Of a stretch of 64,000 bases of DNA, positions 1 through 64,000 are shown piece after piece. Position 1 is the first letter of the stretch. Each line of letters opens with the position of its first letter. This stretch comes from an uncultured Candidatus Binatia bacterium (lineage in GTDB: Bacteria > Desulfobacterota > Binatia > UBA9968 > CAXXLF01): contig OZ244621.1 in the NCBI GenBank assembly GCA_965218425.1, positions 832,001 to 896,000 on the forward strand. The letters are read 5' to 3'. The notes beneath the pieces are model-generated. The model was not told where the DNA came from. It did no database searches and saw only the letters and a program-made list of their open reading frames with translations. Both the position numbers and the translations under genes were made by a program.

Positions 1-222
1 CCATCGGGTATGGCCGATTCCGACGTTCCCTTGAAGGGGGCCCTGGCGGAGCATCCCTTCAAGATTTATGAGCTTACCTTCCGAACGGCGAATGGCCACC
101 TGGCCCCCATTGAGCACGGCGATGCCTGCGGAGTCGTACCCCCGATACTCGAGCTTTTTCAAGCTCTCTAGTATGATGGGTGCCGCCTCACGGGCGCCGA
201 TATATCCAACGATTCCACACAT
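1..222 (-). CDS. glmS: Glutamine--fructose-6-phosphate transaminase, N-terminal part (runs off window start)
   Basis: Manual minus-strand translation from ATG at 222: MCGIVGYIG...[10 protein letters not shown]...GIGHTRW; lies downstream of glmU. Not in the ORF track. Confidence 0.97.
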
Positions 223-334
223 ATTGTCACTCGTGATTCTTTATTCGTCTATTCGTTGCTTGTTACTCGTTATCAGTCGATACTCGACTTGACCGGCTTC
301 GGTTACACGATTAACGAATAAACGATTAGCGCGG
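223..334. repeat. Degenerate heptamer tandem repeats (TCGTTAT-like) followed by inverted copies
   Basis: tcgtgat/tcgtctat/tcgttgc/ttgttac/tcgttat, then acgatta/acgaata/aacgatt. Confidence 0.7.
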
Positions 335-1723
335 TTATTTTATTTTGTGTTTTTCCCTGAACCTTTGCACCCAGCCCTTCACATGCTTCTGTGCCACCCG
401 GCTCACAGCCAGCGCCCCGGCGGGAACATTCTGGGTAACGGTAGTTCCAGCACCCACATAGGCATCGTCCCCCACCACCACTGGCGCCACCAGCTGGGTA
501 TGACTCCCGATTTGGACCCGATCCCCTATGGTGGTTTTGTGCTTTTCAAAACCGTCGTAATTGCATGTAATGGTCCCTGCGCCGATGTTCGTTTCCTCTC
601 CCAACTTTGAATCTCCGATATAGGTTAGATGGCTCGCCTTGGTTCCATTTCCAATGAATGAGTTCTTCACTTCCACGAAGTTACCAACCCGCACGTTATT
701 TCTTAGCACGGTCCCAGGGCGGAGATGGGAGAAGGGTCCAATCTCTGCTTTTTCCCCGATTTCACTGTCGGTGATAACAACGGAGAACTTTAGGTGGGAT
801 TGCTTCCCGAAGCGGCTATCCGTGATGTAGGCATTGCCATCGATCAGGCATCTCTCGCCCACCACAGTCCGTCCCATGAGATGGGTATTGGGCCCTATTA
901 CTGTGTCCTTTCCAATCTCGACCCCTTCATCAATATAAGTCGTTAGCGGATCCTTGAGGGTTACCCCGGACTCCATCCACCTACGGTTAATTTTTTCCTG
1001 CATGGCTCTTTCCATCATGGAGAGCTCCTCTCTGGTATTTACTCCCAACATTTCCCGTGGATCATCCACCCGTACCGTTCCCACACGTTCCCCGTTTCTA
1101 CAGGCGATCCCGACAATATGGGGCAGATAGTATTCACCCTGTCGGTTTACATTAGTCAACTCATCAAGGGCGGAATAGAGAAATTTCGGGGCGGCGACAT
1201 AGATGCCTGCATTCACTTCATGGATCTTTCTCTCAGCAGCACTTGCATCCTTGTCCTCTACTATTCCAGTTACCTCACCGTTGCTCCTCCTCAAGACCCT
1301 CCCATAACCGGAGGGATGGTCTAAACAGGCCGTCATGAGTGAAACCTTCGACCCATGATCCCGATGGTAACGAAGGAGTGTGGCTAGACTATCCTTCGTA
1401 ATGAATGGGACATCCCCGCTCAGGATCAAAAGATCACCAGGAAATCGACCCAAGGTTTCCCTGGTGCATTTAACGGCATGTCCCGTGCCAAGCTGTTCCT
1501 TCTGTGAAACCCAAATGATGTTTTCGTAGTCGCAGGCTTCCTGAACCCGCTCCGCACCATGCCCCACCACCACCACCACCTTTTTCGGATTCAAGCTCCG
1601 GCACACCCGTAGAGGGTACGAGATGAGAGGGGCACCACCCAGAGGATGCAATACCTTGGGAAGATCAGACCTCATCCGCTTACCCAGGCCAGCAGCCATC
1701 AAGATGACACCGAGTGACTCCAT
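335..1723 (-). CDS. glmU: Bifunctional UDP-GlcNAc pyrophosphorylase / glucosamine-1-phosphate N-acetyltransferase
   Basis: MAAGLGKRMRSDLPKVLH, QLGTGHAV, hexapeptide repeats, GAGTITCNYDG. Confidence 0.98.
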   Translation of the reverse strand: MESLGVILMAAGLGKRMRSDLPKVLHPLGGAPLISYPLRVCRSLNPKKVVVVVGHGAERVQEACDYENIIWVSQKEQLGTGHAVKCTRETLGRFPGDLLILSGDVPFITKDSLATLLRYHRDHGSKVSLMTACLDHPSGYGRVLRRSNGEVTGIVEDKDASAAERKIHEVNAGIYVAAPKFLYSALDELTNVNRQGEYYLPHIVGIACRNGERVGTVRVDDPREMLGVNTREELSMMERAMQEKINRRWMESGVTLKDPLTTYIDEGVEIGKDTVIGPNTHLMGRTVVGERCLIDGNAYITDSRFGKQSHLKFSVVITDSEIGEKAEIGPFSHLRPGTVLRNNVRVGNFVEVKNSFIGNGTKASHLTYIGDSKLGEETNIGAGTITCNYDGFEKHKTTIGDRVQIGSHTQLVAPVVVGDDAYVGAGTTVTQNVPAGALAVSRVAQKHVKGWVQRFREKHKIK

Positions 1724-1797
1724 GATCGTGAAACCAGAATACGGATTATAGCTGAAGTCCGGTAACCATCAAAGGGGCAAAGGGGTTTCAGCCCCCA

Positions 1798-2262
1798 TTA
1801 GTCAGGTCCGGGGGAGGAACTAAGGGAACTGTGACGAGACGATAGCGTTGCTTCCGCTTGTTCGAGAATGGATCGTACCTCTTCAACCAAAAGGTCGGGG
1901 GTTGGAAGCTCCCCCACGTGGAGGGCGCTCCCATTGATGATGATGGACGCGGGGCTGATGCCCAGAAAAAGGGTTCTCAGAAAAGGTCCTAAAGGGGGAC
2001 GATACTTGTGATAATCCGCAAACAGGACAGGGATGAGATAGAGGCCGTTTCGGGGGTCCACCACCTCTATTTCTACCCGATGGTCAAACTCACGTCGCAG
2101 GACCAGGTAGAGCTTCCCCACCCGATCCATGATCGATCTGATCATTGTGTAGTCGGGAATCTCTCGGGATCCAAAGGCATCGATTCCCTCAAGGGTCCCC
2201 GCACAATTGCTACAGGTTAACGTTTCGGCATTTTCTCTAACAAGGATAATTCTAGGTTTCAT
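1798..2262 (-). CDS. Hypothetical CstA-associated protein with N-terminal CxxC, possibly thioredoxin-like fold
   Basis: 154-aa ORF starting 9 nt after the cstA stop with a GAAGGGG RBS; TCSNC motif; EVVDPRN segment. Confidence 0.7.
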   Translation of the reverse strand: MKPRIILVRENAETLTCSNCAGTLEGIDAFGSREIPDYTMIRSIMDRVGKLYLVLRREFDHRVEIEVVDPRNGLYLIPVLFADYHKYRPPLGPFLRTLFLGISPASIIINGSALHVGELPTPDLLVEEVRSILEQAEATLSSRHSSLSSSPGPD

Positions 2263-2271
2263 CCCCTTCCC

Positions 2272-3972
2272 TTACCCCCCAACCGGCACCTTTTCCGCCC
2301 GCCCGTTGGCTCTCAAGATCCCGACTGCCTTCACGACCATGTATAAGGCGCTGACCAGAATCAATACCCCGATTGCAAAGAGGCCCCAATTTCCTTTCAG
2401 CCCAAAATCCTTCAACGTTAAAAGCATGGCCCAGCAAGTCATAAACAGCAGTATCGCCATGGGAGTCAATGTGTATGCTACGGGCCTCTTCAGCCTGACC
2501 AGAAAGACGCTAATCACCAGAAGGGCCAGACTAGCAAGCAACTGGTTGGTCGTACCAAAGAGGGGCCAGATCACAAGACCGCCGGCACCCTTACCGTCGT
2601 ACAGCGCCAGCACTCCGGTGGTCACAACAGCGATGAGAGTGGCAATCCATCCCTTCTTCAGTGCCGCAAGGCTCATCATTTCGCCGAACTCCGCCGTTAC
2701 ATACTTCTGCAGTCTAAGACCAGTGTCCATGGTGGTGGCTGCGAAACTCACCACCACAACGGCGGCAAAGGTGGCGCCCAAGGTCCGGGAGACACCGAAC
2801 CCTTGGTATAGAAAATGGCTAATCCCATCCACGAAAGCACTGACCTTGGCTCCAAGACCAGCAGCCCCTCCCCAAGTGGCATAGTGCTCATTCCAAGCAG
2901 CCATAGAGGCAAAACCACCGGCACAGGCCAGTATCGCCACCAGGGCGAGGCTTCCTTCCCCCAAAGACCCTAAATAACCCACCGGCCGCGCGTCCGTCTC
3001 CTTATCCAGTTGTTTGGAAGTTGTCCCGGAAGACACGATTGAATGAAATCCGGATATGGCGCCGCAGGCAATGGTAATGAAGATGAAGGGAATTATCATG
3101 GGAGCCCCAGGCGGATTGACACGAACCGCAGGGGCCACCAGAGTCAAGCCTTCCGAGGTGAAGGTGCCGATGATGACTGCCAGGAAAACCACCGTCAACC
3201 CAATATAAAGCTGATGCCCGTTCAGGTAGTCCCTTGGCTGGAGGAGAACCCATACGGGCAGCAGGGTAGAGATCATACCGTAACCAAGTAATATCAAGAC
3301 CCAGGTCACCACGGGACTCCCCAGTGCCGGGACCTTCACCTCCCACCCATAGGCTGACGCCAGGATGACAAAAAGGTACATGATGGCCACAGCGGCCACA
3401 GAAGGGAGAAGAACTCCGGCGCCCTTATGTTTATAAATTAGCCATCCAATGCCGAGGGCCAATGGTATTTCCACAAAAATTGGCACCACCGACATTGGGT
3501 AGCGGATAAACAGGGCTGCAATGACCAGAGCAAAGACGGCGTTTACCATCAAGACCAAGAAGTAAATGACGATAAGAAACAACAACCTGGCCCGGTGTCC
3601 AATGAGATCGGCCGTGAGATGGCCAATGGAGCGCCCCTTATGTCTACCGGACACCCAAATGCTACCAAAATCATGGGCCCCAGAAGCAAAGATGCTACCA
3701 ACGACGACCCACAAAAAGGCCGGCACCCATCCCCAAATCATCGCTATGGCCGGTCCCACGATGGGCGCCGCGCCTGCAACGGAAACAAAATGGTGGCCCA
3801 TCAGGATATGTTTATGGGTGGGTACGTACTCGACTCCGTCCTCCAGTTCATGTGCGGGTGTTTTGAAATTGGGATCCAGACGGTAGATCTTTTCGGCCAA
3901 GAACTTCGAATAGAAACGATAGGCGAGATAGAAAAGACCTAGCCCGACAAGAACCAAAATGATGGCTGGCAT
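2272..3972 (-). CDS. cstA: Carbon starvation protein A family transporter
   Basis: TPAHELEDGVEYVPT, GHHFVSVAGAAPIVGP, IACGAISGFH, WPLFGTTNQLLA; AAGGAGG RBS. Confidence 0.96.
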   Translation of the reverse strand: MPAIILVLVGLGLFYLAYRFYSKFLAEKIYRLDPNFKTPAHELEDGVEYVPTHKHILMGHHFVSVAGAAPIVGPAIAMIWGWVPAFLWVVVGSIFASGAHDFGSIWVSGRHKGRSIGHLTADLIGHRARLLFLIVIYFLVLMVNAVFALVIAALFIRYPMSVVPIFVEIPLALGIGWLIYKHKGAGVLLPSVAAVAIMYLFVILASAYGWEVKVPALGSPVVTWVLILLGYGMISTLLPVWVLLQPRDYLNGHQLYIGLTVVFLAVIIGTFTSEGLTLVAPAVRVNPPGAPMIIPFIFITIACGAISGFHSIVSSGTTSKQLDKETDARPVGYLGSLGEGSLALVAILACAGGFASMAAWNEHYATWGGAAGLGAKVSAFVDGISHFLYQGFGVSRTLGATFAAVVVVSFAATTMDTGLRLQKYVTAEFGEMMSLAALKKGWIATLIAVVTTGVLALYDGKGAGGLVIWPLFGTTNQLLASLALLVISVFLVRLKRPVAYTLTPMAILLFMTCWAMLLTLKDFGLKGNWGLFAIGVLILVSALYMVVKAVGILRANGRAEKVPVGG

Positions 3973-4349
3973 TGAGCGTCCTCCTTAAGTCCGTTGGGAA
4001 CATCGGCTCCGCAAGATCCTCCCGAGGCGTGTTCTTCCATCACCGCATTTTTCCCTGGACTGCAAGGCCCCTCGCAAATTGTGATCTGCTGAAGAGCGTT
4101 TATCTTTCCCGATCTTTGCTATTTTCAATCGCCAACCTCGCATAGCGGTCCACAAACACCCGAGGCAGATTGCCCGTACAATGCCACTTTGCCAGGAAAA
4201 TGGCAAGAACTGCGAGTGGTCTGGTAATGGCCCAATCTTGTCTTCCCTCGTTTTACGCTCATGCTAATTTTATTGAGAATAGGCCGTGAACTCTTTTCCT
4301 GTCTCGACGGTTCCATGAGTGGGCCGCTAACAACCCGGCGCCTATTGCC

Positions 4350-4378
4350 TTGACAGCATCAGGCGAACTTGCTAGAAA
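4350..4378 (+). promoter_or_regulatory. Putative sigma70 promoter for the HTH gene
   Basis: TTGACA-17 nt-TAGAAA. Confidence 0.5.
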
Positions 4379-4423
4379 GCGGGATTTAAGTACTGGCTTG
4401 AGGAGGCTGAAAGGGAGACCAGG

Positions 4424-4618
4424 ATGCTCGAATGGGAAGAAGGGCTGTTGAACAGCAGGGATGTCGCCAGGATCTTGGACATGAGCCCAGACACGGTGAA
4501 TGAGTTTGCACGCAAGAACATACTGCCCGCCTTTAAGCAGGGGAAGCAGTGGCGGTTTTTTAAAAAAGATGTTTTCTACTTTAACAAGAAACAGACAAGG
4601 GAGATCCAAGCTGCTTGA
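4424..4618 (+). CDS. Small excisionase-like helix-turn-helix (HTH_17-type) DNA-binding protein
   Basis: LLNSRDVARILDMSPDTVNEFARKNILPAFKQGKQWRF pattern; GGGAG RBS. Confidence 0.85.
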   Translation: MLEWEEGLLNSRDVARILDMSPDTVNEFARKNILPAFKQGKQWRFFKKDVFYFNKKQTREIQAA

Positions 4619-4663
4619 CCCCCGTTAAGGTGGGTATAGACGACTTGGGCTGTGGTTGGGTTC

Positions 4664-5368
4664 ATGGCTGAAACAGGGGCGCACGAAAGTAAGCTCTACT
4701 CGAATCTCGCACCGCTTTACGACAAAATCTTCGGCAAGATTTTCTACTCTCGCCTGAATTACGTCATTAACACTCTCAAGCTTCCACGGGGTGCCAAGGT
4801 GCTAGAGCTGGGCGTCGGCACGGGCACTTCCTTCCCGGCCTATCCGAGTCACTGTAATGTCATTGGAGTTGACTTGGCGCCGGACATGTTGGCCCATGCC
4901 AGAACCAAAATCCAAAACAACGGCTGGACTCACTTGAAAGTCCTGAAGATGGATGCCCTGCACTTGGATTTCCCCGACGATTCTTTCGACTATGTCATGG
5001 CCTTTCACGTGGTGACTGTGGTTCCGGATCCCATCAGGATGATGGATGAGGCCCAGCGGGTCTGCCGGCCCGGGGGAAAGATCGTCATCGTAAATCATTT
5101 CACCAGTACGTCTCCCATCCTGGGCAGTCTCACCGAGGCCTTAGACCCCGTAACCCGGCGACTCGGCTGGAGGACCGACCTCAAACTGGACCCTTTTGTC
5201 CAAACAACACAGCTCAAGATTGACAAGGTCTATAAACTCTCAAAGCTGTCTCTCTATACCGTCCTAGAGAGCTGCAACGAGAAGAACGGCGATTCACAAC
5301 CCACCATGTCCACTGGGCGAACCTCTTCCCCTTCTCAACCTTCCGCTAGATCCCAGGGACATTCCTAG
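4664..5368 (+). CDS. Class I SAM-dependent methyltransferase, PmtA-like phospholipid N-methyltransferase
   Basis: YSNLAPLYDKIFG, VLELGVGTG, VVTVVPDP, IVIVNHF; start placed at ATG 4664. Confidence 0.85.
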   Translation: MAETGAHESKLYSNLAPLYDKIFGKIFYSRLNYVINTLKLPRGAKVLELGVGTGTSFPAYPSHCNVIGVDLAPDMLAHARTKIQNNGWTHLKVLKMDALHLDFPDDSFDYVMAFHVVTVVPDPIRMMDEAQRVCRPGGKIVIVNHFTSTSPILGSLTEALDPVTRRLGWRTDLKLDPFVQTTQLKIDKVYKLSKLSLYTVLESCNEKNGDSQPTMSTGRTSSPSQPSARSQGHS

Positions 5369-5484
5369 ACTTGAGGGAACCCGCTTTCTGGAGGAGCGCC
5401 CTAACCCAGTCCCCAGAAGATTTTAAACTTTCTCTTGCGAAATTCTTCCGCCCCCAACAAGTAAATGAGCACAAACCAGCGATC

Positions 5485-5691
5485 CTATTCGGTGGTTCCC
5501 CCCGTGTCGTTTTTTTTGGTGTGATTTTCTTGCTTCGTGATCTCTTCTGAATCCTCTCCACCGACCCCTCTCTTGAAGTCCCGAATGGCCTTACCCAATC
5601 CACTACCGATTTGGGGCAACTTTCCGGGTCCAAAAATGATCAATGCAACGACTAAGATGATCAACAGCTCTTGAAATCCCAGCCCAAACAT
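5485..5691 (-). CDS. tatA: Twin-arginine translocase TatA/TatE subunit
   Basis: MFGLGFQELLIILVVALIIFGPGKLPQIGSGLGKAIRDFK; AAGGAGG RBS. Confidence 0.95.
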   Translation of the reverse strand: MFGLGFQELLIILVVALIIFGPGKLPQIGSGLGKAIRDFKRGVGGEDSEEITKQENHTKKNDTGGTTE

Positions 5692-5799
5692 TGACCCTCC
5701 TTAAATGGTCAAACCTGTGGCAATGATGCCAAGCCTTGCGCCTCTGGTTAGCATAGCAAATTTACCCAGGGCTTTTAACCACCATCCAATCAGCCGCAA

Positions 5800-6237
5800 G
5801 TGGGTGGTAACGGTGGGATTCAAACCCTAACTGCAATGGTGCGGGGCATCGCCCTTGGAGAGCTGGCTTTTTCCACCACCTGGCGAGCTGTGCTCAAAGA
5901 GATAACGGTGGGAATTGCCATGGGGTTCATTATCGGCAGTCTCATGGCCAATATAGCCTTTCTGTGGAAGGGCAATCCCATGCTCGGGTTTGTCCTGGCA
6001 ATGGCCATGGTGATCAACTTCCTCGTGGCATCCCTGGCTGGCACATTAATTCCTCTTGTGCTGAAGCAATTGAACCTAGACCCGGCCCTGGGATCCGGCG
6101 TTGTGGTCACCACCTTTACCGACGTCTCTGGCTTTCTCTCGTTCCCGGGGCTGGCAACCATATTTCTCCGTTACCTGACCCGAGCCCCGCCCACTGATTC
6201 ACCCGCGATGTTCTTTCACCCTTTCAATGGAGGGTAA
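5800..6237 (+). pseudogene. mgtE: C-terminal membrane fragment of Mg2+ transporter MgtE
   Basis: GGNGGIQTLTAMVRGIALGE and DPALGSGVVVTTFTD; N-terminal and CBS domains and first TM helices absent; 3' end overlaps purN. Confidence 0.8.
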
Positions 6238-6875
6238 ATCAACACTCCATCCTCACCATCGAGACCGTCCACCGCCACCCTCTGTCCCACCACGTGGAGC
6301 CGGCCCTCACTGTAGAGCTGGATGGCCTTCGGATAAATGCGATGTTCTTCCTTGAGGATGCGGGCACTGAGGGACTCTTCAGAATCATCGGGAAAAACGG
6401 GGACCACGGCTTGAATAATGATGGGGCCCTGATCACACTCCTCATTGATGAAGTGTACGGTACAGCCGGAGAATCGAACCCCAGCCTCCACTGCCTTGCG
6501 CTGCACATGGAGTCCAGGAAACGCAGGCAATAACGCGGGGTGGATGTTCATGATTCGATTAGAAAAGGCCCGCACAAAATCAGCGGAGAGAAGCCGCATA
6601 AAACCGGCAAGGGCCACAAGCTCCACGTGTCGGCTTTGCAATCGTTCAATTAAGTGCTGATCAAAGGACTCCCGAGTGGAAAATTCACGATGGTCAACGG
6701 TTTCCGTGGGAACGCCGTGCTTCTGGGCCCGAACGAGTCCATAGGCATCCGCACGATTGCTAATCACCACGCGAATCTCGGCATGGAGCTTCCTTTTCTC
6801 AATGGCATCGATGATTGCCTGGAGATTACTCCCGTTACCCGAGATCAATATTCCCAAAGGAACTTTCTCCGCCAT
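6216..6875 (-). CDS. purN: Phosphoribosylglycinamide formyltransferase
   Basis: ISGNGSNLQAIID, LAGFMRLL, NIHPALLPAFPG, GCTVHF. Confidence 0.98.
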   Translation of the reverse strand: MAEKVPLGILISGNGSNLQAIIDAIEKRKLHAEIRVVISNRADAYGLVRAQKHGVPTETVDHREFSTRESFDQHLIERLQSRHVELVALAGFMRLLSADFVRAFSNRIMNIHPALLPAFPGLHVQRKAVEAGVRFSGCTVHFINEECDQGPIIIQAVVPVFPDDSEESLSARILKEEHRIYPKAIQLYSEGRLHVVGQRVAVDGLDGEDGVLIYPPLKG

Positions 6876-6879
6876 GGCC

Positions 6880-7923
6880 TTAGGGGGTCAATGCGACTCC
6901 CCTCGCTCCTTTTTTTATTTCCCCGATTAGAAAATACCTTTGCCCCATGCTTTTGAGAGACCGCTCTACCGCGCTTATCTCACGTTTCCCAACAATCAGG
7001 ATCATGCCGAGACCGTTATTGAACGTAGCGTCCATTTCCTTCTGGGAGAGACCACCCGACTTTCGAATCAAATCAAAAATCGGTGGTACCGGCCAGCTCC
7101 CTCGACGAACCCAAGCCCTTGTGCCCGGCGGCAATATCCTGGACAGATTTCCGGGTATTCCACCGCCGGTGATATGAGCAATGCCTTTGACCCTATGCCG
7201 TCGAAGCAACGATTGGATCACCTTGGCGTAAATGGCCGTAGGCTCCAGTAAGGACTCACCCAGGGTCTGCCCTAGATCCGGCACCCGCATCTTGAGTTTC
7301 ATTTTCTTAGAGTCCAGAAGAACCTTGCGGGCCAGGGAATAACCATTACTGTGCAGTCCACTGGAGGGCAAACCCAGGAGGTGGTCACCCGGGGCACAAG
7401 AGGACTGTTTAGGGATTCGATCCCGCTCCACTACCCCAACGGCGAAACCTGCTAGGTCATACTCTCCGTCGGAGTAGAAAGAAGGCATCTCCGCGGTCTC
7501 GCCACCCGTAAGAACACACCCGGCGCGGCTGCATCCCTCAGCGACTCCACGAATCACCTGAAGGGCCACCTTCGGCTTGAGCTTGCCGGTGGCAAAGTAA
7601 TCCAGAAAAAAGAGGGGCTCTGCGCCCTGGGTCAAGATATCATTGACACTCATGGCCACCAGGTCGATCCCCACAGTATGATGAACACCCATCATAAACG
7701 CGATCTTGAGCTTTGTACCAACCCCATCCGTAGAGGAAACCAGTATCGGATGCCTAAATTTGTGACTCTTTAAATCGAAGAGCCCGCCGAAACCGCCGAT
7801 CTCCGACATAAGACCGCGGCGGACAGTCCTGCGCGCAATGGATCGAATGGAGCTCACCAGGCGATCCGCCGCTGAGATATCAACCCCAGCTTTCTTATAG
7901 GTCATTCTCGGTGGCATGGTCAT
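6880..7923 (-). CDS. purM: Phosphoribosylformylglycinamidine cyclo-ligase
   Basis: TYKKAGVDI, STDGVGTK, GGETAEMP, SSGLHSNGYSL, HITGGG. Confidence 0.98.
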   Translation of the reverse strand: MTMPPRMTYKKAGVDISAADRLVSSIRSIARRTVRRGLMSEIGGFGGLFDLKSHKFRHPILVSSTDGVGTKLKIAFMMGVHHTVGIDLVAMSVNDILTQGAEPLFFLDYFATGKLKPKVALQVIRGVAEGCSRAGCVLTGGETAEMPSFYSDGEYDLAGFAVGVVERDRIPKQSSCAPGDHLLGLPSSGLHSNGYSLARKVLLDSKKMKLKMRVPDLGQTLGESLLEPTAIYAKVIQSLLRRHRVKGIAHITGGGIPGNLSRILPPGTRAWVRRGSWPVPPIFDLIRKSGGLSQKEMDATFNNGLGMILIVGKREISAVERSLKSMGQRYFLIGEIKKGARGVALTP

Positions 7924-8078
7924 CTTTCCTGTTGATTCCCACCTATCATCGCAATCTCATTTCTTCCATATCTCGCCACCGGAAGCAATTCCAGCGGTAT
8001 TCTCCTACATTTGGAGGGGTTTTCCTGTGGATGCCAAAGCGATATAGTTAAGGTGTTCCTGTCGGTACTAGATTACGA

Positions 8079-9346
8079 TGACCTTGCCCCCTAAAACGAG
8101 TCCAGGTGAAATGTTAGGGATTTTGATTTTAGGAAGGAGGCAAGGATGGCAAGAAAGCGATTTACGGCCGAGCAGATTATCCTCAAGCTGCGTGAGGCGG
8201 AGGTGAGCTTGGCCCAAGGGAAGGCGGTGGGCCAGGTGTGCAAGCAGGTGGGGGTAACCGTGCAGACCTACTACCGGTGGAGGAAGGAATATGGAGGCCT
8301 GAAGATGGATCAGGCCAAGAGGCTCAAGGCCTTGGACAAGGAGAATGCGCGGTTGAAGAAGCTGGTGGCGGATCTATCGCTGGACAACCAGATCCTGAAG
8401 GAAGTGTCCTCGGGAAACTTCTAGGCCCGGCGAAGAGGAGACGAGCGGTGATATGGGCCAGAGAAAGATTGGGACCTGATCGAGTCTCCGAACGCCGGGC
8501 TTGCCAAGTGTTGGGACAGCCGCGATCGACGCAACGAAGAGTCCGAGAGATCCCGGAAGAGGAAGCAAGACTAGTGGCTCGGATGATGGAGCTGGCCAGC
8601 GAATACGGGCGATACGGCTACCGGAGGATTACGGCCATGCTGCGTGGGGAGGGGTGGAAGGTCAACCACAAGCGAGTGGAGAGGCTCTGGAGGCAGGAAG
8701 GGCTGAAAGTCCTCAGCCGTCAGCCTAAGCGAGGGAGGCTCCGGTTGACTGATGGCTCCTGCATTCGCCTGAGACCGGCGCATCGAAACCATGTGTGGAG
8801 TTATGACTTCGTGCACGAGCGAACCGAAGACGGTCGGGCCTTTCGGCTGTTGAGCATCCTGGATGAATACACCCGGGAGTGCTTGGCGATTGATGTGGCC
8901 AGACGGATGAATCACCGGGATGTGCTGGAACGGTTAGCGGAGCTATTCGTGGAACGGGGCGTGCCGCAGTCCCTTCGGTCCGACAATGGCCCCGAGTTTA
9001 CGGCTCAGGCTATCCGGGACTGGCTCAAGGCCATTGGTGTCAGGACACTCTACATCGAGCCTGGCAGTCCTTGGGAGAATGGCTACGTGGAGAGTTTTAA
9101 CGGAAAACTCAGGGATGAGCTGCTCAACCGGGAGGTGTTTGAAACCCTGAGGGAAGCTCAGGTGCTGATCGAAAGATGGAGAAGAGAGTATAACCAGCGG
9201 CGGCCTCACAGCGCCCTGGGCTATCGTTCTCCGGCACCGGAGGCCTTTCTGCCCAGAGCGCAGGCTGGGAATTCATCCCCATGGGCTGGACTCCAGATAA
9301 TTCCGGCTCTAACTTAAAGGGTGGTACCACTCCTGGGGGCAGGTCA
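8079..9346 (+). mobile_element. IS3-family insertion sequence (IS407-like group), apparently intact, 1268 bp
   Basis: TG...CA ends; IRL TGACCTTGCCCCCT vs IRR (reverse complement) TGACCTGCCCCCA; ACGA duplicated at 8075-8078 and 9347-9350. Confidence 0.95.
8146..9317 (+). CDS. IS3-family transposase OrfAB (OrfA 8146-8424; OrfB in the -1 frame, programmed frameshift)
   Basis: OrfA HTH/leucine zipper; Orf[27 protein letters not shown] (DDE); slippery G-GGA-AAC at 8412-8418. Confidence 0.93.
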
Positions 9347-9465
9347 ACGAGCCGGGCATTTTAACCCCTTTGAAGTTGTTAAAGTTAGTTTGTTGAGCGA
9401 AAATATCCGTATTTCTGTTAGAACCACTAATTCGTAGTATTACGCTTTGGCATATCAATTACGCG

Positions 9466-10284
9466 ATGGCATCCCGTTCTGATCTTAGTTCGACATACAT
9501 GGAGTTGTTTTCTGCACACCCGCATGAATTACTTCCATTAGAATCGGCTCTACCCGTCGAGCTACAATACGCCTCCAGGGATCACTATCGGATCATCTTG
9601 ACAATGACCCTTTCGGCAAGTACGAGTGATTTCAGGCTCACACGAGCCTTGCAGAAATTATTTAATCATTATCAAGACTTCCTAAGCTTGAAGAATCTGC
9701 AAAAGGATGAACTGAAAGACGCCCTAGCCACTAACGGTATTGGCTGGAACGATCCAAATAGAAGCGGGAATGGTGGCCGTCTTTGGAGCCTTTTAACGCT
9801 ATATTTCGGGCCCAGGAGCCAAGAAATAACTGAGCCAAAAATTCTAGCTTTGAAACCACTTATTGCGAGAGGCTTCGGTAGTAAAATGCGAAAAGTCTTA
9901 CAAGCTTATTGTTTTGGCAACAAAAACGTATTTCCAATGGACCGGGCGGCATTTAATGCGTTGAAGGATTTCGGATTCTATGAGGGCTGGTCGAAAGATA
10001 AAGCTAGAGATGACGTGGAACGGAAACTACCTAGATTTAAGAGTGGCACGTTGATTGATTTCCACGAAATGTTGCGATTTCGAAAGCAGGTGGGCCAAGT
10101 CCAGAAAGGTAGTCCCAATACCAAGCAACGTGAAGTTATCATGGGCTGGAACGGGTGGAGACTACTCTGTTCATCGCATAGAGGTATATCAAAACCGGAA
10201 TGGATTTATCGTCACCTCGTTCAGGACAAGCAAATGGCTAGGGAATTATTTAATTTTGTGAGAGGAAACTCAGCTTTCACTTGA
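9466..10284 (+). CDS. Divergent HhH-GPD (endonuclease III-like) DNA glycosylase lacking the Fe-S motif
   Basis: YRIILTMTLSASTSD resembles Nth LLIAVLLSAQATD; GFGSK resembles GVGRK; FPMD resembles IAVD; no CX6CX2CX5C. Confidence 0.65.
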   Translation: MASRSDLSSTYMELFSAHPHELLPLESALPVELQYASRDHYRIILTMTLSASTSDFRLTRALQKLFNHYQDFLSLKNLQKDELKDALATNGIGWNDPNRSGNGGRLWSLLTLYFGPRSQEITEPKILALKPLIARGFGSKMRKVLQAYCFGNKNVFPMDRAAFNALKDFGFYEGWSKDKARDDVERKLPRFKSGTLIDFHEMLRFRKQVGQVQKGSPNTKQREVIMGWNGWRLLCSSHRGISKPEWIYRHLVQDKQMARELFNFVRGNSAFT

Positions 10285-10306
10285 TATAGTGAACACGAGT
10301 AGAAGA

Positions 10307-11017
10307 TTAGGATCTCGATCCCCCCTCACCATCCCCCTTCAGCTTCTCCAACGCCCCTTTGGCGGCCTGCTGCTCGGACTGTTTCTTGCTCCTTCCTTCT
10401 CCTCTTCCTAATATTTTCTTACCTATCGCAATCTCGGTGACAAAGCGCTTCTCATGGCTCGGACCGGACTCTGCCATCAGGGTATAGGTCGGCGGGGCAT
10501 GAAGGAGCATCTGGCTAATCTCCTGAAGCCGAGTCTTGTAATCCTGAATGCCTAATTTCCTTTGCTTGATTTCGCTTGCAAAGTGCTTCTCAACCACACG
10601 GCGGGCAGCCTCATAGCCCCCGTCCCAATAAATTCCACCGAGGACGGCCTCGAAGGCCCCGGCTAGGATAGACTCCTTGTCCCTGCCACCGCTGCGTTCC
10701 TCCCCTTTGCCTATGCGAAGCAGCTTCCCCAGTTCCAAACCCGCGGCCTTCTCTGCCAGAATGACAGAGTTGACCAAAGAGGCCCGCATCCTCGACAGGT
10801 CCCCCTCTTTTTTATTGGGATAACGCCGCATGAGGAGATCACTAATGGCGAGGTTCAATACCGCGTCCCCGAGAAACTCCAGTGTCTCATTGTGATCGGT
10901 TCCGTCGCGGCGTTCAAAGGAAACGTGGGTAAGACAGCGCAGCAGAAACATTGAGTCTGTGAAAACATAACCCAACTCTTCCTGCAGGCGAATCAGTAAC
11001 CGCGAATCATTTACCAA
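10307..11017 (-). CDS. rnc: Ribonuclease III
   Basis: NETLEFLGDAVL signature, AFEAVLGGIYWD, dsRBD DYKTRLQE. Confidence 0.98.
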   Translation of the reverse strand: MVNDSRLLIRLQEELGYVFTDSMFLLRCLTHVSFERRDGTDHNETLEFLGDAVLNLAISDLLMRRYPNKKEGDLSRMRASLVNSVILAEKAAGLELGKLLRIGKGEERSGGRDKESILAGAFEAVLGGIYWDGGYEAARRVVEKHFASEIKQRKLGIQDYKTRLQEISQMLLHAPPTYTLMAESGPSHEKRFVTEIAIGKKILGRGEGRSKKQSEQQAAKGALEKLKGDGEGGSRS

Positions 11018-11166
11018 CGTTTACCCCGTTCCAAAGCAAAGGGTCCGGTGGATAGCAACTCGAACCACTACTGCCTATTGACCGCGGTCCATGAGGTACA
11101 TCCGTGGTCCGGTGACATTCGCCTTGACTACCGTCCGCTGCAAATTGTTTCGATCAGGCTTCATCG

Positions 11167-12471
<1,305 letters not shown>

Positions 12472-12475
12472 TGGC

Positions 12476-13573
12476 CTATTCCGGCTGTCCGTCCGTGGTC
12501 CCCTCAAGCCCCTGCTCGATCCAGCCTCCACCCAGCACTTTTTCGCCACGATAAAAGACCGCTGCCTGCCCCGGACTAACCGCCGGGAAAAGATCGGTGA
12601 ATTGAACCTCGGATCTGCCGCCCCCCAAGGACCTGATGCGGCATGGGACAGGTGAGGAGCGATAGCGGACCTGCACCTCAGCCAAGATCTCCTCCCCTTC
12701 GGGCGGCTCAATCCAGCTAACGGACCGAACGGTATGGCCTCGGCAGGCCAGCTCGTGCTTTGTACCCACCAGGACCCGTTTAGACTCCTTCTCTATCTCC
12801 AGCACATAGAGAGGATCGGGAGATGAGACCCCTAACCCTTTTCGCTGGCCCACAGTGAACCGATGGATTCCTTGATGGCCCCCTAAAACTCTTCCCGAGC
12901 GGTCTGCAATCACCCCGGCGCCGATCTCGCCTTCAGATGCAAAGGATTCCACCAATGATCGATGGTCCCCGAAGCAGATATCCTGACTTTCCGGTCGATG
13001 GGCGGAGAGTAACCCGAGAGCAAGAGCATGTTGACGCACCTGTTTCTTGGTTAGCTCGCCCAGGGGGAACAGACTATGAGCCAACTGTTCTTGGGACAGC
13101 CCAAACAGAAAATAGGATTGATCCTTGTTCCGGTCCCCACCGCGCAGGAGGGAATACCTCTCCTTGGAAGGATCATGGATCACTCGGGCGTAGTGCCCCG
13201 TGGCGACGCCATGGATCCCGTGCTTTTGCGCCCAATCCAAAAGGACACCCAGCTTAAAATCTTGATTGCAGGCCACACATGGGTTGGGGGTCTGTCCTGC
13301 AAGGTAACTCTGGGCAAAGGGCTTGACCACAGACTCCCGAAAATTCGAGCGGAAGTCTAAAATACGGTGACGGATACCAAGATGTGTCGCCACCTCTTCG
13401 GCCCCCGTAAAATTGGAGCAAATCCTAGAATTTCGCACATCGCCTTCCCATAATTGCAGGGAGACTCCAATCACGTCGTAGCCTTGATCGATTAGGAGGC
13501 TGGCGGCGACAGAGCTGTCCACTCCACCACTCATGGCCATCACCACCTTCTTATTGCTCTGACACGAGTCCAT
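12476..13573 (-). CDS. mnmA: tRNA 2-thiouridine(34) synthase
   Basis: AMSGGVDSS, TPNPCVACN, ATGHYAR, KDQSYFL, ESQDICF, TVGQRKGL. Confidence 0.97.
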   Translation of the reverse strand: MDSCQSNKKVVMAMSGGVDSSVAASLLIDQGYDVIGVSLQLWEGDVRNSRICSNFTGAEEVATHLGIRHRILDFRSNFRESVVKPFAQSYLAGQTPNPCVACNQDFKLGVLLDWAQKHGIHGVATGHYARVIHDPSKERYSLLRGGDRNKDQSYFLFGLSQEQLAHSLFPLGELTKKQVRQHALALGLLSAHRPESQDICFGDHRSLVESFASEGEIGAGVIADRSGRVLGGHQGIHRFTVGQRKGLGVSSPDPLYVLEIEKESKRVLVGTKHELACRGHTVRSVSWIEPPEGEEILAEVQVRYRSSPVPCRIRSLGGGRSEVQFTDLFPAVSPGQAAVFYRGEKVLGGGWIEQGLEGTTDGQPE

Positions 13574-13638
13574 AGCTCTACCGTTGGGTTCAATGAATAC
13601 TCTTTAGAAGACGAAATGCACTCTTTGGAACCCTTCCA

Positions 13639-14373
13639 TTAATTTCCCGAGTTCTTGATCAGTTCTTTAACCTTGCGCAGCACTTCTGTATCCTCTGCCT
13701 GCCGCTCTTCCAGCCCCCCCTGCCTGGAACTCAACTCGTTGACACGTTTCTCCAGGCGCTGCACATAGTCTGCCAGGTTAGTGATTGCCTTGGCCATGGG
13801 GTCGGGTAGCCTCTGGTGATCCAGGTCGATGATTTGGTCCTCCGGATCCCTGTGAACTCCGCTCCCTTCCACCACTTTACCTGGAATTCCCACCACAGTG
13901 GAATCCGGGGGAACCGAATTCACCACCACCGAACCCGATCCTATCCTGCTATTGCGTCCAATGATCACGGGGCCAAGAATGGTGGCACCGGCGCCGATAA
14001 TCACGTAATCTTCCACCGTGGGATGTCTTTTATCCTTTTTTAGACTAATGCCACCCAGGGTCACCCCCTGATAAATGGTCACGTCGTCACCGATCTCGGT
14101 GGTCTCACCGATGACCACTCCCATCCCGTGATCGATAAAAAATCGCGCGCCGATCTCCGCCCCCGGGTGGATCTCAATCCCGGTCATGAACCGTCCCACA
14201 TGGCTGATAAAACGGCCCAAGACCTTCAGACCTCTCTCCCAAAGAAAATGAGCCATGCGGTAAAAAAATAGAGCGTGCAGGCCGGGGTAGCTAAGGAGGA
14301 CTTCCCAAACATTGCGGGCTGCCGGGTCACGGTTGAATACAACCCGAATGTCTTCCTTCAGGGTGTTCCACAT
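13639..14373 (-). CDS. cysE: Serine O-acetyltransferase
   Basis: [39 protein letters not shown]; start placed at ATG 14373. Confidence 0.96.
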
Positions 14374-14444
14374 GGCGATCATCGATGGGCCTAAGGACTT
14401 TAACAAGGAATCGGGTGAGAGACGTACCCCGAAAGATAGCGGTT

Positions 14445-16025
14445 CTACACCTCCCTCTTTTTCTTGTCTTTATAAAGCTTATAGTCGATGCTATCCGCCA
14501 GGGCCTGCCAACTCGCTTCGATCACGTTGTGAGACACACCCACGGTTCCCCATTCATCCTTCTTGTCTCCCGATTCGATCAAGACACGCACTGATGCACC
14601 GGTACCTTCACCAGAGGTAAGGACGCGCACTTTATAATCAAGCAGCTCAATGTCCACTAATGCCGGGTAAAATTTGCCCAGGGCCTTGCGCAAGGCTTGG
14701 TCAAGGGCGTGAACGGGGCCATTGCCCATGGCCGCTGCGTGCTCCTCCACACCATCCACCTCCACCATAATCGTAGCTTCCGAGATGGGGGCTTCCCCCT
14801 CTTTCCTCTTCTCATCGATCACCCGAAAACCAACCAGACGGAAATTCTTCTTTTTTTTGCCCAGCGCCTCCTGGATCAACAACTCAAAGGAAGCTTCAGC
14901 GGCCTCGAACTCATAGCCCTTGCTTTCCATTTCTTTGATGCGGCGAAGGATCTGTGGCACGGCATGCTCGTTTGACTCCAGGTCGATCCCGTATTCCTTG
15001 CCCTTGAACAGGATATTGCTTCGACCGGCCAGATCAGAGACCAGGACCCTCTGACGGTTGCCCACCAGTTGAGGATCAACATGCTCGTAGGTCTCACGAT
15101 TCTTTATGATACCAGACACATGCAATCCACCTTTGTGTGCGAAAGCACTGTCACCCACATAGGGCTGATGCTTATTGGGACTGATGTTGGCCAGCTCATA
15201 GAAGACATGGGATAGATCCCGGAGTTTTTTTAGCTGTTCCAAATCGATACAGTTCTTTCCCAGTTTGAGCTGAAGATTGGGAATGAGCGAACACAGGTTA
15301 AGGTTGCCGCAACGCTCACCGAAACCGTTGATGGTGCCCTGGACTTGACGCACTCCCATCTCCACTGCTGCCATGGTATTGGCCACGGCGAGCTCACCAT
15401 CATTGTGACAGTGTATTCCTAGCCGGGCGGTTATCACCCCCTCGAGACTCGAGATAGCCTTGCGGATGTCGTCCGGTAATCCGCCCCCGTTGGTATCACA
15501 CAGGACGAGCCAATCTGCCCCCCCTTGCTGCGCCGCCTGCAAACATTCCACTGCAAACTCGGGATTGGAACGGTACCCATCGAAGAAATGCTCCGCATCG
15601 AACATCACTTCATCCACCCGTTCTTTCATGAAACGAATGGAGTCCGAAATCAGATCGAGATTCGCTTTCTTGCTGATTCTAAGACCGTCCCGCACATGGA
15701 GGTCCCAGGTCTTACCCACCAGGGTCACCACCGGGGTATCTGCGTCCAGGAGCAACTTGAGACTAGGGTCCTGGCTAGGCTTGGCGGAGGGCTTGCGAGT
15801 GGTGCCAAAGGCGACGATCTTGGACTTCTTCTTTTTGAGTTTCTTGACCTCCATGAAAAAATCGGCATCCCGAGGATTAGAACCAGGGTAGCCTCCCTCG
15901 ATGTAATCAATGCCGATATCCGATAGGCGTTCTGCCATGCGGAGCTTGTCTTCGAGGGTCAGAGAAATGTCCTCCGCCTGACACCCATCCCTCAAGGTCG
16001 TGTCATAGATTAAAACGTCTTTCAC
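14445..16025 (-). CDS. cimA: Citramalate synthase (LeuA/CimA family)
   Basis: [41 protein letters not shown]; next to lysC. Confidence 0.92.
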
Positions 16026-16029
16026 AAAG

Positions 16030-17241
16030 TCACCTGTTTCCGATCAATTCATCATGAAGCACCCGCACCGCTTTTTGGGCAAATTTTTCCCGGATCACCA
16101 CAGATATGGTAATCTCAGAAGTGGAGATCATCTCCACATTGACCCCTTCTTTCGCTAAGGCCTGAAACATCTGGGAGGCAATTCCGCTATGGGTGCGCAT
16201 CCCTCGTCCAATAATTGATATTTTGGCAATGTCAGGATCACACCGTACTTCCTCTGCCTCTATTTTGAGTCTCATGTCCTCCACCAGGATTTCCGCTTTT
16301 TTCAACTCATCTTTTGGGACTGTGAAGCTCACGTCCGTGTGACCCCCTTCACTGGCGTTCTGAACGATCATGTCCACCATGATGCCTGCCTTGGCCAGAG
16401 GGGTGAATATCTTGGCCGCCAAACCCGGTTTATCCGGCACCCGGGTAATGGTTACTTTTGCCTGCTCCTTATCGCTGGCGACTCTCGATACGATGTGCTC
16501 TAGCTCTTTATTTTCCTTGACCACCCGTGTTCCCTCCCATGGTGTAAATCCAGACCGAAGGTGCAGCGGCACATTGCCCTTCATGGCAAAATCCACAGCA
16601 TCGATATGGAATGCCTTGACCCCGAGGCTGATCATCTCCATCATTTCCTCGAAGGAGAGAAAACCCAGTTTCTTAGCTGTGGGGCAGACCTTTGGATCTG
16701 CCGTGTACATGCCGTCCACCTGAGTATATATCTCGCAAACATCAGCCTTCAAGGCAGTGGCTAAAGCAACTGCCGTGGTGTCAGAGCCTCCCCGGCCCAA
16801 GGTTGTAATGTTTCCCTCCTCATCAATTCCCTGGAAACCAACGACCACGCCAATCTCGCCTTTCTTGAGCGATCTCTTAAGGGCCTCGGCGTCAACTTTC
16901 TGTATTCGCGCCTTTCCAAATGTGTTGTCCGTCAATATATGGATCTGATGGGCCAACCAGGAACGGGCCTGGTAACCCATGGCCTTGATAGCCAGGGCCA
17001 ACATGGCAGCTGAAACTTGCTCACCTGCCGAGAGAAGCACATCCTGTTCTCTTCCGTCGGGAGCTTTAGCCATGGACCTGGAAAGACCCAAGAGACGATC
17101 CGTCTCACCCTCCATAGCCGAAATGACCACCACCACCTGATTTCCCATTTCATGGGTGGCCACCACTCGGTCTGAAATGTCCTTGATTCTTTTGGGACTC
17201 CCCGCAACGGTCCCACCGTATTTCTGTACAATTAAAGCCAT
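16030..17241 (-). CDS. lysC: Aspartate kinase with two ACT domains
   Basis: MALIVQKYGGT, TTLGRGGSDTTA, DMIVQN, MISTSEI; some conserved motifs altered. Confidence 0.93.
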   Translation of the reverse strand: MALIVQKYGGTVAGSPKRIKDISDRVVATHEMGNQVVVVISAMEGETDRLLGLSRSMAKAPDGREQDVLLSAGEQVSAAMLALAIKAMGYQARSWLAHQIHILTDNTFGKARIQKVDAEALKRSLKKGEIGVVVGFQGIDEEGNITTLGRGGSDTTAVALATALKADVCEIYTQVDGMYTADPKVCPTAKKLGFLSFEEMMEMISLGVKAFHIDAVDFAMKGNVPLHLRSGFTPWEGTRVVKENKELEHIVSRVASDKEQAKVTITRVPDKPGLAAKIFTPLAKAGIMVDMIVQNASEGGHTDVSFTVPKDELKKAEILVEDMRLKIEAEEVRCDPDIAKISIIGRGMRTHSGIASQMFQALAKEGVNVEMISTSEITISVVIREKFAQKAVRVLHDELIGNR

Positions 17242-17250
17242 CGCCTCCGC

Positions 17251-17724
17251 CTATTTCTTCTTGTTCAACCTGGCAACAATCGCATCATACCGGCTTCCGT
17301 GGGCGGTAAAGGTCAACCCCCGTTTATTACCGTCTTCATGATCAAAATGAATTCCGAGGTATTCCTCCACCTCACCATTGGGGAGCCGCTCAAACCATTC
17401 AATCACACTCACTCCATCCGAAAAGAAACACTCCCTTAAACTCAACTCCTCCAGCTCCGTGGCGCTCGATAGCCGGTATAGATCCACGTGGAAAAGCGGC
17501 ATCCTGCCGTCATATTCATTGATAAGGGTAAAGGTGGGACTTCGTACCCAGGCCCCCTTAACCACGTTCACACCTTCCGCGAGTCCTCTAACAAAGCACG
17601 TCTTTCCACTTCCCAACTCGCCGGTCAGCCCTATGATCTCTCCGCCCACTAAGAGCCTTCCCAACTTCCTTCCCCAGCTCTGAGTTTGCGTGGCAGAACG
17701 AGAAAGGATCCTGAAGGACTTCAT
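17251..17724 (-). CDS. tsaE: t6A biosynthesis ATPase TsaE
   Basis: GELGSGKT, SPTFTLINEY, HVDLYRL, IEW. Confidence 0.96.
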   Translation of the reverse strand: MKSFRILSRSATQTQSWGRKLGRLLVGGEIIGLTGELGSGKTCFVRGLAEGVNVVKGAWVRSPTFTLINEYDGRMPLFHVDLYRLSSATELEELSLRECFFSDGVSVIEWFERLPNGEVEEYLGIHFDHEDGNKRGLTFTAHGSRYDAIVARLNKKK

Positions 17725-17811
17725 GGTGATTCGTTACATGCGTAATCGTCACTCGTGTATTCGTTATTCGCATTGGGTAACGAATCAACGGGTCAACGGA
17801 TAACAATCTAA
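17725..17811. repeat. Degenerate heptamer repeats in inverted arrangement
   Basis: tcgttac/tcgtcac/tcgtgtat/tcgttat, then acgaatca/acgggtca/acggata. Confidence 0.7.
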
Positions 17812-19380
17812 CTAGCTAGTCAACCGTTGACGATCCTCATTGAGTCGTTGGATCGCCAGGGGAAGTTCCTCCACTATATCTGAGGCAATTAATCCGATTT
17901 CCCCATGGCTTGAGGCCACCAGATCACCCGCAAAGCCATGAAGAAAAACACCCAGTTTAAGGGCCTCTTTCGGTCCAAGGCCCTGAGCCAAGAGGCCTGC
18001 CAAAATCCCTGCCAGGGCATCCCCCATACCGCCACTGGCCATCCCCGCGTTCCCGGTCGGATTGATATACACCCTACCGTCGGAAGTGGCAATCACGCTT
18101 CTCGCTCCCTTGAGCACAATATGGCACCGATTCTTGCGGGCAAAGTTTCGGGTGACTCCAATCCTATCACGGTTTATCACGGCCGTATCCGATCCCATGA
18201 GTCTGGCCATCTCACCCGGATGGGGAGTCAGAATTGGGGGAGTCTTAGCACCACGCAGTCTATTGATGTCCTCCGCTAAGATGTTCAGTCCGTCCGCATC
18301 AATGACCCAAGGCATTGCCAGGTTCTTGAGCAACCACCACAACGCGTTTTTGGCTCCCTCCTTGATCCCAATACCAGGACCGAAAAGCAGCGCACTTTTT
18401 CTGTCCAGCAATCTCGCCCAGCCCTGGTCGTCGGGGGCTTCCAATTCTTCTTGGGATTCCACCCCCAATGGCTCTGTCATGGACTCCACCAGTGCCGTTG
18501 CAAAGATACTGTTGAGGGCACGGGGGGCTGCTAGGGATACCAGGCCAGTCCCCATCCTCATGGCCGCTCTACAGGCAAGGATTGCCGCCCCAGTTTTCCC
18601 CCTGGATCCGGCCATCACCAGCAGATGACCATAGGTCCCCTTGTGGGAATCCGCCGCACGGGATGGGATCAGCCAACTTATATTCTGCTCCTCCAGTAGC
18701 TCTGTCTGAGGCCTCACCTCTTCAACTGCCTCGGGATGAATTCCAATATCCACCACTCCAAGATCACCCGCATAGGATAGCCCGGGGTGAATCACTTGAC
18801 CTAGCTTCGGGTAACCAAACGTAACGGTCATCTCGGCCTGAACGGCCGTTCCCAACGGTCGCCCGGTGTCGGCATGTAATCCCGACGGAATATCCACAGC
18901 AATAGTGGGAAGGCCTGAGGCGTTTATGGTTTCTATGACATCAAGGTAGAGGCCACGGACCTCATCTCGCAAACCCGTACCCAAGATGGAATCCACAACG
19001 ATTGCGTGGTTCTTCAGTTTTTGTGACAGGAGTGAAAGAGACCCCTCGTCCACCTCGTAAACTTTTCCCTTTGCTTTCAGCAATGCACGAAGATTCGCCG
19101 CCGCATCGGGGGAGAGGCTTTCTTTTTTGGCAAGGAGAATAACTTCACAGGGAATTCTTTTTTTTTTCAGATGGCGGGCCACCACCAAACCGTCCCCTCC
19201 ATTGTTCCCCCTCCCGGCTACAATCAGTACACCTCGTTTGACCGCACCACGAAAACGTTCCTGAATGCGCTTGAACACTCCCTCACCCGCTCGCTCCATT
19301 AAGGTGAGGCTCGGGACGTGGTGCTTCTCAATGGTCAAGCGGTCCAGCTCCCGCATTTCTTGCGCCGTAACAACCAGCAT
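17812..19380 (-). CDS. nnr: Bifunctional NAD(P)H-hydrate epimerase/dehydratase
   Basis: LMERAG, GNNGGDG, DIPSG, HKGTYG, DADGL, TPHPGEM, GGMGDALAG. Confidence 0.96.
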   Translation of the reverse strand: MLVVTAQEMRELDRLTIEKHHVPSLTLMERAGEGVFKRIQERFRGAVKRGVLIVAGRGNNGGDGLVVARHLKKKRIPCEVILLAKKESLSPDAAANLRALLKAKGKVYEVDEGSLSLLSQKLKNHAIVVDSILGTGLRDEVRGLYLDVIETINASGLPTIAVDIPSGLHADTGRPLGTAVQAEMTVTFGYPKLGQVIHPGLSYAGDLGVVDIGIHPEAVEEVRPQTELLEEQNISWLIPSRAADSHKGTYGHLLVMAGSRGKTGAAILACRAAMRMGTGLVSLAAPRALNSIFATALVESMTEPLGVESQEELEAPDDQGWARLLDRKSALLFGPGIGIKEGAKNALWWLLKNLAMPWVIDADGLNILAEDINRLRGAKTPPILTPHPGEMARLMGSDTAVINRDRIGVTRNFARKNRCHIVLKGARSVIATSDGRVYINPTGNAGMASGGMGDALAGILAGLLAQGLGPKEALKLGVFLHGFAGDLVASSHGEIGLIASDIVEELPLAIQRLNEDRQRLTS

Positions 19381-19521
19381 TCGTTACTCGATTATTTGTC
19401 AATGGTTAATGGGTTACTCGTCTATTCGCAATTCGCATATTGGCCCCTCGTGACTTCGAGACAAACCGAAGCCGCCAGTCTGATAACGATTCGGCCAATA
19501 ACCAGTATACGAATAACCATC
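19381..19521. repeat. Degenerate heptamer repeats in inverted arrangement
   Basis: tcgttac/ttgtcaa/tggttaa/tcgtctat/tcgcaat, then acgattc/gccaata/accagta/acgaata. Confidence 0.7.
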
Positions 19522-20250
19522 CTAAGGTGTGACCTTCAGGAGGTCTTTCATTTCCGCAACTGCCCTTTCCATCCCAACAAAAATCGCTCGAGCGATAATA
19601 CTATGGCCGATGTTCAACTCCACGATTTCAGGGATGGCGACAATGGGAACAACATTGTGGTAATTCAACCCGTGGCCCCCATGGACTTCCAGTCCTAATT
19701 CACGGGCCAGTGAGGCGGCCCTTTTTAAATTTTCCAGCTCGCCTTTGCCGTCTCCAGAGGCATCGCAGTACTGACCGGTATGAATCTCGATACCATGGGC
19801 ACCCGTCTCCCGACTCGCCTCGATTTGCTGCTTCTCAGGATCGATAAAGAGGTTGACCTGAATTCCAGCTCCCTGCAGCCGGTCCACCGTCTCTTTCACC
19901 TTGCTCCTAGGAGCCGTCACGTTCAGGCCACCTTCGGTGGTGAGCTCTTCCCGGCGCTCCGGAACAAGACAAACGTCGTCGGGTTTTATTCTCCGGGCAA
20001 ACTCCAGCATCCCATGGGTCACCGCCATTTCAAGGTTCAACTTGGCGGCAAGCCGCTCCCGCAAGAACTCCACATCCCGCTCCTGAATGTGGCGCCGGTC
20101 TTCACGCAGATGGACGGTGATTCCATCGGCGCCTGCCTTCTCAGCGAGGAGTGCCGCCTCTACCGGATCGGGTATTTCGATCTGCCTTGCCTGACGTAGG
20201 GTGGCTACATGATCCACATTAATCCCAAGACGAATCTTCGTTAATCGCAT
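19522..20250 (-). CDS. pdxJ: Pyridoxine 5'-phosphate synthase
   Basis: [48 protein letters not shown]. Confidence 0.98.
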
Positions 20251-20310
20251 CTTCGTATAATCGTTATTCGTATCATGAAATCAACCGGTAACGAGTTGAC
20301 GAGCAGCCAA
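20251..20310. repeat. Short inverted heptamer-repeat spacer
   Basis: tcgtataa/tcgttat/tcgtatc, then accggta/acgagtt/acgagca. Confidence 0.6.
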
Positions 20311-21786
20311 TCACTTGTTACTCCCTATCGTCACGCGAATCTCTTCCGCTATCTCCTGGGCCATCTTTCGAATACCGTCCTCGTCCTCTCCTTCCAACAT
20401 CACCCTGGCCATGGGTTCTGTCCCCGAGTATCGGACCAGAACCCTCCCCCGCGCCCCCAGTTCTTGTCCAATGGCAGTGATTCTCTTGTGCAAACGAGGG
20501 ATACTGGAGAAGGCCTTCTTCTCCTTGACTCCCACATTGAGAAGCACCTGAGGAAGCTTGGTCATCACACGCTTCAGCTCTCCCAGTGATTTCCCCTGTT
20601 CCTTCATAATCGTGAGAATCTGTAGCGCTGTGAGACAACCGTCTCCAGTGGTGTTATGGTCCATAAAAACCACATGCCCCGACTGTTCTCCACCCAGGTT
20701 GTATCCCCCCCGGATCATCTTCTCCACAACATACCTGTCCCCTATAGAGGTACGGATCACGTTAATCCCCATACCCTGGAGCGCAATATCCAGCCCGAGA
20801 TTGCTCATAACCGTCCCAACCACCGTGGAGGATGCAAGGGAGCCGTTTTGCTGCATGTAACCAGCACAGATGGCCAGCACCTCGTCCCCATCAACAATCT
20901 CCCCCTTCTCATCTACAAAGATGGCGCGATCACCATCCCCGTCCAGCAATACGGCCAAATCGGCGCCGTGCTCGAGCAGAACGCTTCGTGCCGCCTCGGG
21001 ATGAAGGGACCCACAGGTTTCATTAATATTTTCTCCATCGGGGTTGATCCCGATGGGAATCACCTCTGCGCCCAACTCGCTAAGGACCTCAGGCGCCACA
21101 CGATAGGCCGCCCCATGGGCACAGTCCACCACAATCTTCAATCCGTCCAGGGAAAGACGGCGTGAGAAGCTCATCTTTAAATAAACCACATTTCTTCCCA
21201 CCGCATCGGGTATTCGAAACGCTTTTCCTACCTCTGAAGCCGTGGGCCTGTACCGATCGATGGCGCCTCCAAAAATCAATTCCTCGATCCGCTCCTCAAG
21301 GGCATCAGGAAGCTTCAAGCCCTCCTGGGAGAAAAATTTGATTCCATTATCTCTAAAGAGATTATGAGAAGCCGAGATAACGACCCCGGCGTCAGCCCGC
21401 ATGCTACGGGTGAGAAAGGCGACTCCCGGCGTTGGCAGCGGACCCACAAGGAGTACATCAGCGCCCATGGAGCAGATTCCGGAAGCCAATGCCGTTTCAA
21501 TCATGTAACCGGAGAGCCGGGTGTCTTTTCCAATGAGGATACGGTAGCGGTGATCTCCCCTGCTTCCGCCCTTTTCACCTGATCCTATCCGCTTTGCCCT
21601 TTCAGGTTCCCGAAACACGTAGGCCAGCGCACGGCCCAGCTTTAACGCCGTTTCCGAGGTCATGGGCTCTAGATTGGCCACCCCCCGAACCCCATCTGTG
21701 CCAAAGAGCTGACGTTTTCGCTCATTTTGCTTTTTCGAGGGAGAGTGATTCATACGATTTTTCTCTACTGGTTGATCATTTTTCAT
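20311..21786 (-). CDS. glmM: Phosphoglucosamine mutase
   Basis: [44 protein letters not shown]; exact start uncertain. Confidence 0.97.
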
Positions 21787-22688
21787 TGACTGGTCGCTCC
21801 GAAACGAATCTTATCAGCAACTCTAAGCGCGCGAAAGGTGGCCCTGACATCATGAACCCGAATCATGTTAGCCCCTCCCATGGCAGCGGCCACCGCCGCA
21901 GCAATGCTCCCCTCTAGCCGCTCTTCAGGTCCCAGTTGAAGGACCGTGCCAATGAAGGTCTTGCGCGATGGACCCACCAGCAAAGGTTGTCTCAAAGAGA
22001 TTAAAGTCGTGAGAGAGCGTAATAGCTCCAGGTTGTGGCCTAAATTTTTACCAAATCCGATACCCGGATCAATGATGATATTCACGGGGTCCACCCCTTC
22101 CGATTTTGCAAAGTCTATTTGGCGCCGCAAGAAATCAACCACCTCCATCACGACATTACGATAGTTCGGCTGGGCTTGCATGGTGCGAGGCTTACCTTGC
22201 ATGTGCATGAGGACCACCGGCACCTTTTCCCGGGCCACCATGGACGCCATGGCGGGGTCAAATCGCAAGGCACTAATGTCGTTGATCACATCCACCCCTT
22301 CGTCTAGAGCACAACGCGCCACATGGGCCTTTGTGGTATCCACTGATAGGGGTATTTTCACGGCCCGTCGAAGCTCTTGAAGAACCGGAATCACCCGTTC
22401 CAATTCTTCCTCGTCTGAGACGAGTTCTGAACCCGGGCGAGTGGATTCGCCACCGATGTCAATCACATCCGCCCCCTCCTCCGCCAATTGGATGCCACGG
22501 CCGATTGCCCGCGCGGGGTCTAGATAATTCCCCCCATCAGAAAAGGAATCCGGCGTAACATTGAGAACTCCCATGATTGCCGTGCGGCAGTTCATGTCTA
22601 TGACGCCATGCCGTGTAGGAAGGAGCCATTGGGTCTGACCGCTGGATTCCGGCGTGCTAGGCAAGGAAAAATTCGATTGACCAGGCAT
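21783..22688 (-). CDS. folP: Dihydropteroate synthase
   Basis: [41 protein letters not shown]. Confidence 0.97.
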
Positions 22689-22807
22689 GACTCTAAAGGT
22701 GAACTCCTCTGAATATTATTTAGGACCCGCCCCTAAATGGTCGGGCAATTTGTCTTTGGACTGAAAAGTGGAAATGAGGAAGGCTGCAAATCCCTGGATA
22801 GGCCAAC

Positions 22808-24646
22808 CTAAACTTTGGCCGTGGCCGGAAAAGCGGCAAGGGGCTGACCATCGTTCCCGCCAAATTCCCGGACCAAGGCGTCGATCTCCGAACCGTCCAA
22901 GGACTCTTTCTCAAGGAGCTTCTCCGCCACCCTATGAAGGAGCTCGCGATTGGTGGTAAGGATCTTCTTGGCACGCTCATAACTTTCCATGATAATCCGC
23001 CGGATCTCGGCATCGATGGCAACGGCCGTGTCCTCGGAATAATCCTGTTGTTGGGTAAAGTCCCTTCCCAGAAAGATTTGTTCCTCTTTCTTACCAAAGG
23101 TCATGGGACCCAACTTATCGCTCATTCCCCACTCACATACCATTCGATGGACAATGTCAGTGGCCCGTTCGATATCATTACCCGCCCCGGTGGTCATGTG
23201 CTCCAGCACCAGCTCTTCGGCCACGCGCCCTCCGAAGAGGATGACGACGTTATTGAGCAAGTAATCCTTAGGGTAGGTGTGCTTCTCATCGATGGGAAGT
23301 TGCTGGGTAAGTCCCAGAGCCATTCCCCGTGGTATGATCGTCACCTTGTGGATCGGGTCGGTCCCCGGGAGCATCTGGGCCACAAGGGCATGGCCAGCTT
23401 CATGATAAGCAGTATTGCGCTTCTCCTCTTCACTGATAATCATGCTCTTGCGCTCAGAGCCCATCATCACCTTGTCTTTTGCCAACTCGAAGTCCTGCAT
23501 ATCCACTTTTTCTTTGTCCTCACGAGCAGCCAGAAGGGCCGCCTCGTTGACCAGGTTTTCTAGATCCGCACCGGCAAAACCAGGGGTCCCTCTGGCCAAG
23601 ACAACCACATCCACGTCGTTGTCCAAAGGCACCTTGCGAACATGCACTGACAAGATCCCTTCCCTGCCCTTAATGTCGGGACGAGGAACGATCACCGTGC
23701 GATCAAACCGACCTGGACGTAGAAGTGCAGGATCCAACACATCGGGGCGATTGGTTGCCGCGATCAAGATAACGCCCTCATTGGCCTCGAACCCATCCAT
23801 TTCAACCAGCAGCTGATTCAGGGTCTGCTCCCTTTCGTCATGTCCACCCCCCAGACCGGCACCCCGTTGCCGCCCCACAGCGTCGATCTCGTCGATAAAA
23901 ATAATGCAGGGGGCATTTTTCTTTCCTTGCACGAAAAGATCTCTGACTCGAGAAGCCCCCACGCCTACGAACATTTCCACAAAATCAGAGCCACTGATGC
24001 TAAAGAAGGGAACCCCTGCCTCGCCTGCAATGGCCCGGGCCAGAAGGGTTTTGCCCGTACCCGGAGGCCCCACCAGGAGGCATCCCTTTGGAATGCGGCC
24101 TCCCAGTCTCGTAAACTTCTTCGGGTCTTTTAGAAAGGCAATGACCTCTTGCAAATCATCCTTGGCCTCTTCCACCCCCGCCACATCGTTAAAGGTGACC
24201 TTGGACTGGTTTTCGGTGAGAAGGCGTGCACGACTCTTGCCGAACGACATGGCCTTGCCACCCCCCACCTGCATCTGGCGCATAAAAAAGATCCACACGC
24301 CGATCAGAAGCAGCATGGGGAACCAATTCACGAGCAGAACCATATACCAGGGGGATTCATCCTCCGGTTTTGCGGCGATCCTTACCTTTCTCTCCCTCAG
24401 CATCTTCACCAGATCAGGATCGCCAGGGGTAAAGGTCTTGAAGGACTCACCGCTCTGATATTTACCCTGAATGCTGTTTCCCTGAATGGTAACCTCTTGC
24501 ACATCCCCCTTCTCGACGGATGCCCAGAAGTCGCTAAAGACCACTTCAGGTTCCCTGCTGTGCTGTCTGGTAAAGACATTAAACAGCAAGAGAAACACTA
24601 GCCCCAACACCAGCCACAGGGCTAGATTTTTAGATGTTTGGTTCAA
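22808..24646 (-). CDS. ftsH: ATP-dependent zinc metalloprotease FtsH
   Basis: Two TM helices, [25 protein letters not shown]. Confidence 0.99.
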
Positions 24647-24772
24647 TTGAACCCCCTTGGGAACAGACCTTCAAAAAAGAAAGCCCTTATTGGATTTACC
24701 ACAGTCAGAGGTTTAGATCAATCTATCTCGATTAACAGAAAGTTCAATATTTTCGAGGGTTAAGTGTAACGG

Positions 24773-26215
24773 CTACCCGTCAAGGGGCATAATTCGTACC
24801 TTCAAGATCTCCCTTGCGTTTGGACCGGCCTTCGCCAGCTCACTTCTGCCGTAACGAGGAATCCATAAAATTTCCTCTCCGGACACGAGGATGGGCAGGT
24901 ATCGGCGCATCGAGAGAGGGATTTTCTTCTCAATAAACAGGTCTTTCACCTTTTTGTGTCCTGTCATTCCCAGAGGTTGGAAACGGTCTCCAGTGCGAAA
25001 GTTCCGAACCGTGAGTGGTTGCGGGAGGGAACTGGAATCAAAATACGCCTCAAACTCATTTTGAGGTTTAGCGTCGGTTGAAACATGGGAGCTTCTCAGG
25101 CTCTGAAACCTCACCCCTGCTTCAGGCACCATCACGGAGCCTTCTCGCGGGAGAGAGTAACTATAGCACGGCAGCACAGGCTTCTTTCTTCCGCTTCTCT
25201 CGAGGCGAACGATATCGTACTCCTTCACCAGATTCCACCCCTTGGGTAGTGAGAACCTACCCTGTGACGGTCCCCGGGCCATAAACTCCAAGGCTGTTTC
25301 AACATGGCTAAAGGCCATGCCCCGGAGTTTATCGGAGTTGGATTCGAGCCACCTGCGGACAATCCTGCGTTGGATTGCCTTGTCTTCTTGCAGCAGGGCC
25401 CCAATCATGAGGTCTCCACCACCTCCAAGCCGTTGGAGCCCCCGCAAGGTGATCCCATCCAATATTTTCTCTTCCTCACGAAAAATCTCTGCTAACTGCG
25501 CCAGCCTATCACTCACCCCATCATCAATTCTCTCCCTGAGCTGGGGTAGCAATTGGTGACGAGTCCAGTTGCGCAGCAGTCGGCAGTCCAGATTGGTGGA
25601 ATCTGTGCGGTAATCGAGGTTTCGATCCGCAAGATAGGCTAAAATTTCTTGACGAGAGTCCTCAATGAGGGGACGAACCAGAGACAAATCGGTGGATGGT
25701 GAGGCCTGGTCCTTGAAATGGCGCAGGGGCGAGATTCCGCCCAACCCTCTTCGCCCGCTCCCGCGCAGAAACCACATGATCACGGTCTCTGCTTGATCAT
25801 CCCTGGTATGTGCGGTAGCAACCTTATTGAACGTGCAACCCTTGGCCATATCGACAAAAAACTCGTATCGTTCCTTGCGGGCCAGGGCCTCCATGTTACC
25901 CTTGCCGTTTTCCAACCTCACCTGCGGCAAATCAACTTCCCTGAGGAAGAACGGGACAGCCCATTGCTCTGCCAAATGGGCCACAAAGCGCGCATCCTCC
26001 CGAGCCTCCTCTCCGCGCAAGCCATGAATGAGGTGGGCCACAGCGAGTCGCAAGCCGAGTTCTTCGCGCAGGCTCAACATCAGATGGAACATGGCCACGG
26101 AGTCTGGTCCCCCGGACACTCCCAACAATACGCCATCCCCATGGGAGAGCATGCCGTATTTTCGGATGGTTTCCTTAATTTTGATTTCGAGATTCCTCAT
26201 GAAGCGGTCACTCAA
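24773..26215 (-). CDS. tilS: tRNA(Ile)-lysidine synthetase
   Basis: SGGPDS, TAHTRDDQAET, RPL, DSTN, KKVKDLFIEKKIP. Confidence 0.96.
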   Translation of the reverse strand: MSDRFMRNLEIKIKETIRKYGMLSHGDGVLLGVSGGPDSVAMFHLMLSLREELGLRLAVAHLIHGLRGEEAREDARFVAHLAEQWAVPFFLREVDLPQVRLENGKGNMEALARKERYEFFVDMAKGCTFNKVATAHTRDDQAETVIMWFLRGSGRRGLGGISPLRHFKDQASPSTDLSLVRPLIEDSRQEILAYLADRNLDYRTDSTNLDCRLLRNWTRHQLLPQLRERIDDGVSDRLAQLAEIFREEEKILDGITLRGLQRLGGGGDLMIGALLQEDKAIQRRIVRRWLESNSDKLRGMAFSHVETALEFMARGPSQGRFSLPKGWNLVKEYDIVRLERSGRKKPVLPCYSYSLPREGSVMVPEAGVRFQSLRSSHVSTDAKPQNEFEAYFDSSSLPQPLTVRNFRTGDRFQPLGMTGHKKVKDLFIEKKIPLSMRRYLPILVSGEEILWIPRYGRSELAKAGPNAREILKVRIMPLDG

Positions 26216-26271
26216 GATACGCTACCTAGTTAGTAAACATTTGATATGGGTTTCTCCCTCCTTTCGGAACA

Positions 26272-26445
26272 ATTGCCCTCGCCCAAAGCCCATGCGACGG
26301 GGAAGCGAGGATGAAGGGCATGGTCATCCAACGTAACGCTTCGAGTATTCACCAGCTTATGCCCACGGCCTGGCCTCGACGGTGAGCTCGGCCGAACCGA
26401 ATGCTCGCCGCCCGAGGAGAACCCAAGCTTCGGGGGCCGCTTCTT
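26272..26445. repeat. Dispersed ~150-bp structured repeat, copy 1 (decayed, with ~27-nt insert)
   Basis: Collinear blocks shared with 34921-35069: atgcgacg, gcgag, catc-aacgta, tattcacc, gcccacggcctg, ctcgccgcccgaggaga. Confidence 0.8.
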
Positions 26446-26594
26446 GGCGGGAGTCCGTGAATTGTTTCTTGTTTGCTCAATTCAGCCCTTGACCTATTAA
26501 AATTCCGCGCGCATTACCACCTGAAAGCAAACGGACTTGGTCGAGTGTCACCTCTAAAAATTCCGCAAATTCAAAGATCCACAATCCTCGGCCA

Positions 26595-27683
26595 CTACAA
26601 TTTCAAGCGACCCGCATAACCGGTCATCTCCACATACCCTACGCCCCCAACGTGCTTTTTTTCAAAGACCCCCTGAACCCGCACGGCTCCTTCCCAGTAG
26701 GTCACGCGGGTACTCTTTCGTGTATCCAGCTCCTGTGCGGTGAATACAGGAACCACTTCCAGACTAATATCTTCCCCTGGAATCAAAATTTGCCACCCCA
26801 TTGGATACGTACCGCCGCTCTGAGGGCTTTTCCACTTGTGCAACACCTGCACCCGGAATTCTCCCAATGGGAGACGCCGGGTCGTACCATCCTTATAAAT
26901 CAACGTGCCGCTGGAAAAAGCGTCCACCGAACCGTCCTTGCGGCGGATCAAGTACAGCATCAGCTCTGTCTGGTTCTCTAACTGGAGACTAAACCAATCC
27001 CATCCCACCTGATCGTCTCCCAACTGGTCACTGCCAAATTCGTGATCCATCCAGCTTAGCCCCCGAACCTTTTCCCTTTTCCCCTCAATCTCAATCTCTC
27101 CATCCGTCCGCAGCCGGGTCAAGGAATAGTAATGGGAGGCGCGACCTATTCCTTCTCCCTTTTGACTCAGACCGTTTTGGCCGTGAAGCACCGGGGGCTT
27201 GAGTGGGGTCAACCGTAACCTCAATACTCGGTCTCTATCCTTGACCGTAATCATATGGCTCTTGCCCTTGAGCTCCACCTTCCAGTCTTCATTCCAGACC
27301 AAAAAACGGGTAGTCGATGCTCCTGCTATTCCATTGTATCCCCGGTTCACTCTTTCCCGAAAGACAAACCTTTTCTCCTTCTTATCGGATAACGCAAAAT
27401 GGGCCATGTAAAGTTCCGTAAACATGGGAGGGATTTTGCTTTGCGCGATTTGGCGATCTCGTAAACCGTAGCGGAAGAACGTCACCTGATAGCCATAACT
27501 TCTCCCCCCTTCGGTCTCCAAATGGCCGGTGTAATACCACCATTCAGTCCGAAAGTCGGGGTGCGAAAAATGGTCCCGGGGGAACGATAGGGTTCTGTTA
27601 GGTACAGCCAACCGATAGCTGAAAGATGAGGCTACCATTAAGGTGACCAGCAGCCCAAGTGAGATAGACCTACGACCCACCAT
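26595..27683 (-). CDS. Lipocalin-like / AttH-CrtC family secreted protein
   Basis: Signal peptide; FPRDHFSHPDFRTEWWYYTG, SHYYSLTRL, WMDHEFG, GWDWFSLQL, YWEGAV, GYVEMTGY. Confidence 0.9.
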   Translation of the reverse strand: MVGRRSISLGLLVTLMVASSFSYRLAVPNRTLSFPRDHFSHPDFRTEWWYYTGHLETEGGRSYGYQVTFFRYGLRDRQIAQSKIPPMFTELYMAHFALSDKKEKRFVFRERVNRGYNGIAGASTTRFLVWNEDWKVELKGKSHMITVKDRDRVLRLRLTPLKPPVLHGQNGLSQKGEGIGRASHYYSLTRLRTDGEIEIEGKREKVRGLSWMDHEFGSDQLGDDQVGWDWFSLQLENQTELMLYLIRRKDGSVDAFSSGTLIYKDGTTRRLPLGEFRVQVLHKWKSPQSGGTYPMGWQILIPGEDISLEVVPVFTAQELDTRKSTRVTYWEGAVRVQGVFEKKHVGGVGYVEMTGYAGRLKL

Positions 27684-27801
27684 AATTAACAGTTCCAGAT
27701 TCTTTATATAAGTATATCATCTCAAGCTGCAATGGAGGATCAGATGACGGCCCTAAAAAAATGGATTGAGACAGGACCGAAGTAATGCTATAAGAGCCGT
27801 T

Positions 27802-28638
27802 ATGGAATCGGGAGGATACGCCCGTCCGGAGCTACTCACGACCGCGGAGGAATTGAATCAATGTTTAAGGGACCCTGCCCTATGCCTCATTGACACCCGG
27901 CCTGCGGAACAATTCGCTCAGGGTCATATCCCGGGATCCGTCCATTTCGATCTTTTCGGGCTAAGCCTCATTGATACCAGTCCGGCCCCCCTCAAGGCTT
28001 TTAATTTCATGATTCACCACATCTTCGACATGCGAGGCGTGGACGAAAACAAGAGAGTCGTTTTCTATGAGGAAACCTCAGGCATGAGGGCCGCACGCGG
28101 ACTGTGGTTTTTGGAATACTTCGGCCATCCAAATGTTCAAGTCCTGGATGGCGGGGTCCAGGCTTGGAGACAGGGTGGATTTTCCATCACCACCGATGTC
28201 ACCCCCCCTGTTTCATCACGATTGAAAGCGGTAGAGAAGAAAAACCTACTGGCAACGGCGGACTACCTATTGGCGTCACTGAACCAGGGCGCCTCCTGCA
28301 TCCTCGATACCCGCAGTGACGATGAGTACATGGGACGAAATGTTCGAGCCGCGCGAGGCGGGGCTATCCCCGGCGCCATCCACCTGGAGTGGACCCGAAG
28401 CCTGGATGAGAGAGGTGGGTTCAAACCCGCCTCAGAACTGAAAGCCATGTTCCTAAAGGCAGGCATCACTCCGGACAAGGAAATCATCGCCTACTGTCAG
28501 GGGGGGTACCGCTCGGCCCATTCCTATCTGGCCCTCAGACTCCTTGGCTACCCCAGAGTTCGAAATTACCTTGGCTCCTGGAAGGAATGGGGCGATCGTT
28601 TAAAGTTGCCCATTGAAAGGCCCTGGGAAACACGGTGA
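27802..28638 (+). CDS. Tandem-rhodanese sulfurtransferase (SseA family)
   Basis: GHIPGS, LDGG, AYCQGGYRS active-site loop, YLGSWKEW; start placed at ATG 27802. Confidence 0.93.
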   Translation: MESGGYARPELLTTAEELNQCLRDPALCLIDTRPAEQFAQGHIPGSVHFDLFGLSLIDTSPAPLKAFNFMIHHIFDMRGVDENKRVVFYEETSGMRAARGLWFLEYFGHPNVQVLDGGVQAWRQGGFSITTDVTPPVSSRLKAVEKKNLLATADYLLASLNQGASCILDTRSDDEYMGRNVRAARGGAIPGAIHLEWTRSLDERGGFKPASELKAMFLKAGITPDKEIIAYCQGGYRSAHSYLALRLLGYPRVRNYLGSWKEWGDRLKLPIERPWETR

Positions 28639-29056
28639 AAAAAACCCCTTACCTGAACGCCCCGCAAGTAAGGCCCCTTCATCACAGAAGGCCATTTCCG
28701 AACTGGGCCGCGCACTTTCTTCCACCTTAGAATCCGGACACCATCTTTCAAGTACCAGCAAAAGGCGTCAAAGCGCGTATCCGGCACGATCATCTCTCCG
28801 GCCATCGGGTCAACAACCACAACGCCCATTGCGTCTTTGTCACCCCCAACAGCGAAGGAAGTGCAAAGTCCACTGCCTCCAATGGAAGCGAAAATTCCCT
28901 CACGGATCGCATCCTACGGGAAAGGAATCCCATGGTCTGGAAGGACGCGCGGACTGAGAAAGGAAGCGAACAGTTAAGCCAATTGGATCTAAGATCCGTC
29001 GTTGGCTACGCAAGAGTGGTGCACAAGATACGAACCAGCGGGATGGAGGGTTTAAG

Positions 29057-29809
29057 ATGCTGTTAAAAAATCAGGTGGCAATTGTAACAGGAGGAGGAAG
29101 CGGCCTCGGCCGTGCCATGACCCTTGGGCTTGCCAAAGAGGGAGTGAAGGTCCTGATTGCAGAAGTCAGAGAACCCGAAGGTCAGAAAGTCCTGAAAGAG
29201 ATTCGATCCACCGGCGGCACAGGGGAGCTCTTTGTTGGCGATATCAGCCAGGAAAACACGGCCAAAGAACTCATCGATTCTTGCGTCCAACGCATGAAAG
29301 GGTTGGACATCCTGATCAATAACGCCGGTCTGAGGATGGAAGACCATGAGGACGGTGTCTATGAAGACTGGAGATGTTTGAAAAAGCGCCCCACCCACGA
29401 CGTCCCCATAGAGGAGTGGGACCTACTCATCAGAATCAATCTCAGGGCGCCCTATCTCTGCACACACTTTGCGCTACCTTACCTGATTCAACAAAAACGG
29501 GGCACGATTATCAGCACCTCATCCGGCGCCGGGAGCCGGGGAGTGGCCGGCAAGAGCGCCTACTGCGCATCCAAGCATGGAATTGAAGGCTTCATGAAAA
29601 CCGTCGCTGAAGAGGTGCAACCATACGGGATCAGCGCCAATTCCATTCATCCAGGGCGTGGACGGGCCAATGTGGATGGACGCGGCGGAACGCCTCCCGA
29701 GGCCATGGTCCCACTGGTTCTTTTCCTGTCTAGTCAGGACCGACCAAACGTCACGGGCCAATCCCTTACAGCCATGGATTGGAACGAAGGGAAGGTGAAA
29801 CGACAATAG
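29057..29809 (+). CDS. SDR-family NAD(P)-dependent oxidoreductase
   Basis: TGGGSGLG, NNAG, YCASK; GGAGG RBS. Confidence 0.93.
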   Translation: MLLKNQVAIVTGGGSGLGRAMTLGLAKEGVKVLIAEVREPEGQKVLKEIRSTGGTGELFVGDISQENTAKELIDSCVQRMKGLDILINNAGLRMEDHEDGVYEDWRCLKKRPTHDVPIEEWDLLIRINLRAPYLCTHFALPYLIQQKRGTIISTSSGAGSRGVAGKSAYCASKHGIEGFMKTVAEEVQPYGISANSIHPGRGRANVDGRGGTPPEAMVPLVLFLSSQDRPNVTGQSLTAMDWNEGKVKRQ

Positions 29810-29841
29810 TTCAAAGGGCCCCTAGCGAAGCCAATCCTTCC

Positions 29842-31002
29842 TCATGAACCGCTAGCCGCAGCGGCACTACTTCCGTTGGCTTCCCCCAAGGTTCGAATTT
29901 CCGGATAGACCTCACGGGCAAAGAGCTCCATGCTGCGTCTGGTCTCCTGTGCGGTCATGGATCCCGCCTGGTTCATCATTAACAGGTTTCCCACTCCACA
30001 TCGCTGGTGAAGGTATTTCACCTTATCTGTGACGGTCTTCGGGCTCCCGCAAATGACCACCCCTTCCGCGATTAGCTGCTCCCAGGAACGCGTGTAACGG
30101 ATATTGCCTTTCGGATCGTAGAACCTGGCCAAGGCCACCGGAGGAGCAAATCCGGCAGGGGCGAAAAATCCAACGGGCCGCTTGCGGTTGAGGTACCAGA
30201 GGAGTTTCTTACCCACCTCCTCAGCTTGTCGATCGGTCTCACCCGTATAACAGAGTCCCAAATAGGCAAACTTTTCGGGTCCCGGTTCTGGATAATTCAT
30301 CTTCTGGCAGTGGTCCCGATACCTTTTAAAGAGGGCATCCGTTTGGTCGTAGGAGGTGAGAAAGGCACAGAAGGGATAATGGTGGTCAGCAACCCAGGGC
30401 GCGCCGTCCGGTTGGCTTCCGGTTATCCAGATGGGAGGGTGTGGTTGTTGATAGGGCCGCGGCCAAGGATTCACGTAGCGAAAGTGAAAGTGTTTCCCTT
30501 CCCAGTTGAAGACCTCCTGAGCAGTCCAGGCTTTGAGAATCAGGTCATGGGCTTCCTGCATCCGCTCACGGGTATGGGAGGGATTGGTGTTCGCGGGATG
30601 AATTTCGGTGCCCACACCGCGGACGAAACCGATGATCATCCGCCCGCCCGACAACACATCAAGCATTGCGGCCTCTTCCGCCACTTGGACAGGGTTTCGG
30701 TGTGCCAGAGGATAGCCCACGATGGCAATCTTCGCCCGCTTGGTGCGCCGGATCAGCGCCCCAGCGCTTATGGAACAGTTCGCGTCTAGACAGGTGGCGG
30801 TGGCGTGGTGTTCGTTGAGCATGATATTTAGACCCAGCTCATCGGCGTACTCATATTCATCCAAGTATCGGTTATAGAGCTCGTTACCCTTGCGAGGATC
30901 AAAGTAGCGGTTGGGGAGCGTCACGCGCATAGCCCCATAACGGTCTTCCACGTCCTCAGGGAGGAAAGGATAAGGCATCTCGGTAAAATGATAAGCCAAC
31001 AT
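29842..31002 (-). CDS. Luciferase-like (LLM class) flavin-dependent monooxygenase
   Basis: NEHH, AEEAAMLDVLSGGR, PRPYQQPHPPIW, SMELFAREVYP. Confidence 0.93.
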   Translation of the reverse strand: MLAYHFTEMPYPFLPEDVEDRYGAMRVTLPNRYFDPRKGNELYNRYLDEYEYADELGLNIMLNEHHATATCLDANCSISAGALIRRTKRAKIAIVGYPLAHRNPVQVAEEAAMLDVLSGGRMIIGFVRGVGTEIHPANTNPSHTRERMQEAHDLILKAWTAQEVFNWEGKHFHFRYVNPWPRPYQQPHPPIWITGSQPDGAPWVADHHYPFCAFLTSYDQTDALFKRYRDHCQKMNYPEPGPEKFAYLGLCYTGETDRQAEEVGKKLLWYLNRKRPVGFFAPAGFAPPVALARFYDPKGNIRYTRSWEQLIAEGVVICGSPKTVTDKVKYLHQRCGVGNLLMMNQAGSMTAQETRRSMELFAREVYPEIRTLGEANGSSAAAASGS

Positions 31003-31019
31003 ACCGTCTCACTCCTCTC

Positions 31020-31814
31020 TCAAAGCAGAAACTCTTTCACGGCGCCCACAAACTCCCCCGGCTGCTCCACATGTGGATAATGGCCGGCTCCAGGGATGAG
31101 GCTGAACTTTGAGTCTGAAATAGCATGATGATAGGCGCGCCCATATTCCGGCGTGACAACTCGATCGTTCTCTCCCCAAACCAAGAGGGTGGGCACCTTG
31201 ATCCGGGCCAGTCGCCGCTTAAGTTTTGGGTTATGCATGAATGGCCTCCAACCCAACATGAGAACCGTCTGCCGATCCTTTAGCGCCTCAAGGAGTTCTT
31301 CTTGGCTCATGTCCAGTGCGCCGGGCGCCTTCATCTTCGCCCCTTTTGCGGGATCATGGAAGGCCAGTCGAACCCATTCGTCGTAGGATAGAACGAAAAT
31401 ATCTGCGATATCCCGCACCCATGGATCGGAGACCTTAATCCCCAAGGAATCGGCAAGAATCAATTTCTGCAGGCGACTCTGGGAACGCACCGCCATTTCT
31501 GCCGCAACCCAACCACCAAATCCACTCCCCAAGACATTGACCTTACCTAGATTTAGTTGCTCCAGCAGATCAAGGAAAACGTAGGCCAGGTCATCGACGC
31601 TGTCCACCCACTCGGGAAGCTCCGACCCACCAACACCCGGCAGGGAAGGGACGAGGACATGAAAGTGTTCAGCTAGGCCATGATGGAAGGGCAACACCTG
31701 ACGGCCAACCTCCTCTCCGTGGAGGATGACCAGAGGGGGACCATTTCCCTTCTCCCGCAGGTCCACAGTGATACCGCCAAAATTAACCTGTATTTGCCGC
31801 CAATCTGCCGCCAT
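31020..31814 (-). CDS. Alpha/beta-fold hydrolase with Gly at the nucleophile position
   Basis: LHG, GSGFGG elbow, PTLLVWGENDRVV, GAGHYPHVE. Confidence 0.88.
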   Translation of the reverse strand: MAADWRQIQVNFGGITVDLREKGNGPPLVILHGEEVGRQVLPFHHGLAEHFHVLVPSLPGVGGSELPEWVDSVDDLAYVFLDLLEQLNLGKVNVLGSGFGGWVAAEMAVRSQSRLQKLILADSLGIKVSDPWVRDIADIFVLSYDEWVRLAFHDPAKGAKMKAPGALDMSQEELLEALKDRQTVLMLGWRPFMHNPKLKRRLARIKVPTLLVWGENDRVVTPEYGRAYHHAISDSKFSLIPGAGHYPHVEQPGEFVGAVKEFLL

Positions 31815-31829
31815 AGAACCTCTACTGAA

Positions 31830-32741
31830 TCAATTATTCTTGAAAAAGTCGATGGCTAGGGAATTGAACTCTTCAGCGTGCTCGATATGGGAGCAGTGCC
31901 GAGACCGATCAAATAACTTGGCCTGGGATCCCGCAATCTCTCTTTGCAGCTCATTGACATAGCTCGGAAGACGCAAAAGATCGTCCGCCCCTCCCATGAT
32001 AAAAACTGAACACCGAATTTTACTGTAGTCTGGTCGCGTTGAAGGACGAAAACCTCGGACCTCCCCTTTCGGGGCCAACCGTGCCACCGCACAGGCCTCC
32101 CAAACACCCGGCTCCCGACTGGCCTGCCATCGTTGTTCCACAAGATCATCGGCCCACCAGCGCTCGTCATAAAAGAGAACCTTCAGGATCTCCCGCATCT
32201 CCTCCCGTTTCCCGTCATAACCGGTAAGTACCTTACGGGCATCGTTGTCCGGTGCCTTACCTCCCCCGCTCACCACAATCACCGAGCGAACATGGAATCC
32301 CAACTCCTCCTTTGCGGTCATTTGGAGCACTAGACCTCCACCAAAGGAATTTCCAACCAGGTGTACTGGTCCAATTCCCAGGGTCTCCAAAAATCGACGC
32401 AAATGGCCCGCCCGAAAACCCACCGTGTCCGTGAAACTATGGACCAGGTCAGTGCGTCCAAAACCCACCATATCCGGGGCCACCACACGAAAGTGCCTGC
32501 CCAATTCCGCGATGTTATAGCGCCAACTAAATTTCGCCCGAGCGCCAAACTCTCCACTGTGAACCAGAAGTATCGTGGCCAGGTCACTGTTGGCGCTTGA
32601 CGGCTTGGCCTCCAAATAGTGAGTGTAGATTTCTCCCACCTGGATATAGCCGTTGGTAACGCCTTCGGGCAAGTTTTCTGCTGGTTGTCGCTCAATATTT
32701 GCCGGCATTTCCAGGTTGGAAAGTAGCTTGAAAGATTCCAA
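31830..32741 (-). CDS. Alpha/beta-fold hydrolase (meta-cleavage-product hydrolase-like)
   Basis: APDMVGFG, GNSFGG, C-terminal HCSHIE; true start probably ATG 32708. Confidence 0.88.
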   Translation of the reverse strand: MESFKLLSNLEMPANIERQPAENLPEGVTNGYIQVGEIYTHYLEAKPSSANSDLATILLVHSGEFGARAKFSWRYNIAELGRHFRVVAPDMVGFGRTDLVHSFTDTVGFRAGHLRRFLETLGIGPVHLVGNSFGGGLVLQMTAKEELGFHVRSVIVVSGGGKAPDNDARKVLTGYDGKREEMREILKVLFYDERWWADDLVEQRWQASREPGVWEACAVARLAPKGEVRGFRPSTRPDYSKIRCSVFIMGGADDLLRLPSYVNELQREIAGSQAKLFDRSRHCSHIEHAEEFNSLAIDFFKNN

Positions 32742-32829
32742 GAGTCAAATCGTTTGCCGAGCAGACAAAACTATTCACTTTCAAACGGATTTCATGCTAG
32801 TCTCTGATGCTAGAAGGAGGACACGGATC

Positions 32830-33633
32830 ATGAGTTGGGGAATGCAAAACAGACTTGCGCGAATCATTAAACCTGACCGTCGCCGGGCCGTGATGCTGGC
32901 AGTTGACCACGGTTACTTCCTTGGACCCACGGGAGGATTGGAAGAGCCTCGCAAGACCATCGAACCCCTTCTCCCCTACGCGGATTCCATTATGCTCACC
33001 CGTGGGGTGCTACGGACTTCGGTGGATGCCAAATCAACGGCGCCTGTAGTCCTGAGAGTCTCGGGCGGCACCAGTATTTTAAAGGAACTCTCCAATGAGG
33101 ACATTACAGTGTCCATCGACGATGCCATTCGCCTCAACGTCTCTGCCATGGCCCTATCGATCTTTGTGGGTTCGGAATTCGAAAAACAAACCCTCCTCAG
33201 TCTTACGAAATTGGTTGATGAGGGAGAAAAGTATGGGATTCCTATCCTGGCGGTGACAGCGGTGGGTAAAGACATGGCTCGGGATGCCCGTTATTTGAGC
33301 TTGGCGTGCAGAATTGCGGCGGAGCTAGGAGCCCATATCGTCAAGACTTATTATTGTGACGAATTTGAGAAGATCGTGGGAAGCTGTCCCATCCCTGTGA
33401 TCATTGCCGGAGGGAAAAAAATCCCAGAAAGAGAAGCCCTCGAGCTCACCCACAATGCCGTTCAAGGGGGCGCCGTGGGAGTCGACATGGGTCGAAACAT
33501 CTTTCAATCGGACAATCCCGTGGGAATGATTCAAGCGGTACGGGCTATCGTGCATGAGAATGCCTCTGTTCAGGAGGCTTACAAAATTTACGAGGGCTCC
33601 AAGGGTCCCAAGGCCCGGAGGGCTGCAGGCTAA
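32830..33633 (+). CDS. lsrF: LsrF/DhnA-family class I aldolase-thiolase
   Basis: MSWGMQNRL, MLAVDHGYFLGPT, ELGAHIVKTYY, IAGGKK, GVDMGRNIFQ; AAGGAGG RBS before ATG 32830. Confidence 0.88.
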   Translation: MSWGMQNRLARIIKPDRRRAVMLAVDHGYFLGPTGGLEEPRKTIEPLLPYADSIMLTRGVLRTSVDAKSTAPVVLRVSGGTSILKELSNEDITVSIDDAIRLNVSAMALSIFVGSEFEKQTLLSLTKLVDEGEKYGIPILAVTAVGKDMARDARYLSLACRIAAELGAHIVKTYYCDEFEKIVGSCPIPVIIAGGKKIPEREALELTHNAVQGGAVGVDMGRNIFQSDNPVGMIQAVRAIVHENASVQEAYKIYEGSKGPKARRAAG

Positions 33634-33737
33634 ATCATCGTGATCCGTAACCGTGATCGCGAGAACATCTGCGAGCACGAGCAATTGGAACTAAAAGCGA
33701 ACCGCGGGCACGACCAACGAACACCGATCACGACCTT
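33634..33737. repeat. Degenerate 6-7-nt repeat spacer (CGAGCA/CGATCA-like) with an inverted arm
   Basis: tcgtgatc/ccgtaa/ccgtgatcg, then cgagca cgagca/cgaacc/cgacca/cgaaca/cgatca/cgacct. Confidence 0.55.
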
Positions 33738-34766
33738 ATGCGCGTTGCAATGTATTACAACAACCGGGACGTACGGCTGGAGGGGCTGCCCGTGCCCTCC
33801 ATCGGTCCCGGTGAGTTGCTGATACGCATCAAGGCCAGCGGCATCTGCGGCACCGACGTCATGGAGTGGTACCGCAGACGAAAGGCACCGTTAGTCCTGG
33901 GGCATGAAGTCGCCGGCGAGGTGGTCAGCACCGGCGAGGGAGTCAAGCAGTATCAACCAGGAAATCGGGTTTTTGTCTCCCACCACGTCCCGTGCAACAG
34001 CTGCCATTATTGCCTAAGCGGCCACCATTCAGTTTGTGACACCCTGCGCACGACCCATTTCGACCCGGGCGGCTTTGCCGAGTACATCCGCGTCCCCAAA
34101 ATCAACGTCGAAACGGGCACGTTCCTTTTACCCGAAGAACTGTCCTTCGAAGAGGGTTCGTTCATCGAACCTCTGGCCTGCGTCGTCAGGGCACAGAGGT
34201 TTGCCAAGCTCCGCGCCAAGCAGAGCGTTCTGGTGATTGGAAGCGGAATATCCGGTTTGCTTCACGTTCAACTGGCCAAGGCCCGTGGCGCCGGGCCCGT
34301 CATGGCAACCGACATCAACGAGTTCCGCTTAAAAGCCGCCAAGGATCTGGGTGCCGACGTTACCATGGCTGCCACTGATGACGTGCTGGCAAGAGTGCGT
34401 AAAGTCAATGAGGGGCGTCTGGCGGATCTGGTCATCGTGTGTACTGGCGCTCCGCCAGCAATCAAGCAAGCCTTGCAATCCGTTGAACGAGGGGGAACGC
34501 TCCTCTTTTTTGCCCCTGCACCGGAGGGGGTCGAAGTACCCATCCCGATCTACGAATACTGGCGCAACGAAATAACCATCATCACCTCCTATGCGGGCAG
34601 CCCGCAGGATCTCACCGAGTCCATCGAGCTGCTCAGGAACCGTCAGGTTCGAGTTCGTGAGATGATTTCGCACCGCCTAACCCTCGAGGAAGCAGGAGTT
34701 GGTTTTCAACTGGTGGCCCAGGCCGAAGACTCCATTAAGGTCATCATCGAACCCCACCGCCGATAA
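33738..34766 (+). CDS. Zinc-dependent (sorbitol/threonine dehydrogenase-like) MDR dehydrogenase
   Basis: GICGTD, GHE, structural Zn CNSCHYC...C, IEPLAC, GSGISG. Confidence 0.93.
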   Translation: MRVAMYYNNRDVRLEGLPVPSIGPGELLIRIKASGICGTDVMEWYRRRKAPLVLGHEVAGEVVSTGEGVKQYQPGNRVFVSHHVPCNSCHYCLSGHHSVCDTLRTTHFDPGGFAEYIRVPKINVETGTFLLPEELSFEEGSFIEPLACVVRAQRFAKLRAKQSVLVIGSGISGLLHVQLAKARGAGPVMATDINEFRLKAAKDLGADVTMAATDDVLARVRKVNEGRLADLVIVCTGAPPAIKQALQSVERGGTLLFFAPAPEGVEVPIPIYEYWRNEITIITSYAGSPQDLTESIELLRNRQVRVREMISHRLTLEEAGVGFQLVAQAEDSIKVIIEPHRR

Positions 34767-34920
34767 GGCAGCACACTCCAAGAGAAGCAACGAGCAGCAA
34801 TCAGGACGCTACGCGCTTAGCGCATTCCGCTCCGCTTCCCGCAACCTTGATCGTCTATCCTCGATTATTAGTCTTCCTTACTCAGCACTCGCTACTCATT
34901 GCTCAATTACGCACCAGACC

Positions 34921-35069
34921 CACTGCGCTCCATATCGGAATGCGACGCGAGGGAGCGAGACGCAAGGCCGTGGGCATCGAACGTAGAGCTTCTGATATTC
35001 ACCGGCCTGTCGCCCACGGCCTGAGAACTCGCCGCCCGAGGAGAGCAGAGGCCTGCGGTATCCGCCTCT
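34921..35069. repeat. Dispersed ~150-bp structured repeat, copy 2
   Basis: Homologous to 26272-26445; internal stem gcgag..aggccgtgggc / gcccacggcct..ctcgc. Confidence 0.8.
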
Positions 35070-35136
35070 AACTAGAAGCCCTTGGACCTTCGAACGAAAA
35101 TATTAAAAACTGACGACAAGGGCGGCCGGTAGCGAA

Positions 35137-36450
35137 CTAAGCCACAGGGACCCTTCCCTCAATGGTCGAAAAGGTTTCTTCCTTCAATTCGATTTGCCAT
35201 ACTGCGCGGACAACCGAGGATATCCCCAGCACGATGATTCCAATCATCCCCACCAGAAAAAGAAGGGTCGGTGTCACACCCAGTTGCGTTGCCACCGTAC
35301 CGATGATGACTCCACTGATGACGCGTGTACCACCCGTGGCAAAATTGTAGACCCCCATGACCCGCCCGCGGACATCCTGAGGTGCCCAGGCCTGGACGAT
35401 ACTCTGTGACATGGAGCTAAAGACGATTTGTATGGCACCGACCATGCACAGGATAACGAGGGAAACCGGATACACCCTCGACAGCGCAAAAATGGTTAGC
35501 AGCACCAGCCATCCCAGGGCGCCGGTGGTGACCACCACAGGCCGAAGCTTAGTGGTCCCAATCCAACCGAGCAAAATAGTACCCACAATGGCTCCCACTC
35601 CATTGGCGGCCAAAAGAATTGTGTAACCTGTAGAGGAAACTCCCAACCGCTCGGCAAAAGGCGGCATAAAAGCCTGGAATGCATTGCCAACCAGAAACGA
35701 AGTGGCCGCCACCATCACCAGCACAGCTATAATGGTCGGACTTTGTCTTACGGCTCCGAGCCCCCTGCGGACGTACTCCCAACCCTTTTCTTCGGACTGT
35801 TTCTCCCTCGCACCTCGATAAGGAAGGCAAAGAATCAAAATGGAAAGTGGAAGATAGATTGAAACATTCGCCACGAATCCCCATCCCGGACCCACCAAGG
35901 CCATGAGAACCCCTCCCACCAGTGGTCCAAGCATGTTGGCTAGCGGCCTCAGGGAAGCATTTAAGCTGATGGCGCTTACTAGTTTTTCTTTTCCGACCAT
36001 TTCGTGAATGATCAACATGGAGCTGGGAGCCGCAATAAGACCGGCCACACCGTGGAAGACCAGCAGTATAGCCACCTGCCAGACTCTGAGTTGGCCAGTG
36101 AGATAGAGCAGCCCCCACCCCAATGAGGCCGTGATATAGAGCCCCTGGGAAATCTGGATCAACCAGCGGCAATCGACTCGGTCCGCAAGGGACCCCGAAT
36201 GGAGTGAGAAAAGGGTGAAGGGAAGCCAATGAGCAATAACAGCGTAGCCCAACCAAAAGGGAGAGTGGGTGAGCTCCCAGATGACCCAGTAGCCAATGAC
36301 ATGCTCGATGTTATCGGCCATCATGGAGAGCCCTGCGGTGATGGCGTATAGCCGAAAATGGGGAATGCTAAGGGCTGGGAATCGTTGTGGTTTACCTCTG
36401 GATGGCTCAGGGGCTTCCATAATCCCTATTACCTCATACCATGATGACAC
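35137..36450 (-). CDS. MFS transporter (DHA3-like)
   Basis: About 12 hydrophobic segments, GSLADRVD motif A, VRGRVMG; likely start ATG 36420. Confidence 0.92.
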   Translation of the reverse strand: MSSWYEVIGIMEAPEPSRGKPQRFPALSIPHFRLYAITAGLSMMADNIEHVIGYWVIWELTHSPFWLGYAVIAHWLPFTLFSLHSGSLADRVDCRWLIQISQGLYITASLGWGLLYLTGQLRVWQVAILLVFHGVAGLIAAPSSMLIIHEMVGKEKLVSAISLNASLRPLANMLGPLVGGVLMALVGPGWGFVANVSIYLPLSILILCLPYRGAREKQSEEKGWEYVRRGLGAVRQSPTIIAVLVMVAATSFLVGNAFQAFMPPFAERLGVSSTGYTILLAANGVGAIVGTILLGWIGTTKLRPVVVTTGALGWLVLLTIFALSRVYPVSLVILCMVGAIQIVFSSMSQSIVQAWAPQDVRGRVMGVYNFATGGTRVISGVIIGTVATQLGVTPTLLFLVGMIGIIVLGISSVVRAVWQIELKEETFSTIEGRVPVA

Positions 36451-36525
36451 GCCAGGTCACCTTGCCTAGCGCAACCGTTCCACTTTGGCTAACAAAAACA
36501 GGTGCAATATTGGAGCTGGACGGAA

Positions 36526-36729
36526 CTATTGAGGAGTGAGTTCTTTATTAATCGCTCGTACTTTGCCGGCGGCGATTTCCCGTAATGCCAATACGATATC
36601 GCGATTGTCAGAATCGATGAGTGGTTTTGCGCCCTTGAGAAGCTGTTTTGACCTCTGGACGGCCAACAAAACCAACGAAAAGCGATTTGGGACTTGGATG
36701 AGGCAGTCTTCTAACGTAATTCGTGCCAA
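36526..36729 (-). CDS. rpoZ: RNA polymerase omega subunit
   Basis: [34 protein letters not shown]. Confidence 0.95.
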
Positions 36730-36795
36730 TGGATTCTCCTCGTTCTGATTGCTTTCAGTATTAAAACAGATTTTTACCCGTCAATCAAACTTCCG

Positions 36796-37773
36796 CTAAT
36801 CCACCCTTTCCTCGATCTCAAATCCAAGATCCTCAATCATTCGGTGGGCATCCGTAGCCTTTTGACCGGGCGTGGTCAAGTAACCGTTGACAAAAATCGA
36901 ATTGGCCGGGTAAAGGCTCAACGGTTGAAGCGAACGTAAGTTGATTTCTCTTCCGCCGGCCACTCGGATTTCTTTGTCCGGATTAACGAAGCGGAATAAA
37001 CAAAGAGTCTTCAGGCACCGCTGGGGTGTCAGGTGACTGGCTCCATTTAGCGGGGTACCCGGGATCGGATGGAGAAAATTAACCGGGATTGAATCCACTT
37101 CCAGCTCCCTCAGCGCAAGGGCCAGATCCATAATATCGCCCTCGGTCTCTCCCAGACCGATGATTCCACCGCAACAAGGAGAAAGGCCGACGGTTTTCAG
37201 GTGCTCTACGGTTGCCACTCGATCCTCATAGGTGTGGGTGGTGCAGATATTGGGATGGTGGCGCTGGCTCGTGTTAAGGTTGTGGTTCACACGGTCCACC
37301 CCAGCCTCTTTCAAAATCTTCGCCTTCGCCTCGGTAAGCAAGCCAAGGGAACAACAGATGTTGATGGGAACCTTACTCTTGATCTCCCGCACCACATCGG
37401 CCATTTCCTGAATCTCTTTGTCCGTAGGACCTCTCCCGCTGTTGACCATGCAAAACCTCACGGCCCCCGCGGCCTTGGCCCTGACGGCTCCTTCCAGAAG
37501 CTTTTCGCGTGATGCGAGAGGATACTTGTCGATGGGTGCAGTTGAAACTGACGACTGAGAACAGTAATGGCAATCCTCTGGGCAGAGCCCGCTCTTGGCG
37601 TTCATGAGCATATGGATCTGAACGCGTTTACCAAAAAAGTGGTGGCGGACACGGAAGGCAGCGTCGAGTAGTTCGGGAACCTTTTCATCAGGCGTCTGCA
37701 AGACCGCCTTCATCTCCCCCCGCGTAAGAATCTCCCCCTGGAGGGATTTTTCAGCTAATTGATTGTAGTCCAC
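36796..37773 (-). CDS. bioB: Biotin synthase
   Basis: CPEDCHYCSQS, NHNLNTS, CCGGIIG, IPVNFL, ANSIF, YLTT; start placed at GTG 37773. Confidence 0.96.
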   Translation of the reverse strand: MDYNQLAEKSLQGEILTRGEMKAVLQTPDEKVPELLDAAFRVRHHFFGKRVQIHMLMNAKSGLCPEDCHYCSQSSVSTAPIDKYPLASREKLLEGAVRAKAAGAVRFCMVNSGRGPTDKEIQEMADVVREIKSKVPINICCSLGLLTEAKAKILKEAGVDRVNHNLNTSQRHHPNICTTHTYEDRVATVEHLKTVGLSPCCGGIIGLGETEGDIMDLALALRELEVDSIPVNFLHPIPGTPLNGASHLTPQRCLKTLCLFRFVNPDKEIRVAGGREINLRSLQPLSLYPANSIFVNGYLTTPGQKATDAHRMIEDLGFEIEERVD

Positions 37774-37884
37774 GAACTCTTCCAGAGTATTTTTGTAACA
37801 TGGACACCTAAAGCTTGCAACAAGCGGGCAGCAGGGGTTGCACTCTGGGAGCAAACTAACGTTGGCTGAACAGGCTCGCAAAAA

Positions 37885-38377
37885 TCAGCGTCTGTAGTGG
37901 AAATGGCCAAAGGCGAACACAAAACCCGCCAATACAAAGTGAAACCAGATGGGGATGGTTCCCCCGAACCACCTCCGCTCTGGGTGAATGGCTATGGTGA
38001 TCCCGTACCGCAGGACCATAGAGGTAAAGTACGGATAGCTGATCCAAATGAGACAACGGCCCATGGTCTTTCGCTGAACAACAAAGAACCCTCGCCCCCG
38101 TGAAAAATCAATGCAAATCCTTGTCAAGATAAATAGGATCAAACCCTGCACAGGAAAGAAGACGACAGGATAAGGGATCAGCCCCGAATACCATTCCTCC
38201 CTGGGTGGAAGATAAAGGGAGGCCAAGAATTGCAACTAGCAGCTGACCTAGAACCCGGAGAAAGAACAACACCAAAGAAACCATAGTATGGGAGCGTATT
38301 TTTGTGATGGGCCAGCAAAATCCCCTTGCATCCTTGCTCCCATTGGATTCATAAGATTTTCCGAAATCCGACATCAC
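37885..38377 (-). pseudogene. Frameshifted small membrane protein
   Basis: LFFLRVLGQLLVA in one frame continues as LPPREEWYSGLIPYP...GGTIPIWFHFVLA in another. Confidence 0.6.
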
Positions 38378-39028
38378 AATGAATCGCTAAACATTTCCTT
38401 ATAATGGCGATACCAGTTGCTTTGAAACTGTTCCTCGGGGTCGCACTTTTTCTTTAGCCGCAGGAATTCGGGAAACTGCGGGTAGCACATTTCCACCTGC
38501 TCGCGTCTTGCCCACCGGTGATAAGTGAGAAAGCAGCTTCCCCCGTACTGGATTCCCCGGTCAATGAGGCGACGAAAATCCTTTAGTGTAAACCTCTGCC
38601 ATGACCATTGGCAGCAAGGGCTGCCCCTATGCTCAAACGATCGGCACCCGCTTGCTTCTGGATGATCCCCCACTGCGGTTCTCGCCCTTTCTGAATATTT
38701 AAAAGAGTGTTGACCAATTCCAGCCATTCCATACCAGCTTCCACTTCCACCTCACCCCTGTGGGGATCAAAGTTTAACACCCGGTTACCCCTCTCATATC
38801 CAACAGCACCGTGTCCGTCCCAAACTGCTGGCCACCCATGGCGTGCCTGCCCCCTGCGATGCTAATTCCTCGCCCCTCGTTGCGAGCAGTCTGGATTGCA
38901 GCCTGAATCGACTCGATGGAATCGGGTGTTAGAATACCAAGGACCCGTGTTTGATTTAACTTGGAATGCGGATCATTGACGGTGATGGCGGTTACTCGGG
39001 CCGGTTTCATGCCGTAACCAAAGGCCAA
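38374..39028 (-). pseudogene. FAD-binding oxidoreductase remnant (frameshifts plus large internal deletion)
   Basis: VNDPHSKLN..GGRHAMGGQQF, VEAGMEW..AANGHGRGL and C-terminal LTYHRWA..DPEEQFQSNWY lie in three frames. Confidence 0.85.
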
Positions 39029-39098
39029 AGAGTCGCTGCCGTGCCGAGGGTTGGGAACAACTGCAAAAACTTTCTACGGGTTATCATAACGCCTCCGT

Positions 39099-39740
39099 TT
39101 AGATGCTCCTCGCTGTTACCCACCATCTGGCGGTCCAGAAAATCATGAACAGGGCAACTGCTTGGATGAGATGATAGAGCGCATTGTGGTTAAAGTACGT
39201 GGGATGGAGCGCGATGCCCCCCTGTTGTACCCCGGCAGCAACAAAGGTTAATAAGAATCCCACCAGACCAATCAGCACCTTGCGCTCACGGGCCTGAATG
39301 TAATTAAGGCTAAAGACAACGGTCAAAAAGACGACGGCCGGAAGGTAGTTCATTACCACGATGGAAAAGGAGTGTGTGATAGACAACACAACCAGACAGT
39401 ATGCGGCAAATTCTATTACTGCTAGAACACTAACCCAGCCGGCGACTCTGGGTGAGAGGCAAATCCTGGCACCAATAATCCAAGCGGCCAGTGCGGTAAC
39501 ACCGATGGCAACCAGAGTTAATGGCCACAGGATCCGATACCCGAGGGCATCCATGTCCGGGGAGAAACCATGAACAGTTCCCCCCGTGATTGCCGCCACG
39601 CTGATGGATCCAAAAAACACAGCAAACCAAATCCAGAGCGGATTCCTTTGGTCCCCGTCACGGAAAAGGAGATAGGCAAATAGAGCACTCTCTAAAGCCA
39701 CAAAATAGTCGGTCAGGGTTACATCAGGCTCTGTGATCAT
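39099..39740 (-). CDS. Conserved multi-pass membrane protein (DUF6962-like)
   Basis: EPDVTLTDY, GGTVHGF, FNHNALYHLIQ; about 7 TM segments. Confidence 0.8.
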   Translation of the reverse strand: MITEPDVTLTDYFVALESALFAYLLFRDGDQRNPLWIWFAVFFGSISVAAITGGTVHGFSPDMDALGYRILWPLTLVAIGVTALAAWIIGARICLSPRVAGWVSVLAVIEFAAYCLVVLSITHSFSIVVMNYLPAVVFLTVVFSLNYIQARERKVLIGLVGFLLTFVAAGVQQGGIALHPTYFNHNALYHLIQAVALFMIFWTARWWVTARSI

Positions 39741-39868
39741 AGTTATAAAAGGCGCGATTTTGTATCGGCTGGGCTGCGATTGGAACAGTGCTAGACCGGA
39801 TTGTTCATCGCTCTCGAGAACGAGCCCTTAACCCACCGCTCGTTCAAGGGCCATCATTTTTACTTGTT

Positions 39869-40096
39869 TTAGATCGACCTTTCCTGATCCCAGCAAAGGA
39901 AAAAGGGCAGCATGAACGCCGCGGCAACCAGTGGCAGATACCCGCCGCCAGAACCGGAACTGACGGCCAGGTTAGCAGCCAGCGGTGAGACCACCATCTT
40001 GTGGACGTTATCGTTTAATGCACCCAGAAATTGGGTCCAGAGAAAGGGCTGGAGACCAGGCTGCTTGAGTGTATCTGCGTATTTCCCGCTGGGCAT
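39869..40096 (-). pseudogene. N-terminal fragment of Aas/LplT-like MFS (acyl-ACP:phospholipid acyltransferase fusion type)
   Basis: FLWTQFLGALNDNVHK and AFMLPFFL, then truncation. Confidence 0.8.
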
Positions 40097-40517
40097 TGGC
40101 TATCCCTTATCATCTCATTTTTTCACGGCCAATTCCGAGTATAACCGGCAACTTGAATTAAGACCACCGTGAAACTATCCTTTTTACTTCTTCACTTGAA
40201 TTTTTCCCTTTCCTGAATTTTCATACAACTTTCAATTTTTTTCTAATGGCTTCTTTTAATCCAATTGAAAGGGCCCCTCCGGGCCATGAAGTCACTTCAA
40301 GTTGACATCACACCACGCTATCAGATAACCTCTGGCCACAATGGTTGGCAGGGCCAGCACATTTCCTGGTGCCACAACCGCTGCAGGAGCCCCGCGAGGC
40401 CATTTTAGACAACTGTTTCTAGAATGTTGAGATGATGTTGTTTACTAAGCCACCAGTGTTAACTGCTATCCCTTGAATCGAGTCCGCGACATATCTCATA
40501 AAAGGAGAGGAGCCACC

Positions 40518-41717
40518 ATGGCCACAGCCAGCACTCAGCTCGACCCCGAAAAACAACCATCTCTTGTACGAATCGACGCCTACGCAGACTGGCGGCAACG
40601 AGAAGGCGCACCGCTCACAGGGGGCGTCTATATTGAGGATATGAATGCAGTGGAGGTGGGCCCATGGCCGCGTAAAGGAAATGGGGTCAAGGGAGCCCTA
40701 TGCTACCTGGATGGAGACGACGAGGCCGACGAGCACATCGTCGAGCTTCCTGCTGGGGGTAACACCGCCCCCTTGAGGCACCTCTACACGGAAGCCACTT
40801 ACGTCCTTTCGGGCCGCGGCTCCACCACGGTATGGCGCGACAACGGAGCGAAGCAGACCTTTGAATGGGGACCTGGAAGTTACTTCGTGCTACCCACCAA
40901 CGCGTCCCATCAGTTTTTCAACGCCAGCCTTTCACAGCCGGCGAGGTGGTTTTCCGTGACAGACCTTCCGGATCTATTGCGCCGCTGGGCCAGTGAGGAC
41001 TTTATCTTCAACAACTCCTACGACTTTCAGGACCGTTACACCGGTGAACCCGACTATTTCAGCGTGGACGCAAAACTGTACCGGGGCCGAGTCTGGGAGA
41101 CTAATTTCATTGCAGACATCAAGAAACTGCCCCTCTACGAATGGAAGAGCCGCGGGGGTGGCGGAACCAACGCATTTATGGTGATGGGCTCCGGCATGAT
41201 GGAGTCCCACGTCTCCCGCTTCGAATCCGGCCACTACAAGAAGGGCCATCGGCATGGCCCCGGGGCACACCTTTTCATCACTGAGGGTGAAGGCTATGTA
41301 CTCACCCAGCGTGAGGATGAGCCCCGCATCCGCTGCGACTGGAAAGTGGGAAGTCTCTACCTTTCAGGTGCCGGGGAAGGCATCTGGCTACACCAGCATT
41401 TTAACGTGGGCTCCACCCCCGCCACTTATTTGGTAATGAACCAGGGTCTGTCACGCAAGTATGCCGCAAATCGTTGGCAGGCGGGAGAATCAACCGTGCT
41501 GCGCGGTGGCGAGGTCAGCAGTAAAAAAGGGGGACGCCAAGTGGAGTACGAAGACGAGGATCTTGAGATCCATCGCATTTTCGAGGAGGAGCTGCGCAAG
41601 CGTGGGGTTACCTGCAGGATGAAGAACATGGTCCCATGGTGCACCGGTGAGCCGGGAGCGGAGACGGCCAAAGCATATTTTCTCGATGAGCATGGGGCGA
41701 ATCCAGCGAACCCATAG
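40518..41717 (+). CDS. Bicupin protein (gentisate dioxygenase-like fold)
   Basis: RHLYTE, HQFFN, KGHRHGPG, HQHFN cupin motifs; GGAGAGGAG RBS before ATG 40518. Confidence 0.88.
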   Translation: MATASTQLDPEKQPSLVRIDAYADWRQREGAPLTGGVYIEDMNAVEVGPWPRKGNGVKGALCYLDGDDEADEHIVELPAGGNTAPLRHLYTEATYVLSGRGSTTVWRDNGAKQTFEWGPGSYFVLPTNASHQFFNASLSQPARWFSVTDLPDLLRRWASEDFIFNNSYDFQDRYTGEPDYFSVDAKLYRGRVWETNFIADIKKLPLYEWKSRGGGGTNAFMVMGSGMMESHVSRFESGHYKKGHRHGPGAHLFITEGEGYVLTQREDEPRIRCDWKVGSLYLSGAGEGIWLHQHFNVGSTPATYLVMNQGLSRKYAANRWQAGESTVLRGGEVSSKKGGRQVEYEDEDLEIHRIFEEELRKRGVTCRMKNMVPWCTGEPGAETAKAYFLDEHGANPANP

Positions 41718-41815
41718 GCTGGCCTGGATACTCTCCAGTCCCTCGATATCTGAGATAACCGGTTCAATCGATCCCCGAGTGGGGCCAGAGACAAATCGAG
41801 ATCAATTAGAACAAC

Positions 41816-43330
41816 GTGATGCACGACACCCTACACGATCATGATCACGGCGACGGGCTGCCCCAGCAGGAAGAAGAACACCCTCTCTGGAAACTAGACA
41901 CCATCACTCTCACCAGTGTCGGTATCGACATCGGCACCGCCACCTCGCAGATAATCTTCTCACGCCTGGTGCTGCGCAGGCTGGGTCGGGAGTTGTCCAG
42001 CCGTTTCGTGGTAGCGGAGCGTAAAACTCTTTACCTATCGCCCGTTCAATTCACGCCGTATACCGCCGGACGGGAGCGGATTGACGACAATGCCCTTAGG
42101 CTCCTGGTGGACACCGCATACCGGGACGCAGGGCTCAGCCCACAGGATGTGGACACCGGAGCGATCATTTTGACCGGCGAAGCGATTCGGCGCGACAACG
42201 CTCGCGCCATTGCAGACCTATTTGCGGCTCAGCAGGGGAATTTCGTCTGCGCCACCGCTGGACACAATTTCGAAGCGCTGCTGGCTGCCCATGGTTCCGG
42301 GGCGGTTGCCTACTCATCTGAGCAGCAATGCAGAGTACTCAATGTGGACATTGGCGGTGGCACCACCAAGCTGGCCATGGCTGAAAGGGGCCGCGTCCAG
42401 AGCACAGCCGCCTTTCACATAGGCAGCCGGTTACTGGCAACTGATGACGCTGGCGCCATTGCCATATTGGAGCCCGGGGGACATGCCCTGGCGCGTCAAA
42501 TCGGTTTTCAATGGCAGGTTGGGGACAGGGTCCCACTAGATCAGATTGACCGCTTAGCTGACCACATGGCCCAGGCGATCCTCACTCTCTCGCGGGAACA
42601 GAAACCCTCATCCGAACTCGAACAATTGTGGTTGACTTCACCCCTTCGGGGTTCAAAGAGCTGCGATGCAGTCATATTTTCTGGCGGAGTTGGCGAGTAC
42701 ATTTACGGAAAAGAGTCCAATTCCTTCGGTGACCTCGGCGCACACCTGGGTCAAGCCCTCCGACGTCACACCAGCAAGTCTCCGCATGCCTGGCCATTGG
42801 CCCCGGCACATGAGTGCATCCGAGCCACCGTCATGGGAGCCTCCCAATACACCGTGCAGGTAAGCGGAAATACCATCTACCGCTCCAACGAAAATCTCTT
42901 ACCCCGAAAAAACTTGCAGGTGCTACGTCCCCCGGTGGACCTGAGTCACGACATCGACGTGTCCACGGTGGCGCGTGGAATTCAGGGACATTTCCAGGCT
43001 TTTGATCTGCAGGAGGGGGTAACCGACGTCGTTCTGGTCTTCCAATGGGAGGGGGCACCTGCAGCCATCCGCATTGATGCTTTTTGTCGTGGCCTGCTGG
43101 AAGGCCTATCGGGAACATTAAAGAGTGGTGGACCCATCTATCTGGTTTTCGATCACGATCTGGCGGGGTTGGTAGGAAACATCCTAAAGGAGGAATTCGG
43201 ACTCATAAACGACATCCTCTCCATTGATGGAATCACCCTAAGGGACTTCGACTTCATCGATCTGGGCAAGATGCTAGAACCTTCGGGAACGGTGCCCGTT
43301 ACCATCAAGTCCCTGGTGTTTCAAATGTAA
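41816..43330 (+). CDS. EutA-family (ASKHA ATPase) reactivating-factor-like protein
   Basis: SVGIDIGTATSQ, GAIILTGEA, NVDIGGGTT, FSGGV, IRATVMGASQ, VPVTIKSLVF; His-rich N-terminus. Confidence 0.9.
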   Translation: MMHDTLHDHDHGDGLPQQEEEHPLWKLDTITLTSVGIDIGTATSQIIFSRLVLRRLGRELSSRFVVAERKTLYLSPVQFTPYTAGRERIDDNALRLLVDTAYRDAGLSPQDVDTGAIILTGEAIRRDNARAIADLFAAQQGNFVCATAGHNFEALLAAHGSGAVAYSSEQQCRVLNVDIGGGTTKLAMAERGRVQSTAAFHIGSRLLATDDAGAIAILEPGGHALARQIGFQWQVGDRVPLDQIDRLADHMAQAILTLSREQKPSSELEQLWLTSPLRGSKSCDAVIFSGGVGEYIYGKESNSFGDLGAHLGQALRRHTSKSPHAWPLAPAHECIRATVMGASQYTVQVSGNTIYRSNENLLPRKNLQVLRPPVDLSHDIDVSTVARGIQGHFQAFDLQEGVTDVVLVFQWEGAPAAIRIDAFCRGLLEGLSGTLKSGGPIYLVFDHDLAGLVGNILKEEFGLINDILSIDGITLRDFDFIDLGKMLEPSGTVPVTIKSLVFQM

Positions 43331-43432
43331 CTTCAATCATGAACTGGAAAGTCCCCGGCCATTTATTGAACCCGAACATCAACCTGAGTATGCTAACGCC
43401 CTGAAATAAAGTATCTGAGCAGGAGGCGCACT

Positions 43433-44137
43433 ATGATCCAAGCGAAAATGGAAGAAGTTCGGTTTCCTGGCGGTGGCGGAGAGATCCAAGCATGGATCGC
43501 TCGACCAACGGAGGCAGGCCGTTATCCAGCCATCGCATTGCTGCATGGCCGCAATGGGCCCAACGACAGCTTCCGTAACGTCGCCACCCGTTTCGCAGAG
43601 GAGGGCATCGTCGGCCTTGCTGTCAACTACATGACCCTCAAGGAGGAGCCTCCCTTAGAGGAAATGAACCGAAGCACCGAAGGCGCCCTCAGCTTTCTCA
43701 AATCCCAGACCCAGGTGGACACCGGGCGCATCGCCGTGGGCGGTTACTGTAAGGGCGGTGGGCTTACCTATCAAGCATTGGCCAAAATTTCCGGTTTCTC
43801 TGCGGGGGCAATTTGGCACGGGGGTTTATCGACAGACAACATGGAGGCGGCCTTGAAGGCCCAGGCATCTATGCTCATCATTCACGGGGCCTCGGACACG
43901 TCCGTGCCCATCGACAAAGTGTACGATCTGACCAAGCAGCTCAACCAGCAAGGCAAGCGATTCGAATTGAAGGTCTACCACGGTTGTGACCACGCATTTA
44001 CCTTGCCAGGTGGTGCTCGCTACGTTGCAGAGGCAGCGGACGATGCCTTTCGGGAGGCCGTCCTGTTTTTACGGCGAACCTACGCAATACCCGTGGGAAC
44101 GGTCCATCCGCTGGTGCCCACATCCTTAGCGGCTTAG
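43433..44137 (+). CDS. Dienelactone hydrolase family protein
   Basis: GYCKGG (GxCxG), HGASD, YHGCDHAF; AGGAGG RBS. Confidence 0.9.
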   Translation: MIQAKMEEVRFPGGGGEIQAWIARPTEAGRYPAIALLHGRNGPNDSFRNVATRFAEEGIVGLAVNYMTLKEEPPLEEMNRSTEGALSFLKSQTQVDTGRIAVGGYCKGGGLTYQALAKISGFSAGAIWHGGLSTDNMEAALKAQASMLIIHGASDTSVPIDKVYDLTKQLNQQGKRFELKVYHGCDHAFTLPGGARYVAEAADDAFREAVLFLRRTYAIPVGTVHPLVPTSLAA

Positions 44138-44249
44138 CCGTAGGCGAAGTAGAAAGAGCGCTCGTCGCAGTCGCATCGGAGGTGAAATGCCACCACCATA
44201 CGCTTCACGCCACACGTTTGAGCATGACGTGGTTAATCCCCCATGAGAA

Positions 44250-44594
44250 GTGACTGACTTCAAAAAATACAGGACGTCGACGGTGGCGCCACCTCATTTA
44301 ACCCCTTTAAACCAATACCGCCGTGACGGGCACACGATCCTTAGGAACGTTTTTAACCCCGAAGAGATCGCTTCCCTACGGCAAGAGTGTGGGGACAAGG
44401 GGCAAGTGGCCTATATCGGCCCACGTGACCTTAACGAGCCTCCTGATTTCCGAGAAGCTGTGGATCACTTGCCTCAGTTTCTAGGTTCACGCATTGTTTT
44501 GTTTGGCGATTCGAGCTGTAGAAGTGACGACAGAGTGGCGGGCTGGTCTTCACGTCATTTCCACGTGGATGCGCGGGGCGATGACTTTAATTAG
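44250..44594 (+). pseudogene. Phytanoyl-CoA dioxygenase (PhyH)-like gene truncated by an IS end
   Basis: YRRDGHTILRNVFNPEEI and FHVD (HxD); stop codon falls inside the IS terminal repeat. Confidence 0.65.
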
Positions 44595-45579
44595 TTCTCA
44601 CTAAAAAACTACCGTTGGTAGATGACTCTATGGCCCTGGCAATCACACCCGACTTTCATTTGTGAAAAGGTGCGGTCCTTACCACCATCTTTTACCTCTG
44701 CTGCCACAGATTGTATGCAAAAATGGCCCATCCCGTCCAGATCGCCGTGCCTGGAGCTCCCCTAGCCGGTACTCGACCTAGAGAAAACTTGCCTTTGAGC
44801 ATACCGATCCCCGCTTCTATCCCGCAGCCGACCCCTTGCATCGCCCTAAACCACTGTTTCCCCTCATGGCGGCTTTCCCTCATACTCAAGCCACCAACCT
44901 CCGGGATACCTACCCTCGCTATACCGGCCTTGCCCAACTTCCCGACGTTATCGGCGCCTTAGTATCCTCGGTCCGCTGCCACCTCCTTAGGCTTGACCCC
45001 CAGACGCTTTTCACTCTGGCTCACCACACAAAGCAGTTGAGTGCTGTCGTTGGGATAACTGATGTGAGCTTGCAGCGTGGCCGAGTCGATGCGAATGCGC
45101 CGGGCCTTGATCGATCGGCTCTTAACCAACGATCCGACCAGCTCCTGATTGAGCTTGGCCACCCGCTGTCGGCCAAATCCGTGGTTGAGCTTGATCAAGG
45201 TGGTGGCCTCCGCTACGGCATCCATGAGCGACCAATGGCAGAAATAACGCCACGGAACTCTCTCTCACTCACTTCCCTCTCAACCTCTTCGTAGCTCAAA
45301 CCCCAGCGAAACTTCAGATACATCATTCGAAGGTAAATCCCTACAGGAGTGCCACGACGACCCGGCTCTCATGGAAAACCTCCTCGAAAGGCTTAAGCAA
45401 TCGGGGATTATTCAAAAGCTTCTCAGCCTTGTTAACCTCCTCATCCAGTGCATAAAGAGAGGGGTGGATAAAGCCGTCGCCAGAACTGAACTGCTGAGAT
45501 ATGGGTGTACGCATGGTCTTATTTGTACCACGAGTCGCTAGAGATGACCCAGAAAAAATGACTTTTTCAGTGAGAACTA
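44592..45579 (-). mobile_element. Degenerate IS5/ISNCY-like insertion sequence with a broken transposase
   Basis: 19-bp terminal IRs TAGTTCTCACTAAAAAACT / TAGTTCTCACTGAAAAAGT (17/19); transposase pieces YLRMMYLK, RIDSAT, AADRGY, GIEAGIG, AYNL between 45514 and 44692. Confidence 0.85.
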
Positions 45580-45916
45580 GCTAGACGAGGACTCCAACTA
45601 GTGTGGTCGTTGTGCGGATGCCAGATAGACAAGATGCGATAGGAATCATTGGATTTCCCGCCGTCTAAGAGCTTTTCCTCTATATACACCAAAACAACGT
45701 AGCCAAAGATCCTACTCTTCGGGCCATTCCAATTCAACAGGGGGACGAAAGCCGCATAGCTCCCTCAACCGCAGATTCACGCCCAATATCGCAGATTAAT
45801 GGCGGCATCATATGAGAATTCGGCGCCTTCATGTCGGCTGCCGGATTGATAGTCCAGGCATATCTCATTGTTCCGATTGCGTGAGAACATAAATACAGGC
45901 GCAAGTCCCGTCGTTC

Positions 45917-47040
45917 TCAGCACACCGCCCACCAGGGCGCGGCGAGCACGCGCTTGGTGAGCGGGAAGGTCTTCGTGCCCGCGTAAAGCAGCAACCCGCC
46001 GTCAGAGGCATCGGCGTATTCGTCGAGGAATACTTCCAGCCCCTTACCGTCGGCCGGCACCACCCGTGCCGAGGCCTTCACTTCGATGGGCAATAGTCGC
46101 TTTGGGGTCTCGATCATAAAATCTACTTCCTGCCCGACAGCGGTACGCCAATAGAGGATCTCCGGGCGGCGCGCCTGCACGTCGCGCCAGGCGAACAGAT
46201 CTGTAAGCACCAGGTTCTCAAGATGGGGCCCACGCGGACCGGTCTCGCCCGCGAGATGGAGGGCAAGCCCGGTATCGCCCCAGTAGAGTGTGGGCGCCTT
46301 GATGAGGCGACGCGTGCGGTTTACCGAGTAGGCAGGGAGCCGGATCGCCTGGTAGCTCGCCTCCATGAGGTTCATGAAGCGGTGCACCTGAGGCTGGGCA
46401 ACACCCACGTCTCTCCCGAGCTCGGTCTGATTGAGGAGGCCACCGATGCGCAGGCAGGCCGCCCGCATCAGGCGCCGGAAGTCGGCGAGATTTTCCACCG
46501 CGCGCAGGACTTGCAGGTCCCGCTCGAGATAGGTCTGCACGTAGCCCGAGAACCAGAGCGAGCGCGACCCGAGGAGCTCGCTCCAGGCGCCAGCGCACCC
46601 CAGTCCTAAGCGTTCGCGGCGTGTGAAAGGCCGGAGTGTGACATATACCGCACGCCCGGCGAGCGTCTCGCCGATGCGCTCCATCATTAGTAGGTTTGCC
46701 GACCCGGTGAGCACGAAACGGCCCGGCTTGCGCGAACGGTCCTGTCCACGGCGCGCTTGACAGCAATAAGGAGACCCCGTGAGCGCTGTACTTCGTCGAG
46801 TACGAGGGCCGCCGCGCAGGCAACCACCGTCTCGGGATCAGCTTCAGCCTACATACGCAGGTCGAAGTCATCGAACGTGAGGTAAGGGCGGTCAAGAAGC
46901 AGGGGAAGCGAGCGAACCAGCGTGGTCTTGCCGGTTTGCCGGGCGCCCATCAGGACAACTACCGGCGCAACGCATAATGCGCGCTCCACGGCCGCGCCGG
47001 CGGCGCGGGGCAGTATGGCTGTGGATGTCCTAATTTCCAT
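45917..47040 (-). pseudogene. AAA+ ATPase with DUF4143 domain, disrupted
   Basis: GARQTGKT, in-frame stop, LDEVQ, frameshift, LTGSA, ETLAGR, YVQTYLERD, EVDF, IEVK; middle segment missing. Confidence 0.85.
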
Positions 47041-47497
47041 ATAAGTATGATAATCATACTTTTGCAGAATATCCAAGCGTTGTATCGACATGATCTCATG
47101 CACGGGAAGTAATTCCGCAAACGTAAAATTGACGATTGTTATACCGTGGCGGGAGTATGATGAGGGTCCAGGATTGTAGCATCACGCCTGCGGAACAAGA
47201 ATCATAGCACACGGCGCAAAGGGCAAAGCGCCAATAGCTATCAGCCATCATCTTTCAGCTCTCAGCTAGTTTCGACAACAAACTCAAGACACCAACCGCA
47301 GGTTCACGTAGACTAATGTAGACGATTATTTGTTCGCCGCAGCGGCGCAAAGCGACCGGAACACATAAATCGCATAGAGCATAACGCAACGCGCTCAGGA
47401 CTGAGTGTTGAGGACGAATATTGAGCCTGGGGTCGCATATGTAAATAAACCCCGGAATATTGCATCGGGAGGCTGAAACCACCATAATGTGCCCTAT

Positions 47498-48277
47498 ATG
47501 GAACTCGTTTGGCTCAAGGTCCCGCAATGGGAACAGAGAGAAGGATTCATTCATGGCTTTTTCGGCCGTAAGGGAGGTAAAAGCCTCGGGATCTATGCCA
47601 GTTTGAATCTCTCCGTGCGCGTCGGCGACGACATTCAGACCGTCAAGGACAACCTCTGTGATCTCAAGAAGGCGGTGGGACTTCATGACGAGAGGGTTGT
47701 GACCATGACCCAGATGCACAAAGACCATATCACTGAAGTTACGGATAAACGCACCAAAGACGCCGGCGCGGCGGATGGCATGATTACCGAACAAAAGGAA
47801 GTTTTTCTCGGGGTGCTCACGGCTGACTGCGTCCCCATCCTCATCTCCGTTCCCTCCCGCAGGTTAACTGCGGTGGTCCATGCAGGATGGCGCGGCACCT
47901 TAGCAGGCATCACACCCAAAATGGTTAATTACCTTCGGGAGCGATTCCAAGTGGCACCAGAGTCTGTGGAAGTGGCCCTGGGGCCGGCCATCGGTCCATG
48001 TTGTTACGAGGTTCAAGGCGATGTCACCGAACCCCTACTGGCAAAATGGAAGGGGCTGGCGGAGGCATCCCTCCATAAAAAGAGCGGCAGCTACTTTGCC
48101 GACTTGAAAAGCCTTAACGCCCTGCAATTCAAAGAGGCAGGGATACCACCGGACCAAGTATTTTCCATCGGCCCTTGCACCGCCTGCACCCCTGACGAAT
48201 TCTTTTCCTACCGCCGTGATGGCTATGGAGTCAAAGAAGACACTGGCCGCCAGCTCGGCTTTGCCGGTTGGCTTTGA
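47498..48277 (+). CDS. pgeF: YfiH/PgeF family purine nucleoside phosphorylase
   Basis: SLNL, QMH, TADCVP, HAGWRG, GPAIGPCCYEV, FFSYRR. Confidence 0.93.
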   Translation: MELVWLKVPQWEQREGFIHGFFGRKGGKSLGIYASLNLSVRVGDDIQTVKDNLCDLKKAVGLHDERVVTMTQMHKDHITEVTDKRTKDAGAADGMITEQKEVFLGVLTADCVPILISVPSRRLTAVVHAGWRGTLAGITPKMVNYLRERFQVAPESVEVALGPAIGPCCYEVQGDVTEPLLAKWKGLAEASLHKKSGSYFADLKSLNALQFKEAGIPPDQVFSIGPCTACTPDEFFSYRRDGYGVKEDTGRQLGFAGWL

Positions 48278-48580
48278 CATCAAGCGTCGTGTCTGGGATG
48301 GTAGATGTTGTGATCAGTCACTTGATACATCGTCTTGCAGCTTGCTTAAGAGGGCATCACCAATCAGCCCGGAGCTGGAGGGCGCGACGAGGTGAGGCCA
48401 TGAGGGAGTCCGTCGAAGCAGATGCCGCAACGGGTTTCCAGGACAAACCAAGGTATAAGGGGGATTGGCTGAAATTAGAGGCGAAATGGATGGGGGGAGA
48501 AGGGGATTGCAGGGACGTAACCTAAGCGGAGCGACCTGCGCCTCATACTATTAGCGTATCCACCTAAAGATCCAGTCTCT

Positions 48581-49432
48581 TCACTCCAGATCTTCCGTCA
48601 GGTCCCTGAGCACGATAATCTCCGGCCCTGCCTTGAGGGTTTCTTTGGATAGTCGGACTCCGTTTCCCTCCATGTTTCGCACCCGTGAAAAGTTCTGCGC
48701 GAATTGCTCTGCGTACCCCTCCCAACGGTAGTGATAAGGAATAACGATTTTGGGTTTCACCGAAGCGACGATCTTTAGCGCATCCTCGGTGGAAATCCGA
48801 TAACCTCCCTGTCCGAGGGGAACTAGAAGAACATCGATTTTACCCATCATTTTGACCTGCGTCTCGTTGAGCAAGTGACCCAAATCCCCAAGATGAGCAA
48901 CGAAAACTCCATCCATGGAGACCACAAAGACGGTATTCTTCCCTCGAAGCATGCCCATCTCGCTGTCATGGTAAGTGGGCAGCGTGAAAAATGAGACGTC
49001 GCGGATGGTCTTGTGCAAGCGGGTCCAGTTCCCATTTTCCATGCTGAGTCCGTGAAGTACGATGGGGTTCCCGCTTGCCATCCAGATAAAGCTGTGGTTT
49101 CCGCCGAAATGGCTCGTGGTCACCACGTGGGGCGAGATATCCATTGGCGGGCTTCCCCTGCCATGGGGATCCATCAGGACCTTCGTCCCGCGCGATGAGG
49201 TAAGATAAAATGCCGAATGACCCAACCACTGGATGGTCAAATTCCGCGGGCCAGATGCTGCCGGGACAACTCGAAAAGGCCAATGGCCAGCCACTTCTGA
49301 CTCGTGGCAAAAGGCACGGGCTAGCTGCGGCAGGAAAAGAACAAGAGCCGCAACAAAAAATAGACGGAAAACCCCTTTGCCCAGATAATGGGGTAAACTC
49401 TGTTTGCGATTTATGAACACGGCAACTCTCAA
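48581..49432 (-). CDS. Metallo-beta-lactamase-fold hydrolase, probably exported
   Basis: WLGHSAF, DP, TSHFGGNH, HLGDLGH, PYHY; signal-like N-terminus; start uncertain. Confidence 0.85.
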   Translation of the reverse strand: MRVAVFINRKQSLPHYLGKGVFRLFFVAALVLFLPQLARAFCHESEVAGHWPFRVVPAASGPRNLTIQWLGHSAFYLTSSRGTKVLMDPHGRGSPPMDISPHVVTTSHFGGNHSFIWMASGNPIVLHGLSMENGNWTRLHKTIRDVSFFTLPTYHDSEMGMLRGKNTVFVVSMDGVFVAHLGDLGHLLNETQVKMMGKIDVLLVPLGQGGYRISTEDALKIVASVKPKIVIPYHYRWEGYAEQFAQNFSRVRNMEGNGVRLSKETLKAGPEIIVLRDLTEDLE

Positions 49433-49633
49433 CCATCGACCAAGGGCCGACAGTTCAACACTGAAAATAACTTCCAGATACTCATAGATATGATTGAGGA
49501 GACTATTTGATTTATTAAGGACAAATCAATTGCCCCAGGCTTCCCGCAACGACCATGCCGGTGCTTTGACCAGCTCTCCTTGGGGAGCGCGTCGAGCCAA
49601 GAAGGAGGGAGATCGCAAAGGAATCATAAAAAG

Positions 49634-49662
49634 TTGACATCCGAGGGCCTCTCCCGTAAACT
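49634..49662 (+). promoter_or_regulatory. Near-consensus sigma70 promoter
   Basis: TTGACA (49634-49639), 17 nt, TAAACT (49657-49662). Confidence 0.8.
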
Positions 49663-49693
49663 GGCCCCAGCAGAGAAAGGAGGTGGTCCAGCA

Positions 49694-49735
49694 ATGATAG
49701 ATAATTATTGTGACTGCGAGGTGCCTGAGACTTAG
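49694..49735 (+). CDS. 13-aa peptide MIDNYCDCEVPET (putative)
   Basis: ATG just downstream of a maximal Shine-Dalgarno sequence; TAG at 49733-49735; too short for the ORF track. Confidence 0.5.
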   Translation: MIDNYCDCEVPET

Positions 49736-49811
49736 GCTCCTAGCCAGTAATCCTAAGTAACCGCTTTTGGGGTTTGTGGCTTTGGAGCCGGGAATTCCAA
49801 TCAGCACACCG

Positions 49812-49850
49812 GGCCCTGGCCGAACATAAGTTTGGCCAGGGCCTTTTTTT
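49812..49850 (+). terminator. Rho-independent terminator
   Basis: ggccctggccgaac-ataa-gtttggccagggcc followed by T7. Confidence 0.92.
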
Positions 49851-49857
49851 GTCTATT

Positions 49858-50478
49858 CTATTTAGGCGAGACTTTTTTTGGGGGAATACCCAATCGTTCA
49901 AGTACAAATCCTGCAGCGTTGCGCACTCTTGAATCGGTATCGTCCGAATTGGTTCTCATCAAAACGCTTAACACGTCGCCACTTAATTGAGCATGTTTGC
50001 TCAAGGCTGTCACGGCCGCCACTCGCACCAGTGGATCTGTATCCCCAAGGCACCGAAGTTGTAAGGACGGATCTCCAACACCCAGATCGCGTAGACAGTA
50101 TACCGCCATCCTTCTCTGAACCGGGCTCTCAGAATTTAAGAGATTGCAGACGAGGGTGGGGATTCTCGGGTCATTGTTCCCCAGGCGGATGAGGAGTTGC
50201 AGAGTAGCCCACCGGATATCGGGGTCTTCGCTCCCAAGAGCCGCCGTGAGAACCTCCAGGCATGAGGAGGAAGGTTGTGTGAGCTGGCCAAGCGTATAGG
50301 CCACGGGCCAGCGTTTTTTCGACGAAACCTCCTGGAAGAGTTTGCTTAAAGACTCTCGAATTTCGGGCCTTTCATTTCCAAGGGCAACCAGAGAGTCTAC
50401 GGCCCTTCGAACCACAGCCCGATCCGAGTGAGCCAGGGACTCCATGAGGGAGGCAATATCTCTATCCGCTGGATTCAC
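49858..50478 (-). CDS. HEAT-repeat protein
   Basis: Repeated D.D..VR..A..AL units. Confidence 0.85.
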   Translation of the reverse strand: MNPADRDIASLMESLAHSDRAVVRRAVDSLVALGNERPEIRESLSKLFQEVSSKKRWPVAYTLGQLTQPSSSCLEVLTAALGSEDPDIRWATLQLLIRLGNNDPRIPTLVCNLLNSESPVQRRMAVYCLRDLGVGDPSLQLRCLGDTDPLVRVAAVTALSKHAQLSGDVLSVLMRTNSDDTDSRVRNAAGFVLERLGIPPKKVSPK

Positions 50479-50749
50479 AGACCCATGGCCTACGTTGGAA
50501 GGGGCAGGTGAACCATGAAGGTGGAGCCTTCCCCCTCTTCGCTCTCGGCCCTAACGGTCCCCTTGTGGGGCTCAGGATGGTCCTGACGATGAAAAGCTCC
50601 AGGCCGGTACCTTCGATCCGTTCCGATAAGCCGCCGGAACCGGGAGAACAGATGGGAAAAAGGATGAGAAACGAGGTGGCAATGGCGATCATCCACTGAA
50701 GGATAATCACCGCATACTGCTTACCTGCTATCAGACGTTCAATGGCCAT
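50462..50749 (-). pseudogene. Sensor histidine kinase remnant (N-terminal TM joined to the HATPase tail)
   Basis: TM segment, then EGTGLELFIVRTI and, after a frameshift, HKGTVRAESEEGEGSTFMVHLP. Confidence 0.75.
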
Positions 50750-50778
50750 CAGTCTAGCGGATATCCCAGTGTCTTACT

Positions 50779-51629
50779 CTAAATGAGATGGGACCGAGCG
50801 GTCACTTTATTCGCGGCACCACGCTTGTGGTTCCTAAGGTCTCTAAGGCGAGCCGGGTAATCCGTAACCACCCCGTCCACTCCAAGTTCAATCAACTGTT
50901 CCATCTCCTCGGTCTGGTTGATGGTCCAGGCATGAACTTCAATTCCAAATTCGTGCGCGGCCTTCACGGTCGCCTCCGTGATGAGCCTTAACCCCTCATA
51001 CTCCCGAGGCACCTGAAGGGCCTCGCCCGCTGGAGTAAAGCTGTCGGATTTTTGCTCCCAAACCCAGTTCAGAAACGCGGCCGCTTCTCCGTAGGAAAAA
51101 CCGGTGGCAATGGTGAGACGCTGTTCACGGATTTGACTACGAATCTCCGTCATTATTTTGTCCTTCTCCGTAGCCAAAAGGATTGCCTCCTCTTTGCGAA
51201 ACCGTTTAATGCTCGTAACCAAGCTTTCAATGAAGACGGGGCCGGCATCCTTGATCTCGATGGTGGCTTTGACCTTGGGAAAAGTGGTAAAAAATTCCTC
51301 CAGTGTAGGAATGGTTATTTTTTTTCTCTATAAGGATAAGTCTTTCCACCATCCGGTGTAAACCGATAACCGGCGTCTAATTTCTTCAATTCTTTTAGAC
51401 TCCACTGCTGGACTTCGCCTTGCCCGTTTGTGGTTCGCTCCAGAGTCGAGTCATGGAAAATCACAATTTCTCCGTTTTTGGTCTCCCGCACGTCAATCTC
51501 AATGAAGTCCGCGCCATCGGTGAGGGCCTTTTCGAAAGAAACAAGAGTATTTTCCGGTGCCATCCCGGCGGCCCCCCGGTGCCCGATAATCCTAAACTTA
51601 ACGGCATCAAAAAAAGGAGACTTCGCCAC
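50779..51629 (-). pseudogene. Glycerophosphodiester phosphodiesterase split by a 1-nt shift in an A8 run
   Basis: GHRGA, PENT, EIDV, HD in the first ORF; IPTLEE, IEIK, WTIN, GVDGVVTDYP in the second; break at 51318-51325. Confidence 0.85.
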
Positions 51630-51633
51630 TCGG

Positions 51634-52851
51634 CTAAACCTCTAGGAATTTTGCTGCATGAGTCAGGTTTCGGTTGCCCCTAGGGGTGACCAACACGACA
51701 TCTTCCAATCGGACCCCACCCATTCCCATATAGTAAAGTCCAGGCTCCACCGTAACCACGTGTCCGGTTCGAAGCGTTGACTCGACCCCACCGATCCGGG
51801 GGATTTCATGGATGTCCAAACCCAAGCCATGTCCCGTGCCATGAAAAAACCCCTGCATCCTGCCGTTAAGTTTTCCCGTGGGAAAGCCCTGTTGCTGGAA
51901 AAGGTCTAGGATTTTTCGGTGGACCTCGTGACCGTTGACCCCATCCCGGATGAGGCGAAATCCAATTTCCTGCCCCTGACGCACGGTTTCGTAAGCTTCC
52001 TTCAGGCGCTCCGAGGCCCGACCCCGCACCAGAGTCCGGCTAAGATCTCCAAAGTATCCCGTTTCCTGAGAGCGTGGGAATATATCGAATACAATGGACG
52101 TGTGAGCCTTGATAGGACCGTAGCCCTCGTTGTGAGGATCGCAACACTGGTTTCCAGAGGCCACAATGGTGTGGCTGGGGACCCACCCTTCTGCCATGAT
52201 AGCAGTATTGACCACGGTTTTGATAGCCTCGGACGTAAGTCTCCGCCCGTAAAGATAAAGATAGCCATCCTTGCCAATCCTTGATCGTCTCAGGGCATCG
52301 ATTCCGGCGTCCAATCCCACCTCGGCGATCCGAATAGAGTCCCGAATCTTTCTTACCTCTCCGTTGGTCTTTATCTCCCTGTCATCGAAAAAGGGGTCCT
52401 TCTGAACCACCACGTCAAAGCCACTGAACCTCAGCCGGTCGGCCAGGAGAATTGGAAAATTTGAAGGAACCAGGAGAGAACCAACGCCCCTATCTTTGAA
52501 AATGAGCCCCAACACATCCACAATGGTGACATTCGCCTTACCCCCATTTCGCAGGCGCCTTTGGTATCCGGAAAGGGAAAGTACGGCGTGCACCTTGGCC
52601 TGTTTTTTTGCCCGGTCAAGCTCCAGGTCGCTCATCACCAGGTATTTCCTTCCCCGATGCTGGAAAAAAATAAATGGATCTGGGGCAAAGAAGCTGGTAG
52701 CATAGAGGATATTGGAATCGATTTCACTCGCCGCTACGATCAGACGGGCTCTCCCTTTATCCAACGGCCTCCTGGGCCGGGACGACCCCTTACGGGATCT
52801 GTGTCTCTTCATTCGGGAATCCTGTTTTTTTGAGGCATAGCGAGGAATCAA
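51634..52851 (-). CDS. Xaa-Pro aminopeptidase (M24 family)
   Basis: DPH, FDIFPR, YFGDLSRT, HGTGHGLGLDIHE, TVEPGLY, GVRLED; start may be ATG 52812. Confidence 0.93.
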   Translation of the reverse strand: MIPRYASKKQDSRMKRHRSRKGSSRPRRPLDKGRARLIVAASEIDSNILYATSFFAPDPFIFFQHRGRKYLVMSDLELDRAKKQAKVHAVLSLSGYQRRLRNGGKANVTIVDVLGLIFKDRGVGSLLVPSNFPILLADRLRFSGFDVVVQKDPFFDDREIKTNGEVRKIRDSIRIAEVGLDAGIDALRRSRIGKDGYLYLYGRRLTSEAIKTVVNTAIMAEGWVPSHTIVASGNQCCDPHNEGYGPIKAHTSIVFDIFPRSQETGYFGDLSRTLVRGRASERLKEAYETVRQGQEIGFRLIRDGVNGHEVHRKILDLFQQQGFPTGKLNGRMQGFFHGTGHGLGLDIHEIPRIGGVESTLRTGHVVTVEPGLYYMGMGGVRLEDVVLVTPRGNRNLTHAAKFLEV

Positions 52852-53096
52852 TTACGGGCACCGCCCGATGGGGCCGAATAACTCTAAGCTACCAATTTCG
52901 CTGTTATATCTCAAGGACAAAGTGCGAGGACCCATTCATCTTTTCTGTTGACACCCACATTCCTTTGTACTTATGTATGCCCAAAACTCGATATTCAATG
53001 AATAAGACTGGAAAACCATAGCGAGCAACTTGCCGCGAAATATTTGGAACAGGATTTGAAATCGAGGAGAAAATATAAAGTGAGGCCGCATTAACC

Positions 53097-54647
53097 ATGG
53101 GTCTAAAAGAAAACCTGGAAAGGCTGAATCTGCTGAACCAACAGGCCGAATTGGGGGGAGGTCAGAACAGAATCGACCGTCAGCGGGAACAAGGCAAACT
53201 CCTGGCTAGGGAGCGAATTGATATTCTTTTAGACCACGGCAGCTTCGTGGAACTAGACCGTTTCAGGACCCACGACTGTTCCGACTTTGATATGGACAAA
53301 CAGAAGTATCCGGGCGACGCCGTAGTGACAGGTTACGGCTCCATTGAGAGTAGAACGGTCTATGTCTATTCCCAAGATTTCACTGTCTTTGGCGGGAGTC
53401 TCAGTGCGGTGGTTGCAGAAAAGATATGCAAAGTGATGGACCTGGCTCTCCAGAACGGAGCTCCAATCTTCGGCATCAATGACTCCGGAGGGGCCCGCAT
53501 TCAAGAGGGAGTGGCCAGCCTTGCGGGTTATGGGGATATCTTTCAAAAGAACGTCATGGCCTCAGGCGTGGTCCCGCAGATTTCCGCAATCATGGGACCT
53601 TGTGCCGGCGGGGCAGTTTACTCCCCTGCCATCACCGATTTTATCTTCATGACCAAAACAAGCAGCTACATGTTCATCACCGGGCCAGATGTTATCAAGA
53701 CGGTCACTCACGAGGAGGTGTCGAAAGAAGACCTGGGAGGCGCAGAGACCCACAACACCAAAAGCGGTGTGGCCCACTTTTCGGCGGAAAATGAAAAGGA
53801 ATGTCTCTTGATGATGCGGGAACTCATGGATTTCCTGCCCAGCAACAACCTAGAGGAACCTCCTTTCCATCCCACGGACGACGACTTGCTGAGACGCGAG
53901 GCAAAACTCAAAGAACTGATCCCGGATAATCCAAACCGCCCCTATGACATGAAAGAACTAATTAGTGCGGTGGTGGACGAGGGATATCTCTACGAAGTGC
54001 AGCGTGACTTTGCTCCCAACATCCTGGTCGGTTTCGCCCGCCTCGGCGGGTGGCCCGTTGGTATTGTGGCAAATCAACCCGCTCATCTGGCCGGGTGCCT
54101 GGACATCGATGCATCGGTCAAGGCCGCCCGTTTTATCCGGTTTTGTGATTGTTTTAATATCCCCTTGGTAACGTTTGTGGACGTCCCTGGTTTTTTGCCC
54201 GGCACAACTCAAGAATACGGCGGAATTATCCGGCATGGGGCCAAGCTCCTATACGCCTATGCGGAGGCTACCATCCCCAAGCTCACCGTGATTACGCGTA
54301 AGGCCTACGGTGGGGGGTACATCGTAATGTCTAGCAAGCATTTGCGCGGTGACATTAACATTGCTTACCCCACAGGCGAGATCGCGGTAATGGGCCCCGA
54401 GGGGGCTATCAACATCGTGTCGCGCCACGAATTGGAAAAGGCCGAAGATCCGGTAAAGGCCAGAGAAGAACTGGTGGAGAACTATCGGCAGACGTTTGCG
54501 AATCCGTTCAAGGCCGCGGAGCAGGGTTACGTTGACACGGTCATTGCCCCGGAGGATACTCGCCCAACCCTCATTCGTTCCCTAGAGATGTTGAAGAGGA
54601 AGCGGGTCAATAACCCACCTAAAAAACATGGGAACATACCGTTATAA
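53097..54647 (+). CDS. pccB: Acyl-CoA (propionyl-CoA-type) carboxylase carboxyltransferase subunit
   Basis: [43 protein letters not shown]. Confidence 0.93.
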
Positions 54648-54730
54648 GACAGGGACGGAGACAGAGCAAGAAAAAGGAAGCTTAATTCTTTTCCCTATCA
54701 CTGTCTCTATCTCTGTCTCTTTCTATTCAT

Positions 54731-56269
54731 ATGTTTAAACGCATCCTGATTGCCAATAGAGGTGAGATTGCCGTCCGGATTATCCGTGCCTGTAAAGAGC
54801 TGGATATAGAAACGGTGGCGGTCTATTCCGAGGCCGACCGAGACGCTCTGCACGTGAAGTATGCGGATTACGCCTATCTCGTGGGTCCGCCCCCATCGCT
54901 GGAGAGCTATCTTGCCATTGACCGTATTCTGGAGGCGGCAAAAAAGAGTTCTGCAGAGGCCATCCACCCAGGCTACGGATTTCTGGCCGAGAACCCGGAA
55001 TTTGCCCGCAGATGCCAGGAAGAGGGCGTTGTGTTTATCGGCCCCCCTGCCGAGGTCATCGATCAGATGGGGGATAAGGTTAAGGCAGGCGAGATCATGA
55101 AAGCCGCGGGAGTTCCCGTCATTCCCGGGTCGGGGAAGGTGTTGACCTCTGAAGAAGAAGTCCTTGAGACAGCCCAGGCCATTGGCTACCCCCTGATGTT
55201 AAAGGCGGCTGCCGGCGGTGGCGGCAAAGGACTGAGATTGGTCCGCTCGGCTCGGGAGATCCAGTCCGCCTACCGCGCGGTGCGCTCGGAGGCACAATCT
55301 TCATTCGGAGATTCCCGCCTCTATGTGGAGAAGTATCTCGAGCGATGTCATCATGTGGAAGTCCAGATCATCGGCGATCAACATGGAAGGGTGATCCATC
55401 TCTACGACAGGGAATGTTCTATTCAGCGCCGGCACCAAAAAATAATCGAGGAATGCCCAGCACCCACCTTAGACAAATGGGTCAGGCGAAACATCGGTCG
55501 GGTAGCCGTGCAGGGGGCTAAGGCCGTTAACTACGTGGGGCTCGGCACCTTGGAATTTCTTTTGGATTCGGACAGAAATTTTTATTTTCTAGAGATGAAC
55601 ACCCGCCTGCAGGTAGAACATGCCGTGACCGAAAGGGTCATTGGAATCGATCTGGTCAAGGCCCAAATCGAGGTGGCAGCCGGGACCCGTCTTCCCTGGC
55701 GTCAACGCCATATCAGACTGACAGGTCATGCCATCGAATGCCGAATCTATGCGGAGGACCCGGAAACCGATTTTATGCCTTGCCCAGGGAAGATCGAAGG
55801 GCTGCGGCTACCCGAAGGTCTCGGCGTTCGCAATGATTGCGGGGTTTATGAAGGTGCTGAGGTCCCCATCTACTACGACCCCATGATCGCCAAACTGATC
55901 GTATGGGGAGAAAATCGAATGGAGGCCCTCTTCAGGATGCGCAGGGCCCTGCGCGAATACCAGGTGAGAGGGATCAAAACCAACATTCCGTTTCACCAGT
56001 GGATATTGCGCCATCCTCGCTTCATGGCCGGTGACCTGAACACGGCCTTTATCGACGACGAGCACGGATCCAGGGGAAAGGAAGAGCTCTATCCTCACCG
56101 GCATGTGGCCCTGGCATCGGCAGCCATAGCGGCCCTTCACCGAGAAGAGGAGCAGGCCCTTCAGGTTCTGCAACAAGGCGCCAATGAAAAATCCGAATGG
56201 CGCGAAACGGGAAAAAGGGAATCCCTTCGGCGGGCAGCCAATTTAATGGTTCAGAAAACGAAATGGTAG
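54731..56269 (+). CDS. accC: Biotin carboxylase subunit
   Basis: LIANRGEIA, HPGYGFLAEN, GGGGKG, RECSIQRRHQK, EMNTRLQVEH, YDPMIAKL. Confidence 0.95.
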   Translation: MFKRILIANRGEIAVRIIRACKELDIETVAVYSEADRDALHVKYADYAYLVGPPPSLESYLAIDRILEAAKKSSAEAIHPGYGFLAENPEFARRCQEEGVVFIGPPAEVIDQMGDKVKAGEIMKAAGVPVIPGSGKVLTSEEEVLETAQAIGYPLMLKAAAGGGGKGLRLVRSAREIQSAYRAVRSEAQSSFGDSRLYVEKYLERCHHVEVQIIGDQHGRVIHLYDRECSIQRRHQKIIEECPAPTLDKWVRRNIGRVAVQGAKAVNYVGLGTLEFLLDSDRNFYFLEMNTRLQVEHAVTERVIGIDLVKAQIEVAAGTRLPWRQRHIRLTGHAIECRIYAEDPETDFMPCPGKIEGLRLPEGLGVRNDCGVYEGAEVPIYYDPMIAKLIVWGENRMEALFRMRRALREYQVRGIKTNIPFHQWILRHPRFMAGDLNTAFIDDEHGSRGKEELYPHRHVALASAAIAALHREEEQALQVLQQGANEKSEWRETGKRESLRRAANLMVQKTKW

Positions 56270-56293
56270 GGCCCTCCTCGGACCCAACAGACT

Positions 56294-56797
56294 ATGGCCT
56301 TCATCGCTAAGCTGGGCGATCAGACCTACACCGTAGAGATCGAAGAAATCGGCAAGTCTCTTTACCGGGTGGCCGTGGACGGCAACGAGATCCTCGTTGA
56401 CGGGAAGAAGACGGGTCGAAGCAACTTCTCCCTCATTATCAACAACCGATCCTTCGAGGTGGACGTGGACATCTCCGAGCCGGAATACCGGGTTTTGGTG
56501 GATGGGCGGAGCTATCACATCGACCTTATGGACGAGCGTCGCATGCGTGTGGGTGGATTTCAATCCGGGATTCAACTGCAGGGCAGGCAAAATATCTCAG
56601 TCCCCATGGCAGGAAGGGTCATCGCCGTTCTGGTCAACGAGGGGGACCAAATCGAAAAAGGTCAAGGACTAGTCATCGTCGAGGCCATGAAGATGGAAAA
56701 CGAGGTGCGTTCCCCCATCCAGGCTGAGGTAAAAGAAGTCAAGGTAAAAGCCGGACAAGCTGTGGAAGCTGGCGAGCTCCTCGTCGTCGTGGAATAG
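56294..56797 (+). CDS. Biotin carboxyl carrier protein
   Basis: EAMKMENE biotinylation motif. Confidence 0.95.
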   Translation: MAFIAKLGDQTYTVEIEEIGKSLYRVAVDGNEILVDGKKTGRSNFSLIINNRSFEVDVDISEPEYRVLVDGRSYHIDLMDERRMRVGGFQSGIQLQGRQNISVPMAGRVIAVLVNEGDQIEKGQGLVIVEAMKMENEVRSPIQAEVKEVKVKAGQAVEAGELLVVVE

Positions 56798-56959
56798 GTA
56801 TTTCAGACCTAGACCTTTCCAGCAGCCGAATTAGGCTTTATCAATTTTGCATCTCGCCGGGCCGTCCGTGAATTAAAATCCCAATTCCGAAGCCCGAAAT
56901 CTCAAACAAACCAAAACACTGAAATCCAAAACTAGATTGTTTGGAATTCTCTTGATCAT

Positions 56960-57721
56960 CTAGTCTTCATCCCCATCTCTTCTCTGTGCGAAATAAGCCA
57001 CACCGATACTCACCCCATATAGGGCTGTGAGCGGCAGCGCCAGCAGGATCTGCGAGACAACATCAGGCGGCGTCAGAATAGCTCCCAAGGCAAAAATGAC
57101 AATAAGCGCGTAGCGAAACTGTCGGATCAAAAAAAGATGATCGATCAGCCCGACACGGGTGAGGAAGAAGGCAAACACCGGCAGTTCAAAAACAACCCCG
57201 AAAGCCAAGAGCAGCTTTGAGGAAAAGGATAAATACTCACCTATTCTAATGTTAGGCTCCACCTCCATGGACTCATAGGTTTTGAGCAGAAACCCAAAGC
57301 CAACGTTAAATATCACTTCATAGCAGAACCAGGCTCCCGCGAAAAAAAAGAGCGTGCCGAAAAAGACAAAGCCTCGTGCATAGCGCACCTCGTGTGCGTA
57401 CAGGCCAGGGGCGACGAACTGCCAGATCTGCCACAGAATCACCGGAAGGGACAAGAATAGGGACGCAACAAAACTGACTTTGATTTTGACGAAGAACGCC
57501 TCAGGAACCCCGGTACCGATCAAGCTGAGACCAGGGGCTTCCAACGCCCTCAGGGGAGCCGCCAGGAAGGCAAAAATGTGTTCGGCAAAGGCAAAGGTCA
57601 CCAGAAAGGCAAGGACCACGGCCACGAGACACTTGATCAACCGAGACCGTAGTTCGTCTAGGTGTCCTAGAAAGGGCATCCTGGCATCGCCAGGCGCCCC
57701 GCTACCCGGTATGCTTTCCAC
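56960..57721 (-). CDS. tatC: Twin-arginine translocase subunit TatC
   Basis: [30 protein letters not shown]. Confidence 0.97.
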
Positions 57722-57959
57722 TCTGCTTCGAAGGTTGGACTGGGGTGGGTGATTCCTCGGCGGAGGCCTTGGAGCTAGTAGGATTCTCTATTTCCTCTTC
57801 CACTTCACGGAACTCGTCCTTCAGCTCGTCCGTGGTCCGGCGAAACTCGGCCAATCCCTTTCCCAGGGCACGCGCAATTTCTGGCAGCCTCTTGGGTCCC
57901 AGTACGATTAGGGCCACTGCGAGGATAAGAATCAACTCCGGCATGCCTATACCGAACAT
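57702..57959 (-). CDS. tatB: Twin-arginine translocase TatB/TatA-family subunit
   Basis: [24 protein letters not shown]; overlaps the tatC start. Confidence 0.85.
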
Positions 57960-58063
57960 GGACGGCCTCCAACCCTTGTAACTAATTCATTTTCCAACGA
58001 TTCGCAACCTCTAGGGAAAGGACTTTACAGATCCCGACACGGAGTGGTACACAGGCAACCATC

Positions 58064-59089
58064 ATGTCACGTTCCGCAGTGGTCATCGACCCAGAATTTC
58101 TAAAACATGAACCGGGTGAGTTCCATCCGGAGCGACCGGAGCGCCTCAAAGCCCTTATGGACCTTATCAGTCATCTCCAAGGACAAACGGTTCAAATCCT
58201 CCCTCCCAGGCAAGCAAGATTAGCCGAGATCGAGACCTGCCATGGTAAACAGTACATCGATCTGATCCGATCCACCTCTGAAACCAACCGATTCGCTTTA
58301 GATGGAGACACGGTTACCTGCAGAGACTCCTTTGGCACCGCCCTACTAGCGGTAGGTGGATTTCTCAGGCTGTTGGAGTCCATGGCGGCCGGGGACTTCC
58401 AAAACGGATTTGCCATGGTGCGCCCACCAGGTCATCACGCAATGCGAGACCACGCCATGGGATTCTGCCTATTCAATACCGTGGCCATCGGCGCACAGTT
58501 TCTGCGGACTCAATACAGTGCAAAGCGTATCCTGGTCATGGACTGGGACGTCCATCATGGAAATGGGACTCAGGACAGTTTCTATTGGGACCCCTCGGTC
58601 CTCTATATTTCCACCCACCAGTATCCCTATTACCCCGGCACCGGCGCAATGGACGAAGTCGGTGTGGAAAAAGGAGAAGGGTTTACTGTTAACATTCCCC
58701 TGCCTCAAGGCTGTGGAGATGAGGAATATATCGGGGCCTTCAACCGGATTGTTTTGCCCATTGCGGCGAAGTATGAACCAGAGTGGATCTTGGTCTCTGC
58801 GGGGTTTGACCCCCACCGGCAAGACCCCTTAGGAGGAATGCTCGTCACCGAGGAAGGCTTCGCCACCATGGCTTCGCTGCTCCTCAACCTGGCACAAAAA
58901 TTCGCAGGCGGAAAGGTCGCATTTTTGCTCGAGGGAGGCTATAATCTAAAGGCACTGAAAAGCTCCGTTAGTGCTGTTCTGCGGATAATATCAGGCGAGC
59001 AACAGATCAAGCGGCATCCCCTGATAGATGGAAAGAATATAGAAGTCATCATCCGCAAAATCCTCAGAGTTCAGGAATCCTACTGGTAG
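58064..59089 (+). CDS. Histone deacetylase family amidohydrolase
   Basis: HPERPER, RPPGHHA, GFCLFN, DWDVHHGNGTQ, SAGFD, LEGGY. Confidence 0.96.
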   Translation: MSRSAVVIDPEFLKHEPGEFHPERPERLKALMDLISHLQGQTVQILPPRQARLAEIETCHGKQYIDLIRSTSETNRFALDGDTVTCRDSFGTALLAVGGFLRLLESMAAGDFQNGFAMVRPPGHHAMRDHAMGFCLFNTVAIGAQFLRTQYSAKRILVMDWDVHHGNGTQDSFYWDPSVLYISTHQYPYYPGTGAMDEVGVEKGEGFTVNIPLPQGCGDEEYIGAFNRIVLPIAAKYEPEWILVSAGFDPHRQDPLGGMLVTEEGFATMASLLLNLAQKFAGGKVAFLLEGGYNLKALKSSVSAVLRIISGEQQIKRHPLIDGKNIEVIIRKILRVQESYW

Positions 59090-59120
59090 ACAGGCATATT
59101 GCTCCATCTAATTAATTTTG

Positions 59121-59149
59121 TTGACGGCCAGGGCAGCCTAGATTATCCT
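59121..59149 (+). promoter_or_regulatory. Putative sigma70 promoter of fabF-fabH
   Basis: TTGACG-17 nt-TATCCT with an AT-rich upstream tract. Confidence 0.55.
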
Positions 59150-59172
59150 AATACATTCATGGGGTTATAACG

Positions 59173-60423
59173 ATGAGTGAGCCGAATCGCAGAGTCGTTG
59201 TCACAGGCTTAGGACTCGTTACCCCTTTGGGTACCGGGGTAGAAACCAACTGGGAAGCCATTGTTGCTGGGCGCTCCGGGGTCCGGCCCATCACGAGATT
59301 TCCCAACGTAGAGTTCATGGCCGCACGCATAGCAGGGGAAGTGGCCGACTTTCGGGCTGAAGATTTCATCGATCCCAAAGAGATCAAGAAGATGGATCTC
59401 TTCATTCAATACAGTGTTGCCGCAGCTGAGATGGCGATGCGAAGCAGTGGATTGAAGATCGACCCAGAAGAGGCCCATCGTGCGGCAGTCATTATCGGAG
59501 TCGGTCTGTGCGGCATTGCCACCATCGAATATTATCAGCAGGCGTATATGGAGGGGGGACCTCGAAAGATATCGCCCTTCTTTATTCCCAAAGTGATTTC
59601 CAACCTAGCGCCAGGTCAGATTGCCATCCGACATGGCGCCAAAGGAGTTAATTGGACACCCACATCCGCCTGCGCATCGGGGAACCACGCTATCGGAGAG
59701 GCCTTTCACCTGATCAAGCGCGGCGTACAGGACGCCGCCATCGCAGGAGGTGCGGAGTCGGCCATTACACCCCTTGGTGTCGGCGGATTTGCCGCCATGA
59801 AGGCGCTTTCCATACGCAACGACGACCCCGAACGGGCGAGTCGACCCTTCGATAAGGACCGGGACGGATTTGTCATAGCAGAGGGTTCCGGCGTCTTGAT
59901 CCTCGAGGAAAGGGAGAGAGCTCTCAAGCGAGGTGCCAACATTTTGGCAGAAGTGATTGGCTATGGAGCCAACGGGGACGCCTACCATATCACTTCGCCA
60001 TCACCTGATGGCGAGGGTGCTGCCCGTTGCATGGATTTGGCCCTCCAGGACGCGGGGATCGAACCAACCGATATGGACTATATCAACGCTCATGGAACTT
60101 CCACGGAATACAACGACATCAACGAGACACAGGCCATCAAAAAGGTCTTTGGAGAGCACGCCCATAAAATCGCCGTCAGTTCCACAAAATCCATGACCGG
60201 TCACATGCTAGGGGCCGCCGGAGCGGTGGAAGGGGTCTTCACCGTCTTGGCCCTTCATCACGGAACCATTCCTCCAACCATAAATCACGAGACTCCCGAT
60301 CCACTTTGTGACTTGGATTATGTGCCCAATCAAGCACGAAAGGCCGACATCAAAGTGGCCCTCTCCAACTCCTTTGGATTTGGTGGGACCAACGCCTGCG
60401 TTATCTTCAGGAGGGCTGCATGA
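59173..60423 (+). CDS. fabF: Beta-ketoacyl-ACP synthase II
   Basis: [38 protein letters not shown]. Confidence 0.97.
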
Positions 60424-61415
60424 GACCACCCCAACACCGCACAGTGATCCTAGGCAGCGGTTCGGAACTGCCAACAAAGGTCGTAACCAATACGGATTTC
60501 GAAAAACTCATCGACACCAGCGACGAGTGGATCACCACTCGAACGGGCATTAAAGAAAGACGGGTCCTGGAAGACGGCAAGGGAACAGCCGACATGGCCT
60601 ATCATGCTTCCATGCGTGCCCTAAAAGCAGCAGGCATGGAAGCCAACGACCTCGATGCCATCATTGTAGGAACATGCACTCCGGACTACCCCATGCCCAG
60701 TTCCGCCTGTGTTCTCGAGGACATGCTGGGGGCACGAAAAGTCTTCTCCTTTGATATCAACGCGGCTTGTTCCGGTTTTCTCAACGCCCTGACAGTGACC
60801 GATTCCTTCGTTCGTACTGGAATGATCCGCAATGCCCTGGTGGTGGGATCCGATGTTCTGAGCCGGGTGCTCGATTGGCAGGATCGATCCACCTGCGTTC
60901 TGTTCGGTGATGGTGCGGGGGCCATTGTGGTTGGGGCTTCCGACGATGGGCAACGCGGTATTCTCAGTGCACGGCTGCGCACGGATGGCTCCTACGCTAA
61001 GACACTCTATGTTCCCGCTGGTGGCTCACTCCAACCGGCCAGTTTAGAGACCGTTGAGCGCAGGCAGCATACCATTACCATGAATGGGAAAGAGGTGTTT
61101 AAGATCGCGGTGCGCGCCATGGAAGAGATCAGCCGTGAAGTACTTGAGGAAGCCAACGTGAGTGTCGAGGAGGTTTCCCTGGTGATTCCCCATCAGGCAA
61201 ATCTTAGGATCATTAACGCTCTAGCAGAGCGCTTAAAAATGCCTCCGAAAAAGGTGGTGGTGAATGTCGACAAGTACGGCAACACTTCGGCGGCTTCCGT
61301 TCCCGTTGCACTGGACGAGGCCTGGCGGCAGGGTCGTATCGCCGCAGGAGATACAGTCCTTCTCAATTCCTTCGGTGCTGGATTTGCCTGGGGGGCCGTG
61401 CTGATCAGGTTTTAA
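60420..61415 (+). CDS. fabH: Beta-ketoacyl-ACP synthase III
   Basis: [39 protein letters not shown]. Confidence 0.97.
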
Positions 61416-61599
61416 TAAGCAACCTGCTTTTATTATTGGGTTCAGCCGCCGAGAACCCAGGATGTCCCCCACCCAACCTCGGGTCAGCCTCCCCTGGAAG
61501 ACCACAGGGGGCTCGCCTATGGGCAAACCAGCCAGCCATTGCCGTATTTTGGGAAAGACCAACCATGCCCGACTCACGTGGCTCGCAAATACTCTTGGC

Positions 61600-62200
61600 T
61601 TTGGCCACCATCTTGGCATCCAGTATCTTTCTATTTACTCCCTTCCTATCTATAGGTTGGCAACCTGGATGAGTTTGCCACCCCGTTCTCGATTATCCCG
61701 AGTCTCTACCTTCGCCCGGCAATATCTGTCATAAGGACACTAGGGTTGGTGGGCATAATCCTGCCCGCCTCTATTTTTTCCCCGCTACCTGACTCTTCTT
61801 GCGGTCATCAGCCTTTTGGTTTGGTTCCAGGGATACACAATCGTGTGGAATTATGGGGTGCTGGATGGCCGTGCAATCGATTGGAAAATTGGTATGTGAC
61901 GGGGTTGGTTAGATCTGGGAATCTGGCTTGGTGCCATCCTGACGGCCACCTACTATTACCCCCCGGGTTGGAAAGACAATGGTCGTCGCTGCCATAGCGA
62001 TTTTCTTTTTGCAATTAACCTATTCCCTGATTAATGCTGCACAGAATACGTCTCCATTGCTCGCGAAATCTCGGAGCAAGCCAACCGTCGGCGCGCTGAA
62101 GGAGATCTACAGGTTTTCGGCGCATAAAAACGTCCTGCACCTGATACTGGATGGATCTCAGTCCAACGTATTTGAGGAGACTATTGACAACAAACTTGTC
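61600..62200 (+). pseudogene. Fragmented membrane sulfatase-like protein, N-terminal part (boundaries approximate)
   Basis: Pieces across frames: NLDEFA, WFQG..WNYGVLDGRAIDW, FSAHKNVLHLILDG; stops and frameshifts; catalytic domain missing. Confidence 0.6.
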
Positions 62201-62283
62201 ACGAAACCATTTAGTCCTCATTCGTTTCGAGGTCTGATCGATAGTTTAAAATCCTCCATCCAAAGACTCACATGGCATCCTCC

Positions 62284-62546
62284 TTGATTCACCATTTAGC
62301 GATCTCTAATAATCTACCGCTGGATGCATAGCCAGGTTTTTTAGGCAAATATCCTCTTGGCTTATCATTGAACTCATCCCAAAAACGGATTCTCAGGTCG
62401 AAAGACTTCTTTTCACCAGGAAGGACGTATTCCACGAATACGCGCAGGAGAACTTTGAAGCGGAATTCGGCAATCTATTTTTGATACATGATTCTGTGAA
62501 GATACACGACTCTCAGCGCACCCTCTACCTGATGCAAGGGAAATGA
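62284..62546 (+). pseudogene. C-terminal remnant of a class I SAM-dependent methyltransferase
   Basis: LIHHLAISNNLPL, frameshift, then WLIIELIPKTDSQVERLL..RKDVF..RTLYLM*. Confidence 0.65.
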
Positions 62547-62604
62547 TATTGGGTAGCGTAAGATATCTTTTTAGCCTGTCACTCCGAAACCGTTAGTGAC
62601 CCTC

Positions 62605-63276
62605 TTATTTTTCAAACCCCATCTTACGACCCCAGCTCACGGGGTCTGCTAAAAAATCTTGAATCTCCCGGCTAGCCTGATCGCTGAAATACTTTTTACT
62701 GAGTCCCGTATTCAACACGTGATCCCAAGTGACGAGGCTATGGAGCTCGATGTTGTGTTCTGCCAGCTTCTTCCTTCCCTCGTGAAGGTTCAGTCGATTC
62801 AAACTGTATTCAAACACGCACAGGCAATGGGTGATGGCAGCTCCCTCGGCACGAATACCATCGTTAAATCCCAATTTACTCTTTCCGTCCGTGATCAAGT
62901 CCTCCACCAGCAGGACCCGCTGCCGGGCTTCCAAAACACCTTCAATCTGTTTGCTCTGACCATAGCCTTTGGCGGCCTTCCTCACGTAGATCATGGGCTT
63001 ACCGATCTTCAGGGAAACAAACGCCGCGTAGGGAATTCCCGCGGTTTCTCCTCCGGCAATGACATCGATGGCTTCCGGACCAATGTCTCTCTTAACGCTG
63101 ATTGCCAAATGTTCGACGATGTGGTCCCTCACCTTGGGAAAGGACAGCAATCGACGGCAGTCGACGTATACAGGGGAGACCCTCCCTGAGACGAAAACAA
63201 AAGGACGGTCCCGGTAAACTTGAACTGAACCGGTCTGTAAAAGCCCTTCAGCGATTCTCTCTTGAAATTCTTCCAT
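62605..63276 (-). CDS. pyrE: Orotate phosphoribosyltransferase
   Basis: SGRVSPVYVDCR, GGETAGIP, YVRKAAKGYG, LLVEDLITDG; start placed at ATG 63276 (63343-region alternative possible). Confidence 0.92.
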   Translation of the reverse strand: MEEFQERIAEGLLQTGSVQVYRDRPFVFVSGRVSPVYVDCRRLLSFPKVRDHIVEHLAISVKRDIGPEAIDVIAGGETAGIPYAAFVSLKIGKPMIYVRKAAKGYGQSKQIEGVLEARQRVLLVEDLITDGKSKLGFNDGIRAEGAAITHCLCVFEYSLNRLNLHEGRKKLAEHNIELHSLVTWDHVLNTGLSKKYFSDQASREIQDFLADPVSWGRKMGFEK

Positions 63277-63564
63277 GAAACTGTCCACTCCTCGAAGACC
63301 TCCACTCGGATTGCCCTCCGACTTGGAACTGGCTTTGGGCATCCATCTCACCTGTACAATCCGCGTGGGCGTCCGTTTAGTGCAAATCCGGCGGTCCTCC
63401 ATCCCACCGGACATGGGACCGATCCGCAATCTCACCCCTCCTACCACCTCTATTTGACACCCGCAAGTATGGATTTGCTTTAGCCAGTCGATACACGAAA
63501 CAACCGGGCGGATAGATGAGAACGGGAAGTCAAAGAGATCGTATCCCGCCAAGAAGGAACTAAT

Positions 63565-64000
63565 TCAATCATCCAACCGATTTCGAGATATCTGCGCTTG
63601 AATCTCCTCCTGTAGGCGTTTCAGTCGAGAACTGAGCTCAACCGAATAAAGGGCAGGACTTCGAAGGGATTTATAGCGATCATCAAGGTGGGCGAATTCC
63701 TCAAGAAAGTTGGCCCGAATCTCTTTGAGACTGGGAAGGGGAGCAATCTTTTTCCCGTTTTCCATGACCTTGTTGAGCAACGCATCTGCCCCTGGATGAC
63801 TCTCTTCACGAAGACCAAGAACGTCCCCCTTGAGCTCAGCCGAACGAAAAATCTGTTTGCGGCCGGGCAAGGATACTTTGCCGGTACTGAGCTTCAAGAC
63901 CGGCCGTCCGTTGTAATCAACCAACTTGTAAGCCATGTCGAGCCAGGGCTGATCCGCGGAGACTCCCATCCGGGTCCCAACGCCGTACAAATCGTAGGGG
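63565..64000 (-). CDS. pncB: Nicotinate phosphoribosyltransferase, C-terminal part (begins beyond window end)
   Basis: YGVGT..SADQPWLDMAYKLV, KLSTGKVSLPGRKQIFR. Confidence 0.92.
   Translation of the reverse strand, partial: PYDLYGVGTRMGVSADQPWLDMAYKLVDYNGRPVLKLSTGKVSLPGRKQIFRSAELKGDVLGLREESHPGADALLNKVMENGKKIAPLPSLKEIRANFLEEFAHLDDRYKSLRSPALYSVELSSRLKRLQEEIQAQISRNRLDD

Follow-up and report, generated by a model that had tools for sequence, protein, structure and literature searches.

A compact transcription unit lies on the forward strand of the window (the whole 64-kb stretch of DNA that was analysed), between a gene for an MBL-fold hydrolase and a convergent gene for a HEAT-repeat protein (Table 1). 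Direct reading places its promoter, 19-nt Shine-Dalgarno (SD) tract, 13-codon open reading frame (here, micro-ORF), hairpin and terminator where a sequence-only reading of the same DNA had put them. That reading was also right to call the unit stand-alone, as both flanking genes are on the minus strand and no co-oriented structural gene is found downstream of the terminator. The promoter boxes match the consensus at 10 of 12 positions, and a promoter scan by itself is not significant (2 promoter-like sites vs 1.8 expected from shuffles). The call is made because of conservation rather than scan score: TTGAC[AT]-17/18-TAnnnT, located 12–14 nt upstream of the tract, is kept in 30 out of 30 loci of the host's order. 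On these comparative grounds, the ~180-base stand-alone RNA is real and conserved.

Table 1. Features of the locus and its flanks, with positions in the window and the basis of each call.
Feature	Position	Strand	Basis or remark
MBL-fold hydrolase gene	48581-49432	-	one flank of the locus
-35 box TTGACA	49634-49639	+	promoter scan; TTGAC[AT] in 30/30 loci of the order
-10 box TAAACT, spacer 17 nt	49657-49662	+	promoter scan; TAnnnT 12-14 nt 5' of GAAAGG in 30/30
Predicted transcription start (A)	49669	+	7 nt past the -10 box; Rfam alignment starts here
P0 5' strand GCAG	49670-49673	+	predicted to pair with 49714-49717; helix also proposed by RNAalifold
SD tract AGAAAGGAGGTGGTCCAGC, 19-nt 16S complement with one G-U	49674-49692	+	read directly
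Micro-ORF, 13 codons + TAG, peptide MIDNYCDCEVPET	49694-49735	+	ATG at 49694, TAG at 49733-49735; frame conserved in 122/123 non-redundant loci
P0 3' strand CUGC	49714-49717	+	overlaps the Cys codon; RNAalifold and leader comparison
GAGGUG (codons E-V), SD-like hexamer	49718-49723	+	ends 9 nt ahead of the stop codon; retained in all family members read
P2 5' strand GGUGCCUGA, within the last ORF codons	49720-49728	+	minimum-free-energy fold; cross-phylum covariation
Long imperfect hairpin (Ha and inner stems), from the G of the stop codon	49735-49789	+	minimum-free-energy fold; at its base ggctcc (49735-49740) pairs with ggagcc (49784-49789)
Candidate pseudoknot strand UUGGGGUU	49767-49774	+	by eye; would pair with 49793-49800
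AAUUCC(AA) block, candidate pseudoknot 3' strand	49793-49800	+	AAUYCC-like in most of 46 aligned sequences
P2 3' strand UCAGCACACC, abutting the terminator	49801-49810	+	minimum-free-energy fold; cross-phylum covariation
Intrinsic terminator, 15-bp stem (49811-49844), 4-nt loop, T7	49811-49851	+	hairpin in 30/30 loci of the order
HEAT-repeat protein gene	49858-50478	-	other flank, convergent

The host has a single 16S gene with the 3' end ...GCGGCTGGATCACCTCCTTTCT. Aligned to this end, the tract pairs over 19 contiguous positions with one G-U, as had been expected from the common bacterial 16S sequence, at a predicted −35.4 kcal/mol (vs −8.7 kcal/mol for GGAGG alone). When the GGAGG sites of the 4.46-Mb genome are compared, both strands included (setting aside the antisense strand of the 16S gene itself), it is the longest contiguous 16S complement, followed by a runner-up of 15 nt and seven sites of 14 nt. 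At the level of design, this agrees with the earlier suggestion of a unit built to dock 30S subunits by means of an unusually long complement to 16S rRNA. Across the order, GAAAGGAGGTGGTC is unchanged in all 30 loci, and the last four bases of the tract, CAGC, vary. With the host's 16S tail assumed for all relatives, the potential pairing extends over 16–19 nt in 18 of these loci and over 15 nt in the remaining 12, so that the proposed extended GTCCAGC pairing is conserved in part only. Three class-level relatives carry a perfect GGAGGTGATCCAG without the G-U, which rules out this wobble as a family hallmark. Moreover, the GGUCC that follows the SD core also pairs within the RNA, as a helix termed P1 (GGUCC:GGACC; GUUCGG:CCGGAC in locus L173), and hence its conservation need not reflect pairing with 16S rRNA.

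No Rfam family passes its gathering score anywhere in the window. Below that level, the model RF02471 (Ms_IGR-5) matches the locus with 27.3 bits (E = 3.4e-4; gathering cut-off of 45 bits) in a full-length, colinear alignment (model positions 1–184 of 184 on 49669–49850, plus strand), and three other loci (L008, L022 and L157) also align to it in a colinear, full-length manner. Non-actinobacterial members other than the window RNA score 32.9–37.7 bits. Loci retrieved by a motif derived from the window reach 189.5 bits in Mycobacterium and 97.9 bits in Nocardiopsis, and these high-scoring loci show the same blocks as the window. A joint covariance model (R1), whose training alignment included both window-type and RF02471-type groups, matches 97 out of 100 loci, the three misses being the three decoys. 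The sequence-only reading had recognised no named family; one does exist, although a match to an uncharacterised family counts against that reading in form only. As judged from these alignments, the window RNA is a distant, sub-threshold homologue of RF02471 rather than an orphan, and the locus appears to represent the host's single copy of a cross-phylum sRNA family whose actinobacterial branch is Ms_IGR-5 of Rfam.

The window RNA and Ms_IGR-5 share the order of blocks (5' leader, GGAGGUGGUC, short ORF, GAGGUG, 9 nt and stop, followed by a hairpin domain, AAUYCC, CAGnnCACC and terminator) as well as their stand-alone, mostly single-copy character. On the other hand, Ms_IGR-5 is confined in scope to Actinobacteria, whereas our host belongs to another phylum; its starts are mostly UUG (AUG in the window) and its 16S complement spans about 13–16 nt (19 nt in the window). 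Compared to it, the window RNA has the P0 helix shifted by one base, an internal loop in P2 and a longer 3' hairpin. None of the helices P0, P1 and P2 (described below) is part of the Rfam consensus structure.

According to a preprint (bioRxiv 10.1101/2021.12.14.472595), IGR-5 of M. smegmatis is a validated but uncharacterised sRNA with an NAD-capped +1A at its 5' end. In other published accounts, the RNA is seen by RNA-seq in M. smegmatis and S. lividans, it forms a transcription unit in S. avermitilis, and "significant ribosomal reads" are reported in M. abscessus and M. smegmatis. The literature searched yielded no description of this fold or this ORF, no paper with the peptide strings of the micro-ORF, and nothing on an rRNA-complementary sequestering sRNA. 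The main text of the VapC4 stalling paper makes no mention of neighbouring genes, and its supplements might list the mycobacterial ORF. The names ncRv0810-0812 were followed up and discarded; they lead to a different element, the Rv0810c leader.

The architecture from promoter to terminator is present in 37 out of 40 order-level relatives, and the promoter, GAAAGGAGGTGGTC, the ORF and the terminator are all kept in the 30 order loci. Beyond the order, the family occurs in the host's class, and the joint model detects it, mostly as one copy per genome, in 73 of 151, 106 of 121 and 46 of 121 genomes of three other phyla (roughly 40–90% of those sampled), a much wider distribution than that of the actinobacterial sRNA listed in Rfam. 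The phylum samples are distinct (G046–G195 for the host's and G196–G345 around the Mycobacterium genome G041). Since the motif-found set was chosen by AAGGAGGTGGTC and TGYGAGGTG, the invariance of those blocks within it is circular; free of this bias are the order-level presence count, the model-found loci of the phylum samples and the class-level relatives with GGAGGTGATCCAG. Gene neighbourhood was dropped as a functional clue because it differs between phyla: HEAT-repeat and pgeF (Cu-oxidase_4) genes flank the element in the host's order, pabC-like, GCV_T and nitrobindin-like genes in Actinobacteria, and different ones again elsewhere. No modifying or export gene emerged as a conserved neighbour when the neighbourhoods were compared across phyla.

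The 13-codon frame proves to be a genuinely conserved ORF. In the motif-found set, 122 out of 123 loci have an in-frame start 0–9 nt after GGTC and remain open up to the conserved codon, vs 24 and 2 loci for the other two frames over the same interval. The stop codons interchange at a fixed place (TAG 112, TGA 6 and TAA 5 in this set; TAG 10, TGA 9 and TAA 1 in 20 model-found loci), the latter, unbiased sample disposing of the idea of an RF1-specific UAG sensor suggested by the former. The length is mostly 12–14 codons across the family and 11–14 codons in all 30 order loci. Judged by these comparisons, what is conserved is the ORF as such, with its start, frame, length and stop, although structure-imposed spacing could in principle mimic part of the frame signal.

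The amino-acid sequence, on the other hand, is not conserved in the same comparisons. The N-terminal part of the peptide varies in both length and sequence. At the C-terminal end, three residues are free to vary, and their changes are matched in the partner strand of P2. The residue preceding E-V in an unbiased actinobacterial sample is L in 11 cases, H and P in 2 each, and C, R, E and V once each. Changes at this position go along with changes in the 5' leader, its pairing partner; of the 19 model-found actinobacterial loci with x-E-V retained, 18 have another codon in place of that for Cys. The E-V pair itself is encoded in every locus read as GAG-GUG and never by synonymous codons, a sign that the nucleotides themselves are constrained. 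In L021 and L031, where E has changed to G, the partner strand of P2 carries a compensating change, and in L168 the ORF ends at the same place but in a different frame. By this evidence, the "conserved" codons are strands of P0, P1 and P2. The tiny acidic CxC peptide that had been proposed is not supported by the comparison, neither the second Cys nor even the "conserved" one being kept across loci. Additional Cys codons do occur (Cys accounts for 6.8% of the variable part, 36 of 97 unique peptides in the motif-found set have an extra one, and the ORFs of the order contain one or two Cys codons) and led us to consider a cysteine-sensing leader, which was rejected given the replacement of the Cys codon itself in 18 of 19 loci. 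By eye, the extra UGU in the host's order falls in a sequence complementary to the start-codon region.

The 183-nt RNA is predicted to fold at −83.1 kcal/mol (z = −6.2; none of 200 shuffles was as stable). Its 5' half contains P0, a short helix (4–6 bp) that is 87–93% paired at each of four positions in 15 unique Nitrospirales-type leaders, in a register differing by one base from that of the other leaders. P0 is paired in 0.741 of cells vs 0.576±0.025 upon shuffling (0/500 reach the observed value), about a quarter of cells being unpaired. P1 is clear in Actinobacteria and ambiguous in the host's order, and it forms in the window's own fold. In P2, five of nine pairs show changes on both sides. 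The covariation score of the whole structure (0.208) exceeds that of the shuffles (0.136±0.005; 0/500 reach it) and that obtained with slid partners (at most 0.071), and a structure-blind MAFFT alignment gives the same trend; the score is judged against these shuffles and slid partners. In several loci, automatic selection by duplex energy gave a wrong P2 partner, and some of the partners were assigned manually. With plain MAFFT alignments as input, RNAalifold recovered only fragments of the fold.

In the 3' domain, 93% of cells are paired over 21 loci, and 9 pairs change on both sides vs 3.1±1.2 upon shuffling; the homologous Ha helix covaries in these loci (e.g. one pair is AU in 10 and GC in 10). 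The domain also contains conserved unpaired blocks, AAUYCC and a U-rich stretch before GGGG. The GGGGAUUC segment has two partly exclusive pairings, each with compensatory changes, and the pairing homologous to the candidate pseudoknot, GGGG(AUUC):(GAAU)CCCC, shows both-side changes in family-f2 and MAG loci. From these homologues we infer a pseudoknot in the window's own RNA, where its first strand is also claimed by an inner stem of the minimum-free-energy structure. In that structure the AUG is base-paired together with a portion of the SD, an arrangement that might keep translation low. The analysis revealed no alternative structure to which an output could be assigned.

Considering all of the above, we favor with modest confidence an interpretation in which the RNA docks ribosomes and is remodelled by its own translation, as a member of a cross-phylum family of the Ms_IGR-5 type. 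A consensus promoter would give rise to a terminator-ended RNA of ~180 nt with two folded halves. In the 5' half, P0 would tie the outermost part of the 5' leader to the codon or codons immediately preceding the invariant GAGGUG, with P1 as a second short helix (in the actinobacterial branch and in the window's own fold). The SD tract, complementing the whole single-stranded 3' tail of 16S rRNA, would be displayed between P0 and P1, and the start codon would lie in or beside an apical hairpin. In the 3' half, P2 would join the last four ORF codons to the sequence right before the terminator, enclosing a domain, made up of hairpin and pseudoknot, whose start coincides with the stop codon. The maximal SD could capture 30S subunits, and each round of initiation and translation would have to melt P0, P1, P2 and the base of the 3' domain, so that translation may serve as the switch or reset of the RNA fold. 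In an equivalent view, the RNA would engage ribosomes and itself provide the route by which they leave. What counts would then be the RNA–ribosome interaction rather than the peptide, and the downstream output could be an action in trans, binding of a factor or buffering of free 30S subunits.

A further elaboration, doubtful when all of its elements are taken jointly, sees in the family a dedicated device, spread across phyla, by which the cell would read or buffer its supply of 30S subunits ready for initiation. Here, the SD complementing the entire free tail of mature 16S rRNA would capture a subunit, whose sole exit via the micro-ORF would be 70S formation, elongation over about 12 codons and termination; each passage would melt P0/P1/P2 and flip the pseudoknotted 3' domain between two states, and the flipped domain would act on something else. 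If true, this would represent a ribosome-gated riboregulator of an undescribed kind, and the 16S 3' end would have in it a natural "test mRNA".

The common design of the family combines an SD that uses up the free 16S tail, a micro-ORF conserved only as an ORF, helices made from the ORF's own codons and a pseudoknotted domain starting at the stop codon. In leader peptides, as is well known, a frame can be maintained because its translation matters and not its product; a stand-alone, housekeeping-like RNA conserved for translation itself would, if true, be a new use of this principle. In practical terms, the Rfam model and consensus structure of Ms_IGR-5 could be rebuilt from the broader alignment.

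The docking-and-remodelling interpretation has to be weighed against others drawing on the same data. A non-coding RNA that binds or sequesters 30S subunits, its long complement holding the 16S 3' tail and its ORF being incidental, appears unlikely. It would account for the longest complement in the genome with its highly stable predicted duplex, for a pairing potential of at least 15 nt in all 30 order loci, for the perfect complement in more distant members of the class and for the ribosome-protected reads reported on a homologue. However, an incidental ORF is difficult to reconcile with a frame kept in nearly every locus while TAG, TGA and TAA swap at a fixed place. The part of the complement that would invade helix 45 is lost in 12 of 30 loci, and GGUCC has an alternative explanation in P1. 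What stands of this proposal from the sequence-only reading is the 30S-engaging complement, whereas an untranslated sponge fits poorly with 122 out of 123 in-frame starts.

An orphan sensor, in which the 3' domain binds a small molecule or a protein and the micro-ORF is a readout leader acting in trans or on RNA stability, in the manner of an attenuator or a riboswitch, seems distinctly improbable. A compact, covariation-supported domain with conserved unpaired blocks directly after the stop codon would suit such a function, as would the two partly exclusive GGGGAUUC pairings, and stand-alone sRNAs derived from attenuators are known (rnTrpL/peTrpL of rhizobia). The resemblance to leader-peptide attenuators extends to a short ORF that competes with RNA helices beside an intrinsic terminator. 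In contrast to them, our RNA has neither a co-oriented downstream gene (and its neighbours differ between phyla) nor a run of tandem regulatory codons; no antiterminator excluding the terminator is seen in the minimum-free-energy fold or by eye, and a clue to a ligand is absent.

The view of the unit as an mRNA with very strong initiation, acting through a tiny acidic peptide with Cys, is very unlikely to hold. In its favor are the conserved ORF, the high output to be expected from a maximal SD and the abundance of Cys in the variable part. Yet outside the motif-selected set the place of Cys is taken by L, H, P, R, E or V as the leader changes, the last three residues follow the P2 partner, the N-terminal part varies, one member keeps the ORF in another frame, the exclusive use of GAG-GUG points to the nucleotide level, and no modifying or export gene is conserved beside the locus. 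This also distinguishes the RNA from dual-function sRNAs with a translated small ORF (SgrS/SgrT, RNAIII/hld, SR1/SR1P), whose peptides are both conserved and active, with a base-pairing region located apart from the ORF. The likeness to them is limited to a terminator-ended small RNA with a short ORF, here kept open in 122 of 123 loci; in our case the peptide lacks conservation, the ORF shares its sequence with helices of the RNA, no target pairing is known, and the variable residues track RNA pairing instead of showing selection on the peptide.

The probability that the locus encodes a type I toxin mRNA or some other small-ORF element already known, for instance tmRNA, is negligible. The small ORF, the structured RNA and the terminator would suit such an identity, as would, for tmRNA, one or more pseudoknots with a very short ORF between them. 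However, the 13-residue peptide MIDNYCDCEVPET is acidic rather than hydrophobic, the element is single-copy and housekeeping-like across phyla, a search of Rfam, which the sequence-only reading had advised, revealed no toxin or antitoxin family even at E up to 10, the ORF, unlike that of tmRNA, has its own SD and start codon, and ARAGORN detects no tmRNA or tRNA-like gene between 49400 and 50000. The lack of an ARAGORN match also led us to drop GGGGAUUC...GAAUCCCC together with P2 as a tRNA-like T-arm and acceptor stem.

Elements that tether the ribosome through rRNA complementarity inside a coding sequence are known from the frameshifting internal SD of prfB and from calicivirus TURBS. The invariant SD-like GAGGUG resembles them in that, being 9 nt before the stop, it could pair with the terminating ribosome; it differs in lacking a conserved frameshift product and a downstream restart ORF. 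The role of this hexamer as a strand of P0 and P2 may, in fact, explain its conservation entirely.

All parts of the locus proposed by the sequence-only reading (a TTGACA-17-TAAACT promoter, the Shine-Dalgarno (SD) tract, an ORF opened by ATG, a hairpin, and a stem followed by T7) are present where it had placed them (see the table), the terminator stem being counted here as 15 bp, and the two flanking genes, encoding an MBL-fold hydrolase and a HEAT-repeat protein, are indeed both on the opposite strand. The promoter scan means little by itself (2 promoter-like sites observed vs 1.8 expected from shuffles). The promoter box is kept 12-14 nt upstream of the tract in all 30 loci of the host's order. 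The 183-nt RNA has a predicted fold of -83.1 kcal/mol (z = -6.2 relative to shuffles), in which the AUG lies within an 8-bp stem.

Features of the small-RNA locus in the window
Feature	Position	Strand	Basis
-35 box TTGACA	49634-49639	+	direct reading and promoter scan
-10 box TAAACT, 17-nt spacer after TTGACA	ends 49662	+	direct reading and promoter scan
Tract AGAAAGGAGGTGGTCCAGC	49674-49692	+	direct reading
Micro-ORF, product MIDNYCDCEVPET	ATG at 49694, TAG at 49733-49735	+	direct reading
P2 strands GGUGCCUGA : UCAGCACACC	49720-49728 : 49801-49810	+	predicted fold
Hairpin arms ggctcc : ggagcc	49735-49740 : 49784-49789	+	direct reading
Terminator, 15-bp stem then T7	49811-49844	+	

The claimed 19-nt pairing with the 16S rRNA 3' end was confirmed by aligning the tract to the single 16S gene of the host genome (3' end ...GCGGCTGGATCACCTCCTTTCT): the 19 pairs, one G-U among them, are contiguous, and the duplex is predicted at -35.4 kcal/mol vs -8.7 for GGAGG alone. 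A scan of all GGAGG sites in the 4.46-Mb genome, both strands included, revealed the tract as its longest 16S 3'-end complement (the antisense strand of the 16S gene set aside), followed by one of 15 nt and by seven sites of 14 nt; the 15-nt complement, GGAGGTGGTCCAGTC, is located outside the window (host genome, G000:C1:4288322, minus strand). Assuming the host's 16S tail for its relatives, the contiguous pairing covers 16-19 nt in 18 of the 30 order-level loci and 15 nt in the other 12, and the segment common to all 30 stops at GGUC, which we take to pair at the last single-stranded base ahead of helix 45 (E. coli numbering). The extended GTCCAGC pairing envisaged earlier stands in part: the CCAGC extension recurs in several lineages, but it is absent from some members (15-nt loci among them; AAAA takes its place in f3, one of the locus families f1-f3 of the order), and it overlaps the helix P1 described below. 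By eye, the complement reaches 20-21 nt in some Rokubacteria- and Deltaproteobacteria-labelled members, and in three class-level relatives of the host the SD reads GGAGGTGATCCAG, without the G-U. In two Ignavibacteriales-like loci (L152, L134), an anti-SD-like stretch, UCACUACCUCC or UCACUGCCUC, just after the stop codon could pair with their own SD; it was not seen in other lineages.

The sequence-only reading had recognised no named family, and no family reached its gathering score in an Rfam search of the window. At permissive thresholds, however, RF02471 (Ms_IGR-5, "Actinobacteria sRNA") aligns over its full length to 49669-49850 (27.3 bits against a cut-off of 45, E = 3.4e-4). By BLASTN, 37 of the 40 genomes compared from the host's order carry the element, and the remaining three give chance-level matches only. 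Promoter, terminator and an invariant GAAAGGAGGTGGTC are present at the host locus and in each of 29 relatives; their ORFs, of 11-14 codons, end in CEV[APT][EG]T-TAG and differ in length by multiples of three. A motif derived from these loci (AAGGAGGTGGTC-N15-45-TGYGAGGTG) and scanned against one genome per prokaryote species recovered at least 119 loci; in 114 of the 119 listed the stop codon falls exactly 9 nt after the motif, the others being four inside long unrelated ORFs and one cut by the locus end. Record titles of the matches listed include actinobacterial ones (many Mycobacterium and Mycolicibacterium, as well as Gordonia, Nocardiopsis, Saccharopolyspora, Propionibacteriaceae and Streptosporangiaceae) and possibly wrong MAG labels (Rokubacteria, Binatia, Terriglobales, Solibacteraceae, Nitrospiria, Syntrophobacter(ales), Ignavibacteriales, Deltaproteobacteria), and one Leptospira. 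Terriglobales-labelled members are L051, L088, L132 and L042 (unpublished genome G043), the last included in the motif-set, ORF and P2 counts, though none of the claims depends on it by itself. On RF02471, the motif-linked loci from Mycobacterium and Nocardiopsis reach 189.5 and 97.9 bits and are thus true family members, so that sequence comparison identifies the window's element as a distant homologue of RF02471 missed by Rfam's present model; other non-actinobacterial loci score 32.9-37.7 bits. Some MAG placements are odd (Syntrophobacter(ales)-labelled MAGs with peptides identical to those of f2 and f3, and a "Gammaproteobacteria" MAG with a mycobacterial-type element, among L037, L087 and L086), likely explained by mis-binned or mislabelled MAGs or, alternatively, by recent transfer.

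A joint covariance model (R1) built from 46 diverse members matched 97 of the 100 loci supplied, the three missed being the three decoys. In evenly drawn samples, with Infernal at stricter filters (so that unmatched genomes may still carry the RNA) and with rough E-values, R1 matched 4 of 151 genomes of the host's phylum, all in its class (3 of the 4 other class members), 73 of 151 from the phylum of a Mycobacterium genome (67 of 145 without unpublished genomes), 106 of 121 from that of a Rokubacteria-labelled genome (103 of 118 without unpublished ones), and 46 of 121 from that of genome G045, with an element similar to the one in an Ignavibacteriales-labelled MAG. Nearly all positive genomes have a single match; two were seen only in genomes G216 and G406.

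The ORF was compared over 123 non-redundant SD-to-stop segments, taken from 144 order-level and motif-found loci (among the matches listed) carrying the stop; the sequences in this and the other counts are related, hence not independent. An in-frame ATG, GTG or TTG 0-9 nt after GGTC, open to the conserved codon, is present in 122 of the 123 segments, vs 24 and 2 for the alternative frames. The fixed position always holds a stop codon (TAG 112, TGA 6, TAA 5), and the peptides have 11-19 residues (12 in 77 segments). As the motif-found set is biased by the TGYGAGGTG selection, 20 lower-scoring actinobacterial loci found by R1 served as a check: 19 encode x-E-V, three further codons and a stop (TAG 10, TGA 9, TAA 1 over all 20), where x is L in 11, H and P in two each, and C, R, E and V in one each; the twentieth, L168, has a 10-codon ORF with the same end point in another frame relative to GGAGGUG. 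The tiny acidic CxC peptide suggested earlier is not supported, the Cys before E-V being replaced in 18 of these 19 loci, so that neither CxC nor even Cys is a family feature; the three class-level relatives end in ...ICEVAAS, ...ICEVVTS and ...TCEVVSS. The last three residues vary freely, whereas E-V is always encoded by GAG-GUG and never by synonymous codons. On this comparison, the ORF is conserved as an ORF and the peptide is not; on the question posed by the sequence-only reading, RNA helices and an open frame are kept while the peptide sequence varies.

The fixed codons are apparently explained by RNA helices, as the strands of P0 and P2 together fully account for the invariant GAGGUG. 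In P2, GGUG and the 5-6 nt that follow it (codons V, x, x) pair with the segment abutting the terminator. Compensatory pairs are plentiful (GGUGGCUGC : GCAGCCACC; GGUGGCUAC : GUAGCCACC; GGUGGCCGC : GCGGCCACC; GGUGACCAC : GUGGUCACC; GGUGUCCGUC : GACGGACACC; GGUGGCUCG : CGAGCCACC), and in GGUGGCUGGG : CCCAGUCACC the partner strand compensates for a change that turns the peptide's E into G. In a model-guided alignment of the 97 loci P2 is 82.6% paired, with two-sided changes at 5 of 9 pairs, and the "unpaired" cells come mostly from a Nitrospirales-type bulge. The covariation score of the whole structure is 0.208 in this alignment vs 0.136 +/- 0.005 for shuffles (0/500 reach it; slid partners at most 0.071), and 0.193 vs 0.137 in a structure-blind MAFFT alignment (slid partners at most 0.079).

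P0 joins 4-6 bases at the extreme 5' end, 3 bases before the SD purine run, to the bases before and including the G of GAG (CACA : UGUG; ACGCA : UGCG(A); CCAG : CUGG; CGUGAG : CUCACG; CCAGAG : CUCUGG; in the host's order GCAG : CUGC, its register shifted by one base). By an anchor-based count over 58 unique non-Nitrospirales leaders, 74.1% of its cells are paired vs 57.6 +/- 2.5% in shuffles (0/500 reach it), with several pair types at each position; 15 Nitrospirales-type leaders are 87-93% paired in a shifted register. Because P0 pairs the two, the codon before E-V changes along with the leader. P1 in Actinobacteria pairs GGUCC, right after the SD core, with GGACC, located a few codons upstream of GAGGUG (GUUCGG : CCGGAC in locus L173); it is less clear in the host's order, the window's fold pairing GUGGUC with GACUGC. 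For the 3' domain, the count over 21 aligned loci of f2 and similar MAGs took in the helix Ha, which begins with the stop-codon G, together with a pseudoknot stem, GGGG(AUUC) : (GAAU)CCCC, and an inner hairpin, GAAUC : GAUUC: 93-94% of cells are paired (slid partners at most 59%), and 9 pairs show two-sided changes vs 3.1-3.6 +/- 1.2 in shuffles (0/500 reach 9). The window's counterparts are the long hairpin 49735-49789 and, by eye only, a candidate UUGGGGUU : AAUUCCAA pairing. The Rfam consensus structure of RF02471 is without P0, P1 and P2.

Among known systems Ms_IGR-5 is the closest, sharing its architecture with the window's element, which lies below its score threshold and outside its taxonomic scope. 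The element somewhat resembles in its working leader peptides coupled to RNA folding, and its design is reminiscent of dual-function sRNAs, yet it lacks defining features of both. Homologues are reported to be expressed and to come into contact with ribosomes. Published work describes IGR-5 of M. smegmatis, between MSMEG_5794 and MSMEG_5795, as validated, uncharacterised and NAD-capped at +1A (bioRxiv 10.1101/2021.12.14.472595), and as seen again in cold-stress transcriptomes (PMC10454040); other papers report an RNA-seq-validated S. lividans homologue (PMC8079986), an S. avermitilis homologue forming an sRNA transcription unit (PMC8780764), and "significant ribosomal reads" on the homologue in M. 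abscessus and M. smegmatis (PMC4974804). A literature search, largely confined to main texts outside the subscription journals, found no description of the ORF, maximal SD, fold or cross-phylum spread of Ms_IGR-5.

Comparison of the loci shows an RNA in which a maximal SD precedes an ORF that is preserved only as an ORF, with helices built from ORF codons and the 5' end and a structured domain from the stop onward. Docking and initiation by the 30S subunit would open P0 and P1, and by the time a ribosome is at the stop, P2 and the base of Ha would already be open; with helices opened during both initiation and elongation, translation may toggle the fold. The analysis turned up no alternative fold that has a defined output. 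A very strong SD would overcome local structure and may also trap the subunit, for which the short ORF could be a release route, and a terminating ribosome could pair with the invariant GAGGUG, 9 nt upstream of the stop.

The genes around the RNA vary. A Cu-oxidase_4 (PgeF/YfiH-type) gene is near it throughout the host's order in varying arrangement (47489-48277 (+) in the window, L007:531-1475, L023:1716-3086): two genes upstream in the window, upstream and adjacent to the RNA on its own strand in f2, and downstream in convergent orientation in f3. The actinobacterial neighbourhood is unlike this one; in L154 (Mycobacterium) and L155 (Nocardiopsis) the RNA lies amid class-IV aminotransferase (PabC-like), GCV_T/YgfZ-like and nitrobindin-like (THAP4_heme-bd) genes. 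The HEAT-repeat gene of the window (49858-50478, minus strand), convergent and 3' of the terminator, is also kept in 17 loci (f1, f2 and similar MAGs); since the terminator hairpin read on the minus strand has no T-run, it is probably a poor terminator for this gene. Two adjacent minus-strand ORFs, 50779-51222 and 51315-51629, match positions 179-243 (C-terminal) and 1-70 (N-terminal) of the GDPD profile (PF03009), the middle part being missing between them, and resemble a glycerophosphodiester phosphodiesterase gene that is split, frameshifted or partly deleted.
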